DNA of 64,000 nucleotides from Candidatus Makana argininalis (GTDB taxonomy: Bacteria; Pseudomonadota; Gammaproteobacteria; Enterobacterales; Enterobacteriaceae), in the NCBI GenBank assembly GCA_044442785.1, contig JBISJT010000001.1, positions 48,831-112,830 of the forward strand. The letters run 5' to 3'. The position numbers and the translations under genes are program-made. Below are positions 1 through 64,000 of this stretch, in pieces. The notes below the pieces were generated by a model. The model ran no database searches and was not told the origin of the DNA. It was given only the letters and a program-made list of their open reading frames with translations. Positions within the stretch are counted from its first letter, which is position 1. Every line of letters begins with the position of its first letter.

Positions 1-1
1 T

Positions 2-262
2 TATACATTAAATAAAAAAAAAAATAGATCTTATATAGAAAATGATTATGATCGTATATTTTTAGGATTAATGAAAGGAATGCAAAATTTTTTTGTAAGT
101 AAAGAAGAAATAGAAGAATCATGGAAATGGATTGATTCTATAATAAAAGCTTGGAATTTAAAAAATGATAAACCTAAACCTTATAAAGCTGGAACATGGG
201 GACCTATCTCATCTTTTAATATGATAAAAAAAGATCATAGGTTTTGGAATAAATATAAATAA
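2..262 (+). CDS. zwf: glucose-6-phosphate 1-dehydrogenase, C-terminal fragment (5' end outside window)
   Basis: The frame is open from nt 2. The translation ..DYDRIFLGLMKGMQNFFVSKEEIEESWKWIDSII..KPYKAGTWGP matches the conserved Zwf C-terminus. TAA stop at 260-262. Confidence 0.8.
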   Translation, partial: YTLNKKKNRSYIENDYDRIFLGLMKGMQNFFVSKEEIEESWKWIDSIIKAWNLKNDKPKPYKAGTWGPISSFNMIKKDHRFWNKYK

Positions 263-369
263 TCTATTCTAATTAGAATAGATTAAAAAATTCAAATATA
301 AAATAAATAATATTAATTATTAATTAAAATAATTTATAAAAATTTATTGATTTATAAGAGTATATTTAA

Positions 370-2088
370 ATGCGTACTTTATATTGTGGAGATGTAAATT
401 TATCTAATGTTGGACAAAAAGTAACATTATGTGGTTGGGTTAATAAATTTCGTAATTTAGGATCATTAATTTTTATAGATCTTCGTGATATAGAAGGAAT
501 AATACAAATAATATTTGATAATAAAATGTTAAAAATTTTTAATTTAGCTGAAAATTTACGTAATGAATATTGTATTAAAATAAAAGGAATTGTTAGAAAA
601 AAACCTGTTTCAAAATTTAATAATGAAATTACTCAAAAAAAAATAGAAGTATTAGCTATTAAATTAAAAATTCTTAATAAATCTAAACCATTTCCTATAG
701 ATTTTAATAAATATAATAGTGAAGATCAAAGAATGAAATTTAGATATCTTGATCTTAGAAGTAGTAATATGGCATATAGGATTAAAACTCGTTCTAAAAT
801 ATCTCACTTAATTCGTAATTTTATGAATTCAAAAAACTTTATTGATATTGAAACACCAATGTTAACTAAATCTACAAATGAAGGATCAAGAGATTATCTT
901 ATTCCTAGTAGAATACATAAAAATAAATTTTATGCATTACCTCAGTCTCCACAACTATTTAAACAAATTTTAATGTTATCAGGATTTGATAAATATTATC
1001 AAATTGCTAAATGTTTTCGTGATGAAGATTTAAGATCAGATAGACAACCAGAATTTACACAAATAGATATTGAAGCATCTTTTATGAAATCATCAAAATT
1101 GCATTTAATAATAGAACAATTAATTAAAAAATTATGGAAAAATATATATGGAATAAATATAGGTAATTTTAAAAGAATTACTTATAAAGATTCTATTAAT
1201 AAATTTGGTTCTGATAAACCAGATTTAAGAAATCCTATGAAATTAATTAATTTAACAAATTTGTTTAAGCAAAATAATATAAATTTTTTCAATAATGTTA
1301 ATAAAAATAAAAATTTTATAATATCATCATTAAAAGTACCAGGGGGTATCAATTTAAGTATAAAAAAAATTAATGATTATAATAATGATATTAAAATATA
1401 TAAAGTAAGTAATTTAATATGGATAAAAATAAAAAATAAAAATATTGGAATAAATGGTATAAAAATTTCAATTAAAAATTTTTTTGATATTAATATTATT
1501 AAAAAAATAATATCTAATACTAAAGCAAAAAATGATGATATAATTTTTATTGTTTCAGGTGATTTTATTAATGTTAATAATGCTTTAGGTTATTTACGTA
1601 ATAAAATTGGATTTGATTTAAAAATAACAAATATTAATTCTTGGAAACCAGTATGGATTATAGATTTTCCAATGTTTTATTTAGGAAAAAATAGTAAGCT
1701 TAAATCTTTTCATCACCCATTTACTTCACCAAAGAATATAAATGATAAAAATATTATAAATGATCCTACCAAAGTCATATCAAATTCTTTTGATATAGTA
1801 ATTAATGGATATGAAATAGGGAGCGGTTCAGTTCGTATTAATAATATAAATGTACAAAAAATTATTTTTAAAATTTTAGGTATTAATAAAATTGAACAAA
1901 AAAAAAAATATGGTTTTTTTCTTAATGCTTTAAAATATGGTGCACCACCTCATATAGGTATTGCATTAGGTTTAGATCGTTTGGTTATGCTGTTAACTGG
2001 AACAAATAATATTCGTGATGTTATTGCTTTTCCAAAAACTACTAATGCAGTAGATCTTATGATTAATGCTCCTAATTTTATAAATTAA
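370..2088 (+). CDS. aspS: aspartate--tRNA ligase
   Basis: 572 aa ORF (E. coli about 590). Class II motifs [27 protein letters not shown] and [11 protein letters not shown] are present. Confidence 0.95.
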
Positions 2089-2167
2089 ATTACTTATAAT
2101 AACTAAATATTAATATTTATAGTGATTTATTAAAAATAAATTTAAATTAATAAATAAAAATTTATAA

Positions 2168-2653
2168 GTGAATTATATGACAATAATATTAGGTATTGAT
2201 CCAGGATATAGAATTACAGGATATGGTATTTTACGTGAATATAAAAAAAAATTAATTTATATAAAAAGTGGTTGTATTTTAACCAAATTAAATAATATCA
2301 GTGATAGATTGAAAATTATTTATTCAGAAATAACAAATATAATTAAAAAATTTAAACCTAAATTATTATCAATTGAAAAAGTTTATATTTGTAAGAATAC
2401 AAATTCAATTATCAAACTTAGTCAAGCAAGGGGAGTTGCTATTATAGCAGCTATTAATTTAAATTTATTAATTTTTGAATATACATCTAGTAGGGTTAAA
2501 AAACTTGTAACAGGAATAGGATCATCAAATAAAAATGAAGTTAAAAAAAAAATTATTAAGTTATTTAAACTTAATGATAATATAAAAAATGATGAATCTG
2601 ATGCATTGGCAATGGCTATAGCTCATTTTTATTCACAACATTATTTAATTTAA
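2168..2653 (+). CDS. ruvC: crossover junction endodeoxyribonuclease RuvC
   Basis: 161 aa. It has the N-terminal ILGIDPG..GYG and C-terminal ESDALAMAIAH motifs and follows aspS as in E. coli. The ATG at 2177 is an alternative start. Confidence 0.9.
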   Translation: MNYMTIILGIDPGYRITGYGILREYKKKLIYIKSGCILTKLNNISDRLKIIYSEITNIIKKFKPKLLSIEKVYICKNTNSIIKLSQARGVAIIAAINLNLLIFEYTSSRVKKLVTGIGSSNKNEVKKKIIKLFKLNDNIKNDESDALAMAIAHFYSQHYLI

Positions 2654-2761
2654 AAAAAATACAATAAAATTAATTATATGAAAATAAATATTTAAGATTA
2701 TTTATTTATTATTTTTTTAATAATATTAATTATTTTTAATAATTATTTTAATTAAAAAAAT

Positions 2762-2790
2762 TTGCATTTTATTTATAATTAAAGTATATT
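2762..2790 (+). promoter_or_regulatory. sigma70-like promoter candidate for tRNA-fMet (TTGCAT-17 nt-TATATT)
   Basis: TTGCAT at 2762-2767, a 17-nt spacer, then TATATT at 2785-2790, 12 nt upstream of the mature tRNA 5' end. -10-like strings are common in this AT-rich DNA, so only the -35 box is informative. Confidence 0.35.
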
Positions 2791-2802
2791 GTTCATATTA
2801 GA

Positions 2803-2876
<74 letters not shown>

Positions 2877-2921
2877 TAAAAAAAAATATTATATATAATA
2901 TTTTTTTATTAAATATAAAAT

Positions 2922-3863
2922 ATGAGTTTTTATAAAAATAATTTATATCCAAAAGCCATATTTATTATGGGTCCCACTGCATCAGGAAAAACTAATTTAG
3001 CAATAAATTTAATAAAATATATACCATCTGAAATTATAAGTGTAGATTCAGCTTTAATTTATAAAGAAATGAATATAGGAACAAATAAACCTGATTTAAA
3101 AACTTTATTTGAACATAATCATTATTTAATTAATATTAAAGAACCATTTGAATCTTATTCTTCAATAAATTTTTGTTTAGATGCAATTAATAAAATGAAA
3201 CAAATTACAAAATTAGGTAAAATACCTTTATTAGTCGGGGGTAGTATTCTTTACTTTAAAATGTTAATAGAAGGATTCCCTATATTACCATATCCTGATA
3301 TAAAAATAAGATATTTAATTAAAAAAAAAAAACAAAAAATAGGCAATATCGGATTATATAATATTTTATATAAAATTGATAAAGATACAGCAAAAAAAAT
3401 TCATTTTAATGATTTTAAAAGAATCTCAAGAGCGTTAGAAATTAATTTTATTACAAATAAAAAATTAAAATATTTAATTAATAAAAAATTTAATAAGTTA
3501 AAATATAAAATATATATTTTTTCTATTTTTCCTACAAATATTGAATTAATTTATAATAAAGTTTATACAAGATGTAATAACATGTTAAATAATGGATTTG
3601 AAGATGAAGTTAAACATCTAATAAACATTAAAAAAGTAAATCAAAAAATGGTTTCTATGAAATGTATTGGGTATAAACAAATGTATGAATATATTTTAGG
3701 AAAAATAAAATACGAAAATATGATAATAAACATAATAAGAGCAAATAAAAATTTTATAAAAAAACAAATCAATTGGATTAAAAAAATTAATAATATTAAT
3801 TATATAAATGGAATAAATGTTCAAAATGATATTAAAAATATTTTAAATATAATTAATAAATAA
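2922..3863 (+). CDS. miaA: tRNA dimethylallyltransferase
   Basis: 313 aa (E. coli 316). P-loop GPTASGKT near the N-terminus, plus the SVDSALIYKEMNIGTNKP motif. Confidence 0.9.
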   Translation: MSFYKNNLYPKAIFIMGPTASGKTNLAINLIKYIPSEIISVDSALIYKEMNIGTNKPDLKTLFEHNHYLINIKEPFESYSSINFCLDAINKMKQITKLGKIPLLVGGSILYFKMLIEGFPILPYPDIKIRYLIKKKKQKIGNIGLYNILYKIDKDTAKKIHFNDFKRISRALEINFITNKKLKYLINKKFNKLKYKIYIFSIFPTNIELIYNKVYTRCNNMLNNGFEDEVKHLINIKKVNQKMVSMKCIGYKQMYEYILGKIKYENMIINIIRANKNFIKKQINWIKKINNINYINGINVQNDIKNILNIINK

Positions 3864-3992
3864 TTATTTTGTTTAATAAATAAATAAATTAAAAAAATAT
3901 TTTAAAATAATATATTTATTTGAATTAATATTATTAATTATTTTAAAATTAATTAATTTTAATAAATTAAATTATATTAAATTGTTAAAATC

Positions 3993-4736
3993 ATGTGTAA
4001 AATTATATATGGTATTAACACTATAAATGAAGTTTATAAAACAAACCCAAATATTTTAATATGTATCTATATTTTTAAAAAAAATAATAATTTTCGTTTA
4101 AATAAATTATTAAAAAAAATTTATAATAAAGGAATTAAAATAAAATTAAATAATAATAAATTTTATATAAATAAAATTAATAAAAAAAAACATCAAGGAA
4201 TTTGTGCTCTAATTAAAAAAAAAAAAACAACAAATGAAAATGATTTATTAAATATTTTAAAAAAAAAAAAAAATATTTTAATATTAATTTTAGATGGTAT
4301 AAAAGATCCACGTAATTTAGGTGCTTGTTTAAGATGTGCTGAAGCAGCAGGTGTAAATATTGTTATAATACCTAAAAATAGAACATCTTCTATTAATTCT
4401 ACTGTTATAAAAGTTTCTAGTGGATCAATTTATAATTTAAAAATAATAAAAGTTATTAATATATCTAGAACATTAATTTTGTTAAAAAAACTAAAAGTTT
4501 TTATAATAGGATCTATTATTAATTCTGATAATAATATTTTTAAAGTTAAACTTTCAGGATCATTAGCTTTGGTTGTTGGTTCAGAAGATAAGGGATTGAG
4601 ATATTTAACTAAAAAAAATTGTGATATACTTGTAAGTATACCGATGTTAGGGTCTATTTCTTCATTAAATGTTTCTGTTGCTACAGGAATTTGTCTTTTT
4701 GAAATAATTAGACAACGTATATTTAATATTAAATAA
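3993..4736 (+). CDS. rlmB: 23S rRNA (guanosine2251-2'-O)-methyltransferase RlmB (SpoU family)
   Basis: 247 aa. IYGIN N-terminus, LDGIKDPRNLGACLRCAEAAGV, and C-terminal IPMLGSISSLNVSVATGICLFE, almost as in E. coli RlmB. Confidence 0.85.
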   Translation: MCKIIYGINTINEVYKTNPNILICIYIFKKNNNFRLNKLLKKIYNKGIKIKLNNNKFYINKINKKKHQGICALIKKKKTTNENDLLNILKKKKNILILILDGIKDPRNLGACLRCAEAAGVNIVIIPKNRTSSINSTVIKVSSGSIYNLKIIKVINISRTLILLKKLKVFIIGSIINSDNNIFKVKLSGSLALVVGSEDKGLRYLTKKNCDILVSIPMLGSISSLNVSVATGICLFEIIRQRIFNIK

Positions 4737-4789
4737 AATTTAATAATTTATTTTGAATTAAATATTTATTTTTAAAATATGGTATAAAA

Positions 4790-5794
4790 ATGACAATAAA
4801 AATAGGTATAAATGGTTTTGGACGTATAGGTCGTGTTATATTTAGAGCAGCTCAAGAATTTAAACAAATTCAAATAGTTGGCATAAATGATATAATACCA
4901 ATTGAACATATAGCATATATGTTGAAATTTGATTCAATACATGGAATTTTTAAAAAAAAAATAGAAATACAAAATGATAATTTAATTATTGATAATAATA
5001 AACAAATAAAATGTTTTCATGAAAAAGATCCTAGAAATATAAATTGGAAAAAAATTAATGTAGATGTTGTAGTTGAATCTACTGGATTTTTTTTAAATAA
5101 AGAATATGCTAACTATCATATAGAGTCAGGTGCTAAGAAAGTTGTTATAACCGGTCCATCAATAGATAATACTCCAATGTTTGTTATGGGTGTTAATAAT
5201 AAAACATATAAAAATCAAAAAATAATATCCAATGCATCATGTACTACTAATTGTGTAGCACCTATAGCTAAAATAATAAATGATAATTTTGGAATAATTG
5301 AAGCATTTATGACAACAGTTCATTCTACTACATCAACACAAAAAACAGTTGATAGTGCATCAATAAAAGACTGGAGGGGCGGTAGAAGCGCTTCTTGCAA
5401 TATTATACCTTCTTCTACAGGTGCAGCTATAGCAGTGGGTAAAATAATACCTGATCTTAATGGCAAAATAACTGGAATATCCTTTCGTGTTCCTACAATT
5501 AATGTTTCTGTTATTGATTTAACTATAAGATTAAGAAATCAAACTACATACAAAGAAATTTGTAATGTAATAAAAAAATCATCTCAAAAAGAATTAAAAG
5601 GAATACTGGGTTATACAGATGAAGAAGTTGTTTCAAGTGATTTTAATGGAAATAAATTAATTTCAATATTTGATTCTAAAGCAAGTTTGATGTTAAATAA
5701 AAATTTTGTTAAATTAGTGTCTTGGTATGATAACGAAACAGGTTATTCAAATAAAGTTTTAGAATTAATTTTATATATATCTAATTATAAATAA
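4790..5794 (+). CDS. gapA: glyceraldehyde-3-phosphate dehydrogenase
   Basis: 334 aa. Contains INGFGRIGR and the active-site SNASCTTNC motif. Confidence 0.95.
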
Positions 5795-5811
5795 AAAAAA
5801 ATAAATATTTT

Positions 5812-5867
5812 TTTAAATATCAGTCATTATTAAAAAATATTTTTTTTAATTTTGACTGATATTTAAA
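5812..5867 (+). terminator. long AT-rich hairpin downstream of gapA
   Basis: 5812-5826 pairs perfectly with 5853-5867 (15 bp, including CAGTCA/TGACTG). The inner 5829-5837 / 5842-5850 also pair. Confidence 0.4.
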
Positions 5868-6049
5868 TTCTAATTAATATTAAAAATTATTTATTATAAA
5901 TAGAACTAATTTTATCATTAATAAAACAAATTTAATACACATAAAATTTAATTTCACCTTAAATATTAAAAATTATTTAAATTTATTTAAAAAATTTTAA
6001 TTTAATAAAATAAATTATTATTAATTTTAAAAAAAAAATTATATTAATT

Positions 6050-6122
6050 TGGGTCGTACAGGATTTGAACCTGTGACCAATTGATTAAAAGTCAACTGCT
6101 CTACCAACTGAGCTAACGACCC
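6050..6122 (-). tRNA. lysV: tRNA-Lys (UUU)
   Basis: The reverse complement GGGTCGTTAGCTCAGTTGGTAGAGCAGTTGACTTTTAATCAATTGGTCACAGGTTCAAATCCTGTACGACCCA matches E. coli tRNA-Lys. Confidence 0.9.
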
Positions 6123-6130
6123 AATTTAAT

Positions 6131-6203
6131 TAGGTGATGATGGATTTGAACCATCGACCCCCTCCTTGTAAGGGAAGTGCTCTTCCATCTGAGCTAATCA
6201 CCT
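6131..6203 (-). tRNA. valU: tRNA-Val (UAC)
   Basis: The reverse complement AGGTGATTAGCTCAGATGGAAGAGCACTTCCCTTACAAGGAGGGGGTCGATGGTTCAAATCCATCATCACCTA matches E. coli tRNA-Val(UAC). It is divergent from gltX, as in E. coli. Confidence 0.9.
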
Positions 6204-6214
6204 TCATAATCTAT

Positions 6215-6242
6215 TTTATAATTAAAGTACTTAAATAGTCAA
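6215..6242 (-). promoter_or_regulatory. sigma70-like promoter candidate for the tRNA-Val/tRNA-Lys pair (TTGACT-16 nt-TATAAA)
   Basis: On the minus strand, TTGACT lies at 6242-6237, followed by a 16-nt spacer and TATAAA at 6220-6215. The mature tRNA-Val 5' end is 11 nt further on. Confidence 0.4.
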
Positions 6243-6444
6243 CTATTTTGAATAAAAAAAATTTTTTTATTAAAAAAATATTAAATTTATTTAAACAACT
6301 ATAATTAAATTTAATTTTATGATAAAATTTATTTTTTATTTAAAATTATATCATTATTTTAAAAAAATTAATATTATATAAATAATATATTAATAAAAAT
6401 AAATATTTGAACTAATTAAATTTAATTATAAAATTTTTAAAAAT

Positions 6445-7857
6445 ATGATAATTAAAACTCGTTTTGCACCTAGTCCTACTGGAAATCTACATATAGGTAG
6501 TATACGTACTGCTTTATTTTCATGGTTATTTGCTAGAAAAAAAAAAGGAAAATTTGTTTTTAGAATTGAAGATACAGATAATAAACGTTTAAAAAAAAAT
6601 AGTATAAAATCAATAATAAATAGTATGAAATGGTTAAATATAAATTGGGACGAAGGTCCTTATTTTCAAACATTAAGATTAAAACGTTATCAATCGGTTA
6701 TTAAAAATATGATCTTAAATGGAAAAGCATATAAATGCTATTGTTCAATAACAAGATTACAAAATTTAAGAAAAAAACAAATTTATTTAGGAAAAAAACC
6801 TAAATATGATGGTTTTTGTAAAAAAAACATTAATTATTTTGAAAATAAAAATTATGTTGTAAGATTTAAAAATCCTCAAAATGGATCTATAATTTTTCAA
6901 GATATTATTAGAGGTAATATAGAATTTAAAAATAAAGAACTTGATGATTTAATATTACAACGTGCTAATGGTTCATTTACATATAATTTTTGTGTCGTAA
7001 TAGATGATTTAGATATGAATATAAGTCATATTATAAGAGGTGAAGATCATATTAATAATACACCTAGACAAATTAATATTTTAAAATCTATAAATGCAAA
7101 AATACCATTTTATGCTCATTTATCAATTATATTAAATAATAATGGCAAAAAACTTTCAAAAAGAGATAATTCTTTAAATATTTTAAAATTTAAAGATGAA
7201 GGATTTTTGCCAGAAGCTTTATTAAATAATATATTAAGACAGGGTTGGTCACATAAAAATAAAGAAATTTTCAATATAAATGAAATGCAAAAATTATTTA
7301 ATTTAGATTGTATTAGTAAATCACCAAGTTATTTTAATATAAAAAAACTTATTTGGTTAAATAATTTTTATATTAAAAATTTACCTAATAAAAAAATTAT
7401 AGATAATTTATTATTTTATTTTAAAAAAGAAAAAATAAATATAAATTCAGGTCCAAATATATCTAATATTGTAAATATGTTAAAAAATAATTGTAAAACT
7501 TTAAAAGAAATGGTAGATAAATGTCGTTATTTTTATGAAGATTTTAAATATTTTAACAAAGAAGATGCTATTAAATATTTAAATGTATTTAATTTAGAAA
7601 TTTTAAATACAATTTTAAATAAAATTAACAAAATAGACAATTGGAATAAAATTAATATTAAAAATTCTATTTATGAAACATCTTATAAACTTGGAGTTAA
7701 ATTTAATAAAATAAGCATGCCTCTTCGTGTAGCAATTACTGGTAGTAAATGTTCACCTGCAATTGATATTACATTGTATGAAATAGGTCAAATAAGATCT
7801 ATAAATAGAATTAAAGTTGCTATCAATTATATTATTGAAAATAAGAAAATTCAATAA
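6445..7857 (+). CDS. gltX: glutamate--tRNA ligase
   Basis: 470 aa (E. coli 471). RFAPSPTGNLHIGS (HIGH motif) and KLSKR (KMSKS motif) are present. Confidence 0.95.
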   Translation: MIIKTRFAPSPTGNLHIGSIRTALFSWLFARKKKGKFVFRIEDTDNKRLKKNSIKSIINSMKWLNINWDEGPYFQTLRLKRYQSVIKNMILNGKAYKCYCSITRLQNLRKKQIYLGKKPKYDGFCKKNINYFENKNYVVRFKNPQNGSIIFQDIIRGNIEFKNKELDDLILQRANGSFTYNFCVVIDDLDMNISHIIRGEDHINNTPRQINILKSINAKIPFYAHLSIILNNNGKKLSKRDNSLNILKFKDEGFLPEALLNNILRQGWSHKNKEIFNINEMQKLFNLDCISKSPSYFNIKKLIWLNNFYIKNLPNKKIIDNLLFYFKKEKININSGPNISNIVNMLKNNCKTLKEMVDKCRYFYEDFKYFNKEDAIKYLNVFNLEILNTILNKINKIDNWNKINIKNSIYETSYKLGVKFNKISMPLRVAITGSKCSPAIDITLYEIGQIRSINRIKVAINYIIENKKIQ

Positions 7858-7933
7858 TTATAATTAAATAAATATAATTTTATTTTATTTAAAAATAAAT
7901 TTAAAAACTCAAAAAAAAGGATTTAGTATAAAA

Positions 7934-9091
7934 ATGATATTAATATCAGATATTAATATAAAAGGAAAAAAAATTTTAATACGTTCTGATATGAATGTAC
8001 CTATGAAAGATGGTAAAATAATTTCATATACTCGTATTATTAAATCATTAAAAACAATTAAATATGCAATTAAAAAAAAAGCTATTGTTATTATAGCATC
8101 TCATTTAGGAAGACCTAAAGAAGGCAAATATGATAAAAATTTATCTATGAAACCAATAGTAAAATTTTTAAAAAAAAATATTTCTTTACCAATTCGTTTA
8201 GTAAAAAATTACATTAATGGATTAGATATTTTACCAAATTATTTAACAGTTTTAGAAAATGTAAGATTTAATAAAGGTGAAAAAAACAACAATCAAGAAC
8301 TTGCGCAAAAATATTCAAATCTTTGTGATATATTTGTCATGGATGCTTTTGCTTCTGCTCATAGATCAGAATCTTCCACAGTTGGAGTAGGAAATTTATC
8401 TAAAATATCTTGTTGTGGTTTTTTGTTTAAAAATGAAATTAAAAATTTAAGTAAAATTATTAACAATCCTTTACGTCCAATGATATCAATAATTGGTGGT
8501 TCAAAAATATCTACAAAATTGAATATATTAGAATCTTTATCTAAAATTTCAGATAAAATAATAGTTGGAGGTGGTATAGCAAATACTTTTTTAGCATCTA
8601 AAGGATTTAACATAGGTAAATCAATATATGAACATGATTTAATATATTCAGCAAAAAATATTTTGATAAGAAACAAAAATATATTATTACCTGTTGATGT
8701 TAAAGTAAGTAATCAATTTTCTGAATTATCTACTTCATTAACAAAATCAATTAATGATATTACAAATGATGAACAAATATTAGATATAGGTAATTTATCA
8801 ATTAATAATATTTTAAATAATTTAAAACAATCTAAAACAATATTATGGAACGGTCCTTTAGGAGTATTTGAATTTTGTAATTTTAGACAGGGAACACAAT
8901 CAATAGCTAATTTTATATCAAAAAATAATGTATTTTCTGTAGCAGGTGGTGGTGATACAATTGCAGCAATTGAACTTTTTGGTATTTATGATAAAGTATC
9001 ATATATATCTACAGGAGGAGGTTCTTTTTTAAGATTTATAGAAGGTAAAAAATTACCAGTTATTTCAATGCTAGAAAAATATTCAAAATAA
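7934..9091 (+). CDS. pgk: phosphoglycerate kinase
   Basis: 385 aa. Contains RSDMNVP, ASHLGRPKEG and STGGGSFL, and the pgk-fbaA order matches E. coli. Confidence 0.95.
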   Translation: MILISDINIKGKKILIRSDMNVPMKDGKIISYTRIIKSLKTIKYAIKKKAIVIIASHLGRPKEGKYDKNLSMKPIVKFLKKNISLPIRLVKNYINGLDILPNYLTVLENVRFNKGEKNNNQELAQKYSNLCDIFVMDAFASAHRSESSTVGVGNLSKISCCGFLFKNEIKNLSKIINNPLRPMISIIGGSKISTKLNILESLSKISDKIIVGGGIANTFLASKGFNIGKSIYEHDLIYSAKNILIRNKNILLPVDVKVSNQFSELSTSLTKSINDITNDEQILDIGNLSINNILNNLKQSKTILWNGPLGVFEFCNFRQGTQSIANFISKNNVFSVAGGGDTIAAIELFGIYDKVSYISTGGGSFLRFIEGKKLPVISMLEKYSK

Positions 9092-9194
9092 TTTTTATAA
9101 AAAAAAATTATATTTAAATAATTAATTTAATAATATTTAAAAAATTTAATTAATAAAATAAATTTCAAGATTTTATAAAAAGGAATTAATTATT

Positions 9195-10277
9195 ATGTCT
9201 AAAATTTTAGACTTTGTAAAACCAGGAGTAGTGACTGGTAATGATGTTCAGAAAATTTATAATTATGCTAAAAAAAATATTTTTGCTATTCCTGCCGTAA
9301 ATTGTATCAGTACTGATTCAATAAATGCTGCTTTAGAAACAGCTGCTAAAGTACGATCTCCTATAATAATTCAATTTTCCAATAGTGGTTCAAAATTTAT
9401 ATTAGGTAATGGTATTAATAAAAATAATAAAAATCAAAATAATGCTGTAATAGGAGCAGTATGTGGTGCTCTTTATGTTCATCAAGTTTCATCTTATTAT
9501 GGAATCCCTGTGATATTAAATACAGATCATTGTTGTAAAAATTTACTTCCTTGGATTGATGGAATGTTAGAATATGGAGAAAAATATTATTCTATTACTG
9601 GTAAATCTTTATTTTCTTCACATATGATAGATTTATCTATGAATACTATAGAAAATAATGTTAATTTAAGCTCTAAATATTTTAGTAGAATGTCTAAAAT
9701 TGATATGACTTTAGAAATTGAATTAGGTTGCACAGGAGGAGAAGAAGATGGAATAGACAATAGTAATATTGATAATTCTTTTTTATATACTAATCCTGAA
9801 GATATATCATATGTTTATAAAAATCTTATCAAAATAAGTCCAAGATTTATTATTGCAGCTGCTTTTGGTAATGTTCATGGTGTATATAAATATGGTAATG
9901 TTAAATTAAAACCTATTATACTTTATAACGCACAGAAATATATTTCCGAGAAATTTAATTTACCCTTAAATACATTAAATTTAGTATTTCATGGTGGGTC
10001 TGGTTCTAATAAAGAAGAAATAAAACAATCTATAAAATATGGTGTTGTAAAAATAAATATCGATACTGATATTCAATGGTCAACATGGAAAGGTATTTTA
10101 AAATATTATAAAAAAAATAAAGATTATTTAAAAACACAATTAGGAAATAAAAAAGGTTTATTTATTCCAAATAAAAAATACTATGATCCTAGATCATGGA
10201 TACGTTATAGTCAAATTTCTATTAAAAAACGTTTAGAATTATATTTCAAATTATTTAATGCTGTTAATGTTTTGTAA
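9195..10277 (+). CDS. fbaA: fructose-bisphosphate aldolase class II
   Basis: 360 aa (E. coli 359). Contains AIPAVNC, LNTDHC and FHGGSGS. Confidence 0.9.
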   Translation: MSKILDFVKPGVVTGNDVQKIYNYAKKNIFAIPAVNCISTDSINAALETAAKVRSPIIIQFSNSGSKFILGNGINKNNKNQNNAVIGAVCGALYVHQVSSYYGIPVILNTDHCCKNLLPWIDGMLEYGEKYYSITGKSLFSSHMIDLSMNTIENNVNLSSKYFSRMSKIDMTLEIELGCTGGEEDGIDNSNIDNSFLYTNPEDISYVYKNLIKISPRFIIAAAFGNVHGVYKYGNVKLKPIILYNAQKYISEKFNLPLNTLNLVFHGGSGSNKEEIKQSIKYGVVKINIDTDIQWSTWKGILKYYKKNKDYLKTQLGNKKGLFIPNKKYYDPRSWIRYSQISIKKRLELYFKLFNAVNVL

Positions 10278-10301
10278 TAATTAAAAATATTAATTTTTTT
10301 T

Positions 10302-10469
10302 TTATTTTATTTTCTTTTCATTATAAATTACGTGTTTTTTTAAAATTGGATCATATTTTTTTATTGATAATTTTTTTAATAAATTTTTTTTATTTTTAGT
10401 AGTAGTATAAAAATGTTTTGTTCCTGATGAAGATAAAAGTTTAATTATTTTGATTTTTTTTTTAGACAT
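10302..10469 (-). CDS. rpmG: 50S ribosomal protein L33 (55 aa, below the ORF-track cut-off)
   Basis: My own translation is [55 protein letters not shown], versus E. coli [55 protein letters not shown]. It sits directly downstream of rpmB, as in E. coli. Confidence 0.85.
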
Positions 10470-10488
10470 TAATTACTTTCCTTTTTAT

Positions 10489-10722
10489 TTAGTTTTTTTT
10501 GTTTAATTTAATTTTATTTAAAACTTTTTCAATACCTTTTTTATTTATAATACGAATACCTTTAGAAGATACACGAATAGATATAAATTTTTTTTTACTG
10601 TTTAACCAAAAACGATGATAATTAATATTAGTTAAAAATTTTCTTTTAGTTTTATTCATTGAATGTGATTTATTATTTCCACTAATTGTTTTTTTTCCTG
10701 TTACTTTACATATTCTTGACAT
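10489..10722 (-). CDS. rpmB: 50S ribosomal protein L28
   Basis: [29 protein letters not shown] matches the L28 N-terminus. The track ORF begins 3 codons upstream (10731); I prefer the ATG at 10722. Confidence 0.9.
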
Positions 10723-10913
10723 AATTTTCATCCTTTAATTTTAATTTAAATTAAATTTATTTAATATTTTTTAAAAAATTAATAAAATTAAAAATTAATT
10801 TAAATTATATTAAAAATTATTTATAAAATATAACATTTTTTAATTAAAAATTAAATAACTTTTTAAAAATTATTAAAATAAATATATTTATTAATAATTA
10901 TATTTGGTGAAAA

Positions 10914-11774
10914 ATGGTTAAAAAATATTTAATAATTTATTCAATTAATCCTTTTATATTTAAATTAGGAAAATTATATTTTAGATGGTATGGTTTTATG
11001 TATATAATAGGATTCATTTGTGCTTCGATTTTATCAAAAAAAAAAAAATATAATATAAAAATAATGTTTATTTATAAAAAAAAAATAGAAAATTTAATTT
11101 ATTATATTTTTTTAGGTATTTTTATAGGAGGAAGAATAGGTTATGTTTTACTATATAAAACAATAAATTTTTTAAATAATCCATCTTATATATTTAAAAT
11201 ATGGTATGGTGGTATGTCATTTCATGGTGGTTTAATAGGAGTATTATTCACAATAAAGTTGTTTTTAATTAAAAATAGAAATATAAATTTTTATAAAATT
11301 ACTGATTTTATTTCTACTATAATTCCATTATGTATTGGAATTGGCAGATTAGGTAATTTTATAAATGGCGAATTATATGGAATTGTTTCTATTAATTTGC
11401 CTATAATAGTTTTATTTCAAAATTCATTAAAAGATGATTTTAAATTTATTTCAAAATATCCTAAATTTAAATTAATATTTAATAAATATGGAAGATTACC
11501 TCGACATCCTTCTCAAATTTATGAATCTCTTTTAGAAGGTTTAATGTTATTTATTATAATGAATTTTTTTATTAAAAAAAAAAGACCAGTAGGAAGTATA
11601 TCTGGTTTATTTCTTATATTATATGGATCATTTAGGTTTTTATTAGAATATTTAAGACAATATGATGATACATTAATCTTATTAAATTATTTTACTATAG
11701 GACAAATATTATCAATACCTATGATATTATTAGGTTTTTATTTGATTAATAATTCATACAAAAAAAATATTTAA
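10914..11774 (+). CDS. lgt: prolipoprotein diacylglyceryl transferase
   Basis: 286 aa polytopic membrane protein. Contains RWYGFMYIIGF, GGMSFHGGLIG, GRLGNFINGELYG and HPSQIYE. Confidence 0.9.
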   Translation: MVKKYLIIYSINPFIFKLGKLYFRWYGFMYIIGFICASILSKKKKYNIKIMFIYKKKIENLIYYIFLGIFIGGRIGYVLLYKTINFLNNPSYIFKIWYGGMSFHGGLIGVLFTIKLFLIKNRNINFYKITDFISTIIPLCIGIGRLGNFINGELYGIVSINLPIIVLFQNSLKDDFKFISKYPKFKLIFNKYGRLPRHPSQIYESLLEGLMLFIIMNFFIKKKRPVGSISGLFLILYGSFRFLLEYLRQYDDTLILLNYFTIGQILSIPMILLGFYLINNSYKKNI

Positions 11775-11888
11775 TTAAATTAAATATTTTATTGTTATAA
11801 AATTTTATTTTATTTTTAATACAGTATTTATTAAATTAAAATATTTAAATATGAATTAAATAAATTAAAAATCAATTGGAGATAATTA

Positions 11889-12470
11889 ATGTTAAATAAT
11901 ATTAAAAAAGAAATTTTAGAAAGTAAAAATTTTAAAAAAAAAAATGAAGATAAAAATATAAAATTAGAAAATAAAAAAAATCAAATTAAATCACTAAATG
12001 AAAAAAAAAAATATATTGAAAAATTAGAAACATCTTTAAAAGAGGTAAAAGAAATATCAAATAACAATTTTATACGATATAGAGCTGAAATAGAAAATTT
12101 AATAAAAAGAAATGAAAAAGATATAGAAAAATCAAATAAATTTGCTATTGAAAAATTTGCTATTGAATTATTACCAGTGATTGACAGTTTAGAAAAAACT
12201 ATAGATATGTTTGATAAAAAAAATTTAGAACTAAAATCTATTTTAGAAGGTTTAAATTTAACATTGAAATTTTTATTAAATACTTTCAATAAATTTGGAA
12301 TTAATGTGATAAATAATATAAATGTAATATTTGATCCTAATATTCATCAAGCAATGAATTTAATAACATCAGAAAAATTTAAATCTAATCATGTTATTAA
12401 TATAATACAAAAAGGATATATACTGAACGGAAGATTAATTCGACCCGCAATGGTAAGTGTATCAAAATAA
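11889..12470 (+). CDS. grpE: nucleotide exchange factor GrpE
   Basis: 193 aa. Has a coiled-coil N-terminal part, RYRAEIEN, and C-terminal GY.LNGRLIRPAMV. Confidence 0.9.
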   Translation: MLNNIKKEILESKNFKKKNEDKNIKLENKKNQIKSLNEKKKYIEKLETSLKEVKEISNNNFIRYRAEIENLIKRNEKDIEKSNKFAIEKFAIELLPVIDSLEKTIDMFDKKNLELKSILEGLNLTLKFLLNTFNKFGINVINNINVIFDPNIHQAMNLITSEKFKSNHVINIIQKGYILNGRLIRPAMVSVSK

Positions 12471-12546
12471 ATTTTTTTAAAAAAAATTTATTATAATCGC
12501 TATGATAAATAGCGATTATAATAAATTTTTTTTAAAAAAATTTATT
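12466..12546. terminator. 81-bp perfect hairpin (38-bp arms, 5-nt loop) between convergent grpE and ung; candidate bidirectional terminator
   Basis: Every base from 12466-12503 pairs with 12546-12509 (checked base by base). The loop is 12504-12508. The left arm overlaps the grpE stop codon. Confidence 0.5.
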
Positions 12547-12592
12547 ATAAAATTAAAAATAATAAATTAAAAATTTAAATCATTATTGAATT

Positions 12593-13243
12593 TCAATTAA
12601 TAGGTGTTTTTATAATTTTTTTTAAAATAAAATTAGTTTTAGAAAAATGTTTACAACCTAAAAATCCATAATGATATGATAATGGACTTGGATGATAAGT
12701 TTTTAAAATAAAATGTTTATTAGAATTTATAAATTTAATTTTTTTTTGAGCATAATTACCCCATAATAAAAAAATTACTTCTTTTAAGTGATCGTTGATT
12801 ATTTGAATAACTAAATCTGTAAATTTTTCCCAACCTATATTTGCATGTGAATTTGGTTTTTTATGTTCAACTGTTAAAATAGAATTTAATAAAAATACAC
12901 CTTGATCTGACCAGCTTTTCAAAAATCCATGTTTAGGTATAACAAAATTACTAATATCGTTATTTAATTCTTTATAAATATTTTTTCATGAAGGAGGTAT
13001 TTTGATACCTTTATTAACAGAAAAAGCTAAACCATTAGCTTGATTAAAATCACAATATGGATCCTGTCCTATTATAACTACTTTTATATTTTTAAATTTA
13101 GTAAATTTAAAAACATTAAATACTTCATTTGAATTTGGATGTATTATTTTACCATATGATCTTTTTTTATTAATAAAATCAATCATTTTTTTAAAAAAAA
13201 TCATTTTTTTAACATCAAATAAAACATCAGACCATGTATTCAT
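12593..13243 (-). pseudogene. ung: uracil-DNA glycosylase, single in-frame TGA (12986-12988) in an otherwise continuous frame
   Basis: The two track ORFs (12986..13243 and 12593..12922) are in the same frame. The 63 nt between them read KNIYKELNNDISNFVIPKHGF, versus E. coli [21 protein letters not shown]. The GQDPY and HPSPLS motifs are present. Confidence 0.75.
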
Positions 13244-13594
13244 TTATAAATATATTTAGTATGTAATTTTTTAATTTTTAGTTTAATTATTGTATTGATG
13301 TATTTAAAAATATTTCAATATAAATTTAAAAATGTTATTAATTTTATAAAAATTTTATTTTTAATATGTTACAAATTTTTAATATATATTAATTTTTAAA
13401 TTAATATAAAAAATTAATTTTAATTGACTTATATATTAATTATTAATAATAATTAAAAAATTAGTAAAAAAAATATATTTAAAATAATAATAAAATAATT
13501 TTATTTATTTTCAAAAATCTTTAATATATTAAATTAATTAAATCAAAAAAAAATAAAAAAATTAATTTATATATTAATTAAGGATATATGTTTT

Positions 13595-16129
13595 ATGATA
13601 GAATCAAATAAAAATGAAAAAAATATATTGATAGAAGAAGAACTTAAGAAATCTTATTTAGATTATGCTATGTCTGTGATTATTGGAAGAGCTTTACCAG
13701 ATGTAAGAGATGGTTTAAAACCTGTACATAGAAGAATTTTATTTGCAATGTATATTTTAAAAAATTTTTTTAATAAAAATTATAAAAAATCTGCCAGAAT
13801 AGTAGGTGATGTTATAGGAAAATATCATCCACATGGAGATTCAGCTGTATATGATACTATAGTACGAATGGCTCAATCTTTTTCATTAAGATATAAATTA
13901 ATAAAAGGACAAGGTAATTTTGGTTCTATTGATGGTGATTCTGCAGCAGCTATGAGATATACAGAAATAAAAATGTCAAAAATATCACATGAATTAATGT
14001 CTGATATAGAAAAGAATACAATTGATTATTATCTAAATTATGACGGAACACATAAAATTCCAACTATTTTACCCTCAAAAATTCCAAATTTATTAATAAA
14101 TGGATCATCTGGAATAGCTGTTGGAATGGCTACTAATATACCATCTCATAATATATCAGAAATTATTGATGGTTGTTTAGCATATATTAAAAATGAAAAT
14201 ATAACCTTAAATGAATTAATGAAATATATACCAGGACCTGATTTTCCTACTTATGCTATTATAAAAGGAACAGAAGGTATAAAAAAAGCTTATAAAACCG
14301 GATATGGAAAAATATATATAAAATCAAGAGCAAAAATAAAAAAATATGGAAAACATGGACGTGAATGTATCATTATAAATGAAATACCTTATCAAGTAAA
14401 TAAATCTAAATTGATAAAACAAATATCAAATTTAATAAAATATAAGAAAATTGAAGGAATAAGTAATATAAGGGATGAATCAGATAAAGATGGTATGAGA
14501 ATAGTAATAGAGATTAAAAAATATAGCATAACTTCTATTATTCTTAAAAAACTATTTTTAAATACCCAATTACAAATATCTTTTGGAATAAATATGGTAG
14601 CTCTTTGTAATGGTCAACCTAAATTACTTTCATTAAAAAAAATTATATATTATTTTATTAAACATAGAAAAGAAATAATTATAAGAAAAACAATTTTTAA
14701 ATTAAAAAAATTAAAAGAAAGATATAAAATCATAGAAGGTTTATATATAGCTATTAATAATATAGATTATATTATAAATTTAATTTTAAAATCTAAAACA
14801 CCAAAAAAAGCAAAAATTAGATTATTATCTAAATCATGGAATTTTAATAAAAAATTTATTTTATTAAAAAAATGTAAAAATAATATATTTTATAAAAAAA
14901 TAAAAAAAGAAAAAACAAAAATTCAAAATAATACTTATTATTTAAATAATAATCAAGCAAAAGCTATTTTAAATCTTAAATTACAAAATATTACTTGTAT
15001 TGAAAAAAATAATATTAAAAAAGAATATATTATTATTTTTGATAAAATAAAAAAATATAAAAATATATTAAATAACAACAATGAATTAATTAAAATAATA
15101 AAATCAGAATTAATAGAAATAAAAGAAAAATATCAAGATAAAAGAAAAACAGAAATTTTAAATAATATTAAACATAATGATAAAAAAAATATATTAAATA
15201 GTAAAAACATTATTATAACTCTTTCATACAATGGATATATTAAATATAATCAAATTTCAGAATATGAATCTCAGCATAGAGGAGGAAAAGGAAAATCTAT
15301 ATCTAAAATAGAAGAAGAAGATTTTATAAAAATAATACAAATTGCAAATACATATGATACAATTCTTCTTTTTTCTAACTTTGGAAAAATATATTGGTGT
15401 AAAGTAGAACAAATAAAAAAATATGATAATAAAAGCAAGGGTATAAATATATTAAATATTATTTCTTTATCTGATAGAGAAATAATAACATTTATTTTTC
15501 CAATAAATAAATATATTAAAAAAAAATTTATTATAATTTCAACTGAAAAAGGAATAGTAAAAAAAACTTCAATAATAAATTTTTTTAGAAAACGTAAAAA
15601 AGGTATAAGAGCTATAAAATTAAAAAAAAATGATAATATAATAGATATAAATATTACAAATGGTAATAATGATATTATGTTATTTTCATCATATGGAAAG
15701 GTAGTTAAATTTAATGAAAAAGAAGTAAGAAATATGAATAGAAATTCTTCAGGTGTGAAAGGTATTAATATGGTTGAAGGAGATATGTTAATATCTATGG
15801 TTATACAAAAAGAAACTAAAAGCACTATATTAACCATAACAAAAAACGGATATGGAAAACGTACTTATATATCAGAATATCCTTCTAAATCTAGAGCAAA
15901 ATGTGGAATTATATCAATAAATTTAAAAAAAAGAAATGTAAGAGTTGTTGGATCTATTCAAGTTGAAGATTCAGATAAAGTTTGTATTATAACAAATAGA
16001 GGTATGTTAGTTATTATCAATGTAAATGAAATAAATATTGTTAAAAGAAATACACAAGGTGTTATTTTAATTAAAACAGAAAAAAATGAACAAGTTATTG
16101 GTATTAAAAAATTACCTAAAGATTTTTAA
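13595..16129 (+). CDS. gyrA: DNA gyrase subunit A
   Basis: 844 aa. Contains [16 protein letters not shown], the [10 protein letters not shown] quinolone-resistance region, and AAMRYTE. Confidence 0.95.
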
Positions 16130-16158
16130 TAAATTAAATTTAATATTTTAAAATATAT

Positions 16159-16947
16159 TTAGTTGAAAATGAAAAAAGGTAATATTTCATCTTTTCTTAA
16201 AGTTAAAATTTCACATCCTTCTTTATTTATAACAATTGTATGTTCATATTGTGCAGAGATTTTACTATCTTTCGTTTTAACTGTCCATCCATCTTTCATT
16301 AAATTAACTTTATTACTTCCTAAATTTATCATTGGTTCAATTGTAAACACCATGCCATCTTTTAAATAAATATTCCCTTCATTAGAATCAAAATGTAATA
16401 TTTGAGGATATTCATGAAAATAATTTCCTATACCATGACCACAATATTCACGTACTACTGAAAAATTTTTTGATTCAACAAAATTTTGTATTTTTTTTCC
16501 TATTTCTTTAATTTTTATTCCAGGTCTGATAATTAGTATTGCAAGATAAAGACTATCTCTTGCTATTTTACATAATTTTTTTGTAATTTTAGATGGTTCT
16601 CCAACAAAAAACATTTTAGATGTGTCTCCATAAAATCCATTTTTAAAAATAGCAACATCTATATTTAAAATATCACCATTTTTAAGAATTTGATTATAAC
16701 TAGGTATTCCATGACATACAACTTCATTTACAGAAATACAAACAGATTTAGGAAAACCATTATATCCTAAAGATGCAGATTTTACATTTAAATTTTTAGT
16801 TATATATTGATAACATAAATAATCAATTTCTCCTGTACTTATACCAGGTTTAATATAAGGTTCTATTATTTCTAATACTTTAGCTGACATTCTTCCAGCA
16901 ATTCTTAAATTATTTATTTTATTTAAATTTTTAATATGAATACTCAT
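16159..16947 (-). CDS. map: methionine aminopeptidase type I
   Basis: 262 aa (E. coli 264). Contains VCHGIP, DIVNIDV-like, CGHGIG and EPM. It is divergent from rpsB, as in E. coli. Confidence 0.95.
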   Translation of the reverse strand: MSIHIKNLNKINNLRIAGRMSAKVLEIIEPYIKPGISTGEIDYLCYQYITKNLNVKSASLGYNGFPKSVCISVNEVVCHGIPSYNQILKNGDILNIDVAIFKNGFYGDTSKMFFVGEPSKITKKLCKIARDSLYLAILIIRPGIKIKEIGKKIQNFVESKNFSVVREYCGHGIGNYFHEYPQILHFDSNEGNIYLKDGMVFTIEPMINLGSNKVNLMKDGWTVKTKDSKISAQYEHTIVINKEGCEILTLRKDEILPFFIFN

Positions 16948-16975
16948 TTATCTAACCTATATTAGGTATATTAAA

Positions 16976-17058
16976 TTTTTTAATTTATTAAATAAATAAT
17001 AACATATATATGTTTTAAAAACATATATATGTTATTATTTATTTAATAAATTAAAAAA
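16976..17058. repeat. 83-bp perfect palindrome (41-bp arms around one central A) in the map/rpsB divergent spacer
   Basis: 16976-17016 pairs base for base with 17058-17018. The first mismatch is at 16975/17059. Confidence 0.9.
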
Positions 17059-17079
17059 ACAAATAAAAGAGAGTGTACT

Positions 17080-17766
17080 ATGTCTAATATTTCAATTCAT
17101 GAAATGATAAATGCAGGAGTTCATTTTGGACATCAAACTCGTTATTGGAATCCAAAAATGAAACCTTTTATATTTGGTGCTCGTAATAAAATTCATATAA
17201 TAAATTTAGAAAAAACTATATTAATGTTTAATAAAGCTTTATCAGAAATTAATATTTTGTCATCTAAAAAAAAAAAAATATTATTAATAGGTACAAAAAA
17301 AGCAGCTAGAATTGCAATTAAAGATACAGCAATTAGATGTGGTCAATTTTTTGTTAATCATAGATGGTTAGGAGGCATGTTAACAAATTGGAAAACTGTT
17401 CGTAATTCAATTAAAAATTTAAAAAATTTAGAAAATCAATTAACCGATGGTACTTTTAAAAGCTTATCAAAAAAAGAAATTCTCATAAGAACTAGAAAAT
17501 TAAATAAATTAGAAAATAGTTTAGGGGGTATAAAAGATATGAATGGCCTTCCTGATGCTATTTTTGTTATAGATGCAAAACATGAAAGTATTGCTATTAA
17601 AGAAGCTATAAATATTAATATTCCAATATTTGCTATTGTAGATACTAACTCTAATCCTGAAGGTATTGATTTTATTATTCCTGGTAATGATGATTCTAAA
17701 CGTGCAATAAATCTTTATTTAATTGCATTATCTAATGCTATGCAAAATATTGAAGATAAAAATTAA
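17080..17766 (+). CDS. rpsB: 30S ribosomal protein S2
   Basis: 228 aa. N-terminus matches [19 protein letters not shown]. Confidence 0.95.
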
Positions 17767-17891
17767 TATATAATATATATATTTAATTTAAAAATTAATA
17801 ACTATTTTTTTAAAAAATAATTTTTAATTTTAAAAAATGTAATTTATATAAAAAATATTTAATTTCAATTATAGTTAATAGGAAAATAAAT

Positions 17892-18683
17892 ATGAATAAT
17901 ATTAACATTGATGATATAAAAAAATTACGTAAATTAACTGGTATTGGTATTTTAGAATGTAAAAAATCTCTAATTAAATCAAAAGGAAATATAAAATTAG
18001 CTATTGATATTATTCGTAAATATGGAACAAAAATATCTATTTTAAAAACGAATAATACAATTTCAAATGGTATTATTTTAATTCAAAAATCTGAAAAAAA
18101 AAAAATTATAATTATGTTAGAAATAAAATGTGAAACAGATTTTGTGTCAAAAAATATTAAATTCAAATTATTTGGAAAAAAAATTTTAAATTATATTTTA
18201 AATAAAAATATATATGATATTAACTTAATAAATATTAAATTTAAATCAAAACTTGAATATTTAGTATCTAAAATATGTGAAAATATAAAAATAACCAGAT
18301 TAAGTTATTTAAAAGGGGAAAATTTAGGATTTTATTTACATAGATCACGTATTGGTGTTATTATATCATCAATAAAATGTAAAGAAAGTATTTTAAATAA
18401 AATAGCTATGCATATAGCAGCATATAAACCAAAATATATAAATACAATAGACATATCAAATAATTTATTAAATCATGAAAAAAATATACAAATGGAAATT
18501 GCAATTAATTCTGGAAAAACATATAAAATATCGAAAAAAATAGTTGTAGGAAGAATGGATAAATTTATACAAGAAATTACATTAAATAATCAAGAATTTA
18601 TTATAGACAATAAAAAAACAATAAATCAAATTTTATCATTAAATAAAACTAAAATAAATAATTTTATTTTATTTGAGATATAA
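17892..18683 (+). CDS. tsf: elongation factor Ts
   Basis: 263 aa. N-terminal VKELRERTGAGMMDCKKAL-like KLRKLTGIGILECKKSL; follows rpsB. Confidence 0.9.
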   Translation: MNNINIDDIKKLRKLTGIGILECKKSLIKSKGNIKLAIDIIRKYGTKISILKTNNTISNGIILIQKSEKKKIIIMLEIKCETDFVSKNIKFKLFGKKILNYILNKNIYDINLINIKFKSKLEYLVSKICENIKITRLSYLKGENLGFYLHRSRIGVIISSIKCKESILNKIAMHIAAYKPKYINTIDISNNLLNHEKNIQMEIAINSGKTYKISKKIVVGRMDKFIQEITLNNQEFIIDNKKTINQILSLNKTKINNFILFEI

Positions 18684-18746
18684 TTAAATATATTATTTTT
18701 TCATTAAATAATTACAATTTATTAATTTTTAAACAAGGTGATATTT

Positions 18747-19304
18747 ATGATTAATGAGATTAATAATATAAATATTAAAATGAATAAATGTATTACATCA
18801 TTAAAAATTAAATTAAATGAAATCAGAACAAGTAAAGCGTCTCCTGATTTTTTAAAAAAAATTAAAATAAAATGTTACAATAATATATATACTTTAGATA
18901 AATTATCTAATATTAATACTGAAAGTTATAATTCTCTTTCCATTAATGTATTTGATATTAAATTATTAAATTTAATAAAAAAAACTATTTTATCTTCAAA
19001 TTTAGGTTTAAATCCAATTTTATTCAATAATACAATTAAAGTTCATCTACCTCAAATTAATGAAAATAGAAGAAAAGAACTAGTAAAGTTAGTAAAAAAA
19101 TATTCAGAAATGAGTAAAATTACAATAAGAAATATAAGAAGATATTATATATTAAAAATTAAACTTTTACTTAAAAAAAAGTTAATTTGTAAAGATGATA
19201 ATGATAAATTACAAAAAGAAATACAGAAAATTACAGATTTTTATATTAAAAAAATTAAAATTTTGTTTTTAAATAAAGAAAATTCACTATTAAAAATTAT
19301 ATAA
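18747..19304 (+). CDS. frr: ribosome recycling factor
   Basis: 185 aa from the ATG at 18747 (AAGGTGA lies 8 nt upstream). MNKC..IRTSKASP and LNP motifs are present. The track ORF starts at GTG 18738. Confidence 0.9.
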   Translation: MINEINNINIKMNKCITSLKIKLNEIRTSKASPDFLKKIKIKCYNNIYTLDKLSNINTESYNSLSINVFDIKLLNLIKKTILSSNLGLNPILFNNTIKVHLPQINENRRKELVKLVKKYSEMSKITIRNIRRYYILKIKLLLKKKLICKDDNDKLQKEIQKITDFYIKKIKILFLNKENSLLKII

Positions 19305-19401
19305 AAATATTTTAAAAAAAATAAAAATTAATTTATTTTAAAAAATTTAATTTTTTAAAATATAATATTAATTAATTAATAATTAAAAATGGATTTTATT
19401 T

Positions 19402-22400
19402 ATGTCAGAGCCTAAATTTGTTCATTTAAGAGTACATAGTGATCATTCAATGATAGATGGAATTATTAAAATAAATAATTTAATAAAAACAGTAGTTAAT
19501 TTTAAAATGCCATCAATTGCTATTACAGATTTTTCTAATTTATGTGGTTTAATTAAATTTTATATAAAATCTTATAACTCAGGTATAAAACCAATTATTG
19601 GATCTGATGTTTTGATATATAATAATATTATAGAAAATGAAACATCAGAACTAACTATTTTGGCATTAAATAATAAGGGTTATAAAAATTTAATATCTAT
19701 GATTTCTGATTCATATAAAAATGGGTATAATATTAACGGTCCTGTAATAAATCAAGAATTACTTATTAAGTATAATGAAGGTTTAATATTAATCTCAGGT
19801 GCTAAAAATGGTGATCTTGGAAAATGTTTAATTAGAAATAATTTAATAAAAATAAAAAAATGTTTATTATTTTATAATAAATATTTTAAAAATAGATATT
19901 ATATAGAACTTATAAGAACTAAGAGAAATAATGAAGAATATTATATATCTTTAGCTTTAAATTTATCTAAAATTTATGGAATTCCATTAGTAGCTACAAA
20001 TGATGTTCGTTTTATTAAATCATCAGATTTTGAAGCACATAAAATAAGGGTTGCTATTAATAAGGGTATTACAATCAAAGAATATGAAGTTTTAAATAAT
20101 TATAGCTCTGAACAATATTTAAAAAAAGAAAAAGAAATGTTAAAATTATTTAACGATATTCCAGAATCTTTAATTAATTCTGTAGAAATTGCCAAAAAAT
20201 GTAATGTTACAATCACGTTAGATAAATATTATCTACCAGTTTTTAAAACAAATAATATTTCTAATGAAGAGTATCTTAATTTATGTGCTAAAAATGGTTT
20301 AAAAAAAAGATTAAAATCTATTTTTGATAAAAAAGAAATTAGATTTAAACAAAAAATAATTTATAAACAAAGATTAAAATCAGAATTAAAAATAATAAAT
20401 AAAATGAAATTTTCAAGTTATTTTCTTATTGTTATGGAATTTATAAAATGGGCAAAAAATAACAATATACCAGTAGGACCTGGTAGAGGATCAGGTGCGG
20501 GATCTCTTGTAGCTTATTCTTTAAATATAACTGATATCAATCCTATAAGTTTTGGTTTATTATTTGAAAGATTTTTGAATCCAGAAAGGATATCTATGCC
20601 TGATTTTGATATAGATTTTTGTATGGAAAAACGTGATAAAGTTATAGATCATGTATTATTTAAATATGGAAAACAACATGTTTCACAAATTATAACTTTT
20701 GGAACTATGACTGCTAAAGCAGTTATAAAAGATGTAGGTAGAGTACTAGGTCATTCATATAACTTTGTAAATAAAATTTCTAAATTAATTCCAAATGATT
20801 ATGGAATAAATATTGAAAAATCATTAATTAAATCATCTAAATTAAAATTATTATATAATAATAATGAAGAAATTAAAATATTAATAAATATGGCAAAAAA
20901 ATTAGAAGGAACAATACGTAATTTTGGAAAACATGCTGGAGGGTTAATTATTTCTCCATCAAAAATTACTGATTTTTCTCCTATTTATTGTGATTCTGAT
21001 GGTAAAAATATTATTACACAATTTGATAAAGATGATATCCAATGCATTGGATTAGTAAAATTTGATTTTTTAGGATTACGTACTTTAACGGTAATAAATA
21101 AAACATTATTAATGTTAAATAATTTACGCATTAAAAAAAAAATATCCCCAATTGAATTAAAATATATTAATTTAAATGATAAAAAAATTTTTAATATTTT
21201 AAAAAAATCAGAAACTACTGCTATATTTCAATTAGAATCAAAAGGAATGAAAGATCTTATAAAACGTCTTCAACCTGATTGTTTCGAAGATATAATAGCA
21301 CTTGTAGCTCTTTTTAGACCAGGACCTTTACAATCAGGAATGGTAGAAAAATTTATATCTCGTAAACATGGAAGAGAGAAAATATATTATCCAGATAAAA
21401 ATTGTCAACATGATTCTATTAAAAATATTTTAAATAATACATATGGTGTAATTTTATATCAAGAACAGGTAATGAAAATTGCTCAAATATTAGCAGGTTA
21501 TACATTAGAAAAATCAGATATTCTTAGAATAGCCATGGGAAAAAAAAAAAGAGATGAAATGTCTAAACAACGAGATTTTTTTAAAAAAGGATCTATTAAA
21601 AATGGAATAGATAGTAAATTATCTATGAAAATTTTTGATATTTTAGAAAAATTTTCAAGTTATGGATTTAATAAATCACATTCAGCAGCATATGCTTTAA
21701 TAACTTATCAAACATTATGGTTAAAAACTTATTTTCCATCTGAATTTTTATCTTCTGTTATGACATCTGATATGGATAATACATCAAAAATAGTAGAAAT
21801 TGTTCAAGAATGTGTAAGAATAGGTATTAAAATATTACCTCCTAATATAAATATTAGTGAATATAATTTTACTGTAAATAAATATGGTAACATACTTTAT
21901 GGACTTGGTGCTATAAAAGGACTTGGTAAAAATACTGTTAATTTGATCATAAATTCAAGAAATAAAAATGGTAAATTTTCAGGAATTTTTGATCTTTGTT
22001 CAAGATTAGATATTAAAAAAATAAATAAAAATGTATTAGAAAAATTAATTTTTTCAGGATCTTTAGATTGTTTTGGAATAAGTAGATATATATTAATTCA
22101 TTTAATTAATTATTTAATAAAAGCTTCAAATCAACATATAAAAAATAACTTTACAGGTCAAGTAGATATGTTTGGTATTTTATATAATAATTCAAAATAT
22201 ATAAATAATTTATTTAAATGTTTAAATAATAATATTCAAATAATTCTTGATGGTGAAATAAAAGCTTTAGGTTTTTATTTAACTAGTCATCCAATAATGC
22301 ATTATTTAAAAGAAATAAGATATTTTAAAAATATAACATATATTAAAAATATTAAAGAAATTAATCAAAATAAAATAATAAAAACAATAGGATTAATTAT

Positions 22401-22878
22401 ATTTCATAAAAAAAAAAAAACAAAAAATGGAAAAATTATATGTATTTGTATAATAGATGATAGATCTATACGTTTAGAATTAATTTTATTTGAAAATATT
22501 TTTTTAAAATATTCTAATTTAATAGAAAAAAATACTATTATTATAGTTATAGGAAAAATTTTTTATGATAATTTTAATTATAAATTTAAAATGAATGTTT
22601 ATAAAATAAATAATATTAATACAGAACGTGAAAAAAATGCTAAAAGATTAACAATATTAATAGAAAATATAAAATTTAATAAAATTTTATTATATCAAAT
22701 AAAATCATATATAAAACCATATGTATTTGGTTCTATTCCTTTGTATTTTTATAATAAAAATAATCAAGAATATAATTTTTTTAAATTTTTAAATAAATAT
22801 AAAGTAAAAATTACAAATAATCTTTTAAATAATTTAAAAAAAATTTTTGGTGATAAAAATGTTAATATAGAATATTAA
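19402..22878 (+). CDS. dnaE: DNA polymerase III subunit alpha
   Basis: 1158 aa (E. coli 1160). Has the PHP-domain N-terminus FVHLRVHSDHSMIDG, plus GPGRGSGAGSLVAYSL and PDFDIDF. Confidence 0.95.
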   Translation: MSEPKFVHLRVHSDHSMIDGIIKINNLIKTVVNFKMPSIAITDFSNLCGLIKFYIKSYNSGIKPIIGSDVLIYNNIIENETSELTILALNNKGYKNLISMISDSYKNGYNINGPVINQELLIKYNEGLILISGAKNGDLGKCLIRNNLIKIKKCLLFYNKYFKNRYYIELIRTKRNNEEYYISLALNLSKIYGIPLVATNDVRFIKSSDFEAHKIRVAINKGITIKEYEVLNNYSSEQYLKKEKEMLKLFNDIPESLINSVEIAKKCNVTITLDKYYLPVFKTNNISNEEYLNLCAKNGLKKRLKSIFDKKEIRFKQKIIYKQRLKSELKIINKMKFSSYFLIVMEFIKWAKNNNIPVGPGRGSGAGSLVAYSLNITDINPISFGLLFERFLNPERISMPDFDIDFCMEKRDKVIDHVLFKYGKQHVSQIITFGTMTAKAVIKDVGRVLGHSYNFVNKISKLIPNDYGINIEKSLIKSSKLKLLYNNNEEIKILINMAKKLEGTIRNFGKHAGGLIISPSKITDFSPIYCDSDGKNIITQFDKDDIQCIGLVKFDFLGLRTLTVINKTLLMLNNLRIKKKISPIELKYINLNDKKIFNILKKSETTAIFQLESKGMKDLIKRLQPDCFEDIIALVALFRPGPLQSGMVEKFISRKHGREKIYYPDKNCQHDSIKNILNNTYGVILYQEQVMKIAQILAGYTLEKSDILRIAMGKKKRDEMSKQRDFFKKGSIKNGIDSKLSMKIFDILEKFSSYGFNKSHSAAYALITYQTLWLKTYFPSEFLSSVMTSDMDNTSKIVEIVQECVRIGIKILPPNINISEYNFTVNKYGNILYGLGAIKGLGKNTVNLIINSRNKNGKFSGIFDLCSRLDIKKINKNVLEKLIFSGSLDCFGISRYILIHLINYLIKASNQHIKNNFTGQVDMFGILYNNSKYINNLFKCLNNNIQIILDGEIKALGFYLTSHPIMHYLKEIRYFKNITYIKNIKEINQNKIIKTIGLIIFHKKKKTKNGKIICICIIDDRSIRLELILFENIFLKYSNLIEKNTIIIVIGKIFYDNFNYKFKMNVYKINNINTEREKNAKRLTILIENIKFNKILLYQIKSYIKPYVFGSIPLYFYNKNNQEYNFFKFLNKYKVKITNNLLNNLKKIFGDKNVNIEY

Positions 22879-22956
22879 TTCAAAAATATTAAAAATATTT
22901 TAAAAATAATAATTTTTGATATTTAATTAAATTAATTTAAATAATAAAAATAAATA

Positions 22957-23934
22957 ATGAAATGGTATTTTTGGTTAAATAAATATTATAAAAATATAAT
23001 ACATAGTTATAAAAAAATATTTTCAAATCATTCTTTGATAATACATAGTCATTTCCAAAATGGAAAAAAATCATTATGTAATGCTATTATTCGTTGGTTA
23101 ATGTGTCATACACCATATAAAAACAAAAGTTGTGGACATTGTCAAGGATGTAAACTTATGATATATAATAATCATCCTGATTATTATAAATTAGATGTTA
23201 AAAAAAAAATTAGTATAGATGATATTAGATTAATACATGAAAATATATATAACAAATCTAGACAAAATGGTTCTAAAGTTATTTTTTTAAATAATGCGTC
23301 TTTATTATCAGATAAAATATCTAATGCTTTATTAAAAATTTTAGAAGAACCTCCAAAAAATACTTATTTTATTCTTTCATGTAAGTCTTTATTTAAATTA
23401 TCTAAAACATTATTAAGTAGATGTATATGTATATATATTAATAAAATAAACGAAAAAAAATCATTACAATGGTTAAAAAAAAAATTTAACAAATTAAATG
23501 AAATTTCTATTATTACAGCTCTTAGAATATGTAATGGTTATCCATTAAAAGCAAAAAACTTATTAAAAAATAAAAATTGGATTGAAAGAGAAAATTTATG
23601 TATATCATTAAATAATTCTATCATAAAAAATGATTTTGTTTCTTTATTACCTAAATTGATTTGCTATTATGATAATAGATCAATATACTGGTTTATTAGT
23701 TTTATTGTTGATTCTATTAAATATTATTTAAATTTAAAAAAATTTATATCAAATAAAGATAAATTATATATAATTATAAATTTAAATAAAAAATTTAAAT
23801 ATAAAATTCTTTTACATCAATATCAAATTTTATTAAATTTTTTAATAAATTTAAATCATGTTAATAATATTAATAAAGAAATTTTAATATTAAATATTCT
23901 TATTAAAATCGAAAATAATTTTTTTTTAATTTAA
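22957..23934 (+). CDS. holB: DNA polymerase III subunit delta'
   Basis: 325 aa. MKWYFWL N-terminus, zinc module CGHCQGC, HPDYY, and LLKILEEPP. Confidence 0.85.
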   Translation: MKWYFWLNKYYKNIIHSYKKIFSNHSLIIHSHFQNGKKSLCNAIIRWLMCHTPYKNKSCGHCQGCKLMIYNNHPDYYKLDVKKKISIDDIRLIHENIYNKSRQNGSKVIFLNNASLLSDKISNALLKILEEPPKNTYFILSCKSLFKLSKTLLSRCICIYINKINEKKSLQWLKKKFNKLNEISIITALRICNGYPLKAKNLLKNKNWIERENLCISLNNSIIKNDFVSLLPKLICYYDNRSIYWFISFIVDSIKYYLNLKKFISNKDKLYIIINLNKKFKYKILLHQYQILLNFLINLNHVNNINKEILILNILIKIENNFFLI

Positions 23935-23999
23935 AAAAATTCAATATTGTATTTATTTTAAATTAATTTAAATATTTTATAAATAAATTTATAATACAA

Positions 24000-24481
24000 A
24001 TGAAAAAAAAAAAAAAAATAATTTAAGCATAATAACAAAAAATAAAAAAGTATATTTTAAATATAAAATTGAAAAAGAAATAGAAGGTTCTTTGTCTTTA
24101 AAAGGATGGGAAGTAAAATCAATTAAATCTGGTAAAATTGATATTAGTAATAGTTATATTTCTATTAATAATAATGAAGCTTATCTTATTGGTTCTGTAT
24201 TTCAACCTTTAAGTAATGTTTCTTTAATTAAAAAAGAAGACTATAAAAGAAATAAAAAAGTTTTATTACATAAATTTGAAATAAATAAACTTTTATTTAA
24301 AATTAAAAAAGAAAATTGTACTATAATTGCATTATATTTATATTGGAAAAGATCAATTGTTAAAATTAAAATTGGAATTGCTAAAGGAAAAAAAAAATAT
24401 GAAAAAAAAAACCATATTAAAAAAAGAGAATGGAAAATTAATCAGTCTAGAATAATTAAAATTAAAAAAAAATATAATTGA
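24000..24481 (+). CDS. smpB: SsrA-binding protein SmpB; the only ATG is out of frame by one A within an A16 run
   Basis: The track ORF (24092..) lacks about 30 N-terminal residues. The same frame stays open upstream and reads NNLSIITKNKKVYFKYKIEKEIEGSLSLKGWEVKS, versus E. coli [30 protein letters not shown]. ATG 24000 plus A16 (24003-24018) would be in frame with 17 A. The gene is adjacent to ssrA. Confidence 0.8.
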
Positions 24482-24512
24482 TTTTTATCATAATATATAT
24501 TATATTATACGA

Positions 24513-24908
24513 GGGGCTGATTATTGGATTCGACGAAATTTTATATTTTTTAATTTGCATGTCGAGAGATAAAGTAACTCGTTAAAACTAATTAAAATAA
24601 ATGCAAAAGATAAATTCCAAGAATATGTTGCGTTAGCGGCTTAATTCAGAAAATAAAAACTGAATATTCCCTCTTTATTAATTTTATCTCTTAAATATAA
24701 TAAAAGAGGTCATTGATAAGAGATATTACTTGTTTTTTTAATATTTTTTTATATTCTCAAGATAAAAGTATTTTTTCAAAAATATAAATTCTTATAACCT
24801 GTGTATGTCCTTATTGTAAGATATTTTTTAAAAAAAAAGACATTACTAAACATGTAGATATTAAAACAAAATAAATTTCGGACGCGGGTTCAACTCCCGC
24901 CAGCTCCA
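24513..24908 (+). ncRNA. ssrA: tmRNA (SsrA)
   Basis: 5' GGGGCTGATTATTGGATTCGAC and 3' GGACGCGGGTTCAACTCCCGCCAGCTCCA match E. coli tmRNA ends. The internal tag ORF GCA AAA GAT AAA TTC CAA GAA TAT GTT GCG TTA GCG GCT TAA (24603-24644) encodes AKDKFQEYVALAA. Confidence 0.9.
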
Positions 24909-24938
24909 AAAAATATTTATTAATTATTTTTTAAAAAA

Positions 24939-26642
24939 TTAATTTTTAATTAATTTTTTGATATCTTCTTTTGTTGATTTAGATAGAATTTTTTCTACAA
25001 ATTTTCTAGATCTTAACAAACTTGATGTTCTAATAATATTTTTAATACTGGGTATAGAAACAGATGACATACTAAATTCATCTAAACCCATTCCTAATAA
25101 AAGTTTAGTTGCATTTTTATCTCCTGCAAGTTCTCCACACATGCTTATCCATTTTCCAGAAAAATGAGAATATTTTATAACTTTATTTATTAATGAAAGA
25201 ATTGATATTGAAAATGGATTATATAAATAAGAAATATTTTCATTTCCTCTATCTACTGCTAAAGTATATTGTGTTAAATCATTTGTTCCAATACTTAAAA
25301 AATCAACTTCAAAAGATAAATATTTTGAAATCAATGCAGAAGAAGGTGTTTCTATCATAACTCCTATTTCTATATTTTCATCAAATAATATATTTTTATT
25401 TCTTAATTTTTGTTTTATTGAAAATATTTCTTTGTGTAAAAAACGTAATTCTTCTAATTCAATTACCATAGGAAACATAATACATAATTTACTAAATGCT
25501 GATGCACGTAAAATAGCTTTTAATTGATATTTAATAATTTTATTATCAATAATTGATATACGTATGCCTCTACATCCTAAAAATGGATTATCTTCTTTTT
25601 TAGTTTTAATATATGAAATTTGTTTATCACCACCAATATCAATAGTACGTATTATATTTTTTGTATTATTAATGGATTTAGATATATTTTTATATATATT
25701 AAATTGTTCTTCTTCATTTGGTAATGAATTTCTATCCATAAAAATAAATTCAGATCTATATAATCCTATTCCTTCAGATCCATATTTTTTTAATTTAGAA
25801 ATATCATTTATATTATTAATATTTGAACATATTTTTACTTTGTGTTTATCAACCGTTATTGAAGATAAATGTTTAATTTTATCTAATTTCTTTTTTTTAA
25901 TTAAATAATTAGTTTTAATTAATTTTATTTTTTTTATTATTTTAGATTTTGGATTTATATAAATTTTATTATTTATTGAATCTAATATTATATAATCTCC
26001 ATTATTAACATTTTTTGTAATATTTGTTGTTCCTACTATTGCTGGTATTTCTAAAGAACGTGCCATAATAGATGTATGTGATGTTTTTCCACCAATATCT
26101 GTTATAAATCCTTTTATTTTATTTTTATTAAATTGAACAATCTCAGAAGGACTTATATCAAAAGATATTAATATCGAATTTTCATTTATATTTTCTATAT
26201 CAACTATTGGAATATTTAAAATATTTCTTATAAGTCTATCACCTATATCATAAATATCAAAATTTCTTTCTCTAAGATATTTATCTTTGATTGATTTAAT
26301 ACTTTTAATTTGTTTTTGTATTACATTATGAACTGCATATTCTGCACTTATTAAATTATTTTTAATAAAAAACAATATATCTTTTTCAAATTCTATATCT
26401 TCTAAAATCATTAGATAACTATTAAATAGTAATTCTTTTTCATTTCCTATTAATTTATTTTTTTTATTTTTTATTCGTTGTAATTGATTGGATGTTTTAT
26501 TTATTCCAAAATAAAATTTTTTTATTTCTTTTTGTATTTGATATGATTTGATTTTTTTTTTATTTAAAATTATTTTTTTTTTTTTAATTATTAAAGCTTT
26601 TCCAAAAGCAATTCCTGGTGATACTGAAATACCTGAAAACAT
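24939..26642 (-). CDS. ptsI: phosphoenolpyruvate-protein phosphotransferase (PTS enzyme I)
   Basis: 567 aa. Contains GGKTSHTSIMARSLEIPA (active-site His) and FLSIGTNDLTQY. Confidence 0.95.
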   Translation of the reverse strand: MFSGISVSPGIAFGKALIIKKKKIILNKKKIKSYQIQKEIKKFYFGINKTSNQLQRIKNKKNKLIGNEKELLFNSYLMILEDIEFEKDILFFIKNNLISAEYAVHNVIQKQIKSIKSIKDKYLRERNFDIYDIGDRLIRNILNIPIVDIENINENSILISFDISPSEIVQFNKNKIKGFITDIGGKTSHTSIMARSLEIPAIVGTTNITKNVNNGDYIILDSINNKIYINPKSKIIKKIKLIKTNYLIKKKKLDKIKHLSSITVDKHKVKICSNINNINDISKLKKYGSEGIGLYRSEFIFMDRNSLPNEEEQFNIYKNISKSINNTKNIIRTIDIGGDKQISYIKTKKEDNPFLGCRGIRISIIDNKIIKYQLKAILRASAFSKLCIMFPMVIELEELRFLHKEIFSIKQKLRNKNILFDENIEIGVMIETPSSALISKYLSFEVDFLSIGTNDLTQYTLAVDRGNENISYLYNPFSISILSLINKVIKYSHFSGKWISMCGELAGDKNATKLLLGMGLDEFSMSSVSIPSIKNIIRTSSLLRSRKFVEKILSKSTKEDIKKLIKN

Positions 26643-26683
26643 AATTATACCTTATATATAATTTTATTAAAAATAAAAAATTA

Positions 26684-26938
26684 CTAAATTTTTAATATAA
26701 ATTTCACTAAATGATTAATTGCTTTATGTTCATCTTTACCCTCAGCAATAATTTCTATTGTAGTGTTTTTTGATAAATCAAGTGATTGAAGTTTAAAAAG
26801 ACTTTTAGCATTAGCCACTTTACCTTTTGAATTTATTGTTATATCTGAAATAAATTTTTTAGCTTCTATTACTAACATAGCTGCTGGACGAGTATGAATA
26901 CCATTTTCAGCATTAATTTTTATTTTTTTTTGATACAT
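26684..26938 (-). CDS. ptsH: phosphocarrier protein HPr
   Basis: 84 aa. Contains NGIHTRPAA (His15 motif). It lies upstream of ptsI, as in E. coli. Confidence 0.95.
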   Translation of the reverse strand: MYQKKIKINAENGIHTRPAAMLVIEAKKFISDITINSKGKVANAKSLFKLQSLDLSKNTTIEIIAEGKDEHKAINHLVKFILKI

Positions 26939-27181
26939 TTTTAACCCAATTAATAAATTTAATTTTTTTTGTAAGTTATTTTAATTTAAAATAATATTTA
27001 TTATTAAATTAATTTAATAATAAATATTAAATAAAAAATTAATTTTTTAAATTATTTTAATTAATTTTAAATAAAAAAAAACTATTTTCAATATAAAAAT
27101 TTTAATTAAATTAATTAAAATTTTTAAAAAAAATAAATTTATTTTAAAAAAAATATATCAATTTAATTGATGTTTTAATTA

Positions 27182-28186
27182 TTAAATAATTTTGTTATAT
27201 TTTAATTCTTTTTTCACGTAAGCATAATAAATAGGAGCCGCTATTAATCCTTCTAATCCAAATATAGATTTTAATATAATCATAGCTAATAATAATTCCC
27301 ATGATTTGGAATTTATACTTTTTCCTACTATTTCTGCATTTAAAAAATATTCTAATTTATGAATAAATATTAAATATATCAACATAATAATACCAACAAT
27401 AAATGATATATAAAAAGCTGAAATTGTAATCATAGTATTTGAAATAATATTACCTATGATTGGAAATAAACCAAAAATCAAGGTAATTAAAATAAGTTCT
27501 TTAATAAAAGGAATTTTAATTTTAAAAAAAATAAATAAAATTATCATAATAATTGTTGTTAAAATTGTATTTAAAATAGATATTTTAATTTGAGCATAAA
27601 TTACATTACTAAAAGAATCATAAAGATTAATTATTCTTTTAGATAATTGTTTAATAAAATAAGATTGTTTTTTAAATGGTTTATTTAAAGAAACAGATGA
27701 TCCTAAAATTAAACCAAGAAATATCATTATAAATCCATTTAAAAAAGAATTAAAAATTTTTTTGAATACATTTAAATTTGAATTAATTAAAGAAAAAATT
27801 TGATATTTAATTTTTTCTGTACTTTCTGGTAAAAAAGCTGGTAAATAATCTGGAATTATATTTTTAATTATCATAAATATATCACCCTCTGTATAATTAA
27901 AATTATATTTTTTTAATACTTCAAATTTTAAGCAATTAATTAAATTAATAATTCCTATTGAAATTGTAAACATTATTAATAATGTAATTATCGTTATTAC
28001 TATTAATCTAGCCTTATCAACACCCAAATACTTTTCAAGACAAGATGGTGTTAAAAATAAAATTGTTTGATAAATAAAAAAACCTGATATAAAACATGTA
28101 AATAAATGTAATGGGATCATTAAGGTGATAAAAAGAATCATTAACATATACGAAATGAATTTAAGTTTTTTTTTAGTTATGTTCAT
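27182..28186 (-). CDS. AI-2E/PerM (UPF0118) family inner-membrane transporter
   Basis: 334 aa polytopic protein. The C-terminal third (FPIIGNIISN .. HKLEYFLNAEIVGKSINSKSWELLLAMI..FGLEGLIAAPIYYA) fits the family pattern. The specific paralogue is not recognised. Confidence 0.55.
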   Translation of the reverse strand: MNITKKKLKFISYMLMILFITLMIPLHLFTCFISGFFIYQTILFLTPSCLEKYLGVDKARLIVITIITLLIMFTISIGIINLINCLKFEVLKKYNFNYTEGDIFMIIKNIIPDYLPAFLPESTEKIKYQIFSLINSNLNVFKKIFNSFLNGFIMIFLGLILGSSVSLNKPFKKQSYFIKQLSKRIINLYDSFSNVIYAQIKISILNTILTTIIMIILFIFFKIKIPFIKELILITLIFGLFPIIGNIISNTMITISAFYISFIVGIIMLIYLIFIHKLEYFLNAEIVGKSINSKSWELLLAMIILKSIFGLEGLIAAPIYYAYVKKELKYNKII

Positions 28187-28235
28187 TTTATTTCCTGTTA
28201 TTAATAATAAATAAATATAAATATATTTATTTTAA

Positions 28236-28319
28236 AGGAGAAACAGGGATTTGAACCCTGGAAGGAATATTCCTTACGATTTTCGAAATCGTTCCGTTTA
28301 ACCACTCTGGCATTTCTCC
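28236..28319 (-). tRNA. serU: tRNA-Ser (CGA)
   Basis: Reverse complement is GGAGAAATGCCAGAGTGGTTAAACGGAACGATTTCGAAAATCGT + long variable arm + CAGGGTTCAAATCCCTGTTTCTCC. The anticodon loop is TTCGAAA. Confidence 0.85.
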
Positions 28320-28618
28320 TTATTTTATAATAAATAATAATAATTATTAAAATAAAATTTATATAAATTTTATTTTAATAATTATACAACATAATCAAAT
28401 TATTTATTTTATTTTTTAAATTAATTTATTTGATTATGTTTAAATATTTGTAAAATTTGTAATTTAACTAAAAAATTAATAGATTAAATAATATTAGAAA
28501 AATAACTTATTTTTTTTAAAAATGAGTTTATATATTTTAAAACATATATTTATTTTTAATAAATTTATTGAAAAATATTTAAAAATAATATTATTAATAT
28601 TTATTAAATGATAATAAA

Positions 28619-30169
28619 TTAAAATAATTTAAGATTTATAATACGATGTTTAATATCATATCCATAAATTTGAACTTTTAAAAAATTTCCAAATTTTAAT
28701 TTATTTTTTAATTTTTTATTTAATAATTCAAAATTATTTAAATGTCCTTCTATTTCATTATTTAATTTTAATATTAATCCTTTATTAAAAGATATAATTT
28801 TACCTTGTATTATAGATTTATTTTTATTTTTATTTAAATATGTGTTAAATGGATCGTCAAATAATTGTTTAATTCCTAATGAAATACGTTCTTTTTCAGC
28901 ATCAACTTGTAAAACAAAACATGAAATTTTATCACCTTTTTTATATCTAATATTAGATTTATCATAAGATATTTTCCAAGAAATATCTGATAAATGAATT
29001 AAACCATCTATACCTTTATCTAAACCAACAAAAATACCAAAATCAGTTATAGATTTAACTTTACCTTCTACTATATTACCTCTATTAATAGATTTTGAAA
29101 ATTCTTTCCATGGATTTTGCTTACATTGTTTTAATCCTAATGATATACGACGACGTTTTTCTTCTATGTTTAATACCATTATTTCTACTTTATCATTTAT
29201 TTGTACTACTTTTGAAGGATTAATATTTTTATTTGTCCAATCCATTTCAGAAATATGTACTAATCCTTCTATACCTTTTTCTATTTCTACAAAACATCCA
29301 TAATCTGTTAAATTTGTAACTGTTCCGTATTTTTTACAACCTTTTGGATATTTATTTGAAATAGATATCCATGGATCTATTCCTAATTGTTTTAATCCTA
29401 AAGATACTCTTGTACGTGTTTTGTCAAATTTTAAAATTTTAACAGTTATTTTATCACCTATATTAATTACTTCATTAGGGTGTTTAATACGTCTCCAAGA
29501 AATATCAGTAATATGTAACAAACCATCTATACCGCCCATATCAATAAAAGCACCATAATCAGTAATGTTTTTAACAATTCCTTTAATTTTTTCACCTTCT
29601 TTTAAAGTTTTTAAAATTTTATTTCTTTCAATATTATTTTCATTTTCAATAATAGCTTTACGAGAAACAACTATATTATTTCTTTTTTTATCTATTTTAA
29701 TTACTCTAAAATCAAAATTTTTACCTTCTAAATTTATTGTATCTTTCAAAGGACGAATATCTACTAAAGAACCTGGTAGAAAAGCACGAATATTATTAAT
29801 TTCTACTGTAAAACCTCCTTTTACTTTACCATTAATTGTTCCAATAACTGATTTAGATTTTTTATATGATTTTTCTAACATTAACCAATCTTCATGTCTT
29901 TTTGCTTTTTCTCTAGATATTAAAGTTTCACCAAAACCATCTTCTAATGCATCGAGTGAAACATCAACTTCATCGCCAATTTGAATTTCTAATTCTCCTT
30001 GAGAATTAAGAAATTGTTCAATATTTATTACTGATTCAGATTTCAACCCAGTATCTAAAACAACTACATCTTTTAATATAGATATTATATTACCTTTTAT
30101 AATTGAACCAGGTTTAATTTTTGTTTTTTTCATTGATTCTTCTAACAATATAGAGAATAATTCTGTCAT
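28619..30169 (-). CDS. rpsA: 30S ribosomal protein S1
   Basis: Start placed at [26 protein letters not shown] (E. coli [26 protein letters not shown]). The track ORF has a 17-codon upstream extension. Repeated S1 domains are present. Confidence 0.95.
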
Positions 30170-30327
30170 ATTTTTTATTTTTCTTTTTAATTTGAAAATA
30201 AATAATTTTTGAAAAAACATTATTTATTAATTGATAAAATATTTAATTTGTTTTTAAAAAAAAATAAATATATAAAATATATATTTTTAAATAAAATTAA
30301 TATAAATTATTTATACATTATTAATAA

Positions 30328-30786
30328 TTATATACAATAAGGATCATGATATCCAATATTTTTCATAATTTTAGATTCTAAGTTTTTCATATCAATAGCT
30401 TTTTTATATATTAAATGATTATATCCTAAAAGATGTAGTAAACCATGAACAAATATATGTGCCCAATATGATTTTAAATCTTTTTTTTGTTTTTTAGATT
30501 CTAAATATAATAATGGTTTACATATTACTAAATCACCTATAAATAAAGTTTTAAAACCTTTAGGTGTTTCAAATGGAAATGATAAAATGTTAGTAGGTAT
30601 ATTTTTACCTCTGAAATTTAAATTTAACATTCTACTTTCTTCTTTATCTACAATACGTATTGTAATTTTTGATAATTTTTTAATAATAATTAATTCGGAT
30701 GATACCCAATTTAAAAAGATATTTTCACTAGGGATCCATCCTTTTTTATTACAGGATATTTGTATATTTAAAATTAATTTTTTCAT
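30328..30786 (-). CDS. ybeY: rRNA maturation endoribonuclease YbeY
   Basis: 152 aa. Zinc motif HGLLHLLGYNH. Confidence 0.9.
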   Translation of the reverse strand: MKKLILNIQISCNKKGWIPSENIFLNWVSSELIIIKKLSKITIRIVDKEESRMLNLNFRGKNIPTNILSFPFETPKGFKTLFIGDLVICKPLLYLESKKQKKDLKSYWAHIFVHGLLHLLGYNHLIYKKAIDMKNLESKIMKNIGYHDPYCI

Positions 30787-30845
30787 AAAATTTTATTTAA
30801 TATGTAATATATTGCATTTATTTTAAAATAAATTTAATTTTATAT

Positions 30846-32918
30846 TTAATATATTTGAGAACAATCAGTTATTTCTGTAATTATATTGTATATTTTATGT
30901 AATAAATTTATTCTATTTAAACGTAAATGATAGTTTTTAGAAATAATAATAACATTATTAAAAAAAATAGATATTGATTTACTAATCTTGGTAATTTCTA
31001 TTATATAATCAAGATAAAGACCTTTATAAATCATTAAATTTGTTTTTTTAATTAAATTTAATAAATCATATAATAAATTTATTTCATTTGGATCAATTAA
31101 TAAATATTTATTTATATAAATATTATCATAATTAAAATATTTAAATAAAATATTATATATTCTTTTGTTAATTTGAATTAAATTTTTAAATAATTTTAAA
31201 TTAAAAATATTGCTAATTATTTTTAATCTTATATTAAAATCTTCAAGATATTTGTTACTTTTGATTATGGATTTAATTATCTTTTTTTTATATCCTTGTT
31301 TATTATAAAAATTTATTAATTTTGATATAATAAAATTTATTATATTAATTAAAAATTTTTTTGAATTTAATATCTTATTTTTATAAAAAAAAGCTGATTT
31401 ATATACTAATGAATTTATATTAATATTTAAATTTTTTTCTATTATTATTCTTAATATACCTAATGCTGACCTTCTAATAGAGAAAGGATCTTTATTACTA
31501 TTTGAAATTTTTTTAATTGCAAAACAACCAATTATATTATCAATTTTATCTGCTATTGATACAGAACAAGATACTAAATTACTTGGAATTTTCTTTTTTA
31601 ATGAAAGTGGATAATATTGTTCTTTTTGAGCAATACATATTAATTTTTTTTCTTTATCATTATCAGCATAATGCATTCCTATTATACCTTGCATGTTACT
31701 AAATTCAAATACCATTTTAGTAACTAAATCACATTTAGATAATAATCCTGCTCTTTCGGATTGTTTAACATCTGCACCAATTTTATTCGATATCCATGAT
31801 GCTAAATTTTTTATTCTATAACTTTTTTCTTTTAATGTTCCAAGTTTATATTGTAAAAAAATTAAATTTAAATCTTTTAATCTACACTCTAATGTTTTTT
31901 TTTTGTCAATTTTTAAAAAAAAAATTACATCTGAAAATTTAGAATCAATTACTTTGGAAATATCTAATATAATTTTTTTATTACAATTTGATAAAATATT
32001 TACAACAAATATAAAATAACTTAATAAGCAATTATTAAAATTATAAATTGGAATATATTTTTTATAAGATTTCATTATAAATATTAATATTTCATACGGA
32101 ATAGATAAAAATTTTTTTTTAAATTTTGATATTAAAATTATAGGCCATTCCACCAAATAAGTAATTTTATCTATACATTTTTTGTTTATTAATATCTTAT
32201 ATTGTAATTGTTTTTTTAAATTTCTGATTTCTTTTAAAATAAATTTTTTTCTTTGTAAAAAATCAACTATAACACATCCTTTGTAAAATAGAATATTTTT
32301 ATATTGTTCTGCATGTTTAATAAAAATAATTTTACTACCGTTAAATTTATGTCCGTATATTATACGATTTGAATATATTCCTAAAATTTTACCATTGATA
32401 ACTATATCATCTAACATCATTGTAATTGTACGAACAGGTCTGATAAATTTTAGATTATAATTATTATTCCATCTCATAATTTTTAAAAAATTCATATTAT
32501 TTATGAATTGTTTAATAATAATATAAAGTAATTTACTTATATTTTTTCTTTTTAAAATTGATTTATTAAAAAACCATTTACCATTTTTATTAAAAATTAA
32601 TGAAGATTCTTTAATATCAATTCCTATTTTTTTTGCCCATTTTTTTGATTCTTGTGAATAATTATTTGATTTATGATATTGTTCTTTTAAAAATGGTCCT
32701 TTATTTTTAATATAAAAATTTATTTTTTTATAATTTATTCCAGTGATTTTTAATGCAATTCTACATGGTGTTATAAATAAATATATTTTTTTATATAAAA
32801 TAAAATAATTTTTAAATTCATTTTGAATATAGAATTTAAATTTTTTAGAAAAATATTTAAGTTTATTTTGGGGTAACTCTTCTGTACCTATTTCAAATAA
32901 AAAAGTATGATTTTTCAT
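30846..32918 (-). CDS. glyS: glycine--tRNA ligase beta subunit
   Basis: 690 aa (E. coli 689). N-terminal [11 protein letters not shown]. Its start overlaps the glyQ stop (ATGA). Confidence 0.9.
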
Positions 32919-33838
32919 TTTAAATTATAATATTGATTATTCAACATAGGAAAATGTAATGATTTTCTTAAAAGAAAATAAGATTTAGCAATATATTTTG
33001 TCAAATTTCTTATTTCTAGAATATATCTTTTTCTTTCATTTACTGTAAATATATTTCTAGCATCTAATAAATTAAAATTATTAATTGCTTTTAATGCAAA
33101 TTCATATGCTGGAATTATAAGAGGTTTGTTATTTTTAATTAATTTTTTTGATTCTTTTTTATATTTTTTAAAATTATCTAATAAAAAATGTATATTTGAA
33201 TATTCAAAATTATATTTTGATATTTCTATTTCATTTTGATAAAACAAATCACCATAAGTAATTACTCTTTCATACCCGTAACTCCATATTAATTTATAAA
33301 TACTATCTACATTTTGTATATTCATAGCTAATCTCTCAAGACCATAAGTGATTTCTACTAAAACAGGCACACATTCAAAACCTCCTACTTGTTGAAAGTA
33401 TGTAAATTGAGTTATTTCTATATCATTTAATAAAATTTCCCATCCAATACCCCAAGATCCTAATGTTGGATTTTCCCAATTATCTTCTACAAATCTTAAA
33501 TCATTAATATTTAAATCTAAACCTACATTTAATAATGATTCTAAATAAATATTCTTAATATTATTTAAAGAAGGTTTAATTATAACTTGTAATTGATAAT
33601 AATGATTTAATCTGTTTGGATTTTTACCATATCTGCCATCACATGGTCTTCTAGTGGATTGTACATAAATTGCTGAAATTGGTTCAGGACCAATTGCTCT
33701 AAGATATGTTATAGGATGAGATGTTCCAGCTCCAACTTCAATATCTATTGGTTGAATTAAAATACAACCGTGGTTAATCCAAAAATTTTGTAAAGATAAT
33801 ATTAAACCTTGAAATGTTTTTGTATTATATTTTTTCAT
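32915..33838 (-). CDS. glyQ: glycine--tRNA ligase alpha subunit
   Basis: 307 aa. Contains [27 protein letters not shown] and GLERLAM. It ends with TGA at the natural C-terminus. Confidence 0.95.
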
Positions 33839-33879
33839 ATATATATTTTATTTAAATTTTTTAAAAAAATTATTTATTT

Positions 33880-35286
33880 TTAAAAATTAGAATTTTTTGG
33901 AATTCTAGGAAAAGGTATTACATCACGAATATTGTTTAAACCTGTTATAAACATAATTAATCTTTCAAAACCCAATCCAAAACCTGAATGAGGTACAGTT
34001 CCATAAATTCTTAAATCTCTATACCAATTATATTCTTTTTTATTTACATTCATTTCTTTTAATCTAATATCTAATTTTTTAATACGTTCTTCACGCTGAG
34101 ATCCACCAATTATTTCCCCTATTTTAGGAAATAAAAAATCCATTGCAGCAACAGTTTTATTATCTTTATTAATTCTCATATAAAAAGCTTTTATATATTT
34201 AGGATAATCTATAATTATAATTGGAGATTTAAAATAAATTTCTGTTAAATATTTTTCATGTTCAAATGATAAATCTTTACCATAAAATATTTTATTTTTA
34301 AAATTATTACTATTTTTTTCTAAAATTATTATTATTTCTTTATATTTAATTTGTAAAAAATCAAATATTAAAATTTTTTCTAATCTAGAAATTATTTTTT
34401 TATCTATTTTTTGTTTTAAAAATATTATATCTTCTGTTCTTTCATGTATAACTAAATTTATTATATATTTAATCATATTTATAGATAATAATATTATATC
34501 ATTTAATTTATAGAATGCAACTTCAGGTTCAATCATCCAAAATTCAGAAAGATGTCTATTAGTATTAGAATTTTCAGCTCTAAAAACAGGACCAAAAGTA
34601 TATATTTTTGATAAACTACAAGCATAACTTTCGCAATTTAATTGACCAGACACTGTTAAAAACGACTCTTTTCCAAAAAAATCTTTTTTATAATTTATTT
34701 TTTTTTCTTTATTTAAAATAATCTTATTTAAATTTAATGTTGATACTCTGAATCTTTTACAAGTAAATTCTGTATTAAAAGATGTTATTAATGGAGAAGC
34801 TAACCAAAAAAAACCATTTAAATCCATAAATTTATGTATTGCTTTTGCAGTACTATGTCTTATTCTGGTAACAGCACCTATTAGATTTGTTCTTGATCTA
34901 AGATGTAATACTTCTCTTAGATATTCTAAACTATGTCTTTTGGAAGATATTGGATATTTATGAGGATTTTTAACAGATCCTATTAAACTAATTGAATCAG
35001 CAAGAATTTCATATTTTTGATGAATTCCTATAGAATGTACAATCTTGCCTTTAACAGAAATAGAACACCCTGTTGTTAATTTTAAAACAAGATTTTCATA
35101 ATTTGATATTTTTTTATTAACTATAATTTGAATAGAAGAAAAACATGATCCATCATAAACAGTAATAAAAGAAATACCTAATTTTGAATTTCTTTTGTTT
35201 TTAACCCACCCTTTTACATTTATTGTTTTATTTATAGGTATTAAACCATTAATTAAATCTACAATATAAACAATTTTCATATTCAT
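33880..35286 (-). CDS. asnS: asparagine--tRNA ligase
   Basis: 468 aa (E. coli 466). Contains FRAENSNTNRHLSEFWMIEPE, GGSQREER and GFGLGFERLI. Confidence 0.95.
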   Translation of the reverse strand: MNMKIVYIVDLINGLIPINKTINVKGWVKNKRNSKLGISFITVYDGSCFSSIQIIVNKKISNYENLVLKLTTGCSISVKGKIVHSIGIHQKYEILADSISLIGSVKNPHKYPISSKRHSLEYLREVLHLRSRTNLIGAVTRIRHSTAKAIHKFMDLNGFFWLASPLITSFNTEFTCKRFRVSTLNLNKIILNKEKKINYKKDFFGKESFLTVSGQLNCESYACSLSKIYTFGPVFRAENSNTNRHLSEFWMIEPEVAFYKLNDIILLSINMIKYIINLVIHERTEDIIFLKQKIDKKIISRLEKILIFDFLQIKYKEIIIILEKNSNNFKNKIFYGKDLSFEHEKYLTEIYFKSPIIIIDYPKYIKAFYMRINKDNKTVAAMDFLFPKIGEIIGGSQREERIKKLDIRLKEMNVNKKEYNWYRDLRIYGTVPHSGFGLGFERLIMFITGLNNIRDVIPFPRIPKNSNF

Positions 35287-35438
35287 ATCTCTTAATTAAT
35301 ATAAATAAATTAATTTAAATATTAAAAAATATTTATAAATTAATAAATTTATATTATACTGTAAATATATTAAAATATAATAATTAATATTATTATTTAT
35401 AATAAATAAATTATTTTATTAAAATTTATAGGTTAAAA

Positions 35439-36131
35439 ATGATTTTTAATAAACTAGTATTAGTAAGACATGGTGAAAGTTTATGGAATAAAGAAAATAA
35501 ATTTACTGGATGGACTGATATTGATTTATCTAAGCATGGTAAAAAAGAATCTATAAATGCTGTAAAAAAATTAAAAAAAAATAAATTTTTATTTGATATA
35601 GCATATACGTCAATGTTAACTAGAGCTATACATACTTTATGGATTTTATTATATAAATTAAATTTATCATGGATACCTGTAAAAAAATCTTGGCGTTTAA
35701 ATGAAAGACATTATGGATATTTACAAGGCATGAACAAAGAATTAGCTATTAAAAAATATGGAATAAAAAAAATACAAAAATGGCGTCGCAGTGTTAATAG
35801 TTTACCCCCAGAAATAAATATACATGATAAAAGATTTCCAGGAAAAGAGATTAGATATTCAAATTTAGACAAAAAATATTTGCCTCTTTCTGAAAGTTTA
35901 TTATTAACTATTAAAAGAATTTTTCCTTATTGGAAAAAAGAAATTTTACCAAAAATAAAAAATGGTTCAAAAATTATAATTGTAGCACATGGTAATTCTA
36001 TTAGATCTTTAATTAAAATAATTGACAATTTAAGTGAAGATAATCTTGAAAAATTAAATATACCAACAGCCAAACCTTTAATTTATGAATTTGATAAAAA
36101 TATTAAACCGATTAACAAATATTATATTTAA
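35439..36131 (+). CDS. gpmA: 2,3-bisphosphoglycerate-dependent phosphoglycerate mutase
   Basis: 230 aa. Contains LVRHGESLWNKENKFTGW, RLNERHYG and VAHGNSIR. Confidence 0.95.
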   Translation: MIFNKLVLVRHGESLWNKENKFTGWTDIDLSKHGKKESINAVKKLKKNKFLFDIAYTSMLTRAIHTLWILLYKLNLSWIPVKKSWRLNERHYGYLQGMNKELAIKKYGIKKIQKWRRSVNSLPPEINIHDKRFPGKEIRYSNLDKKYLPLSESLLLTIKRIFPYWKKEILPKIKNGSKIIIVAHGNSIRSLIKIIDNLSEDNLEKLNIPTAKPLIYEFDKNIKPINKYYI

Positions 36132-36196
36132 ACTAACTTATAAATATTAAAATTATTTAACAAATAATTTTAATATTTATAAGTTAGTTTAAATAT
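36124..36196. terminator. 73-nt perfect hairpin (35-bp arms, 3-nt loop) between convergent gpmA and rplS; candidate bidirectional terminator
   Basis: 36124-36158 pairs with 36196-36162 (checked base by base). It overlaps the gpmA stop codon and ends 8 nt from the rplS stop. Confidence 0.5.
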
Positions 36197-36203
36197 GAAT
36201 AAA

Positions 36204-36551
36204 TTATTTTATTCTTGTTTTAATTCTCGATGCTTTTGCTGTACGATGTCTAATATAATAAATTTTAGATTTTTTAACAATACCTCTTTTTTTAATTGAT
36301 ATTTTTTTTATAATATTTGAAAATTTTTCAAAAACTCTTTCTATTCCTTCACCATTAGATATTTTACGAACAGTAAATGAAGAATTAATACCTCTGTTTT
36401 TAATAGCAATAACAATACCTTCAAAATTTTGAATTCTTTTTTTATCACCCTCAAATATATATATTTTAACTTCTATACAATCTCCTGTTCTAAATAAAGG
36501 TATATTTTTATTAATATATTGATTTTCAATTTTATTTATTAAATTACTCAT
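36204..36551 (-). CDS. rplS: 50S ribosomal protein L19
   Basis: 115 aa. Contains FRTGD, GIVIAIKNRG and FTVRKIS.GEGIERVF. Confidence 0.95.
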   Translation of the reverse strand: MSNLINKIENQYINKNIPLFRTGDCIEVKIYIFEGDKKRIQNFEGIVIAIKNRGINSSFTVRKISNGEGIERVFEKFSNIIKKISIKKRGIVKKSKIYYIRHRTAKASRIKTRIK

Positions 36552-36999
36552 ATTTAATTATTACCTTTTTAATTTTTTAAAAAAATAGATTTTTGATATA
36601 TTTTTAAAATTAATAATCTTTAATTTTTTATAAAATTAAAATAAAATATTAAATTAAATTTATTTAATAAGAAATTGTTATTTATAATTAATAATAAATA
36701 ATATTAATTATTTATTAATTATTAATAAATAAAAGATGTTTATTAAATTTATTAAAATAATTTTATATAAAATAGTATAAATATTTATACTTTTTTTTAA
36801 TTAATTATATATTTAATAATAATTAAATATATAATTAATTAAAAAAAAAATAAAATAAAAAGTATAAAATATATTATTTGAATTATAAAAAAGTTTTTAA
36901 AAAAAAAAATTATATTTTTAATATAAAAATTAAAAACATATAATTTTATTTATTATATATTTTAATTATTTTTGTTAAATAAATATTAATTGAAATTAT

Positions 37000-37272
37000 T
37001 TAAATTTTTAATTTTTTTAAAATACTATTTTTAGTTATATTTTTTTTTAAAATAAAAGAAACTCTTTTAGAAACAATGGCACCTATATTAATCCAATAAT
37101 TTATACGATTTAAATTAAAATAAACGTTTTGATTATTACTTTTATTTTTTGGATCAAAAAAACCTAAATTTTCAATAAATTTTCCATCTCTAGGATTTCT
37201 TGAATCTGTTACTATTATTTTATAAAATATATTTTTTTTTGATCCAGATCTAGTTAAACGAATTTTTACCAT
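37000..37272 (-). CDS. rpsP: 30S ribosomal protein S16
   Basis: 90 aa. N-terminus [25 protein letters not shown]. Confidence 0.95.
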
Positions 37273-37407
37273 ATAATTCCTTAAACATAAAATGTTTATT
37301 AAAAATTAATTAAAAATTAATTAAAAATTAAATATATAAAAATATATAAATAAATTTATAATATTAACAATTTATATTATTAATATTATTATATATAAAT
37401 TTGGAAT

Positions 37408-37529
37408 TTAATTCCATTTTAAATTATTAAAATTAAAATAATTTATTAATATATAATAAATATTAAAATAATTTTATTTATTATATATTAATAAATTATT
37501 TTAATTTTAATAATTTAAAATGGAATTAA
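37408..37529. repeat. 122-bp inverted repeat (perfect 55-bp arms, 12-nt loop) immediately upstream of and overlapping the recA 5' end
   Basis: 37408-37462 pairs with 37529-37475 base for base. The right arm contains ATGGAATTAA (the first ATG of the recA ORF), and the left arm contains its mirror image. Confidence 0.9.
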
Positions 37530-38527
37530 TAATGATTGAAGATAATGAAAAAACAAAATCTTTAAAAAAAGTGTTAGATCAAATAGAAAAACAATTTGGA
37601 AAAGGTTCAATAATGAGATTAGGAGAAGATCGTTCTATGGATGTTGAAACAATTTCAACAGGATCTCTTTCTTTAGATATTGCACTAGGATCAGGAGGTC
37701 TTCCTTTAGGTAGAATTGTTGAAATATATGGACCAGAATCATCTGGCAAAACAACTTTGACATTACAAATTATAGCAACATTTCAAAAAAAAAATAAAAT
37801 TTGTGCTTTTATCGATGCAGAACATGCTCTAGATCCAATATATGCTAAACAAGTTGGTGTTGATATTGATAATCTTCTTTGTTCTCAACCTGATAATGGA
37901 GAACAAGCTTTAGAAATTTGTGATTCTTTAACAAAGTCTGGTGCAGTAGATTTAATAGTTGTAGATTCTGTTGCAGCTCTTACACCAAAAGCAGAAATTG
38001 ATGGAGAGATAGGAGATTCACATATGGGTTTGACTGCTAGAATGATGAGCCAAGCTATGAGAAAATTATCTGTAAATTTAAAAAATTCGAATACTTTATT
38101 AATATTTATAAATCAAATACGTATGAAAATAGGTATAACATATGGAAATCCAGAGACAACAACAGGAGGTAATGCACTTAAATTTTATTCATCAGTGAGA
38201 TTGGATATTAGACGTATAGGATATATTAAAAAAGATGATTTAATAATAGGCAATGATACTAGAGTTAAAGTAATTAAAAATAAAATATCTGTTCCTTTTA
38301 AACAAGCAGAATTTCAAATTATATATGGTAATGGTATTAATGTTATTAATGAACTTATAAATATTAGTTTAAACTATAATTTAATTAAAAGATCTGGATC
38401 TTGGTATAGTTATAATGGTAAAAAAATAGGACAAGGTAAATTAAATGTTGAGAAATTTTTAAAATATAAACCAGAAATATATAAAAAAATATACAATAAA
38501 ATAAGAACATTAATTTTTAAAAAATAA
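37520..38527 (+). CDS. recA: recombinase RecA
   Basis: Very high similarity to E. coli RecA through the core ([70 protein letters not shown]). The second ATG at 37532 (MIEDNEK, versus MAIDENK) is the likelier true start. Confidence 0.95.
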
Positions 38528-38637
38528 TTTTTAAAATTAAATATTAATATTTAATAAAATTTAATTATTTATTTAAAATAATTAATTATATTTAATAAAT
38601 TTATTTATAAAAAAATTCTTTATACATTGAGAAATAT

Positions 38638-39975
38638 ATGACAAATAGTAGTTATAACATACGTAAAAAATTTATTAATTTTTTTAAAATTAAAAATCAT
38701 AAAGTAATTAAAGGAAGTTCGCTTTTAATAAATAATGATAAATCAATTATGTTTACAAATTCAGGAATGAATCAATTTAAAAATATTTTTTTAAATTCAA
38801 ATAATTTTCCTTATAAAAGAGTAGTAACATCTCAAAATTGTGTTAGAGCAGGTGGCAAACATAATGATTTAGAAAATGTAGGTTATACATCTCATCATCA
38901 TACTTTTTTTGAAATGCTCGGTAATTTTAGTTTTAATGATTATTTTAAAAAAGAAGCAATTTTGTTTGCATGGGAGTTATTAACAGATAAAAATTGGTTT
39001 AATATACCTAAAAATAAACTTATAGTTACTTATTATTATAAAGATCATGAAACATATAAAATATGGTTAAATGAAATAAAATTATCAAAAAATAATATAA
39101 TTGCAATTGGAGATAATAATATAGGTAAAAATATTTCTGATAATTTTTGGCAAATGGGGGAAACAGGGCCATGTGGACCATGTTCAGAAATATTTTATGA
39201 CAGGGGTAAAAATATTGATGGTAATAAACCTGGAAATAAAAAAATAACAGGTAATAGATATATTGAAATATGGAATTTAGTTTTTATACAATTTAATAAA
39301 AAATATAATGGAGATTTAATAAAATTAGATAAACCTTATGTTGATACAGGAATGGGTCTTGAAAGAATTTCTTCGGTACTACAAAATGTTGATTCAAATT
39401 TTAAAATTGATATTTTTAAAAAACTTATATTATCAATATCTAATATACTTGATATTAAAAATATTAGTAACAAATCTTTATTTGTTATATCAGATCATAT
39501 TAGATCTTGTTTTTTTTTAATAAATGATGGTTTAACCCCTTCAAATGAAGGTAAAGGTTATGTTCTTAGACGTATCATAAGAAGAGCTATAACACATGGT
39601 AAAATTTTAGGCAGTAAAAAACCATTTTTATATAAAATAATATCACATATATTTTATATAATGAAAATCAAATCAAGTAAAATAATTACAAATAAAAATA
39701 AAATTATAGATATTATCTTATCAGAAGAGAAACAATTTGAAAAAACTATAAATATAGGTTTAAATATATTAAAAAAAAAAATAAATAATATTAAATCTAA
39801 TTTTTTAGATGGTAATACTGTTTTTAAACTTTACGATACTTATGGATTTCCAATAGACTTAATAAGAGATGTATGTAAAGAAAAAAAAATAGATATTGAT
39901 GAAAATATTTTTAATAAAAAAATGAATGAACAAAAAAAAAGATCAATTAAAAAAAGTTGTTTTGCAAAAAAATAA
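38638..39975 (+). CDS. alaS: alanine--tRNA ligase, N-terminal aminoacylation/tRNA-recognition domains only (445 aa; editing and C-Ala domains absent)
   Basis: Aligns with roughly the first 460 residues of E. coli AlaRS (FTNSGMNQFK, RAGGKHNDLENVG, WQMGETGPCGPCSEIFYD, GMGLERI, LYDTYGFPIDL). TAA at 39973-39975 is followed by 275 nt of AT-only spacer and then tRNA-Ser. Confidence 0.9.
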   Translation: MTNSSYNIRKKFINFFKIKNHKVIKGSSLLINNDKSIMFTNSGMNQFKNIFLNSNNFPYKRVVTSQNCVRAGGKHNDLENVGYTSHHHTFFEMLGNFSFNDYFKKEAILFAWELLTDKNWFNIPKNKLIVTYYYKDHETYKIWLNEIKLSKNNIIAIGDNNIGKNISDNFWQMGETGPCGPCSEIFYDRGKNIDGNKPGNKKITGNRYIEIWNLVFIQFNKKYNGDLIKLDKPYVDTGMGLERISSVLQNVDSNFKIDIFKKLILSISNILDIKNISNKSLFVISDHIRSCFFLINDGLTPSNEGKGYVLRRIIRRAITHGKILGSKKPFLYKIISHIFYIMKIKSSKIITNKNKIIDIILSEEKQFEKTINIGLNILKKKINNIKSNFLDGNTVFKLYDTYGFPIDLIRDVCKEKKIDIDENIFNKKMNEQKKRSIKKSCFAKK

Positions 39976-40200
39976 ATTTATTTAATAAAATAAAATATCA
40001 AAATATTTAATATATTCAAAAATATTAAAATATTTAAAAAAAATATATTAAATAATTTTTTATTAAAATAATTTAAAATATTTAAATTTTTAAAATAAAT
40101 TAAAACAAAACTTATTATATTCATTAAATATTAAATTAAATGTAATATTTTTAAAAAAAATAATTTTGTATTTTTAAAAATAAATATTAAGTTTATTACA

Positions 40201-40228
40201 TTGACAATTAATATAATAATTTTATTAT
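40201..40228 (+). promoter_or_regulatory. sigma70-like promoter candidate for tRNA-Ser/tRNA-Arg (TTGACA-16 nt-TATTAT)
   Basis: Consensus TTGACA at 40201-40206, a 16-nt spacer, then TATTAT at 40223-40228, about 22 nt upstream of the tRNA-Ser 5' end. Confidence 0.4.
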
Positions 40229-40250
40229 ATTATAAATATAAATAATTAAA

Positions 40251-40340
40251 GGTGAGATGGCTGAGAGGTTTAAGGCTCTCCTTTGCTAATGGAGTGTACA
40301 GTTATAATCTGTATCGAGGGTTCAAATCCCTCTCTCACCT
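40251..40340 (+). tRNA. serV: tRNA-Ser (GCU)
   Basis: GGTGAGATGGCTGAGAGGTTTAAGGCTCTCCTTTGCTAATGGAG + long variable arm + GAGGGTTCAAATCCCTCTCTCACC resembles E. coli serV. It follows alaS, as in E. coli. Confidence 0.9.
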
Positions 40341-40350
40341 AAATTTAAAT

Positions 40351-40424
40351 GCACCCGTAGCTCATTTGGATAGAGCACTCGGCTACGAACCGAGAGGTAA
40401 TAGGTTCAAATCCTTTCGGGTGCG
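40351..40424 (+). tRNA. argV: tRNA-Arg (ACG)
   Basis: GCACCCGTAGCTCATTTGGATAGAGCACTCGGCTACGAACCGAGAGGTAATAGGTTCAAATCCTTTCGGGTGCG resembles the E. coli argV family. Confidence 0.9.
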
Positions 40425-40521
40425 TTAATTATGTTTAAAAAATTCACTAAACAATATAATTTAAGAAATTAAAATAAATATATTTTATATTCTTTAAATA
40501 AATATAAAATTTTGGAAATTT

Positions 40522-41772
40522 ATGTTAAAAAATAAAATAAATTTTTTAAGTTATGATAAAAAAATTTGGAATGCAATTAAAAAAGAAAAAAAAAGACAGG
40601 AAAATAACATACAACTTATTGCTTCTGAAAATTATACAAGTTATAGAGTAATGTATGCACAAGGATCATGTTTAACTAATAAATATGCAGAAGGGTATCC
40701 TGGTAAACGTTATTATAGTGGATGTGAAAATGTAGACTTTATAGAACAACTAGCAATTAATAGAGCTAAAAAATTATTTTCTGCTGACTATGCAAATGTC
40801 CAACCTCATTCTGGTTCTCAAGCTAATTTTGCTGTATATGCAGCTTTATTGAAACCAGGAGATACAATTATCGGAATGAAGGTTTCAAGTGGAGGACATA
40901 TAACACATGGTTCTTCAATTAATTTATCAGGAAAACTGTATAAAGTAATAAATTACGGATTAAATGATAAAGAAAAAATCAATTATTCAGAATTATATTT
41001 AATATCTAAAATTTATAAACCAAAAATGATTATAGGTGGTTTTTCTTCATATTCAAGAATTATTGATTGGAAAAAAATGCGTAAAATTGCTGATGAATTT
41101 GGTTGTTATTTATTAGCAGATATTTCACATGTATCTGGATTAATTGCAGCTGGTTTATACCCTAATCCAATTAAATATAGTCATATTGTAACTACAACAA
41201 CCCATAAAACATTATCTGGTCCTAGAGGAGGTATGATTTTAGCTAAAAATGGCAGCAAAAATATGTATAAAAAATTAAATAATGCTGTATTTCCATGTAC
41301 TCAAGGAGGTCCATTAATGCATGTTATAGCTGCTAAAGCAATAGCTTTAAAAGAAGCCATGAATATAAAGTTCATTAAATATCAAAAACAAGTTATTCAA
41401 AATTCTAAATCTATGGTATCAATATTTTTATTAAATAAATTTAGAATTGTTTCTGGTGGAACAGATACTCATTTATTTTTATTAGATTTAACAAATAAAA
41501 AAATTACAGGTAAAAAAGCTAGTAGTATTTTAAGTTTAGCAAATATTATTGTAAATAAAAATTTAATTCCAAATGATTTATTAAAACCTTATTATACATC
41601 TGGTATTCGTATTGGAACTGCTGCTATTACAAAAAGAGGATTTAAAGAATATCAAGTTAAAAAAATTTCTCAATGGATATGTAATATACTGAATGATATA
41701 AATAATAAATTATTAATTAAATTAATTAAAAAAAAAGTTATTAATTTATGTTATCAATTTCCTATATATTAG
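40522..41772 (+). CDS. glyA: serine hydroxymethyltransferase
   Basis: 416 aa (E. coli 417). Contains [23 protein letters not shown] and [14 protein letters not shown]. Confidence 0.95.
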
Positions 41773-41799
41773 AAATTTTTAAAAGAAAAGAAAAAAATT

Positions 41800-42327
41800 T
41801 TATAAATCAATATCTATTAAAATTAACAAAGCAGCATCTCCTCCAAATTTATTTGGTGCTCTATGAAAACTTTTTATATAAGGATTTTTTGAAAGCCAAT
41901 ATGGTATTTTATTTTTTAAAACCAATTTACCATATCCATGAATAATACAAGCGCAATTAATATAATCATTTCTACATTTTTTAATTAAAGCATTTAATTC
42001 TAATTTAGCTTGTATTTTTGTCATTCCATGAACATCTAAAATTATATTAGGATAATAATATCCTTTTTGTAATTTTTTCATTTCACATGATCTTACATCA
42101 TAACGAACATATCTAGTTGGACCATTATTTTTTTTAAAATTTTTAAATTTATTAGAAAAACAAAAATAAATACTTTTTTTAATAGTATTTTTTTTATATA
42201 ATTTAATATATTTTGAAATAATATTTTTTTTTTTTTTTAAATTGTTTTTATATACATCTTGTTTATTAAACATAAATTTTTTAAAAATAAATATTTCATC
42301 TTTTAATATGTGAAATTTTTTTTTCAT
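41800..42327 (-). CDS. smrB: Smr-domain ribosome rescue endonuclease SmrB (YfcN)
   Basis: 175 aa. YVR.DV.., LDVHGMTKIQAKLEL.ALI, CACIIHGYGK and FGGDAALLILI match E. coli SmrB. It is divergent from prmB, as in E. coli. Confidence 0.85.
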   Translation of the reverse strand: MKKKFHILKDEIFIFKKFMFNKQDVYKNNLKKKKNIISKYIKLYKKNTIKKSIYFCFSNKFKNFKKNNGPTRYVRYDVRSCEMKKLQKGYYYPNIILDVHGMTKIQAKLELNALIKKCRNDYINCACIIHGYGKLVLKNKIPYWLSKNPYIKSFHRAPNKFGGDAALLILIDIDL

Positions 42328-42418
42328 TTTTTAATCCATTTTCCTTTTTAAAATATTAAATTTTTTAACAATTATGATCACAAAAATTTAAAAAATAAAA
42401 TTTAAAAATAGAGATTTT

Positions 42419-43324
42419 ATGATAAATATTAAAGATACTATAATATATCTTAATACAATACAAGATTTTATTGTATGGACATTAGATAAATTTAATTCTA
42501 ATAACTTATACTATGGACATGGGACAAACAATGTATTAGATGAATCTTTACATTTAATTATGAATAGTTTATTAATTCCTATTAATTTAGGAAAAAATAT
42601 TTATAAATTAAACCTAACATTACAAGAACGTACTTTAATTATTCAAAGAGTTGTTAAAAGAATTAATAAAAAAATTCCTGTTTCATATTTAACTAATAAA
42701 TCATATTTTTGTGGTTTAGAATTTTATATAGATAATCGTGTTTTTATACCGAGATCACCTATTGGTGAAATTATTATTAATAAATTTAATAAAATTAAAA
42801 ATCCTAAAAATATATTAGATATGTGTACAGGCAGTGGTTGTATAGCTATTTCTTGTGCTTATGTGTATCCTGAAGCAAAAATTGATGCAGTTGATATTTC
42901 TTTAAATGCTTTATCAGTTGCTAAAAAAAATATAAAAATACATGGAATGCAAAACAGAATAAATACTATTTGTTCTGATTTATTTGAAAATATTAATAAG
43001 AAAAATATTTACGATTTAATAATAACTAACCCACCATATTTAAATAATAAGGAATTTAATAACTTACCTTTAGAATTTACTCATGAACCATTAATTAGCT
43101 TATATTCTGATATAAATGGTTTCAAGTGTATAAAAACTATTTTACTATTTTCTTTTATATTTTTGTCAAAAGATGGAATTCTTATTTGTGAAGTTGGAAA
43201 TAATATAATAAATATTATTAATATTTATCCAAAATTACCATTTAGATGGTTAAAATTCAAAAAAGGAGGATATGGGGTTTTTCTGTTATATAAAAAATAT
43301 TTAAATTTTGATAAATATTTTTAA
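42419..43324 (+). CDS. prmB: 50S ribosomal protein L3 glutamine methyltransferase
   Basis: 301 aa (E. coli 310). SAM motif DMCTGSGCIAI and catalytic NPPY. Confidence 0.85.
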   Translation: MINIKDTIIYLNTIQDFIVWTLDKFNSNNLYYGHGTNNVLDESLHLIMNSLLIPINLGKNIYKLNLTLQERTLIIQRVVKRINKKIPVSYLTNKSYFCGLEFYIDNRVFIPRSPIGEIIINKFNKIKNPKNILDMCTGSGCIAISCAYVYPEAKIDAVDISLNALSVAKKNIKIHGMQNRINTICSDLFENINKKNIYDLIITNPPYLNNKEFNNLPLEFTHEPLISLYSDINGFKCIKTILLFSFIFLSKDGILICEVGNNIINIINIYPKLPFRWLKFKKGGYGVFLLYKKYLNFDKYF

Positions 43325-43388
43325 ATTATTATTATTAAATTTAATTTAATTTTTATAAATTTTTTTTAAAATAAATAATGAGTTATTT

Positions 43389-44525
43389 ATGTTATTAAAT
43401 AAAAAAAAAGTAATAGTAGGAATGTCTGGAGGAGTTGATTCTTCTGTTTCCGCTTTTCTTCTAAAAAAAAAAGGATATTTAGTAGAAGGTTTGTTTATGA
43501 AAAATTGGTATGGAGATAATAATGAAAATTATTGTAATACTTATAAAGATTTATCAGATGTAAAACATGTATGTTGTCAACTTAAAATAAAATTACATAC
43601 TGCTAATTTTTCTTGTTATTATTGGAATAATGTTTTTATTAAATTCATAAAATTATATAATAATGGAATTACCCCAAATCCAGATATTTTGTGTAACAAA
43701 GAAATAAAATTTAATATTTTTTTAAAATTTGCAATAAAAAAATTAGGAGCTGATTTTATAGCTACAGGTCATTATGTAAGAAAATATATTAATAATAATA
43801 ATATTTATTTATTAAAAGGTAAAGATGAAAAGAAAGATCAAAGTTATTTTTTATATACTATAGGAAATAAAATTAATTATTGTTTATTCCCTTTAGGTTA
43901 TTTTAATAAAAAAAAAATTAGAAAAATAGCCCAAAAATTAGGTTTAATAAATTCACATAAAAAAGATTCCACAGGGATTTGTTTTATAGGTAAAAGAAAA
44001 TTTAGCAAGTTTATAAGTAAATATTTATGTAATAAACCTGGATTAATTATTTCAGATAAAAATAAAAAATTAGGAATGCATAATGGATTAATTTACTATA
44101 CATTAGGTCAAAGAAAAGGAATTGGAATTGGAGGTGTAAAAAATCTTAATCAAAACCCTTGGTATGTAATAGAAAAAAATATTAAAAATAATAATCTTAT
44201 TGTTTCTCAAAAAAAAAATCATCCAAAAATAATGTCTATTGGAATTATAGTTAAAAATATACATTGGGTAAATAAAAAAGAAATTAAAAATTTTTTTTTT
44301 TGTAAAGTAAAAATAAGATATCGTCAAAAAGATATATCTTGTTTTGTAAAAAAAAAAAATGAAAAAAAATTAAATGTAATATTTGATTACCCAATATGAG
44401 CTGTAACACCAGGACAATCTGCTGTTTTTTATTTATCTGATATATGTTTAGGTGGTGGTATTATTAAAAATATTATCACTTTATCAAGTTATAATAATTT
44501 GATTGTTAAAAAATATTTTAAATGA
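43389..44525 (+). pseudogene. mnmA: tRNA 2-thiouridine(34) synthase MnmA with one in-frame TGA (44397-44399); the conserved C-terminus continues in the same frame
   Basis: 336 aa match E. coli MnmA throughout (VIVGMSGGVDSSVSA, NPDILCN.EIKF, DQSYFLY, DSTGICFIG). After the TGA the same frame reads [22 protein letters not shown], versus E. coli [22 protein letters not shown]. Confidence 0.8.
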
Positions 44526-44560
44526 TGTAAATTATTTTATTTATTAATGTTTTAATATTA

Positions 44561-44633
44561 CAGGGGCGAAGAGATTTGAACTCCTAACTATCGGTTTTGG
44601 AGACCGGTGCTCTACCATTTGAACTACGCCCCT
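44561..44633 (-). tRNA. trpT: tRNA-Trp (CCA)
   Basis: Reverse complement AGGGGCGTAGTTCAAATGGTAGAGCACCGGTCTCCAAAACCGATAGTTAGGAGTTCAAATCTCTTCGCCCCTG resembles E. coli tRNA-Trp. The anticodon is CCA and the D-stem G24 is retained. Confidence 0.9.
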
Positions 44634-44806
44634 AATTTTTATATTAATTTAATAATAAAACATATTTTTTTTTTTTACAACTACTAAATTGTTAAAATTA
44701 TATCTTATATATATATAAAAATTTATATTAATATTTCACTTTCTAATACATTAAATCAGTAAAAAAAAAAAATTTAATTTTAATAATATAAATTATGTTT
44801 AAAAAT

Positions 44807-46444
44807 TTATAAATATTTTTTATAAAAATTAATTAAATTATTTTTATTTGAATTATTGTTGATATTATTTTTATCATTTATTTTTTTAAAAATTTTAGTA
44901 GATAATTTTTTACCTAATTCAACCCCCCATTGATCAAAACTATAAATATTAAATAATACACCCTGGGTAAAAATTTTATGCTCATAAAGTGCTATTAAAG
45001 CCCCTAAATTATAAGGATTTATTTCACTTAATAAAATTGAATTAGTAGGTCTATTACCTTTAAAATATTTAAATTTTGATAAATTTAAATTTATTTTATT
45101 TTCTTTATTAATATTTTTATTTTTTTTAATATCTAATTTATTACCAAATGCAAGAGCTTTTGTTTGAGCAAAAAAGTTAGATAATAATCTAATATGATGT
45201 TTAGAAATATTATTATGACTTAAAACAGGAGCGATAAAATCACAAGGTACTATTTTTGTACCCTGATGAATAAGCTGATAAAATGAATGTTGTCCATTAG
45301 TTCCGGGTTCACCCCATATTATAGGACCTGTTTGATAATTTAAAAAATTTCCATTTCTATCAGTATATTTTCCATTTGATTCCATGTTTACTTGTTGAAA
45401 ATAAGAAGAAAATCTATACATATATTGATCATATGGTAAAATAGCTTCTGTTTCATAATTATAAAAATTATTATACCAAATTCCTATTAAAGCTAAAATT
45501 ACAGGTATGTTTTCATCAAATTTTGTATTTAAAAAATGGATATCCATATCATGAGCGCCATTTAATATTTTTTCAAAATTTTCAAAACCAATCGATAATG
45601 CAATAGATAAACCTATTGACGACCATATAGAATAACGTCCACCAACCCAATCCCAAATTTCAAACATATTTTTTGTATCAATACCAAATTCATTTACTAA
45701 TTTTTTATTTGTAGATAATGCAATAAAATGTTTTATAATATATTTTTTTTTAATAGCAAAACTCATAAACCAACAAATAGCACTTTTGGCATTATTCATG
45801 GTTTCTTCAGTTGTAAATGTTTTAGAAGCTATTATAAAAATAGTTGTTTCAGGGTTAATATATTTTATAACTTCGATAAAATTAGTACCATCTATATTAG
45901 AAATATAATGAATATTAAGATGGTTTTTATAATATTTTAAAGACTCATTAACCATATATGGACCTAAATATGAACCCCCGATTCCAATATTTACTATATC
46001 TGTAATTGATTTATTTGTATATCCTTTCCAATTTCCAACAATTACATTATTACAAAATTTTTTCATTTTATATAAAATTGAATTTACATCTATCATAATA
46101 TTTTTATTATTTATATTAATCGGAATATTATAACGATTACGTAATGCTATATGTAATACTGCACGATTTTCAGTTTTATTTATATATTTTCCTTTAAACA
46201 TTAATAAAATTGATTCTTTTAAATAACATTCATTTGATAAATTGATTAAAATTTTTAATGTTTTTTCTGTAATATAATTTTTTGAATAATCTATCAAAAT
46301 TTTATTTTTAAAAATTTTAGAAAAATTAAAAAATCTTTTTTTATCTTTTAAAAATAAATCTTTAATATTAATATTTTTCATATATTTAAAATGATTATTT
46401 AATTTTTTCCAAGAAATTGTATTAATGGGGTTAATATTTTTCAT
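44807..46444 (-). CDS. pgi: glucose-6-phosphate isomerase
   Basis: 545 aa (E. coli 549). Contains [18 protein letters not shown] and [15 protein letters not shown]. Confidence 0.95.
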
Positions 46445-46606
46445 ATTAAATCTCTTTTTTTATATTAAATAAATTTAAAAAAATATTATTACTTAAAATC
46501 AAATATTTATAAAAAAATAATTAAATAAAATTTATATAGTTATATGATTTATAATTTTTTTTAAAATATTTAAAATATTAAAAATTATGTTATAATAAAA
46601 TTATAT

Positions 46607-46680
46607 GGTGATTGTAGCTCAGTTGGAAGAGCCCTGGATTGTGATTCCAGTAGTCATGGGTTCGAATCCCATCAATCACC
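46607..46680 (+). tRNA. hisR: tRNA-His (GUG) with encoded G-1
   Basis: GGTGATTGTAGCTCAGTTGGAAGAGCCCTGGATTGTGATTCCAGTAGTCATGGGTTCGAATCCCATCAATCACC resembles E. coli hisR. Confidence 0.9.
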
Positions 46681-46703
46681 CATATATAAATATTATTTTT
46701 TCT

Positions 46704-46777
46704 CGGCGAGTAGCGCAGCTTGGTAGCGCAACTGGTTTGGGACCAGTAGGTCGGAGGTTCAAATCCTCTCTCGCCGA
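46704..46777 (+). tRNA. proM: tRNA-Pro (UGG)
   Basis: CGGCGAGTAGCGCAGCTTGGTAGCGCAACTGGTTTGGGACCAGTAGGTCGGAGGTTCAAATCCTCTCTCGCCGA. Confidence 0.9.
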
Positions 46778-46831
46778 TAATTCTTAAAAATATAAATTTA
46801 TTTAATTAAATTAATTTTTTAATAAATTCTT

Positions 46832-47278
46832 TTAAGATATAATATTAACATTAAAATTGATTATTACTGCTTTGCTTATTTTTATTTTTATTTTATGTTT
46901 TCCAATATTTCTTAATACACCATTAGGTAAAATTATATCATTTTTTTTAATATTTATACCTTTTTTAATTATTTCTTCAGATATATCTTTAGATCTTATT
47001 GATCCAAATAGTTTACCTTCTGATCCTGATTTCGCTTTAATAATTATTTTTTTTAAATTATTTATTTTAAATAATTTTTCTTTATTATAATTTTCTAATA
47101 TTTCTTTATTGTTTTTTAATTTGTCTTTTATCTGTGAAAAATATTTAGAATTTTTTTGATTACATTGAATAGCCTTTCCAAACGGAAATAAATAATTTCT
47201 AGCATATCCAGATTTTACATTAATTTTTTTACCTAATGATCCTAATTTTTTAACTTCACTTATAAGAATAACATTCAT
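46832..47278 (-). CDS. rplI: 50S ribosomal protein L9
   Basis: 148 aa. MNVILISEVKKLGSLGKKINVKSGYARNYL matches the L9 N-terminus. Confidence 0.95.
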   Translation of the reverse strand: MNVILISEVKKLGSLGKKINVKSGYARNYLFPFGKAIQCNQKNSKYFSQIKDKLKNNKEILENYNKEKLFKINNLKKIIIKAKSGSEGKLFGSIRSKDISEEIIKKGINIKKNDIILPNGVLRNIGKHKIKIKISKAVIINFNVNIIS

Positions 47279-47311
47279 TTTATTTTCCTAATTTATATAA
47301 TAAAATTTATT

Positions 47312-47542
47312 CTATAAACTATGATTATCATTATATGGTAATAATGAAAGATATCTAGCTATTTTAATAGCTTTAGAAAGTTGACGTTGGTATTTTGATT
47401 TTGTACCTGTAATTCTTTTTGGAATTATTTTACCACTTTCAGTTATATACTTTTTAAGTGTATTTATATCTTTATAATCAATAAAATCAATTTTTTCTGC
47501 AGTAAATCGACAAAATTTACGTCTTCTAAAATATTTTATCAT
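47312..47542 (-). CDS. rpsR: 30S ribosomal protein S18
   Basis: 76 aa. Contains [17 protein letters not shown] and ITGT..KYQRQL..AIK.AR.L.LLPY. Confidence 0.95.
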
Positions 47543-47604
47543 AATAAAACCTATTGAGTAATTTATTTTTAAAAAATTTAAAAAAATATTTAAAAATATT
47601 TAAT

Positions 47605-47949
47605 TTATTTTTTTTTAAATTTTTTTTCTTCTTTAAATTTCATTATATAAGAATTTTCTTTAATTATATTTTTAACTTTTAAAATAAAAATTCTAATAAT
47701 TAATTCATTAAATTTAATAATATTTTTTATTTTTTCTAAATTTTCAAAATTAATTTCTACGTTTATTAAAAAATAATAAGCTTTTATTTCTTTATTAATA
47801 CTATAAGATAAATTACGACACCCCCAATATTCTTTTCTATGAATTAAACCTGAATGTTTTTTAATAAAATCAGTAAATTTTTTAACAATATTTAAAATTT
47901 TTTCTATTTTATCAGGATTAAAAATAAGTACTATTTCATAATTTAACAA
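47605..47949 (-). CDS. rpsF: 30S ribosomal protein S6 (TTG start)
   Basis: 114 aa. (M)LNYEIVLIFNPD versus E. coli MRHYEIVFMVHPD. AAGGAG lies 9 nt upstream of the TTG. Confidence 0.9.
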   Translation of the reverse strand: MLNYEIVLIFNPDKIEKILNIVKKFTDFIKKHSGLIHRKEYWGCRNLSYSINKEIKAYYFLINVEINFENLEKIKNIIKFNELIIRIFILKVKNIIKENSYIMKFKEEKKFKKK

Positions 47950-48084
47950 ATAATTAATCTCCTTAATTTAAAAATGAATTAATAATAAAAATTAATTAAT
48001 TTTAATATTTATTATATAATAAATATTAAAATTAATTAATTTTTATTATTAATTCATTTTTAAATTAAGGAGATTAATTATTTG
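47947..48084. repeat. 138-bp perfect palindrome spanning the whole rpsF/ruvX spacer including both start codons
   Basis: All 69 base pairs (i with 96031-i) were checked individually. The first mismatch is at 47946/48085. Confidence 0.95.
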
Positions 48085-48503
48085 ACATATAAAAATATAA
48101 TATCATTTGATTTTGGGACAAAAAATATTGGAGTCGCTATAGGTCAATTTATAACTTGTACAGCTCGACCTCTTAAAGAAATCAAAAAAAAAAAAAAATT
48201 TATTGGGAAAAAATAAGTAAATTATTAGATGAATGGAAGCCATATGTGATAATAATAGGATTACCATTAAATATGGATGGAAGCGAACAAATAATAACTA
48301 ATCTTTCACGTAATTTTGCTAATAAAATTAAAATTAAATTTGGTTATAAAATTAAAATGCAAGATGAAAGATTAACTACTATAGAAGCTCGCGAAAAATT
48401 ATTTAATAAATTTGGTTATAAAGCTTTAAAAAAAACAAATTCTATTTCAGCTGTTATAATTTTAGAAAATTGGATTAAATTATATTTAAAAAAAAAAATA
48501 TAA
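48082..48503 (+). pseudogene. ruvX: Holliday junction resolvase-like / pre-16S rRNA nuclease RuvX (YqgF), frameshifted inside an A15 run
   Basis: TTG 48082 (AAGGAG 9 nt upstream) reads [38 protein letters not shown], then stops at 48214. The other frame continues [27 protein letters not shown].. to 48503. Both halves match E. coli YqgF, and one extra A in the run 48184-48198 joins them. Confidence 0.8.
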
Positions 48504-48520
48504 TAAATTGTTTATGTTTT

Positions 48521-48549
48521 ACCCCCCCTTAAAACAAAAAGAGGGGGGT
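48521..48549. terminator. G+C-rich stem-loop between convergent ruvX and groEL
   Basis: ACCCCCC(C)TT-AAAACAAAAAGA-GGGGGGT. The C/G stem of 6-7 bp is the only G+C-rich intergenic motif in the window. TTT follows on the plus strand. Confidence 0.5.
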
Positions 48550-48594
48550 TTATAATAAATAAAAAAAAAGAATAATGTATTTTTTTATTTATTA

Positions 48595-50253
<1,659 letters not shown>

Positions 50254-50288
50254 TTAAATATATTTAATTAAATATTTATTAATTAATA

Positions 50289-50582
50289 TTAATTTTCAAT
50301 AATTGCTAAAATATCACTTTCAGACATTATTAAAACTTCTTTTTCTTCTATTTTTTCAACTTTTACACCATAACCATCATTAAAAATTACCATATCACCT
50401 ATTTTTACATCCAAAGATTTTACTTTACCATTATCTAAAACACGACCTTTTCCCACAGCTAAAACTTTTCCATGAGTAGATTTTTCTGCAGCAGATCCTG
50501 TTAAAACAATTCCACCAGAAGATTTTGCTTCAATTTCTTTACGTTTTACGATAACTTTATCATGTAATGGACGTATTTTCAT
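50289..50582 (-). CDS. groES: co-chaperonin GroES
   Basis: 97 aa. Starts [14 protein letters not shown]. Confidence 0.98.
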
Positions 50583-50650
50583 TTTAACCCCAAATATAAA
50601 AAAATTTCTGTAATTTTATTATTTAATTAATTAATTTTAATATAAAATAT

Positions 50651-50682
50651 ATATGGTATCTTTCATAATTGCTTCAATGGGG
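50651..50682 (-). promoter_or_regulatory. sigma32 (heat-shock) type promoter candidate for groES-groEL
   Basis: The minus strand reads CCCCATTGAAG - 14 nt - TACCATAT, about 70 nt upstream of the groES ATG. From memory, the consensus is CCCTTGAA - 13 to 15 nt - CCCCATNT. Confidence 0.45.
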
Positions 50683-50720
50683 TTAAATTTTTTTATGTTT
50701 AATATTAATTTATTATTAAA

Positions 50721-51488
50721 TTAATACTTTATTTTTATAGCAGATTTAATTATTTCTGTAAAATAATTAGGATTTAACGAAATATTTCCTATGATTAAAC
50801 CATCAATATCAGGTTGTTTAAGATAATAAGAAGCATTTGTTTGATTAACAGATCCTCCATATTGAATAACTATTTTTTTAGATATTTCTAAATCATATTT
50901 AGATATATGATATCTAATAAATTTATTTACTTTTTGTACATAATTAGGTTCTGCTGATTGACTATTTCCTATAGCCCATATAGGTTCGTATGCAATAACA
51001 GTATTATGTAATGATTCAATTCCTAATTTTTTTATTATCTTATCTATTAAATTAATACATATTTTTTCTATTTTTCCATTTTTTTTATCTTCAAGATTTT
51101 CACCTATACATATTATAGGTATAATGGATTCTTTTTTTAATATAGATAATTTTTTAATTACAATTTCATCATTCTCATTATGATTAAAACGTCTTTCTGA
51201 GTGTCCTATTATAGTATATTTAACACCTAAATCTTTTAACATTTTAGCTGATGTTTCCCCAGTAAATGAACCAAATAAATGAGTATCTACATCTTGAGAA
51301 CCTAAAATAATTTTGGATTTATATACTTTTTTTTGTACAAAATCAAGATAAACATGGGGTGGAGTAATAACTACATTACATTTTGTTTTAATTTTTTTTA
51401 AATTATTATTTAAAACAGTTATTATTTCATTAATTATATATTTTGTACCATTTAATTTCCAATTTCCAACAATTAGAGGATATCTCAT
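50721..51488 (-). CDS. tpiA: triosephosphate isomerase
   Basis: 255 aa. Contains GNWKLNG, IIGHSERR and AYEPIWAIG. Confidence 0.95.
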   Translation of the reverse strand: MRYPLIVGNWKLNGTKYIINEIITVLNNNLKKIKTKCNVVITPPHVYLDFVQKKVYKSKIILGSQDVDTHLFGSFTGETSAKMLKDLGVKYTIIGHSERRFNHNENDEIVIKKLSILKKESIIPIICIGENLEDKKNGKIEKICINLIDKIIKKLGIESLHNTVIAYEPIWAIGNSQSAEPNYVQKVNKFIRYHISKYDLEISKKIVIQYGGSVNQTNASYYLKQPDIDGLIIGNISLNPNYFTEIIKSAIKIKY

Positions 51489-51553
51489 TTTATTACCTTA
51501 ATTATTTAAAATAATAAAAAATATTTTATATTTATTAACTTTTATTTTATTAA

Positions 51554-52300
51554 TTACCAATAATTTTCTGTTGTTATATTTCCATTAACTTTAAACAAGT
51601 TTTTTTTCATACCCTTAAACTTTTCTAATATTTTTGTAGTATCTTTTATCATATCAGGGTTTCCACATAACATTACATGACTATTTTTTTTATTAATATT
51701 TAAATTTACTGAATATTCTAATATTCCATTATATATCAACAAAGGTATTCTTCCTGATATTGATTGATATACTTGTTCTCTACTTATAATTTTTTTAAAT
51801 AATAATTTATTTTTATATTTATTTTTAAGAATTTTAATTTTATTTTCATAATTAAATTCTTTATTTAAACGAACTGAATGTACTAAAATTATTTTTTCGA
51901 ATTTATTTATACCTTCTTTGTGCTTTAATATAGATAAATATGGACCTATTGCTGTACCTGTTGATATCATCCATAAATTTTTACATGATTGAATATTATT
52001 TAAAATAAAAGAACCTAAAGATTCTTTTCTCAGATAGACAATATCTCCTTTTTTTAAAATATTTAAATATTTACTAAGTTTTCCTGTCTTAATAGAAATT
52101 AAATAAAATTCTAAATGATCAGATTTAGGAGTATTTACATACGAATAAGATCTATGTATATTTTTTTTATTAATCTTTAATCTTATTTTTGTAAATTGCC
52201 CAGCGATAAAAAAATTAACAGGAGCATTTAGAATTAAAGTAAAAATATCTTCTGTCCAGTGTTTTATATTAATTACTTTACCTTTTACCCATTTATTCAT
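51554..52300 (-). CDS. fpr: ferredoxin/flavodoxin--NADP+ reductase
   Basis: 248 aa. WVKGKVINIKHWTEDIFTL..AGQFTK..RSYSYVN versus E. coli WVTGKVTKVQNWTDALFSL..AGQFTK..RAYSYVN. Confidence 0.9.
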   Translation of the reverse strand: MNKWVKGKVINIKHWTEDIFTLILNAPVNFFIAGQFTKIRLKINKKNIHRSYSYVNTPKSDHLEFYLISIKTGKLSKYLNILKKGDIVYLRKESLGSFILNNIQSCKNLWMISTGTAIGPYLSILKHKEGINKFEKIILVHSVRLNKEFNYENKIKILKNKYKNKLLFKKIISREQVYQSISGRIPLLIYNGILEYSVNLNINKKNSHVMLCGNPDMIKDTTKILEKFKGMKKNLFKVNGNITTENYW

Positions 52301-52419
52301 AAAATTTATCTCTTTATTATATTTTAAATTTTATAATTTAATTTAAAATAAATACTTATAATTTATTAATATTAAAAATATATTTCATACATAATATAAT
52401 TATTTATTTTTCGATTAAA

Positions 52420-53748
52420 TTAAAGTATAAATTTACTCAAATCTTCTTTTAAAGTTAACTTATTTAAGTTATTAATTACATATAATTTATTTATAGAGAT
52501 ATTTTTTCCTTGATATTTAATTAAATTATAAGATATATCTTCCATTAAAGTTTCTATTACAGTATGAAGACGTCTTGCTCCTATATTTTCTGTATTTTCA
52601 TTTATTTTCCATGCATATTCAGCTATACATTTTATTCCATCTTTAGTAAAATTAATATTTATTCCATCAGTCTTCATTAATTCAATATATTGATTAGTAA
52701 TAGATGAGTTAGGTTCTATTAAAATTCTTTCAAAATCTTTGGATGATAACATATCTAATTCTACTTTAATTGGTAATCGTCCTTGTAATTCAGGTATAAG
52801 ATCTGAAGGACTTGAAATTTGAAAAGCACCAGATGCAATAAATAAAATATAATCTGTTTTTACCATTCCATGTTTTGTAGATACTGTGCAACCTTCAAGT
52901 AAAGGTAAAAGATCTCTTTGAACACCTTCTCTAGAAATATCTGGACCGTAAGATTCACCAATCTTACATATTTTGTCTATTTCATCAATAAATACAATGC
53001 CATTTTGTTCTACATATTCAATTGTTTTTTCTTTAATGTTTTCAGGATTTAATAATTTATTAGATTCTTCTTCTGTTAATAATATTAAAGCTTCTTTTAT
53101 TTTTATTTTTCTTATTTTTTTTTTATTTCCAGAAATATTTTTAAACATTAATTGTAATTGATTTGTCATTTCTTCCATTCCTGGTGGTGCCATAATTTCC
53201 AAACCCATAGATGAAGATAAATTTATTTCTATTTCTTTATCATTTAATTTACCTTTACGTAAATTTTCTCTAATTTTTTTTCTAGTATTTTTATAATTTT
53301 CAGTATTCTCTTTTGTTTTATTAAAATTTACAGGATATGGTATAATTACATCTAAAATACGATCTTCTGCAAGTAATTTTGCATTTAATTTATTTTTTTT
53401 AATATATTTATTTTTAATCATCTTAAAAGATGTATCAGTTAAATCTCTTATTATTGAATCAACTTCTTTTCCAACATACCCTACTTCAGTAAATTTAGTA
53501 GCTTCAACTTTAATAAAAGGAGCTTTAGATAATGTAGCTAATCTTCTTGAAATTTCAGTTTTACCAACACCTGTTGGTCCTATCATTAATATATTTTTTG
53601 GTGTTATTTCATTTCTTAATTTTTTTTCAACTTTCATTCTTCTCCAACGATTTCTTAATGCTATTGCAACTGCTTTTTTTGCTTTTTTTTGACCTATAAT
53701 ATAACAATCTAATGATTTTACTATTTCCATAGGTGTCATTTCAGACAT
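52420..53748 (-). CDS. hslU: ATP-dependent protease ATPase subunit HslU
   Basis: 442 aa. Contains [28 protein letters not shown] and [10 protein letters not shown]. Confidence 0.95.
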
Positions 53749-53759
53749 GTTTATTATCC

Positions 53760-54296
53760 TTAATCTTTTTTTTTATATTTTAATTCTTCAATAGTATAAA
53801 AATTATTAGTATATATGCAAATATTACTAGCTATTTTTAATGATTGATTAACTATTTCAATAGCACTAAGATTAGTATTTTTTAATAATGCTATTGCTGC
53901 AGATTTAGCATAATTTCCACCTGAACCTATTGCAATAACATCATTTTCAGGTTGAATAACATCCCCATTACCACTAATAATAATTGATGATTTTTCATCT
54001 GTTACCGCTAATAGTGCTTCTAAACGTCTTAATAAACGATCATTTCTCCAATCTTTAGCTAATTCAACAGCTGATTTTATTATTTGACCTTGATAAGAAT
54101 CTAATTTTCTTTCAAAAAGTTCAAATAATGTAAAAGCATCAGATGTACCACCTGCAAAACCTGCTATAACATTTTTATTATATAATCTTCTAACTTTTTT
54201 AACATTTCTTTTCATTACAGTGTTTCCTATAGTAGCTTGTCCATCACCACCCATTACAACACATTTATTTCTTCTTACACTTAAAATAGTTGTCAT
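53760..54296 (-). CDS. hslV: ATP-dependent protease subunit HslV
   Basis: 178 aa. MTTILSVRR (N-terminal Thr nucleophile) and GGDGQ are present. Confidence 0.95.
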
Positions 54297-54572
54297 TATA
54301 AAATCCTTAAAAAAAAATTTATTAAATTTAAAATATTTTTTAAAAATTTTATTAAACTTAACTTTTATAAAATATAAAAAATTTAATATTTATTAAATTT
54401 TTTAAAATAAAAATATTATTTTTTTATAATACATGATATTATATTTTTTATATAAATAAAGCAATAAATTTGTTTAAAATATTAATTTAATATATAAAAT
54501 ATGTTGATATTATTTATATTAAATAATTAATATATAATTTATAATTTAATTTATTAATAATTAAGGAAAATA

Positions 54573-54785
54573 ATGAAAAAAAAAATTCATCCATATTATG
54601 AAAATTTAACTGCAATATGTTCTTGCGGTAATATATTAAATATATTTTCAACTATTAAGAAAAAAAAAATTAACATTGATATTTGTAGTTCATGTCATCC
54701 ATGTTTTACAGGACAGCAACGTAAAATAAATATTGGTGGAAGAATTGATAAATTTAATAAGCGTTTTAATTTTAAAAAAAAATAG
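54573..54785 (+). CDS. rpmE: 50S ribosomal protein L31
   Basis: 70 aa. Starts MKKKIHPYY, with the C..C...C..CHP zinc motif and FTGQQR. Confidence 0.95.
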
Positions 54786-54798
54786 TATTTTTTAATTT

Positions 54799-55281
54799 AT
54801 GCAATATAACGGACATTTAATATTTGCTTTATCGATAATTATCTTATCAAAAAAAATTTTTATTACAAATATATTAGGTAATGGTGATTGGTGGCATATA
54901 ATACCAGGAGTATTATTAACATGCTTGCTTCCAGATATAGATCATCCTAAATCTTTTCTGGGTAAAAAAATAAAATGGTTATCTGTGCCTTTAAATAAAG
55001 TATTAGGTCATCGTGGTTTTACTCATAGTTTATTTATATTAGTATTATTTATATTTTTTTTTAAAATAAATATTTTTTTAAAAAAAAATATACCTATTGA
55101 TTCATTTCAATCTATGATAATTGGTTACATTAGTCATATTATCTCTGATATACTTACTCCATTAGGTGTTCCTTTATTTTGGCCTTTTAAATTTAGATTT
55201 GTATTACCTTTATTAAATAAAAATAAATATAAAGAAAAAATTTTATGTATTTTTTTATTTTTTTTTGCTTTAATATATTAA
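54799..55281 (+). CDS. ydjM: inner-membrane metal-dependent hydrolase family protein YdjM
   Basis: 160 aa. GHLIFALS, GDWWHIIPGVLLTCLLPDIDHPKSFLGKKIKW, GHRGFTHSL and GYISHIISDILTPLGVPLFWP match E. coli YdjM closely. Confidence 0.8.
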   Translation: MQYNGHLIFALSIIILSKKIFITNILGNGDWWHIIPGVLLTCLLPDIDHPKSFLGKKIKWLSVPLNKVLGHRGFTHSLFILVLFIFFFKINIFLKKNIPIDSFQSMIIGYISHIISDILTPLGVPLFWPFKFRFVLPLLNKNKYKEKILCIFLFFFALIY

Positions 55282-55404
55282 ATATTAAATTTAATATTTG
55301 AATAAATATAAATTTATTAAATTTGTAAAAAATAAAATTATTTAAATTTAGATTTATTTACAAATTTAATTTATATAAGTAAATATATTTTTTTTGGAGA
55401 TTTA

Positions 55405-57399
55405 ATGGTATTTATAAAAGATATTGTAAATGCTTTAAGATTTTTAAGTATTGATGCAATAAGACATGCTAATTCTGGACATCCAGGAGCACCTATGGGT
55501 ATGTCAGATATTGCTGAAGTTTTATGGCGTGATTATATTAAACATAATCCATGTAACCCTCAATGGATTAATCGTGATCGATTTATTTTATCAAATGGAC
55601 ATGCATCTATTTTATTATATAGTATATTACATTTAACTGGTTATAATATTTCTATAGAAGATATTAAAAATTTTCGTAAAATTAATTCTAAAACACCAGG
55701 TCATCCAGAATGTTTTCATACAAAAGGTGTAGAAGTTACAACAGGTCCTTTAGGTCAAGGTATAGCTAATGCAGTTGGTATGGCCATAGGAGAAAGAACA
55801 TTATCTAATCAATTTAATAGATTAAATTTTAAAATTATAAATCATTATACTTATTTATTTATGGGTGATGGTTGTTTAATGGAAGGAATATCTCATGAAG
55901 CTTGTTCTTTAGCTGGTACATTAAAATTAGGTAAATTAATTGCATTTTATGATAATAACGGTATATCCATAGATGGTAAAATAGAAAATTATTTTAATGA
56001 TGATACTGCTTTACGTTTTAAATCATATGGATGGCATGTTATAAAAAACATTAATGGTCATAATAGATATTCAATAAAATTAGCTATTAAAAAAGCGAGA
56101 AAAATTAGAGACAAACCTTCTATTTTAATATGTAATACTATTATTGCATTTGGATCACCATCAAAATCTGGAACTCCAGAATCTCATGGTTCTCCTTTAA
56201 GTAATAAAGAAATATATGATACACGTAAAAACCTTGATTGGAAATATCCACCTTTTATAATTCCAGAAAATATATATTTTAGTTGGGATGCTAAAAAAAT
56301 AGGTATAAAAAATGAATCAAAATGGAATAAAAAATTTAATATTTATAAAAAAAAATTTCCATATCTTGCAAAAGAATTAATAAGAAGAATATCAAAAAAA
56401 CTACCTATAAATTTTAAAAAATATATTAATGACATTATTAAAAATAATAAAAAATATTCAAGTAACATATCTGGTAGGAAATCATCTAATATTTTTTTAG
56501 AATCAATTGGACCGTTTATTCCTGAATTAATTGGAGGTTCAGCTGATTTATCTAATAGTAATTTAACAAAATGGTCAAAATCAAAACCAATATTTAAACA
56601 TCATTATGGAAATTATATACATTATGGTGTTAGAGAATTTGGTATGACTGCTATAGCTAATGGAATATATAAATATGGAGGTTTTATACCATACACTTCT
56701 ACTTTTTTAATATTTTCAGATTATGCTATAAATGCTATAAGAATGTCTGCTCTAATGAAATGTCATCATATTATGATTTATACACATGATTCTATTGGTG
56801 TTGGAGAAGATGGACCAACTCATCAACCAATAGAACAATTATCTCATTTAAGAATGATTCCAAATTTAAGTACTTGGCGTCCTTGTGATACATTAGAAAC
56901 TTTTTTTTCTTGGAAATTTGCTATAAAAAGAAATAAAGGACCTACTGCTATTGTATTATCTCGTAATGATTTAATTTATCAAAAAAGAAATAAAAACCAA
57001 ATTTTAAATATATCACGGGGGGGTTATATAATTAGAGATTGTAAATGTATTCCAAATTTAATTATTATTGCTACAGGATCAGAAGTAAATTTAGCAATAA
57101 ATTCGTATAATCATCTTAAAAAAATTGGTTATCAAGTTAGAGTTGTATCTATGCCTTCTACAGATGTTTTTGATTCACAAGAAAAAAATTATAAAGAATT
57201 TGTTTTTCCTAAAAAAATAAAATCAATAATTGCAATTGAAGCTAGTGTTTCAGATTTTTGGTATAAATATACAGGATTATATGGTAAAATAATAGGTATA
57301 AAAACTTTCGGTAAATCAGGTTCTTCTAAAGAATTATTTAATTTATTCAAATTTAATTTACAAAATGTAATAAAACAAGCAAAAAAAATTATTAGTTAA
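55405..57399 (+). CDS. tktA: transketolase
   Basis: 664 aa (E. coli 663). Contains SGHPGAPMGM, GDGCLMEGISHEA and GEDGPTHQPIEQL. Confidence 0.95.
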   Translation: MVFIKDIVNALRFLSIDAIRHANSGHPGAPMGMSDIAEVLWRDYIKHNPCNPQWINRDRFILSNGHASILLYSILHLTGYNISIEDIKNFRKINSKTPGHPECFHTKGVEVTTGPLGQGIANAVGMAIGERTLSNQFNRLNFKIINHYTYLFMGDGCLMEGISHEACSLAGTLKLGKLIAFYDNNGISIDGKIENYFNDDTALRFKSYGWHVIKNINGHNRYSIKLAIKKARKIRDKPSILICNTIIAFGSPSKSGTPESHGSPLSNKEIYDTRKNLDWKYPPFIIPENIYFSWDAKKIGIKNESKWNKKFNIYKKKFPYLAKELIRRISKKLPINFKKYINDIIKNNKKYSSNISGRKSSNIFLESIGPFIPELIGGSADLSNSNLTKWSKSKPIFKHHYGNYIHYGVREFGMTAIANGIYKYGGFIPYTSTFLIFSDYAINAIRMSALMKCHHIMIYTHDSIGVGEDGPTHQPIEQLSHLRMIPNLSTWRPCDTLETFFSWKFAIKRNKGPTAIVLSRNDLIYQKRNKNQILNISRGGYIIRDCKCIPNLIIIATGSEVNLAINSYNHLKKIGYQVRVVSMPSTDVFDSQEKNYKEFVFPKKIKSIIAIEASVSDFWYKYTGLYGKIIGIKTFGKSGSSKELFNLFKFNLQNVIKQAKKIIS

Positions 57400-57528
57400 T
57401 ATTTTATGTTTATTTAAATTGTTAAATTAAATTTAATAATTTAAATATTAATATTTAATATTCATTAATTTAATTATTAACAAAATTAATTTTTTAAAAA
57501 AAAAATTAAAAATGTTTAAGGTTTTTCT

Positions 57529-59658
57529 ATGAATTATAATTTATTTAAAAGCTTAAACAAAAAACAAATGGAAGCTGTTTTATCAGCAAATAATAATTTA
57601 TTAGTACTTGCTGGAGCTGGTAGTGGTAAAACAAATGTTATAATAAATAAAATTGTATGGTTTATAAAAATTAAAAATTACTCTCCTGATTCAATAATGG
57701 CTGTTACTTTTACAAATAAAGCTGCAGAAGAAATGAAATATAGACTTAAAAAAATAATAGGTGAACAAGAAAAAAAAATATGGATTGGAACTTTTCATGG
57801 ATTAAGTAATCGTATTTTAAGAAATCATTATAAAGATGCAAATCTTCCAAAAAATTTTCAAATATTAGATAATGAAGATCAAATTAGATTAATTAAAAAT
57901 TTATTAACTTCTATGAAACTTGATGAAAAAATATGGAATCCTAGTAAATTATTACTATATATAAATAATTATAAAGATAAAGGAATAAGACCATTTATTC
58001 AAAATAATAATAAAAATTATTTTATAAAGATAAAACAAGAGATTTATAATAAATATCAAAACTTATGTGATAAATTAGGTTTAGTAGATTTTTCTGAATT
58101 ATTAATAAGATCTTATGAAATGTTTATTAAAAAACCTTATATAATTAAAAAATATCATAATCGTTTTAAAAATATTTTAGTAGATGAATTTCAAGATACA
58201 AATATTATTCAATATGATTGGATTAAAATTTTAAAAAATATAAATTGTAATTTAATTATTGTTGGTGATGATGATCAATCAATTTATGGTTGGCGTGGTG
58301 CAAAAATAGAAAATATATATCAATTTTTAAAAGATTATCCTAATACTAAAACTGTTAGATTAGAACAAAATTACAGATGTACAAATAATATATTAAAAGC
58401 TGCAAATTCTCTTATATCTAATAATAATTTTAGATTAGGTAAAACATTATGGACCAAATGTGAATTAGGTGATCCTATTAATATATATTCTGCTTACAAT
58501 GAAATAGATGAAGCTAATTTTATAGTAAATAAAATTAGAATAGCTAAAAAAAAAAAAGTATCTTTAAAAGAATTTGCTATCTTATATAGAAGTAATTCAC
58601 AATCAAGAATTTTAGAAGAATATTTAATAAAAGTAAATATACCTTATTTAATTTATGGAGGTATTAGATTTTTTGAACGTTCAGAAATAAAGAATACTTT
58701 ATTTTATTTTAGATTAATTTTAAATCGTAATGATGATATTGCATATGAAAAAATTGTCAATATTCCAAATAGAGGAATAGGAGAAAAAACATTAAAAATA
58801 ATAAAAAAAACTTCTAAAGTTCTAAAAATGAATTTATGGAAATCAAGTTGTTATTTAATTAAAAATAATATATTAAAAAAAAATATAAATAAATCAGTAT
58901 TAAATTTTATAAATCTTATAAATAAATTATCAAAAGAAATAAATAATTTACCTATTCATATCCAAACTGATCTAGTGATTAAAAATTCTGGACTTTGGAA
59001 AATGTACAAAAAAGAAAAAATTAATAAAACTTATTCCAAATTAGAAAATTTATCAGAACTTATTAATGCTACAAAACAATATAATGATATTAATGGAATT
59101 TCTAAAAATTCTATGTTAGAATTTATTTCTAATGCATCTCTAGATAATATAAGTTTTAAGAATTATAAAAAAACTGAAGCAGTAACATTAATGACAATAC
59201 ATTCTTCAAAAGGATTAGAATTTAAACAAATATTTATTGTTGGAATGGAAGAAGGAATATTTCCTAATAAAATATCAACACATTCTATAGAACAATTAGA
59301 AGAAGAACGTAGATTAGCATATGTTGGTATAACCAGAACAATTAAAAAATTAACAATAACATATGCAAAAAAAAGAAAAATATATGGAAAAGAAAAAAAT
59401 AGAAAACCATCTAGATTTATAAAAGAAATACCAAATGCATGTATTAATAATGTTAATTTAAATTATAATTATATTAAAAATAAAAATTATAATAAAAATT
59501 ATATAATAGGTAAACAAGTAAAACATAATAAATTTGGTTACGGAATAATTATTAAAATTAATATTATTAATAATAATAAAATTATAAAAGTTAAATTTAA
59601 TAATGATAAAATTAAAATTTTTACTTTGAAATATAATAATTTTGAAATAATTAATTAG
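57529..59658 (+). CDS. uvrD: DNA helicase II
   Basis: 709 aa (E. coli 720). Collinear with E. coli UvrD: LLVLAGAGSGKT, AVTFTNKAA.EM, ILVDEFQDTN, VGDDDQSIYGWRGA, RLEQNYR, and the C-terminal KFGYG box. It is closer to UvrD than to Rep by my reading. Confidence 0.85.
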   Translation: MNYNLFKSLNKKQMEAVLSANNNLLVLAGAGSGKTNVIINKIVWFIKIKNYSPDSIMAVTFTNKAAEEMKYRLKKIIGEQEKKIWIGTFHGLSNRILRNHYKDANLPKNFQILDNEDQIRLIKNLLTSMKLDEKIWNPSKLLLYINNYKDKGIRPFIQNNNKNYFIKIKQEIYNKYQNLCDKLGLVDFSELLIRSYEMFIKKPYIIKKYHNRFKNILVDEFQDTNIIQYDWIKILKNINCNLIIVGDDDQSIYGWRGAKIENIYQFLKDYPNTKTVRLEQNYRCTNNILKAANSLISNNNFRLGKTLWTKCELGDPINIYSAYNEIDEANFIVNKIRIAKKKKVSLKEFAILYRSNSQSRILEEYLIKVNIPYLIYGGIRFFERSEIKNTLFYFRLILNRNDDIAYEKIVNIPNRGIGEKTLKIIKKTSKVLKMNLWKSSCYLIKNNILKKNINKSVLNFINLINKLSKEINNLPIHIQTDLVIKNSGLWKMYKKEKINKTYSKLENLSELINATKQYNDINGISKNSMLEFISNASLDNISFKNYKKTEAVTLMTIHSSKGLEFKQIFIVGMEEGIFPNKISTHSIEQLEEERRLAYVGITRTIKKLTITYAKKRKIYGKEKNRKPSRFIKEIPNACINNVNLNYNYIKNKNYNKNYIIGKQVKHNKFGYGIIIKINIINNNKIIKVKFNNDKIKIFTLKYNNFEIIN

Positions 59659-59692
59659 AATTAATTATTAAAATATATTGTTCAAAAAATGT

Positions 59693-59724
59693 AACTTTAC
59701 CGGTCTATAAAGACCGGTAAAGTT
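59693..59724 (-). terminator. rho-independent terminator of rnpB (14-bp stem, 4-nt loop, T6 tail on the minus strand), facing the uvrD 3' end
   Basis: AACTTTACCGGTCT-ATAA-AGACCGGTAAAGTT. On the minus strand it is followed by ACATTTTTT. Confidence 0.6.
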
Positions 59725-60070
59725 AAACTATAAGCCGGGTTCTGTTTTAGACAGTCATTAATCTAGACTATTTTTCACAAAATAGTTCTAAGCAGCTCAC
59801 CCGAGTAATAAATGCGGGCAACATTATTAATCTCATATTTAGCTTTTCTCCAGGTGGAGTTTACATTGCCAATATTGTTACCAATATTGCGGTATGCTTT
59901 TACCAAACCATTTCACCCTTACCTTATATTAAAAGGTGGTTTTTTTTCTGTTGCACTTGTCGTAGGTTTTCACCCCCCAGAAGTTATCTGGCACCAAGCC
60001 CTATGGAGCCCGGACTTTCCTCTTTTTAATTTAATTAATAAATTTAATAAAAAGCGACTGTCTGTTTAAC
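59722..60070 (-). ncRNA. rnpB: RNase P RNA (M1 RNA, type A)
   Basis: The minus strand reads GTTAAACAGACAGTCGC...GAGGAAAGTCCGGGCTCCATAGGGC..GGTGCCAG..ACAGAACCCGGCTTATAGTTTAAC. The universally conserved P4 segments and the P1 pairing are present. Confidence 0.9.
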
Positions 60071-60129
60071 TTATATATAAAATTATATAATAATTAATTA
60101 TTTTTATCATTATAAATTTTATATAATAT

Positions 60130-60999
60130 TTATTTTATAAAATTATTATATTTTAAAAGATTTTTATATAAAAAGTTTTTATTAATAAAATAAATATTTG
60201 ATGTTAATTCAACTGATTTTTTAAAAGTTAATTCATTTAAAAGAAATTTAAAAGTATTAATGATATTATCATTTAAAATATTTTTTTTTTTTTTATATCC
60301 TTCTACAATAATAGATAATTCACCTTTATATCTGGTTTTATCAGTTTGTAACCATATTAAAATTTTTTTAATTGTATCACCATAAATTGTTTCCCAATAT
60401 TTTGTAATTTCTCTTGCTATTACTATATATCTCAAACTACCAAAATATTTTTTCATATATTGAATAGTTTTAATAACTCTTAATGAAGTTTCATAAAAAA
60501 TTAATGTTCTTCTTTCTTTTTTTAAAGATTTAATTAAATTTATTTTTTTTTTATTTTTAGATGGTATAAAACCTTCATAACAAAATCTATCTGATTTTAT
60601 ACCGGATCCTGATAATGCAGTAATTGCTGCACAAGCTCCTGGTAGTGGTATGACACGAAAACCTAATTTATAACAATTTTTTACTATCAAATATCCTGGA
60701 TCATTAATAATAGGTGTGCCAGCATTACTTACAATTGCTATACTTTTACCTTCTTTTAATTTTAATAATAAATATTCTGTTTTTTTAATTTCATTAAATT
60801 TATTGAAAGATAATATATTATTATTAATAGAAAAAAAATTTAATAAAATTCTAGTAACTCTTGTATCTTCTGATAAAATTATATTTACTTTTTTTAAAAT
60901 TATTAAAGCACGTATAGTTATATCTTGTATGTTACCAATCGGAGTTGGAACAATATATAAAGTTGATTTTAAAATATTTTCATTTTTAAATTTATTCAT
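60130..60999 (-). CDS. rsmI: 16S rRNA (cytidine1402-2'-O)-methyltransferase RsmI
   Basis: 289 aa. LYIVPTPIGNIQDITIRAL..L..V..I.SEDTR matches the RsmI N-terminus. Confidence 0.85.
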   Translation of the reverse strand: MNKFKNENILKSTLYIVPTPIGNIQDITIRALIILKKVNIILSEDTRVTRILLNFFSINNNILSFNKFNEIKKTEYLLLKLKEGKSIAIVSNAGTPIINDPGYLIVKNCYKLGFRVIPLPGACAAITALSGSGIKSDRFCYEGFIPSKNKKKINLIKSLKKERRTLIFYETSLRVIKTIQYMKKYFGSLRYIVIAREITKYWETIYGDTIKKILIWLQTDKTRYKGELSIIVEGYKKKKNILNDNIINTFKFLLNELTFKKSVELTSNIYFINKNFLYKNLLKYNNFIK

Positions 61000-61121
61000 A
61001 TTTTATATATTTTAATTAAGTTTATTTATTTGATAATGTATATATTTAATGAATATATGTTATTAATTATTTAAAAAATATTATTTAATTATTAATTAAT
61101 AATAATTATGTTAAAAAAAAA

Positions 61122-61514
61122 TTAACGTTTAGAAAATTGAGGTTTGGATCTTGCTTTACGTAAACCAATTTTTTTTCTTTCAACACGTCTAGAATCTCTA
61201 GTTATAAATCCTGATTTTCGAAGTTCTTTTTTAAATATTTCATTATATTTTATTAAAGCTCTAGAGATACCATGACGTATTGCTTCTGATTGACCAGTAG
61301 TTCCACCTCCTTTTACAGTTATATATAAATCTATTTTTTTTAAAATTTTAAATAAATTTAAGGGTTGGTATATAACATATATAGATGATTTTAAATTAAA
61401 ATAATTATTAACATTACGTTTATTAATAGTAATATTTCCTTTACCATTTTTAATAAAAACTCTTGCTGAAGCACTCTTACGTCTACCAGTTGCATAATAT
61501 ATATGTTTATTCAT
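61122..61514 (-). CDS. rpsI: 30S ribosomal protein S9
   Basis: 130 aa. Contains [13 protein letters not shown] and the C-terminal [11 protein letters not shown]. Confidence 0.95.
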
Positions 61515-61526
61515 TATATTTTCCTA

Positions 61527-61955
61527 TTAAATTAATAAAATTTCAGGTTTTTGAGATTGATGATTATGTTTTTTATTATTATAAATTTTAAGTTTTTTTA
61601 ACATATTTCGACCTAATGGTCCTTTGGGAAGCATACCTTTTACAGCATTTTTAATTATAAAATTTGGATTTTTCAATAATTTATCTTTATAAGAAGTTTT
61701 TTTTAATCCCCCAATGTATCCACTATGTTTATAATATATTTTTTTTTCAAATTTATTTCCTGTTACTTTAATTTTTTTTGAATTAATAATTATTATATAA
61801 TCTCCATTATCAATATTTGGAGTATATTCAGGTTTGTTTTTTCCACTTAAAATAATTGATAATTTAGTTGCAAGACGTCCAAGTATTTTGTTTTTAGCAT
61901 CTACAATATACCATTTTTTAATAATTAATTTCTTATTTGTATATAAATTTTTCAT
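61527..61955 (-). CDS. rplM: 50S ribosomal protein L13
   Basis: 142 aa. Contains WYIVDA..K.LGRLAT and KGMLPKGPLGR. Confidence 0.95.
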   Translation of the reverse strand: MKNLYTNKKLIIKKWYIVDAKNKILGRLATKLSIILSGKNKPEYTPNIDNGDYIIIINSKKIKVTGNKFEKKIYYKHSGYIGGLKKTSYKDKLLKNPNFIIKNAVKGMLPKGPLGRNMLKKLKIYNNKKHNHQSQKPEILLI

Positions 61956-62146
61956 TCTTTATTACTCGATATAAAATTTTTACAAAAATAAAATTTATAT
62001 ATAAATATATCATATAAATATATATTTAATTAAATTAAATAAATTTAAATAAATAATATCTTTTATATAAAATATGTTAATATTAAAATTAAATAAAAAA
62101 ATTATTTTAAAAAAAATATAAATTAATAATTATTAAATGAAAGATC

Positions 62147-64000
62147 ATGAAAAAAAAATATAATTTTGAAATAATAGAAAAAGATATATATAATGAATGG
62201 GAAACAAAAGGTTATTTTAAACCTAATAATAAATTAAATAAAAGTTATTGTATTATACTTCCGCCGCCTAATATAACAGGATATTTACATATTGGACATG
62301 CATTTCAACACACAATAATGGATATTTTAATACGTTATAATAGAATGAAAGGAAAAAATACACTTTGGCAAGTAGGAACTGATCATGCAGGCATAGCTAC
62401 ACAAATATTAGTAGAGAGAAAAATATATCAAAAAGAAGGAAAATTAATTAAAGATTATAAAAGAAAAGAGTTTATTAAAAAAATATGGGAATGGAAAAAA
62501 AAATATGGTAATAAGATTACAAATCAAATAAGGAGATTAGGAAGTTCTGTAGATTGGAATAAAGAAAGATTTACTATGGACAATAAAATGTCTTATGCTG
62601 TTAAAAAAGTTTTTATAAAATTATATAATGATAATTTAATTTACAGAGGGAATAGATTAGTAAACTGGGATTCAAAATTAAAAACTGCAATTTCAGATTT
62701 AGAAATAGAATATAAATATTCATATAAAAATACATGGTATATTAGATATTTTTTATATAAAAATGAATATACTAATGAAGGTTTTAATTATCTAGTTATA
62801 TTTACTACAAGACCAGAGACTATTTTTGGTGATACAGCTATATCAGTAAATCCAAAAGATAAAAGATATAAAAATTTAATAGGTAAATTTGTATTAATTC
62901 CAATTATTAATAAAATTATACCTATAATAGGAGATTATTATACAGATATAAATAAAGGAACAGGTTGTGTTAAAATAACACCAGCTCATGATTTTAATGA
63001 TTATGAAGTTGGAAATCGTAATTCATTACCAATAATAAATATTTTTAATCAAGAATGTAAAATTCTTAAAAAAGCTATAATTTTATATAAAAAAAATATT
63101 TTTGTTAAAAAATTATATAGAAATATACCATATACATTTCAAGGATTAGATAAATTTAAAGCAAGAAAAAAAATTATATCTATTTTTAATAAAATAGGAA
63201 TTTTAGTTACATGTAAATTAAACTATTCAAAAATTCCTTATAGTAATAAAAGCAATGTTATTATTGAACCAATGTTAACAAAACAATGGTATGTTAGAAC
63301 TAAAAATATTTCTAAATTAGCTATAGATGTAGTAAAAAATGGAGATATTGAATTTATTCCAAAAAAATATGAAAATATTTATTTTAATTGGATGAAAAAT
63401 ATAAAAGATTGGTGTATTTCTCGTCAATTATTATGGGGTCATAGAATTCCTGCTTGGTATGATTCAAAAAAAAATATATATGTTGGTTATAATGAAAAAG
63501 ATGTTATAATTAAATATAAATTAAATAAAAAAATATATCTTAATCAAGATAAAGATGTAATGGATACATGGTTTTCTTCATGTTTATGGATTTTTGCTTC
63601 ACTTGGATGGCCAGAAAATAAAAAATACTTAGATATTTTTTATCCTACAAATGTAGTTGTGAGTGGTTTTGATATTATTTTTTTTTGGATAGCTCGTATG
63701 ATAATGTTTAGTATGTATTTTATTAAAGATTGTAATGGAAAATCAAAAGTACCTTTTAAAAAAGTTTTTATTACAGGTTTAATAAAAGATGAAAAAGGCA
63801 ATAAAATGTCTAAATCAAAAGGTAATGTAATAGATCCTATTGATATAATAGATGGTATTTCTTTAAAAAGATTAATTAAAAAAAGAACTAGCAATATGAT
63901 AAATCCTAAATTATCAAAAAAAATAATTAATCAAACTAAAAAAACATTTCCTTATGGAATAAAATCTTATGGAATTGATGCATTAAGATTTACTATGACA
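62147..64000 (+). CDS. valS: valine--tRNA ligase, N-terminal 618 codons (3' end outside window)
   Basis: It is not in the ORF track because no stop falls within the window. ATG 62147 reads MKKKYNFEIIEKDIYNEWETKGYFKPN, PPPNITGYLHIGHAFQHTIMD (HIGH), WCISRQLLWGHRIPAWY and KMSKSKGNVIDP (KMSKS). Confidence 0.95.
   Translation, partial: MKKKYNFEIIEKDIYNEWETKGYFKPNNKLNKSYCIILPPPNITGYLHIGHAFQHTIMDILIRYNRMKGKNTLWQVGTDHAGIATQILVERKIYQKEGKLIKDYKRKEFIKKIWEWKKKYGNKITNQIRRLGSSVDWNKERFTMDNKMSYAVKKVFIKLYNDNLIYRGNRLVNWDSKLKTAISDLEIEYKYSYKNTWYIRYFLYKNEYTNEGFNYLVIFTTRPETIFGDTAISVNPKDKRYKNLIGKFVLIPIINKIIPIIGDYYTDINKGTGCVKITPAHDFNDYEVGNRNSLPIINIFNQECKILKKAIILYKKNIFVKKLYRNIPYTFQGLDKFKARKKIISIFNKIGILVTCKLNYSKIPYSNKSNVIIEPMLTKQWYVRTKNISKLAIDVVKNGDIEFIPKKYENIYFNWMKNIKDWCISRQLLWGHRIPAWYDSKKNIYVGYNEKDVIIKYKLNKKIYLNQDKDVMDTWFSSCLWIFASLGWPENKKYLDIFYPTNVVVSGFDIIFFWIARMIMFSMYFIKDCNGKSKVPFKKVFITGLIKDEKGNKMSKSKGNVIDPIDIIDGISLKRLIKKRTSNMINPKLSKKIINQTKKTFPYGIKSYGIDALRFTMT

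Follow-up and report, generated by a model that had tools for sequence, protein, structure and literature searches.

Does the alaS gene of Candidatus Makana argininalis, which encodes about half of an alanyl-tRNA synthetase (AlaRS), still yield a working enzyme, and if so what has become of its proofreading? AlaRS is the textbook example of a synthetase with redundant safeguards for its proofreading. In mice a mild AlaRS editing defect is lethal to neurons, and in E. coli the proteome is derailed once editing is lost (PMC6918089). Kelly et al. (2019) held that AlaRS errors are too costly for nature and that a loss of proofreading is unlikely to be seen. The gene lies in a 64-kb stretch of the Makana genome, referred to here as the window, and all coordinates below are positions in it.

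The alaS locus of Makana and its product

Makana is a Morganella-like co-symbiont that lives alongside Carsonella in Hawaiian Pariaconus psyllids (PMC11425488). The main text of its description is silent on alaS and on aminoacyl-tRNA synthetases (PMC11425488). Related Makana-type assemblies each consist of a single contig of 277-287 kb, and the AlaRS of the window shares 86-89% identity with annotated proteins of Makana and of one assembly named 'Enterobacterales bacterium'. G+C content is about 19% across the window, whose genes have housekeeping roles (aspS, gltX, glyQS, a class IIb synthetase, gyrA, dnaE, ptsI, uvrD, tkt and others). Decay is seen in genes of the window other than alaS, as in mnmA, which carries an in-frame stop.

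Upstream of alaS, in ancestral synteny, lies recA (37520..38527, +), an ORF whose sister-genome orthologues carry RecA Pfam domains. The alaS ORF (38638..39975, +) starts with ATG, ends with TAA at 39973-39975 and is followed by 274 nt of AT-rich, non-coding spacer (39976..40249), the genes for tRNA-Ser(GCU) (serV; 40250..40341, +) and tRNA-Arg(ACG) (argV; 40350..40425, +), and glyA (40522..41772, +), the downstream neighbour that served as a control for selection rate. The E. coli locus, fetched for comparison, reads recA-recX-alaS-csrA-serV-argV, in agreement with the sequence-only reading, which had taken the Makana order to be that of E. coli without recX and csrA; no remnants of either gene are detectable at the Makana locus. 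The spacer occupies the position that about 430 alaS codons and csrA would have filled. Within it a sigma-70-like promoter for serV-argV is predicted (40201..40228, +; TTGACA, 16 nt, TATTAT; 11/12 match). The -35 part of this promoter is the ACATTGACAATTAAT box, about 45 nt upstream of serV, which is kept in all four Makana genomes, and apart from this box the spacer cannot be aligned among them.

The same reading had described a 445-aa ORF reduced to the aminoacylation and tRNA-recognition module, and both BLASTP and profile matches bear this out. Against the 876-aa AlaRS of E. coli K-12, BLASTP gives a single ungapped alignment of residues 1-442 to residues 1-442 with 53% identity. This places the end of the protein at about E. 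coli residue 445, not at residue 460-465 as had been proposed, and makes it 16 residues shorter than the N-terminal fragment 461N. Pfam tRNA-synt_2c (PF01411) matches residues 7-439 over profile positions 1-431 of 552 (E = 2.8e-163), and the alaS model TIGR00344 is matched over positions 1-428 of 847, with 534.5 bits against a cut-off of 457. There is no Pfam match in the Makana AlaRS to tRNA_SAD (PF07973), so that the editing domain with its HxxxH and CxxxH zinc motifs is absent, and for DHHA1 (PF02272) and C-Ala there is neither a Pfam match nor a tblastn trace.

An AlphaFold2 model of the protein (mean pLDDT 82) superimposes on PDB 3HXU, the 441-aa catalytic fragment of E. coli AlaRS, with a TM-score of 0.84-0.85 over 438 columns, and by sequence the same entry is matched end to end (chain positions 3-439, E = 1e-164). 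The model's secondary structure sets the border between a class II catalytic core (38638..39357, +; about residues 1-240, with the beta core running to 240) and a helical tRNA-recognition domain (39358..39960, +; about residues 241-441, with helices at 241-439). In the alignment, numbered from Met 1, the pocket residues R70, W171, N213, D236 and G238 are all conserved, and so are N303 and D400, which in bacterial AlaRS read the G3:U70 identity pair (PMC10036535). The ungapped identity, the match to 3HXU, the model and the conserved residues together identify the Makana protein as an intact aminoacylation domain.

Age of the truncation and selection on alaS

Is the missing half deleted, or only hidden behind a frameshift or a false stop? 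A tblastn search with E. coli AlaRS residues 440-876, filters off, gave a best E value of 2 across the window and the corresponding loci, of 20 kb each, in three sister genomes. In these sister genomes alaS has 445, 445 and 443 codons and stands in the order recA-alaS-serV-argV-glyA, and the spacers between alaS and serV measure 350, 675 and 686 nt (675 in L003, 686 in L002). Relaxed tblastn found no remnants of the editing or C-Ala domains in the spacers of the four Makana genomes, those of 675 and 686 nt included. The proposal that the codons were deleted, not frameshifted, thus holds, as tblastn finds no AlaRS similarity downstream and 274 nt leave no room for about 430 codons. The searches show that the 3' half of alaS, comprising the beta-barrel linker, the editing domain and C-Ala, is deleted together with csrA.

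An artefact, whether a misassembly, a false stop from sequencing error or a recoded stop that is read through, might be suspected from the error-prone, homopolymer-rich AT sequence around the stop (AAAAAAATAA), but four independent assemblies agree, no downstream frame shows AlaRS similarity, and the distance to the tRNA-Ser gene is too short for the missing codons. We regard the chance of such an artefact as negligible. A misassembly at 39976-40250 is ruled out by the same gene and junction in the three other, independently assembled Makana genomes, and recoding was rejected, as the stop is TAA and not TGA. This TAA closes the gene in 4/4 Makana genomes at positions that agree within two codons. 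The truncation is thus common to all four Makana genomes examined, which answers the question of whether it is lineage-wide, and by this comparison it is evidently older than the divergence of the four sampled Makana lineages.

Pairwise dN/dS of alaS among the four genomes (Nei-Gojobori) is 0.17-0.31 at a dS of 0.22-0.34; the controls from the same genomes gave 0.12-0.19 for recA and 0.15-0.24 for glyA. The shared truncation and a dN/dS near that of the neighbours show that the gene is under purifying selection, about as strong as on recA and glyA; they rule out an artefact and argue against a pseudogene. The alaS values lie slightly above those of the neighbouring genes, and this was counted against the reading of alaS as a working enzyme.

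The ORF could instead be a decaying relic, with tRNA-Ala charged by an enzyme imported from the host or the co-symbiont. Half of the length of alaS is gone, deletion of C-Ala cripples the E. coli enzyme (PMC8887476), other genes of the window such as mnmA are decaying, and the co-resident Carsonella lacks many aminoacyl-tRNA synthetase genes, so that some sharing of proteins in psyllid symbionts has been considered. Against this, all four genomes have kept the reading frame open and place its stop within two codons of one position, although 22-34% of their synonymous sites differ. The dN/dS of alaS is comparable to that of recA and glyA, every catalytic and identity residue tested is conserved, and the same short form has been kept by four Nardonella lineages that diverged deeply and by two other lineages (see below). 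We consider a relic improbable. The suggestion that the shortened protein may still be active is probably correct, given the low dN/dS and the retention of the catalytic residues and of N303 and D400.

Short AlaRS in other symbionts and the search for an editor

The editing domain had been thought to be lost in Makana against almost universal conservation elsewhere, but the loss is not unique to Makana, as it recurs in Nardonella and in at least three other symbiont lineages. A scan of alaS loci, with one genome per species, covered at least 80 loci, in 73 of which the stop of the ORF lay within the locus. Among these listed loci, 68 of the 73 ORFs with a stop encode 864-951 aa, and two tiny symbionts stand out. 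One is the Nardonella of Pachyrhynchus infernalis (226 kb), whose alaS has 440 codons in the order recA-alaS-serV-argV, with the tRNA-Ser gene beginning 20 nt past the stop. A protein search with the Nardonella enzyme brought up three more AlaRS of Nardonella type, which are 440-444 aa long and encoded on contigs of 220-231 kb. The short enzymes of the four Nardonella lineages (P0121, P0122, P0130 and P0155) share only 48-55% identity, which implies that the short form is ancient in Nardonella.

The other is the gammaproteobacterial symbiont of Trioza apicalis (253 kb), in which TAA interrupts the reading frame at codon 561, directly ahead of the HxxxH motif, and leaves a product of 560 aa. 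Past this stop the editing-domain sequence is still recognisable and riddled with stops, for example 'CICTHA*RTGDI' against 'CGGTHASRTGDIG' in E. coli. The Trioza symbiont thus offers a snapshot of the decay already completed in Makana. An AT-rich lineage with 21% G+C has AlaRS of 445-450 aa and an alaS dN/dS of 0.22, and retains csrA 220-350 nt downstream. A chromosome of 1.15 Mb carries an alaS for 450 aa that ends in TGA and whose product is 75% identical to that of E. coli.

The mini-AlaRS of 440-450 aa end at about E. coli residues 441-458, at the border between the tRNA-recognition domain and the linker, and the differing neighbours, stop codons and end points indicate several independent truncation events. 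In a neighbour-joining tree all AT-rich AlaRS cluster together, probably by compositional attraction, and the tree does not tell a shared from a separate origin of the Makana and Nardonella forms; the case for independence made from neighbours, stop codons and end points concerns the other lineages. The only convergent change found across the mini-AlaRS lineages is A42S (FTNAGM to FTNSGM), which is shared by 4/5 of them, namely Makana, Nardonella, the AT-rich lineage that keeps csrA and the Trioza symbiont. As a compensating substitution it was rejected, since serine is also present at this position in full-length AlaRS that bear the editing domain (P0144 and P0170).

Editing could have been kept in trans, elsewhere in the Makana genome or supplied by the host, by a detached C-terminal half of alaS, an AlaX-type protein, a DTD acting on Gly-tRNA-Ala, a ProXp-ST-type deacylase or an AlaX homologue of the host. 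The search for an editor covered 64 kb of the genome of about 277 kb and about 20 kb in each of the three sister genomes. In the window 49 ORFs of at least 90 aa were taken as genes. Pfam scans covered 21 of them and NCBIfam scans 20; the remaining eight (rpsA, glyS, glyQ, rplS, rpsP, glyA, pgi and groEL) were named through Pfam matches of their sister orthologues. None of the 49 carries a tRNA_SAD, DHHA1, DTD or YbaK domain, and among matches to the N-terminal domain there was no second Makana alaS. The 10 tRNA and tmRNA genes of the window include none for tRNA-Ala, and L001-L003 have none either.

Trans editing draws some weight from the share of the genome that was inspected (about 30%), from the presence of AlaX proteins in all domains of life (PMC7373986; PMC5409826) and from the precedent of the split AlaRS of Nanoarchaeum equitans (PMC10036535). 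Set against these points are the domain searches of the 49 genes and the tblastn searches, which found no similarity to the editing domain in the window or in L001-L003. AlaX homologues are absent from E. coli (PMC6918089), which belongs to the same order, so a trans editor would have to be gained horizontally by a genome of 277 kb, and in the Trioza symbiont the editing domain decays in situ rather than relocating. A separate editor is unlikely on this evidence, though a little less so than a relic; if one exists after all, bacteria would have a split arrangement that is new for them.

Proposed working of the enzyme and comparison with known systems

We favour a functional, monomeric mini-AlaRS without editing in cis, tolerated because of low alanine content, retained chaperones and proteases and weak selection, and put the probability of this reading at about 0.75. 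The 445-aa protein would be the working AlaRS of the cell. It would be a monomer, since the oligomerisation helices are part of C-Ala, and would recognise tRNA-Ala by the acceptor stem only, with N303 and D400 reading G3:U70. Its binding of tRNA is probably weaker than that of the full-length enzyme. In E. coli C-Ala is the main tRNA-binding module of AlaRS, and its removal sharply lowers activity (PMC8887476) and reduces affinity by up to 13-fold (PMC8887476; PMC10036535). As the loss of C-Ala is costly in E. coli, activity of the Makana enzyme is not guaranteed; an Aquifex fragment (N453) and the Tupanvirus mini-AlaRS both charge G3:U70 substrates (PMC10036535).

The residues D236 and G238 make the activation of serine and glycine unavoidable in AlaRS (PMC7373986). 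Both are unchanged in Makana, so Ser- and Gly-tRNA-Ala should form at the active site and, not being hydrolysed, stay uncorrected, and the symbiont would live with the resulting Ala-to-Ser and Ala-to-Gly errors. Several factors may make this tolerable, namely an alanine content of about 3%, the retention of GroEL/ES, GrpE, HslUV and tmRNA/SmpB, and weak selection on a vertically inherited symbiont of 277 kb. Alanine makes up 3.07% of the 16,881 residues of the window genes, compared with about 10% in the E. coli genes compared, and AlaRS itself has 6 alanines in Makana versus 37 in E. coli. The genes groEL/ES, grpE, hslUV and tmRNA/smpB are all present in the window.

Loss of proofreading in reduced genomes is known from the LeuRS, ThrRS and PheRS of Mycoplasma and from microsporidia, for which a 'statistical proteome' has been inferred. 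Makana resembles these cases and differs in the enzyme concerned, since the characterised editing-deficient synthetases are LeuRS, ThrRS and PheRS, whereas here it is AlaRS. The survey of editing-deficient synthetases in host-restricted organisms by Melnikov et al. (2018, PNAS) is said to have covered AlaRS as well. To us the chances look even that an AlaRS with neither editing domain nor C-Ala, and with no trans editor beside it, has sustained bacteria over millions of years, and that this minimal enzyme has been reached repeatedly in unrelated symbionts. If true, this would contradict the position that nature cannot afford to lose the proofreading of AlaRS, in contrast to that of LeuRS, ThrRS or PheRS, and would supply natural enzymes with which to test it. 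Symbiont mini-AlaRS would be natural material for asking how much Ala-to-Ser and Ala-to-Gly mistranslation cells can bear, whether low alanine content and a high chaperone load buffer it, and how bacterial AlaRS binds tRNA without C-Ala. They could also serve as a marker for a late stage of genome reduction.

The mini-AlaRS of Nardonella and other symbionts, at 440-450 aa, are among the closest counterparts of the Makana protein, and Nardonella shares the recA-alaS-serV-argV context as well. They belong to different hosts and lineages and are only 49-60% identical to the Makana AlaRS. Databases annotate the short symbiont enzymes simply as alanine--tRNA ligase, and we found no papers describing the truncated AlaRS of Nardonella or of the other symbionts. 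[quoted passage not shown]

The split AlaRS of Nanoarchaeum equitans (alpha and beta) is similar in that a very small genome encodes the N-terminal part as a polypeptide of its own (PMC10036535). There, the C-terminal half is a second gene that restores activity and G3:U70 specificity, whereas no second piece was found in Makana; moreover, the cut in Makana falls after a complete tRNA-recognition domain, while that in Nanoarchaeum equitans falls inside it.

The Tupanvirus enzyme (TuAlaRS), like that of Makana, is a natural AlaRS with no domain other than that for aminoacylation (Antika et al., 2023; PMC10036535). It charges G3:U70 tRNA-Ala and replaces the yeast AlaRS, and in 2023 its authors called it the sole natural AlaRS of this kind (PMC10036535). 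TuAlaRS is a viral enzyme of eukaryotic descent that exists alongside the full-length AlaRS of the host and no longer has the conserved N/D pair; that of Makana is bacterial and keeps N303 and D400. Charging of tRNA-Ala without C-Ala has been demonstrated for TuAlaRS, whereas for Makana it is suggested by selection and residue conservation. In Makana and the other symbionts, mini-AlaRS genes of bacterial type are conserved by selection in cellular genomes, and no other alaS was seen in them.

Close in form as well are the E. coli fragments AlaRS(1-441), of which 3HXU is one structure, and 461N, reportedly the classical N-terminal fragment of Jasin, Regan and Schimmel from 1983. They have the same domain content as the Makana AlaRS, almost the same end point and the same catalytic residues, N303 and D400 included. 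By alignment, the repeated cuts in Makana, Nardonella, the AT-rich lineage that keeps csrA and the 1.15-Mb genome, with the Trioza symbiont mid-way, would fall within about 15 residues of the boundary at 441 chosen by biochemists. The E. coli fragments were engineered in the laboratory from a full-length gene, whereas the mini-AlaRS of Makana is natural, selected, fixed and the only alaS seen.

The alaS-serV spacer and neighbouring genes in Makana

Downstream of the short alaS, the sole stretch of the alaS-serV spacer conserved across all four Makana genomes is a ACATTGACAATTAAT box, located about 45 nt 5' of serV (window 40195-40228, with matching positions in the homologous regions L001-L003 of the three sister genomes). 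It contains TTGACA and TATTAT separated by 16 nt, and is probably the promoter of the tRNA operon.

In mnmA (window 43389-44501), which encodes the tRNA 2-thiouridylase, codon 337 (44397-44399) is an in-frame stop, and conserved sequence (TPGQSAVFY) carries on 3' of it. Its orthologue in L002 is frameshifted, and those in L001 and L003 are intact. These lesions suggest that a gene serving decoding accuracy is still being eroded, or else they reflect sequencing error. A 181-aa RNase T gene adjoins the frameshifted mnmA (L002:15158-17093). Because tblastn gave no RNase T match in L001, L003 or the window, Makana strains differ in their gene content.

A TTG-initiated ORF of 109 aa (window 12593-12922, minus strand) matches the uracil-DNA glycosylase profile over positions 44-140 only of its 141 positions. 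It may represent either a shortened ung or a relic of that gene. The window retains both tmRNA (24513-24911, tag peptide AKDKFQEYVALAA) and the adjoining smpB (24092-24481). Since groEL/ES, grpE and hslUV lie within the same 64 kb, protein quality control is well represented.

Residue 42 of AlaRS

The near-invariant FTNAGM motif carries Ser instead of Ala42 in Makana (FTNSGM, residues 39-44, window 38758-38775), Nardonella, the Trioza symbiont and an AT-rich lineage that keeps csrA. Ser is also found at this position in some full-length AlaRS that bear the editing domain. Ala42Ser is therefore probably a neutral, AT-driven change rather than a compensation for lost editing.

Short and decaying alaS in other symbionts

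Nardonella has a likewise cut alaS of 440-444 aa in four far-diverged lineages, whose short AlaRS share 48-55% pairwise identity (L080:4001-5323, from the Pachyrhynchus infernalis symbiont, AP018160; further proteins P0122, P0130 and P0155). In L080, only 20 nt separate the alaS stop from the start of tRNA-Ser. In the alaS of the gamma symbiont of Trioza apicalis (L044:3980-6114, CP066222), codon 561 is an in-frame TAA. The editing-domain sequence beyond it is still recognisable though full of stops, and includes the regions of the HxxxH and CxxxH motifs. This gene represents an intermediate stage of the same editing-domain loss.

Two lineages beyond Makana, Nardonella and the Trioza symbiont have an alaS of 445-450 aa (L085:4001-5353, L086:439-1791 and L087:4001-5338, from Logan assemblies SRR25867663, SRR25867660 and SRR25867618, respectively; L088:4001-5353, OZ193413.1). 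In one of the two, with 21% G+C, csrA survives shortly 3' of the short alaS, whose dN/dS is 0.22. The short AlaRS of the other, L088, is 75% identical to that of E. coli and is encoded on a 1.15-Mb chromosome, and the loss therefore extends beyond the tiniest genomes.

Follow-up and report, generated by a model that had tools for sequence, protein, structure and literature searches.

It has long been asked how a stop codon can change to sense while the cell survives, and such a change has almost never been observed at an early stage. In the eukaryote Blastocrithidia nonstop, where all three stops are reassigned genome-wide, a 2023 Nature study reportedly found a short-stem tRNA-Trp together with a mutant eRF1. 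In Buchnera and Blochmannia, homopolymer frameshifts are rescued by polymerase slippage. The closest known case to the one described here is Candidatus Providencia siddallii, a leech symbiont whose strains PSOF and PSLP each have 9 genes (~1%) with in-frame UGA codons, proposed to depend on read-through and to mark an early stage of stop-to-Trp reassignment, while a sister strain, PSAC, is much further along, with in-frame UGA in 20% of its genes (PMC10540940). By the same account, Hodgkinia, Nasuia, Zinderia and Stammera have lost prfB and carry UGA in 50–70% of their genes (PMC10540940). A natural case of a tRNA-Trp with a 4-bp anticodon stem, Candidatus Zinderia insecticola, is without RF2 and fully reassigned; for standard-code genomes with such a stem, the parts of the same report considered here record only lower UGA-stop usage and make no mention of in-frame UGAs in conserved genes (PMC13092985).

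The genome examined here, that of Candidatus Makana argininalis (G000; GCA_044442785.1), is a single contig, 276,618 bp long and free of N, with a G+C content of 19.5%. In the parts considered here, the paper naming the Makana taxon (PMC11425488) contains nothing on in-frame UGA, tRNA-Trp or RF2 points, and its text supplement has no entries for mnmA, prfB, prmC or uracil-DNA glycosylase. The window, meaning the whole 64 kb stretch analysed, comprises positions 48,831–112,830 of contig JBISJT010000001.1, and coordinates are those of the window unless marked G000:C1. Four further Candidatus Makana genomes (G001–G004; 277–287 kb), taken whole, formed the comparison set. The tree built from 125 orthologs, with G069, a symbiont of the same family with a 452 kb genome of 22% G+C, as its root, had the topology (G001,(G002,(G000,(G003,G004)))) with 100% support at every node.

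With Blastocrithidia nonstop, G000 shares a 4-bp-stem tRNA-Trp(CCA) and a release factor altered where it reads the stop codon, although the factor there is eRF1 and the effect of the S205N change in RF2 of G000 is putative. Buchnera and Blochmannia resemble Makana in that leaky lesions appear to persist in conserved genes, but both the lesion type and the step at which rescue would occur differ. Like Providencia siddallii PSOF and PSLP, G000 is a low-G+C Enterobacterales endosymbiont with an intact prfB and a tRNA-Trp with anticodon CCA (PMC10540940), and with two conserved genes bearing three in-frame UGAs it shows the pattern of the early stage. The UGAs of PSOF and PSLP are described as Trp-coding and three are shared between the strains, whereas in G000 one of the three lies at a Trp position and none is found in the four sister genomes; furthermore, the parts of PMC10540940 considered here describe for Providencia siddallii no change in the anticodon stem or the RF2 tripeptide and no loss of prmC, unlike what is seen in G000. 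Hodgkinia, Nasuia, Zinderia and Stammera share with G000 a tiny genome, strong drift and a scarcity of UGA stops, but G000, in contrast to them, has kept prfB and has in-frame UGA in 2 genes (PMC10540940); retention of RF2 likewise sets it apart from Zinderia insecticola (PMC13092985).

We propose, with a probability of about 0.5, that the TGA codons in mnmA and ung of G000 persist since UGA is leaky in this lineage, and that read-through keeps both genes partly working. The finding goes beyond a single isolated nonsense mutation, and G000 is probably a further instance of UGA reassignment at its early, ambiguous stage. Such a stage has already been proposed for one other symbiont, and what G000 adds is an unusually complete set of candidate causes together with a comparative series of related genomes.

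In-frame TGA codons in mnmA and ung

Table 1. Features of the window that bear on the in-frame TGA codons of G000.
Feature	Position	Strand	Description	Match or context
mnmA (tRNA 2-thiouridine(34) synthase)	43389..44525	+	378-codon frame, one interrupting TGA	NF001138; E. coli 2der
Premature TGA, mnmA codon 337	44397..44399	+		context ATA TGA GCT
mnmA tail	44400..44522	+	41 codons past the TGA	[11 protein letters not shown] and CLGGGII identical to E. coli
mnmA natural stop	44523..44525	+	TGA	next base T; TAA 10 codons beyond
ung (uracil-DNA glycosylase)	12575..13243	-	222 codons, two in-frame TGAs	PDB 2jhq 264 bits, 3tr7 257 bits
TGA, ung codon 86	12986..12988	-	PPS-L motif; Leu in relatives	next base A
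TGA, ung codon 217	12593..12595	-	PIN-W	next base A; five conserved codons, then TAA
tRNA-Trp (CCA), sole copy	44560..44634	-	4-bp anticodon stem	C27 (44607) faces A43 (44591)

The first-pass annotation had placed an in-frame TGA 42 codons before the natural end of mnmA, with the frame unchanged, and this was confirmed (Table 1). Under translation table 11 the ORF at 43389..44399 encodes 336 aa, and reading the TGA as X extends the product to 378 residues. The extended product matched NF001138, the NCBIfam MnmA equivalog, at 428.7 bits (cut-off 284), with residues 7–359 aligned to positions 1–345 of the 345 in the profile, so that the family match spans the premature stop; it also matched TIGR00420 at 425.6 bits (cut-off 236.95) and E. 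coli MnmA (PDB 2der) at 468.9 bits, the X falling opposite Ala. GMSGGVDSS (the PP-loop SGGxDS), PDILCNKEIKF and DSTGICFIG are identical to 2der, and the last two are presumably the contexts of the two catalytic Cys of MnmA. The uninterrupted frame expected of an MnmA gene is broken only by the TGA at codon 337. In the alignment with 2der the tail beyond it proved conserved, as had been claimed, and the claim that the TGA sits at a variable position also held, codon 337 being TGT in G003, Cys in G001, TAT in G002 and TCT in G004. From these states, the change in G000 was most likely a TGT to TGA substitution.

All 41 genomes searched, with G000 among them, have mnmA, and 22 of the gene's 76 lineage-unique amino-acid changes were G000-specific (p = 0.17 against a genome-wide share of 0.237), as were two of the eight in the tail. 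For a random reading frame with the base composition seen here we estimate ~0.096 stops per codon and a probability of ~0.016 that 41 codons would be open by chance, which the homology of the tail makes irrelevant in any case. Directly upstream of mnmA lies an intact gene for ribosomal protein L3 glutamine methyltransferase, prmB (42419–43324, + strand, 355 bits); this HemK-family gene is not prmC, which is its paralog. Elsewhere in the genome mnmG is intact (863 bits) and a true IscS is absent, the sole cysteine desulfurase-like match (G000:C1:274977-275666) reaching 95.8 bits against a cut-off of 643.

A second gene in the 64 kb with the same type of lesion had also been announced, and ung bears this out, except that it holds two TGAs rather than the single one described (Table 1). 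Codon 86 is Leu in all four relatives (TTA in three, CTA in one) as well as in 2jhq and 3tr7, while codon 217 is TGG in the 3/3 relatives that have the region in frame and Trp in 2jhq. G000-specific changes made up 9 of the 37 unique amino-acid changes in ung, and 6 of 24 past codon 86. There was therefore no G000-specific excess in mnmA or ung, the portions downstream of the stops included, when set against the genome-wide share. With 2 nonsense and 9 missense changes, the nonsense/missense ratio of ung under neutrality was judged uninformative. Across the sister genomes, mnmA and ung are ~80% identical.

The first-pass annotation had called for a genome-wide scan for further cases, and this returned two genes with three TGAs, plus one trivial TGA. 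Non-overlapping ORFs of each of the five Makana genomes were used as tblastn queries against every other one, and stops were kept if supported by at least 2 reference genomes, with a minimum of 7/20 identities per flank and no fewer than 15 residues upstream and 12 downstream. In G000 this left two, and only two, isolated stops between well-conserved flanks, mnmA codon 337 and ung codon 86, both TGA, and a second look near C-termini added ung codon 217 and a trivial TTA to TGA change in fabD beside its natural TGA. No clean premature TAA or TAG was found in the 277 kb of G000 scanned against the four sister genomes. The remaining stop matches in G000 are clusters of TAA and TAG with poor flanks (G000:C1 157546-157564, 160208-160423, 233849-233858 and 235883), which we class as older, decayed pseudogenes; two of the decayed remnants adjoin prfA. 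Similar decayed clusters occur in G001, G002 and G004.

Clean cases in the sister genomes were, in G002, a TGA in place of a conserved Trp codon of fabD and, in G001, one multi-TAA gene. The latter, of 183–192 aa, has two TAAs with well-conserved flanks and two more, and is the sole TAA-bearing gene with good flanks. By a crude test we counted 1 frameshift locus in G000 and 5 in G001; those of G001 include a T10 run in mnmA (G001:C1:4134-5257) and a poly-A run in ung (G001:C1:36796-37463), with conserved downstream parts in both genes.

RF2, PrmC and tRNA-Trp in the Makana lineage

SPF is the stop-codon-reading 'anticodon' tripeptide of RF2, and PrmC is the methylase that modifies the GGQ glutamine of that factor. 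The first-pass annotation had asked whether prfB (RF2) is intact, and the gene proved to be present at full length and above its family cut-off. RF2 of G000 aligns without gaps to that of E. coli and has N205-P-F in place of S205-P-F. The tripeptide is SPF in G001, NPF in G000, G002 and G004, and NSL in G003, with GGQ kept in all five genomes. SPF was found in 111 of the 120 nearest RF2 homologs, and the named ones among the 9 exceptions are all from insect symbionts. The other non-SPF factors carry NPI (two Candidatus Lightella neohaematopini), NPF (one Buchnera aphidicola), SQF (Candidatus Sodalis endolongispinus) and, in one further RF2, SSF; entries of this kind are labelled P0050, P0102, P0077, P0026 and P0030. 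Among the titles and abstracts listed in a literature search on RF2 S205 variants, none dealt with natural SPF variants. The NSL-bearing RF2 of G003 (G003:C1:20804-21901) coexists with 4 TGA stops in 175 ortholog sets, yet that genome has no in-frame TGA.

An intact prmC was found only in G001 (257 bits), with stop-riddled remnants in G002 and G003, and the gene was undetectable in G000 and G004. Placed on the five-genome tree, these states put the loss of PrmC and the S205N change on the stem of the crown formed by G000, G002, G003 and G004, whereas the tRNA-Trp change G43A and the three TGAs belong to G000 only.

Downstream of mnmA, at a distance of 35 bases and on the opposite strand, is the tRNA-Trp gene (Table 1), which differs from that of G003 by one base, G43A. 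Positions 27 and 43 are C27-G43 in G001, G003 and G004 and U27.G43 in G002, and minimum-energy folds gave a 4-bp anticodon stem in G000 but a paired 27-43 in G003. Across 30 loci of the family the pair was C:G in 26, U:A in 2 and C:A in 2, the last being G000 and G069. G000-specific stem mismatches numbered only 3 in ~706 tRNA stem pairs, tRNA-Trp 27-43 among them, and the probability of hitting this pair by chance is ~0.004. With anticodon CCA, an open 27-43 pair, a 7-nt loop and unchanged A9 and G24, the G000 tRNA fits the 4-bp 'Blastocrithidia-like' definition (PMC13092985).

According to that report, C27A in E. coli tRNA-Trp(CCA) raised read-through of a UGA reporter ~2.5-fold under overexpression, and G43A (C:A) is the commonest variant, making up 35% of 757 bacterial 4-bp-stem tRNA-Trp, and is read-through competent in simulations, the assays themselves having used C27A and G43U rather than G43A (PMC13092985). 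As C27U had no effect in simulation there, we do not count G002, with its U27.G43 pair and a fabD TGA at Trp, as support for a link to the tRNA (PMC13092985). The report also gives 6.5% of standard-code bacteria as having only a 4-bp-stem tRNA-Trp while still using UGA stops (PMC13092985). In G069 (C4:161367-161441, C4:42102-42846), the only tRNA-Trp independently has the same C27.A43; its prmC is decayed, its RF2 keeps SPF, and no in-frame stop was found in the conserved parts of ~188 genes (564 query matches of at least 70% coverage from three reference sets). The 4-bp stem alone is therefore insufficient.

The combination of an NPF RF2, loss of PrmC and a 4-bp tRNA-Trp stem makes UGA suppression in G000 mechanistically plausible, as judged from these gene sequences. 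On this proposal, the TGAs would be recent point mutations from TGT, TTA and TGG that were kept as UGA leaks in the G000 lineage. Three changes would each make termination at UGA weaker or its decoding stronger. RF2 would have lost its methylase PrmC in an ancestor shared by four of the five Makana genomes, and in that same ancestor its SPF would have become NPF; in G000 alone, G43A in tRNA-Trp(CCA) would then have opened the top pair of the anticodon stem. Some ribosomes would insert Trp at the premature UGAs, and we infer that full-length, working MnmA and Ung would result at a reduced level, which would suffice for enzymes of which little is needed. Natural UGA stops, most of which have U as the next base and a TAA or TAG in reserve no more than 10 codons further on, would still terminate.

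Counted over 175 ortholog sets, G000 has five UGA stops against 4–6 in its relatives, so avoidance of UGA stops was not seen; three of the five arose from TAA in the G000 lineage, and TGA stops turn over in every lineage. The base after the in-frame TGAs is G in mnmA and A at both sites in ung, whereas natural TGA stops are followed by T in 7/8 cases. T also follows 79 of 161 TAA stops, which weakens the contrast, and 0/3 against 7/8 is suggestive only. Work cited in PMC10540940 indicates that read-through of UGA by tRNA-Trp is favoured when the next base is A.

Competing explanations for the TGA codons

Read-through is favoured by the place of one TGA at an invariant Trp (ung codon 217), by an RF2 that is in principle doubly weakened, and by the identity of the lesions, in that all three premature stops in conserved genes are TGA. 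Under four mutation spectra, TGA would be expected to make up 0.24–0.29 of single-base nonsense mutations, with TAA 2–3 times commoner, and the chance of drawing only TGA is ~0.014–0.024 for three events or 0.06–0.08 for two genes, figures that rest on very small numbers and on several features having been examined. The same observation tells against the TGAs being ordinary, recent nonsense mutations in two weakly selected genes, with the changes in tRNA-Trp, RF2 and PrmC an unrelated part of symbiont decay. So do the lack of other lesions and of any rate excess in mnmA and ung, the maintenance of both genes at ~80% identity in the sisters, and the presence of a pair known to promote read-through among just three lineage-specific tRNA mismatches. 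Ordinary mutation, the main rival, nevertheless has a substantial, if less than even, chance of being the right account. RF2 is full length, and by the rule set out in the first-pass annotation an intact prfB leans towards an ordinary nonsense mutation; UGA stops are conserved and still arising; only one of the three TGAs is at a Trp position, and Trp may not be tolerated at the conserved Leu of ung codon 86. G004 (NPF) and G003 (NSL), both without PrmC, have no clean in-frame TGA, and neither has G069 with its identical tRNA change. In G001, independent frameshifts fall in exactly mnmA and ung among 5 frameshift loci, which fits weak selection on both genes, although these lesions lie in T10 and poly-A runs and may be leaky or assembly errors. 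Pseudogenes decayed by many TAAs are found in all these genomes, and the rate test has low power for very recent inactivation. Taken together, the lesion, the conserved tail and the second gene stand as the first-pass annotation had them, and while the intact RF2 leans towards nonsense mutation, the altered RF2, PrmC and tRNA-Trp make suppression plausible.

A change of the code itself, with UGA read as Trp throughout as in genetic code 4, deserves almost no credence, and we rejected it. One TGA does stand at an invariant Trp (ung codon 217), and UGA stops are rare, ending 9 of the 214 ORFs that reach 100 aa or more, the two premature ones included. But prfB reaches 421 bits (cut-off 370) without stops, the anticodon of the sole tRNA-Trp is CCA and no tRNA has UCA, 593 TGG codons face a single TGA in a Trp position, and at least 2 genes keep a UGA stop in 5/5 genomes, as a third does in 4/5. 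Selenocysteine was discarded as a reading of UGA, with no tRNA-Sec and no UCA anticodon among the 30 tRNAs found by ARAGORN. It is very improbable that the 336-aa MnmA and the Ung fragments function without their C-terminal parts: the profile and the E. coli structure sequence extend to residue 359–363, the tail of MnmA has its most conserved motifs, and Ung would be cut short by 137 of its 222 residues. Errors in the consensus, or alleles, be they minority or majority, of a polyploid symbiont population that also has intact copies, are improbable too, if somewhat less so. In favour of such a source, metagenome-assembled genomes are given as the origin of the relatives' proteins; yet assemblies rich in A+T usually err by homopolymer indels and not by substitutions, three substitution errors each creating a TGA in a conserved gene would be unlikely, and G000 is one contig with no N and a single frameshift locus by the crude test.

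A possible order of events

If leaky UGA is indeed what keeps mnmA and ung of G000 partly working, G000 may represent a first step towards a changed genetic code. A more far-reaching suggestion, which we offer tentatively and think doubtful, is that the five Makana genomes form a natural series of successive steps by which UGA = Trp arises in bacteria, along a two-component route of the trypanosomatid type. The series would start from a state like that of G001, with an SPF-bearing RF2, PrmC and a 5-bp tRNA-Trp stem; the crown would next have lost PrmC and changed RF2 to NPF (NSL in G003); and lastly G43A would have opened the stem in G000, where the first sense-like UGAs in conserved genes would then have appeared. 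Were this so, weakening of the release factor would come first and a mutation in the tRNA body second, both ahead of RF2 loss or an anticodon change. Since the Makana genomes differ at each of the proposed steps, this order of events is directly testable. A practical consequence concerns annotation pipelines, which will call mnmA and ung pseudogenes and may in this way understate the tRNA-modification and DNA-repair capacity of the symbiont.

Some variation at the two ends of fabD was also recorded. The gene ends in TGA TGA in G000, against TTA TGA in its relatives. In G003 (142973-143910) and G004 (253918-254855) the first 17–27 residues are in another frame, at a poly-A run encoding GYHKKK, while the first 15 residues are unmatched in G000 (G000:C1:264684-265580) and G002, and only G001 has the gene in one frame. 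The poly-A run may be a tolerated slippage site.

Follow-up and report, generated by a model that had tools for sequence, protein, structure and literature searches.

In Candidatus Makana argininalis, a perfect palindrome filling the spacer between rpsF and ruvX is probably an old inverted duplication kept symmetric by copying between its arms

The genes rpsF and ruvX of Candidatus Makana argininalis diverge from a spacer that is one perfect palindrome, in which both Shine-Dalgarno (SD) boxes and both start codons are included. This arrangement raises the question of whether such a structure is real and, if so, whether it is very recent or is being homogenised, as the first-pass annotation of this DNA had proposed. 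Makana is a Morganella-like co-symbiont of Hawaiian Pariaconus psyllids, and its genomes are single circular contigs of less than 300 kb with ~19.4% GC (PMC11425488). The paper that describes these genomes makes no mention of palindromes or inverted repeats (PMC11425488). The source genome of the DNA analysed here is ~277 kb long and has 19% GC. The window, by which the whole analysed stretch of 64,000 nucleotides is meant, was scanned for inverted repeats with short loops allowed, and covers 64 kb of this 277-kb genome. The features referred to below are listed in Table 1.

Table 1. Positions in the window of the rpsF/ruvX palindrome, its parts and neighbours, and other long inverted repeats
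Feature	Position	Strand	Remarks
Perfect spacer-less palindrome, 138 bp	47947..48084	.	arms of 69 nt; centre at 48015/48016
Left arm: rpsF leader (66 nt) and TTG start codon	47947..48015	-	
Right arm: mirror copy, serving as ruvX leader and TTG	48016..48084	+	
rpsF Shine-Dalgarno AAGGAG (plus-strand CTCCTT)	47959..47964	-	9 nt before TTG 47949-47947
ruvX Shine-Dalgarno AAGGAG	48067..48072	+	9 nt before TTG 48082-48084
Conserved core, two overlapping outward TATAAT (48015-48020 +; 48016-48011 -)	48004..48027	.	candidate bidirectional -10 region
rpsF (ribosomal protein S6), first in rpsF-rpsR-rplI	47605..47949	-	Pfam PF01250, E = 2e-20
ruvX (yqgF), two ORFs through frameshift	48082..48503	+	Pfam PF03652 matches both pieces
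recA	37520-38527		PF00154, E = 3e-136
Palindrome, 41-nt arms, 1-nt loop, map/rpsB divergent spacer	16976..17058	.	
Inverted repeat, perfect 55-nt arms, 12-nt loop, rpsP/recA divergent spacer	37408..37529	.	outer end abuts recA start region
Hairpin, perfect 38-nt arms, grpE/ung-like convergent spacer	12466..12546	.	
Hairpin, perfect 35-nt arms, gpmA/rplS convergent spacer	36124..36196	.	window lineage only
Shorter inverted repeats	36791-36848; 28340-28385; 26992-27029		

All pairs of the palindrome were re-checked by setting position i against position 96031-i. The 69 pairs are complementary without exception, and the first mismatch is at 47946/48085 (A/A), exactly as had been claimed. The palindrome exceeds the 132-nt spacer by the two start codons and by nothing else, and AAGGAG is found in each arm at the distance from TTG that had been described. 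The 138 bp consist of 128 A/T and 10 G/C. By chance, the expected number of centres with arms of 69 nt or more is 6e-28 at the composition of the window and 1e-16 for a pure 50/50 A/T sequence, and the longest arm in 100 shuffles that keep the local composition is 11.9 nt on average and never exceeds 19 nt. These results confirm that a palindrome of this length is not expected by chance. When it is folded as single-stranded DNA, its energy is -60.7 kcal/mol (z = -16.8). AAGGAG is also the only 6-base match to the SD sequence among the 56 gene starts in the window; the remaining genes start with ATG preceded by AGGA, AAGG or GAG, or have no recognisable SD box.

The orthologous region of four other Makana genomes was obtained by exact-protein look-ups, providing the comparison with sister species that the first-pass annotation had called for. 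A perfect palindrome with the same centre is present at the same place in four of the five genomes, the window genome included. It is 134 bp long in both L001 (GCA_051307355.1) and L002 (GCA_044442745.1) and 152 bp long in GCA_044442725.1, where it is divided between the two ends of the contig (L004 and L085; referred to below as L004), and is absent from L003 (GCA_044442865.1). The coding divergence, determined from concatenated pgi, rplI, rpsR and groEL, is 8-10% in all pairs of genomes and gives a near-star tree, indicating that the palindrome is older than the split of the lineages. Of the 77 aligned arm columns, 27 differ among the four palindromes, with multi-base indels included, and a pairwise comparison of single arms between genomes gives 4-14 substitutions and 1-10 gap columns. 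The variants in the arms of L002 include G/C-containing changes, and the arms of L004 contain an insertion of 6-8 nt. In contrast, no mismatch is detected between the two arms of the same genome in ~270 arm pairs of the four genomes, except at a single start-codon base, such that the arm identity within a genome is far above that between genomes. All 27 variable columns are mirrored in both arms. Only in L001 and L004 do the arms disagree, and there solely at the outermost base, with TTT towards ruvX and TTG towards rpsF. The conserved parts of the arm in the four genomes are the 10-12 nt at the centre and the outer ~23 nt, the latter being nearly invariant with the sequence AATTAAGGAGATTAA(T/A)TATTT(G), and the middle ~45 nt is highly variable.

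Two arms that evolve independently would accumulate several differences in each genome, and none is seen. This result shows that the arms undergo concerted evolution. Base-by-base purifying selection on the arms is excluded by the high variability of the middle ~45 nt, and the presence of mirrored differences in separate genomes effectively rules out both an assembly artefact and a recent origin. Thus, of the two possibilities raised at the outset, recency is excluded, because the palindrome is old (four of five lineages, 8-10% diverged) and every difference is mirrored, and we are highly confident that the palindrome is real and is maintained by homogenisation of its arms. When metagenome contigs were scanned for AATTAAGGAGATTAAWTATTT, 14 contigs gave one match each, where a palindrome would give two; these matches were taken as chance, and the scan added no relatives to the comparison. 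An alignment search of genome contigs with RuvX gave, among the matches listed, distant Enterobacterales and other Gammaproteobacteria, and no Makana loci.

The two TTG codons of the window genome are in register with the N-termini of the S6 and RuvX protein families. The S6 product read from the minus-strand TTG consists of 114 aa, with position 1 of the Pfam S6 profile at residue 3, and position 2 of the RuvX profile is at residue 5 counted from the plus-strand TTG. The frameshift of ruvX is located in an A15 run (48184-48198), and the ORF is intact in the relatives (136-142 aa). The TTG of rpsF is kept in all four genomes with the palindrome, whereas an in-frame TTG start of ruvX is present only in the window genome. 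For ruvX of L001, L002 and L004, the most likely start is an ATT located 1 nt upstream of the mirrored TTG or TTT, and in L002 the mirrored TTG on the ruvX side is directly followed by TAA. The earlier statement that both genes share a TTG start is therefore correct for the window genome and not for these three relatives. Because TTG is used by rpsF in all four genomes and by ruvX only in the window, the constraint seems to lie on the rpsF copy, with ruvX fitting its first codons to whatever the mirror provides. The ancestral order gshB-yqgE-ruvX is kept in a reduced outgroup symbiont. This arrangement suggests that ruvX in Makana has lost its native upstream region, and such a loss would provide a rationale for the use of a copy of the rpsF cassette by ruvX. 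No other protein gene is encoded on the plus strand between 44.8 and 54.3 kb.

The palindrome in the rpsB/map spacer behaves in the same manner. It is perfect in all five genomes (83-105 bp; window and L086-L089), with arms of 41, 51, 51, 45 and 49 nt. Between genomes, 25 of its 53 arm columns vary, and all 25 are mirrored. Judged from these alignments, the rpsB/map palindrome is a second, independent demonstration of arm homogenisation. Its arms end at two different SD boxes, those of rpsB and map, which points to symmetry normally halting where gene-specific signals begin. What sets the rpsF/ruvX palindrome apart is that its mirror symmetry extends over the SD box and the start codon.

Perfect hairpins whose arms measure 30 nt or more are located in three of the 10 divergent spacers, two of the 11 convergent spacers and none of the 39 co-directional spacers of the window. 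The difference is significant between strand-switch and co-directional spacers (p = 0.004) and between divergent and co-directional spacers (p = 0.0065). The enrichment at divergent gene pairs that the first-pass annotation had suggested looking for is accordingly seen in the window against co-directional spacers, but it is not restricted to divergent pairs, because convergent spacers carry repeats as well. A ribosomal-protein operon (rpsF, rpsB or rpsP) is present on one side in all three divergent cases. The hairpins at 26992, 28340 and 36124 are specific to the window lineage and are not conserved in the relatives, and each relative carries private perfect hairpins of its own. The palindromes at 28340 and 26992 are 46 and 38 bp long. 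The perfect 38-bp palindrome upstream of ptsH has no evident match in the aligned relatives, the alignment being ambiguous in this AT-rich sequence. The presence of lineage-specific hairpins in both the window and the relatives suggests that perfect palindromes are continually created or perfected, and also lost, in these genomes.

The core TTTATTATATAATAAA, which spans the axis of the rpsF/ruvX palindrome, is invariant in the four genomes, whereas the flanking arm sequence varies. Elsewhere in the window, the 20-mer TATATAATAAATATTAAAAT is found only in the rpsP/recA inverted repeat. The occurrence of TATATAATAAATATTAAAAT in both spacers hints at a shared promoter core. The chance that the central core works as a back-to-back promoter, as its two outward TATAAT motifs would predict, is put at about even. 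A sigma-70 and terminator scan gives nothing in the core, because no acceptable -35 hexamer is recognisable there, and the number of promoter hits (6, against 8.2 expected) is not above chance. An Rfam search of 46500-49000 (E <= 1) gives only tRNAs and sub-threshold noise, with no S6:S18 rpsF leader. Single arms folded as RNA have no structure beyond that of shuffled sequences (z about 0), and this result provides no evidence for a riboswitch or attenuator in the leader.

In L003, which lacks the palindrome, the ATG of rpsF and the open frame of ruvX are 17 nt apart, and no SD box is present on either side. This genome retains the rpsB/map palindrome (L087), and the tree pairs it weakly with L004, a palindrome carrier. 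The simplest reading is that the palindrome would have been lost from L003 through hairpin deletion. Alternatively, the assembler took a minority deletion variant. Deletion is the classic fate of palindromes, and under either reading the palindrome is deletion-prone and not strictly essential. The end points of the deletion are blurred by AT-rich sequence.

Symmetry of this kind might also be generated by selection on pairing itself. A cruciform, a hairpin or a 69-bp read-through RNA hairpin would then be functional, for example as a cleavage site for RNase III, a signal for replication or segregation, or a sensor of supercoiling, and the arms would be kept complementary by compensatory mutation. 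The hairpin is very stable, as judged from its folding energy, and the palindrome is kept in four of five genomes and its rpsB/map counterpart in all five. In addition, promoter-like matches are present on the minus strand in the 5' end of ruvX (48121-48094 and 48106-48077), and an rpsF transcript starting from either of them would span both arms. Independent compensatory hits, however, cannot yield mirrored multi-base indels and A<->T transversions, and the ~270 arm pairs of the four genomes contain neither a mismatch nor a G:T intermediate. One mismatched pair in a stem of 69 bp has next to no effect on fitness, and the bottlenecks of endosymbionts leave selection weak. The mirrored indels, the lack of intermediates and the weakness of selection together argue that the arms are made alike by templated copying rather than by compensatory mutation. 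The lineage represented by L003 lives without the palindrome, the GC skew has no turning point at this site, and the Rfam search and the folding of single arms are blank, which further argues against a function of the paired structure. Selection on pairing is therefore considered unlikely.

Alternatively, the inverted duplications might be independent and recent, each lineage having built its palindrome anew out of the rpsF leader in a single large event. Lineage-specific perfect hairpins do arise de novo elsewhere in Makana genomes, and a whole arm can be derived from a single template-switch event (PMC8794818). For this, however, no fewer than four events would have to coincide in both centre and end point, with five more at rpsB/map, and the explanation is quite improbable. 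Mechanistically, it is equivalent to the long-tract extreme of the copying between arms that is favoured here.

An assembly or library artefact, in which a fold-back chimera or de Bruijn collapse fakes or over-perfects the palindrome, had been raised as a risk by the first-pass annotation and is very improbable, because separate samples, one of them from a later project, yielded four assemblies whose sequences all differ and are each symmetric about the same centre, because the symmetry ends at the start codon where fold-backs would continue into the coding sequence and would not set both N-termini in register with their protein families, and because the rpsB/map spacer gives the same result in five assemblies. 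The four genomes of the Makana paper, to which the following figures apply and among which GCA_051307355.1 is not included, were assembled from Illumina metagenomes with MEGAHIT at a mean coverage of ~1,218x, with manual curation at the read level (PMC11425488). What keeps the artefact in consideration is that these short-read assemblies were made with k of up to 141, that L003 lacks the palindrome, and that the circular contig of L004 is broken within the 152-bp palindrome, leaving 11 nt of it on one side of the cut and exactly 141 nt on the other. A break at this distance is, however, what a real palindrome longer than the largest k of MEGAHIT predicts. The word perfect may be a slight overstatement, because a rare mismatch between the arms could be hidden by de Bruijn bubble popping.

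Two other identities of the site were considered. A replication origin is rejected, because the cumulative GC skew declines steadily over the whole interval of 44-54 kb, without a switch in gene orientation. A protelomerase or hairpin-telomere site is not favoured either, because the contigs continue on both sides of the palindrome into unique flanks that differ from each other, and because the genomes are reported to be circular.

The explanation favoured here, and held to be probable, is that the palindrome is an old inverted duplication of a promoter/leader cassette of rpsF, which also supplies ruvX and is kept symmetric by copying between the arms. The enzymes behind the copying, a promoter role for the core and the capture of the rpsF leader by ruvX are inferred. 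The cassette would consist of the AT-rich core with outward TATAAT, a leader of ~45 nt of unconstrained A/T, AAGGAG and a weak start codon, with AAGGAG, the strongest SD box in the window, lying 9 nt before that codon. One copy of the cassette would be used by rpsF and the mirror copy by ruvX, which would have parted from its ancestral upstream partner yqgE on coming to adjoin rpsF. The identity of the arms would result from frequent intramolecular copying of one arm off the other, and not from base-by-base purifying selection. The symmetry would extend outward up to sequence under gene-specific selection, this boundary being the first codon at rpsF/ruvX and the two different SD boxes at rpsB/map. 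The same instability would occasionally delete the whole structure, as in one lineage.

The likeliest routes for the copying would be replication template switching across the hairpin (quasipalindrome correction) and gene conversion mediated by a cruciform or RecA. Template switching is given a slight preference over RecA conversion as the main route. At 41-76 nt, the arms are close to the minimum length for exchange by RecA. The best-documented process by which spacer-less or short-loop repeats are made, extended and repaired is intramolecular template switching at the replication fork (PMC7202029, PMC5941160, PMC8794818, PMC13100816), and there is precedent for both the perfecting and the maintenance of inverted repeats by it (PMC5941160, PMC8794818, PMC13100816). 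The arms may also be equalised by conversion that depends on RecA, or by MutS-directed repair once a cruciform is extruded. The window contains recA, and the Makana genomes are reported to retain recBCD and mutS (PMC11425488), such that machinery for homologous recombination is present. According to the twin-domain model, which concerns supercoiling during transcription, divergent transcription would load these AT-rich spacers with negative supercoils and thereby favour extrusion.

The Makana palindromes share several properties with inverted repeats generated by template switching, as described by the Ripley model and by E. coli assays (PMC7202029; PMC5941160; PMC8794818). In both, the arms are kept complementary by copying, multi-base changes and indels are mirrored, and perfect repeats are over-represented and conserved. 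Template-switch repeats can also expand outward, into promoter regions as well, as reported for yeast (PMC13100816) and as would be the case in Makana. The Makana repeats differ from these cases in that they are spacer-less, fill the whole divergent spacer with 134-152 bp, cover the ribosome binding sites of both genes together with a start codon, and persist through 8-10% coding divergence, and in that their mechanism is deduced from sequence. To our knowledge, the published bacterial cases of template switching have short arms, usually with a loop.

Ampliconic palindromes of Y and X chromosomes (PMC3723533, PMC8981503) and inverted repeats of plastids resemble the Makana palindromes in that the arms are far more alike within a genome than between species. 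In all of them, the arms evolve in concert by conversion within one chromosome, in a genome that does not recombine and is inherited clonally. The known examples differ in their size of kb to Mb, in the unique spacers between their arms, in the whole genes that they contain and in their dependence on homologous recombination, whereas the Makana arms are 41-76 nt long with a loop of 0-12 nt. The rpsF/ruvX arms in particular are only 67-76 nt long and have no spacer, in place of kb-scale arms around a unique one. Like the SbcCD-sensitive palindromes of E. coli (PMC3315005) and human PATRRs (PMC1851657), the rpsF/ruvX palindrome is AT-rich, near-perfect, cruciform-prone and deletable. The E. coli and human palindromes are regarded as fragile liabilities, whereas that of Makana occupies an essential regulatory position and is retained in most lineages.

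HSV-1 oriL is a 144-bp perfect AT-centred palindrome located between the divergent genes UL29 and UL30. It is superficially similar to the rpsF/ruvX palindrome in size, perfect symmetry and position between divergent genes. It differs in being a replication origin with a dedicated origin-binding protein, whereas the Makana site has no switch in skew or gene orientation, and several palindromes are present within 64 kb.

It is conceivable, though put at somewhat below an even chance, that hairpin-templated copying progressively 'palindromises' the spacers at orientation switches and overwrites the promoter, leader and start of one gene with the mirror image of those of its neighbour. If so, the overwriting neighbour would be a highly expressed ribosomal-protein operon in all three cases of the window, and regulatory regions would be acquired, shared and kept free of mutations by concerted evolution. 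The palindromes would then represent a miniature bacterial analogue of those of the Y chromosome, and this role could help to explain why recA, recBCD and mutS are retained in so small a genome.

Compensatory evolution of a stem is usually taken as evidence of selection on structure, and the present results warn that covariation in a stem need not imply a functional RNA. They also warn that short-read assemblers break at such palindromes, as in the 152-bp case, or may skip them. Long perfect palindromes in bacterial chromosomes are usually seen as fragile liabilities. In the clonal genomes of Makana, which carry a burden of mutations, palindromes of 134-152 bp and 83-105 bp have outlasted a species-level divergence, and their mirrored substitutions and indels provide a clean natural record of copying from arm to arm that is much faster than mutation. 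Such copying can give one gene the exact promoter, leader and ribosome binding site of another, and would thereby offer a route to regulatory innovation, as well as a route by which regulatory DNA may be shielded from Muller's ratchet in genomes that do not recombine with relatives.

A perfect palindrome occupies the divergent map/rpsB spacer in all five Makana genomes (the window and four relatives), and the substitutions and indels that distinguish these genomes are mirrored in its two arms. The palindrome is bounded by the Shine-Dalgarno (SD) boxes of map and rpsB, which differ from each other. The positions of this palindrome and of other spacer elements are shown in the table.

Spacer elements in the window and in L086-L089, the map/rpsB-region loci of the four relatives
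Feature	Locus	Position	Context
map/rpsB palindrome	window	16976-17058	divergent map/rpsB spacer
map/rpsB palindrome	L086	19873-19975	divergent map/rpsB spacer
map/rpsB palindrome	L087	19936-20038	divergent map/rpsB spacer
map/rpsB palindrome	L088	19891-19981	divergent map/rpsB spacer
map/rpsB palindrome	L089	19857-19961	divergent map/rpsB spacer
Perfect hairpin, 38-nt arms	window	12466-12546	convergent grpE/ung-like spacer
Perfect hairpin, 35-nt arms	window	36124-36196	convergent gpmA/rplS spacer
TTTATATTGAAAATAGTTTTTTTTTATTTAA motif	window	27070-27105	reverse strand, upstream of ptsH
TTTATATTGAAAATAGTTTTTTTTTATTTAA motif	L086-L089	about 9850-9900	upstream of ptsH

The divergent rpsP/recA spacer contains a perfect inverted repeat (window 37408-37529; 55-nt arms, 12-nt loop), which adjoins recA and has the 20-mer TATATAATAAATATTAAAAT in common with the conserved core of the rpsF/ruvX palindrome. 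Full-length recA (window 37520-38527) is kept in this genome of ~277 kb. The ATG at 37520 falls within the inverted repeat, and the true start of recA is likely the ATG at 37532 (MIEDNEK...) rather than this upstream one. The TTTATATTGAAAATAGTTTTTTTTTATTTAA motif is near-invariant in all five genomes, with the rest of the ptsH spacer unalignable, and may represent a promoter or a regulatory site.

The perfect hairpins of the two convergent spacers may function as bidirectional terminators. That of gpmA/rplS occupies nearly the whole spacer; a comparable repeat is not found in the gpmA/rplS region of the four relatives. The uracil-DNA glycosylase-like ORF (window 12593-12922) starts with TTG, and its match covers only positions 44-140 of the 141-position profile; the ORF may be truncated, or its start may be misassigned.

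A frameshift within a run of 15 A residues (window 48184-48198) splits ruvX into ORFs at 48082-48216 and 48246-48503. In the relatives, the A runs are shorter and RuvX is uninterrupted (136-142 aa). This frameshift is possibly a homopolymer length error, or possibly marks a young pseudogene. Rescue of ruvX by transcriptional slippage, which has been described for other endosymbionts, is also possible. In the convergent ruvX/groEL spacer, two 16-nt arms separated by a 12-nt loop form a hairpin (window 48552-48595) that adjoins the groEL stop codon.

In GCA_044442865.1, only 17 nt (2984-3000 of its rpsF/ruvX locus, L003) separate rpsF, which starts with ATG, from ruvX, and this spacer lacks an SD sequence for either gene. 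Either the 5' signals of rpsF and ruvX are each located within the other gene, or the assembly represents a minority deletion variant. The circular contig of GCA_044442725.1 is cut 11 nt into its 152-bp palindrome (position 1 of both L004 and L085, its two ends), and its opening is located exactly 141 nt from the far end of the palindrome, in agreement with the MEGAHIT limit of k = 141. Short-read assemblies are broken or misled by palindromes longer than k.
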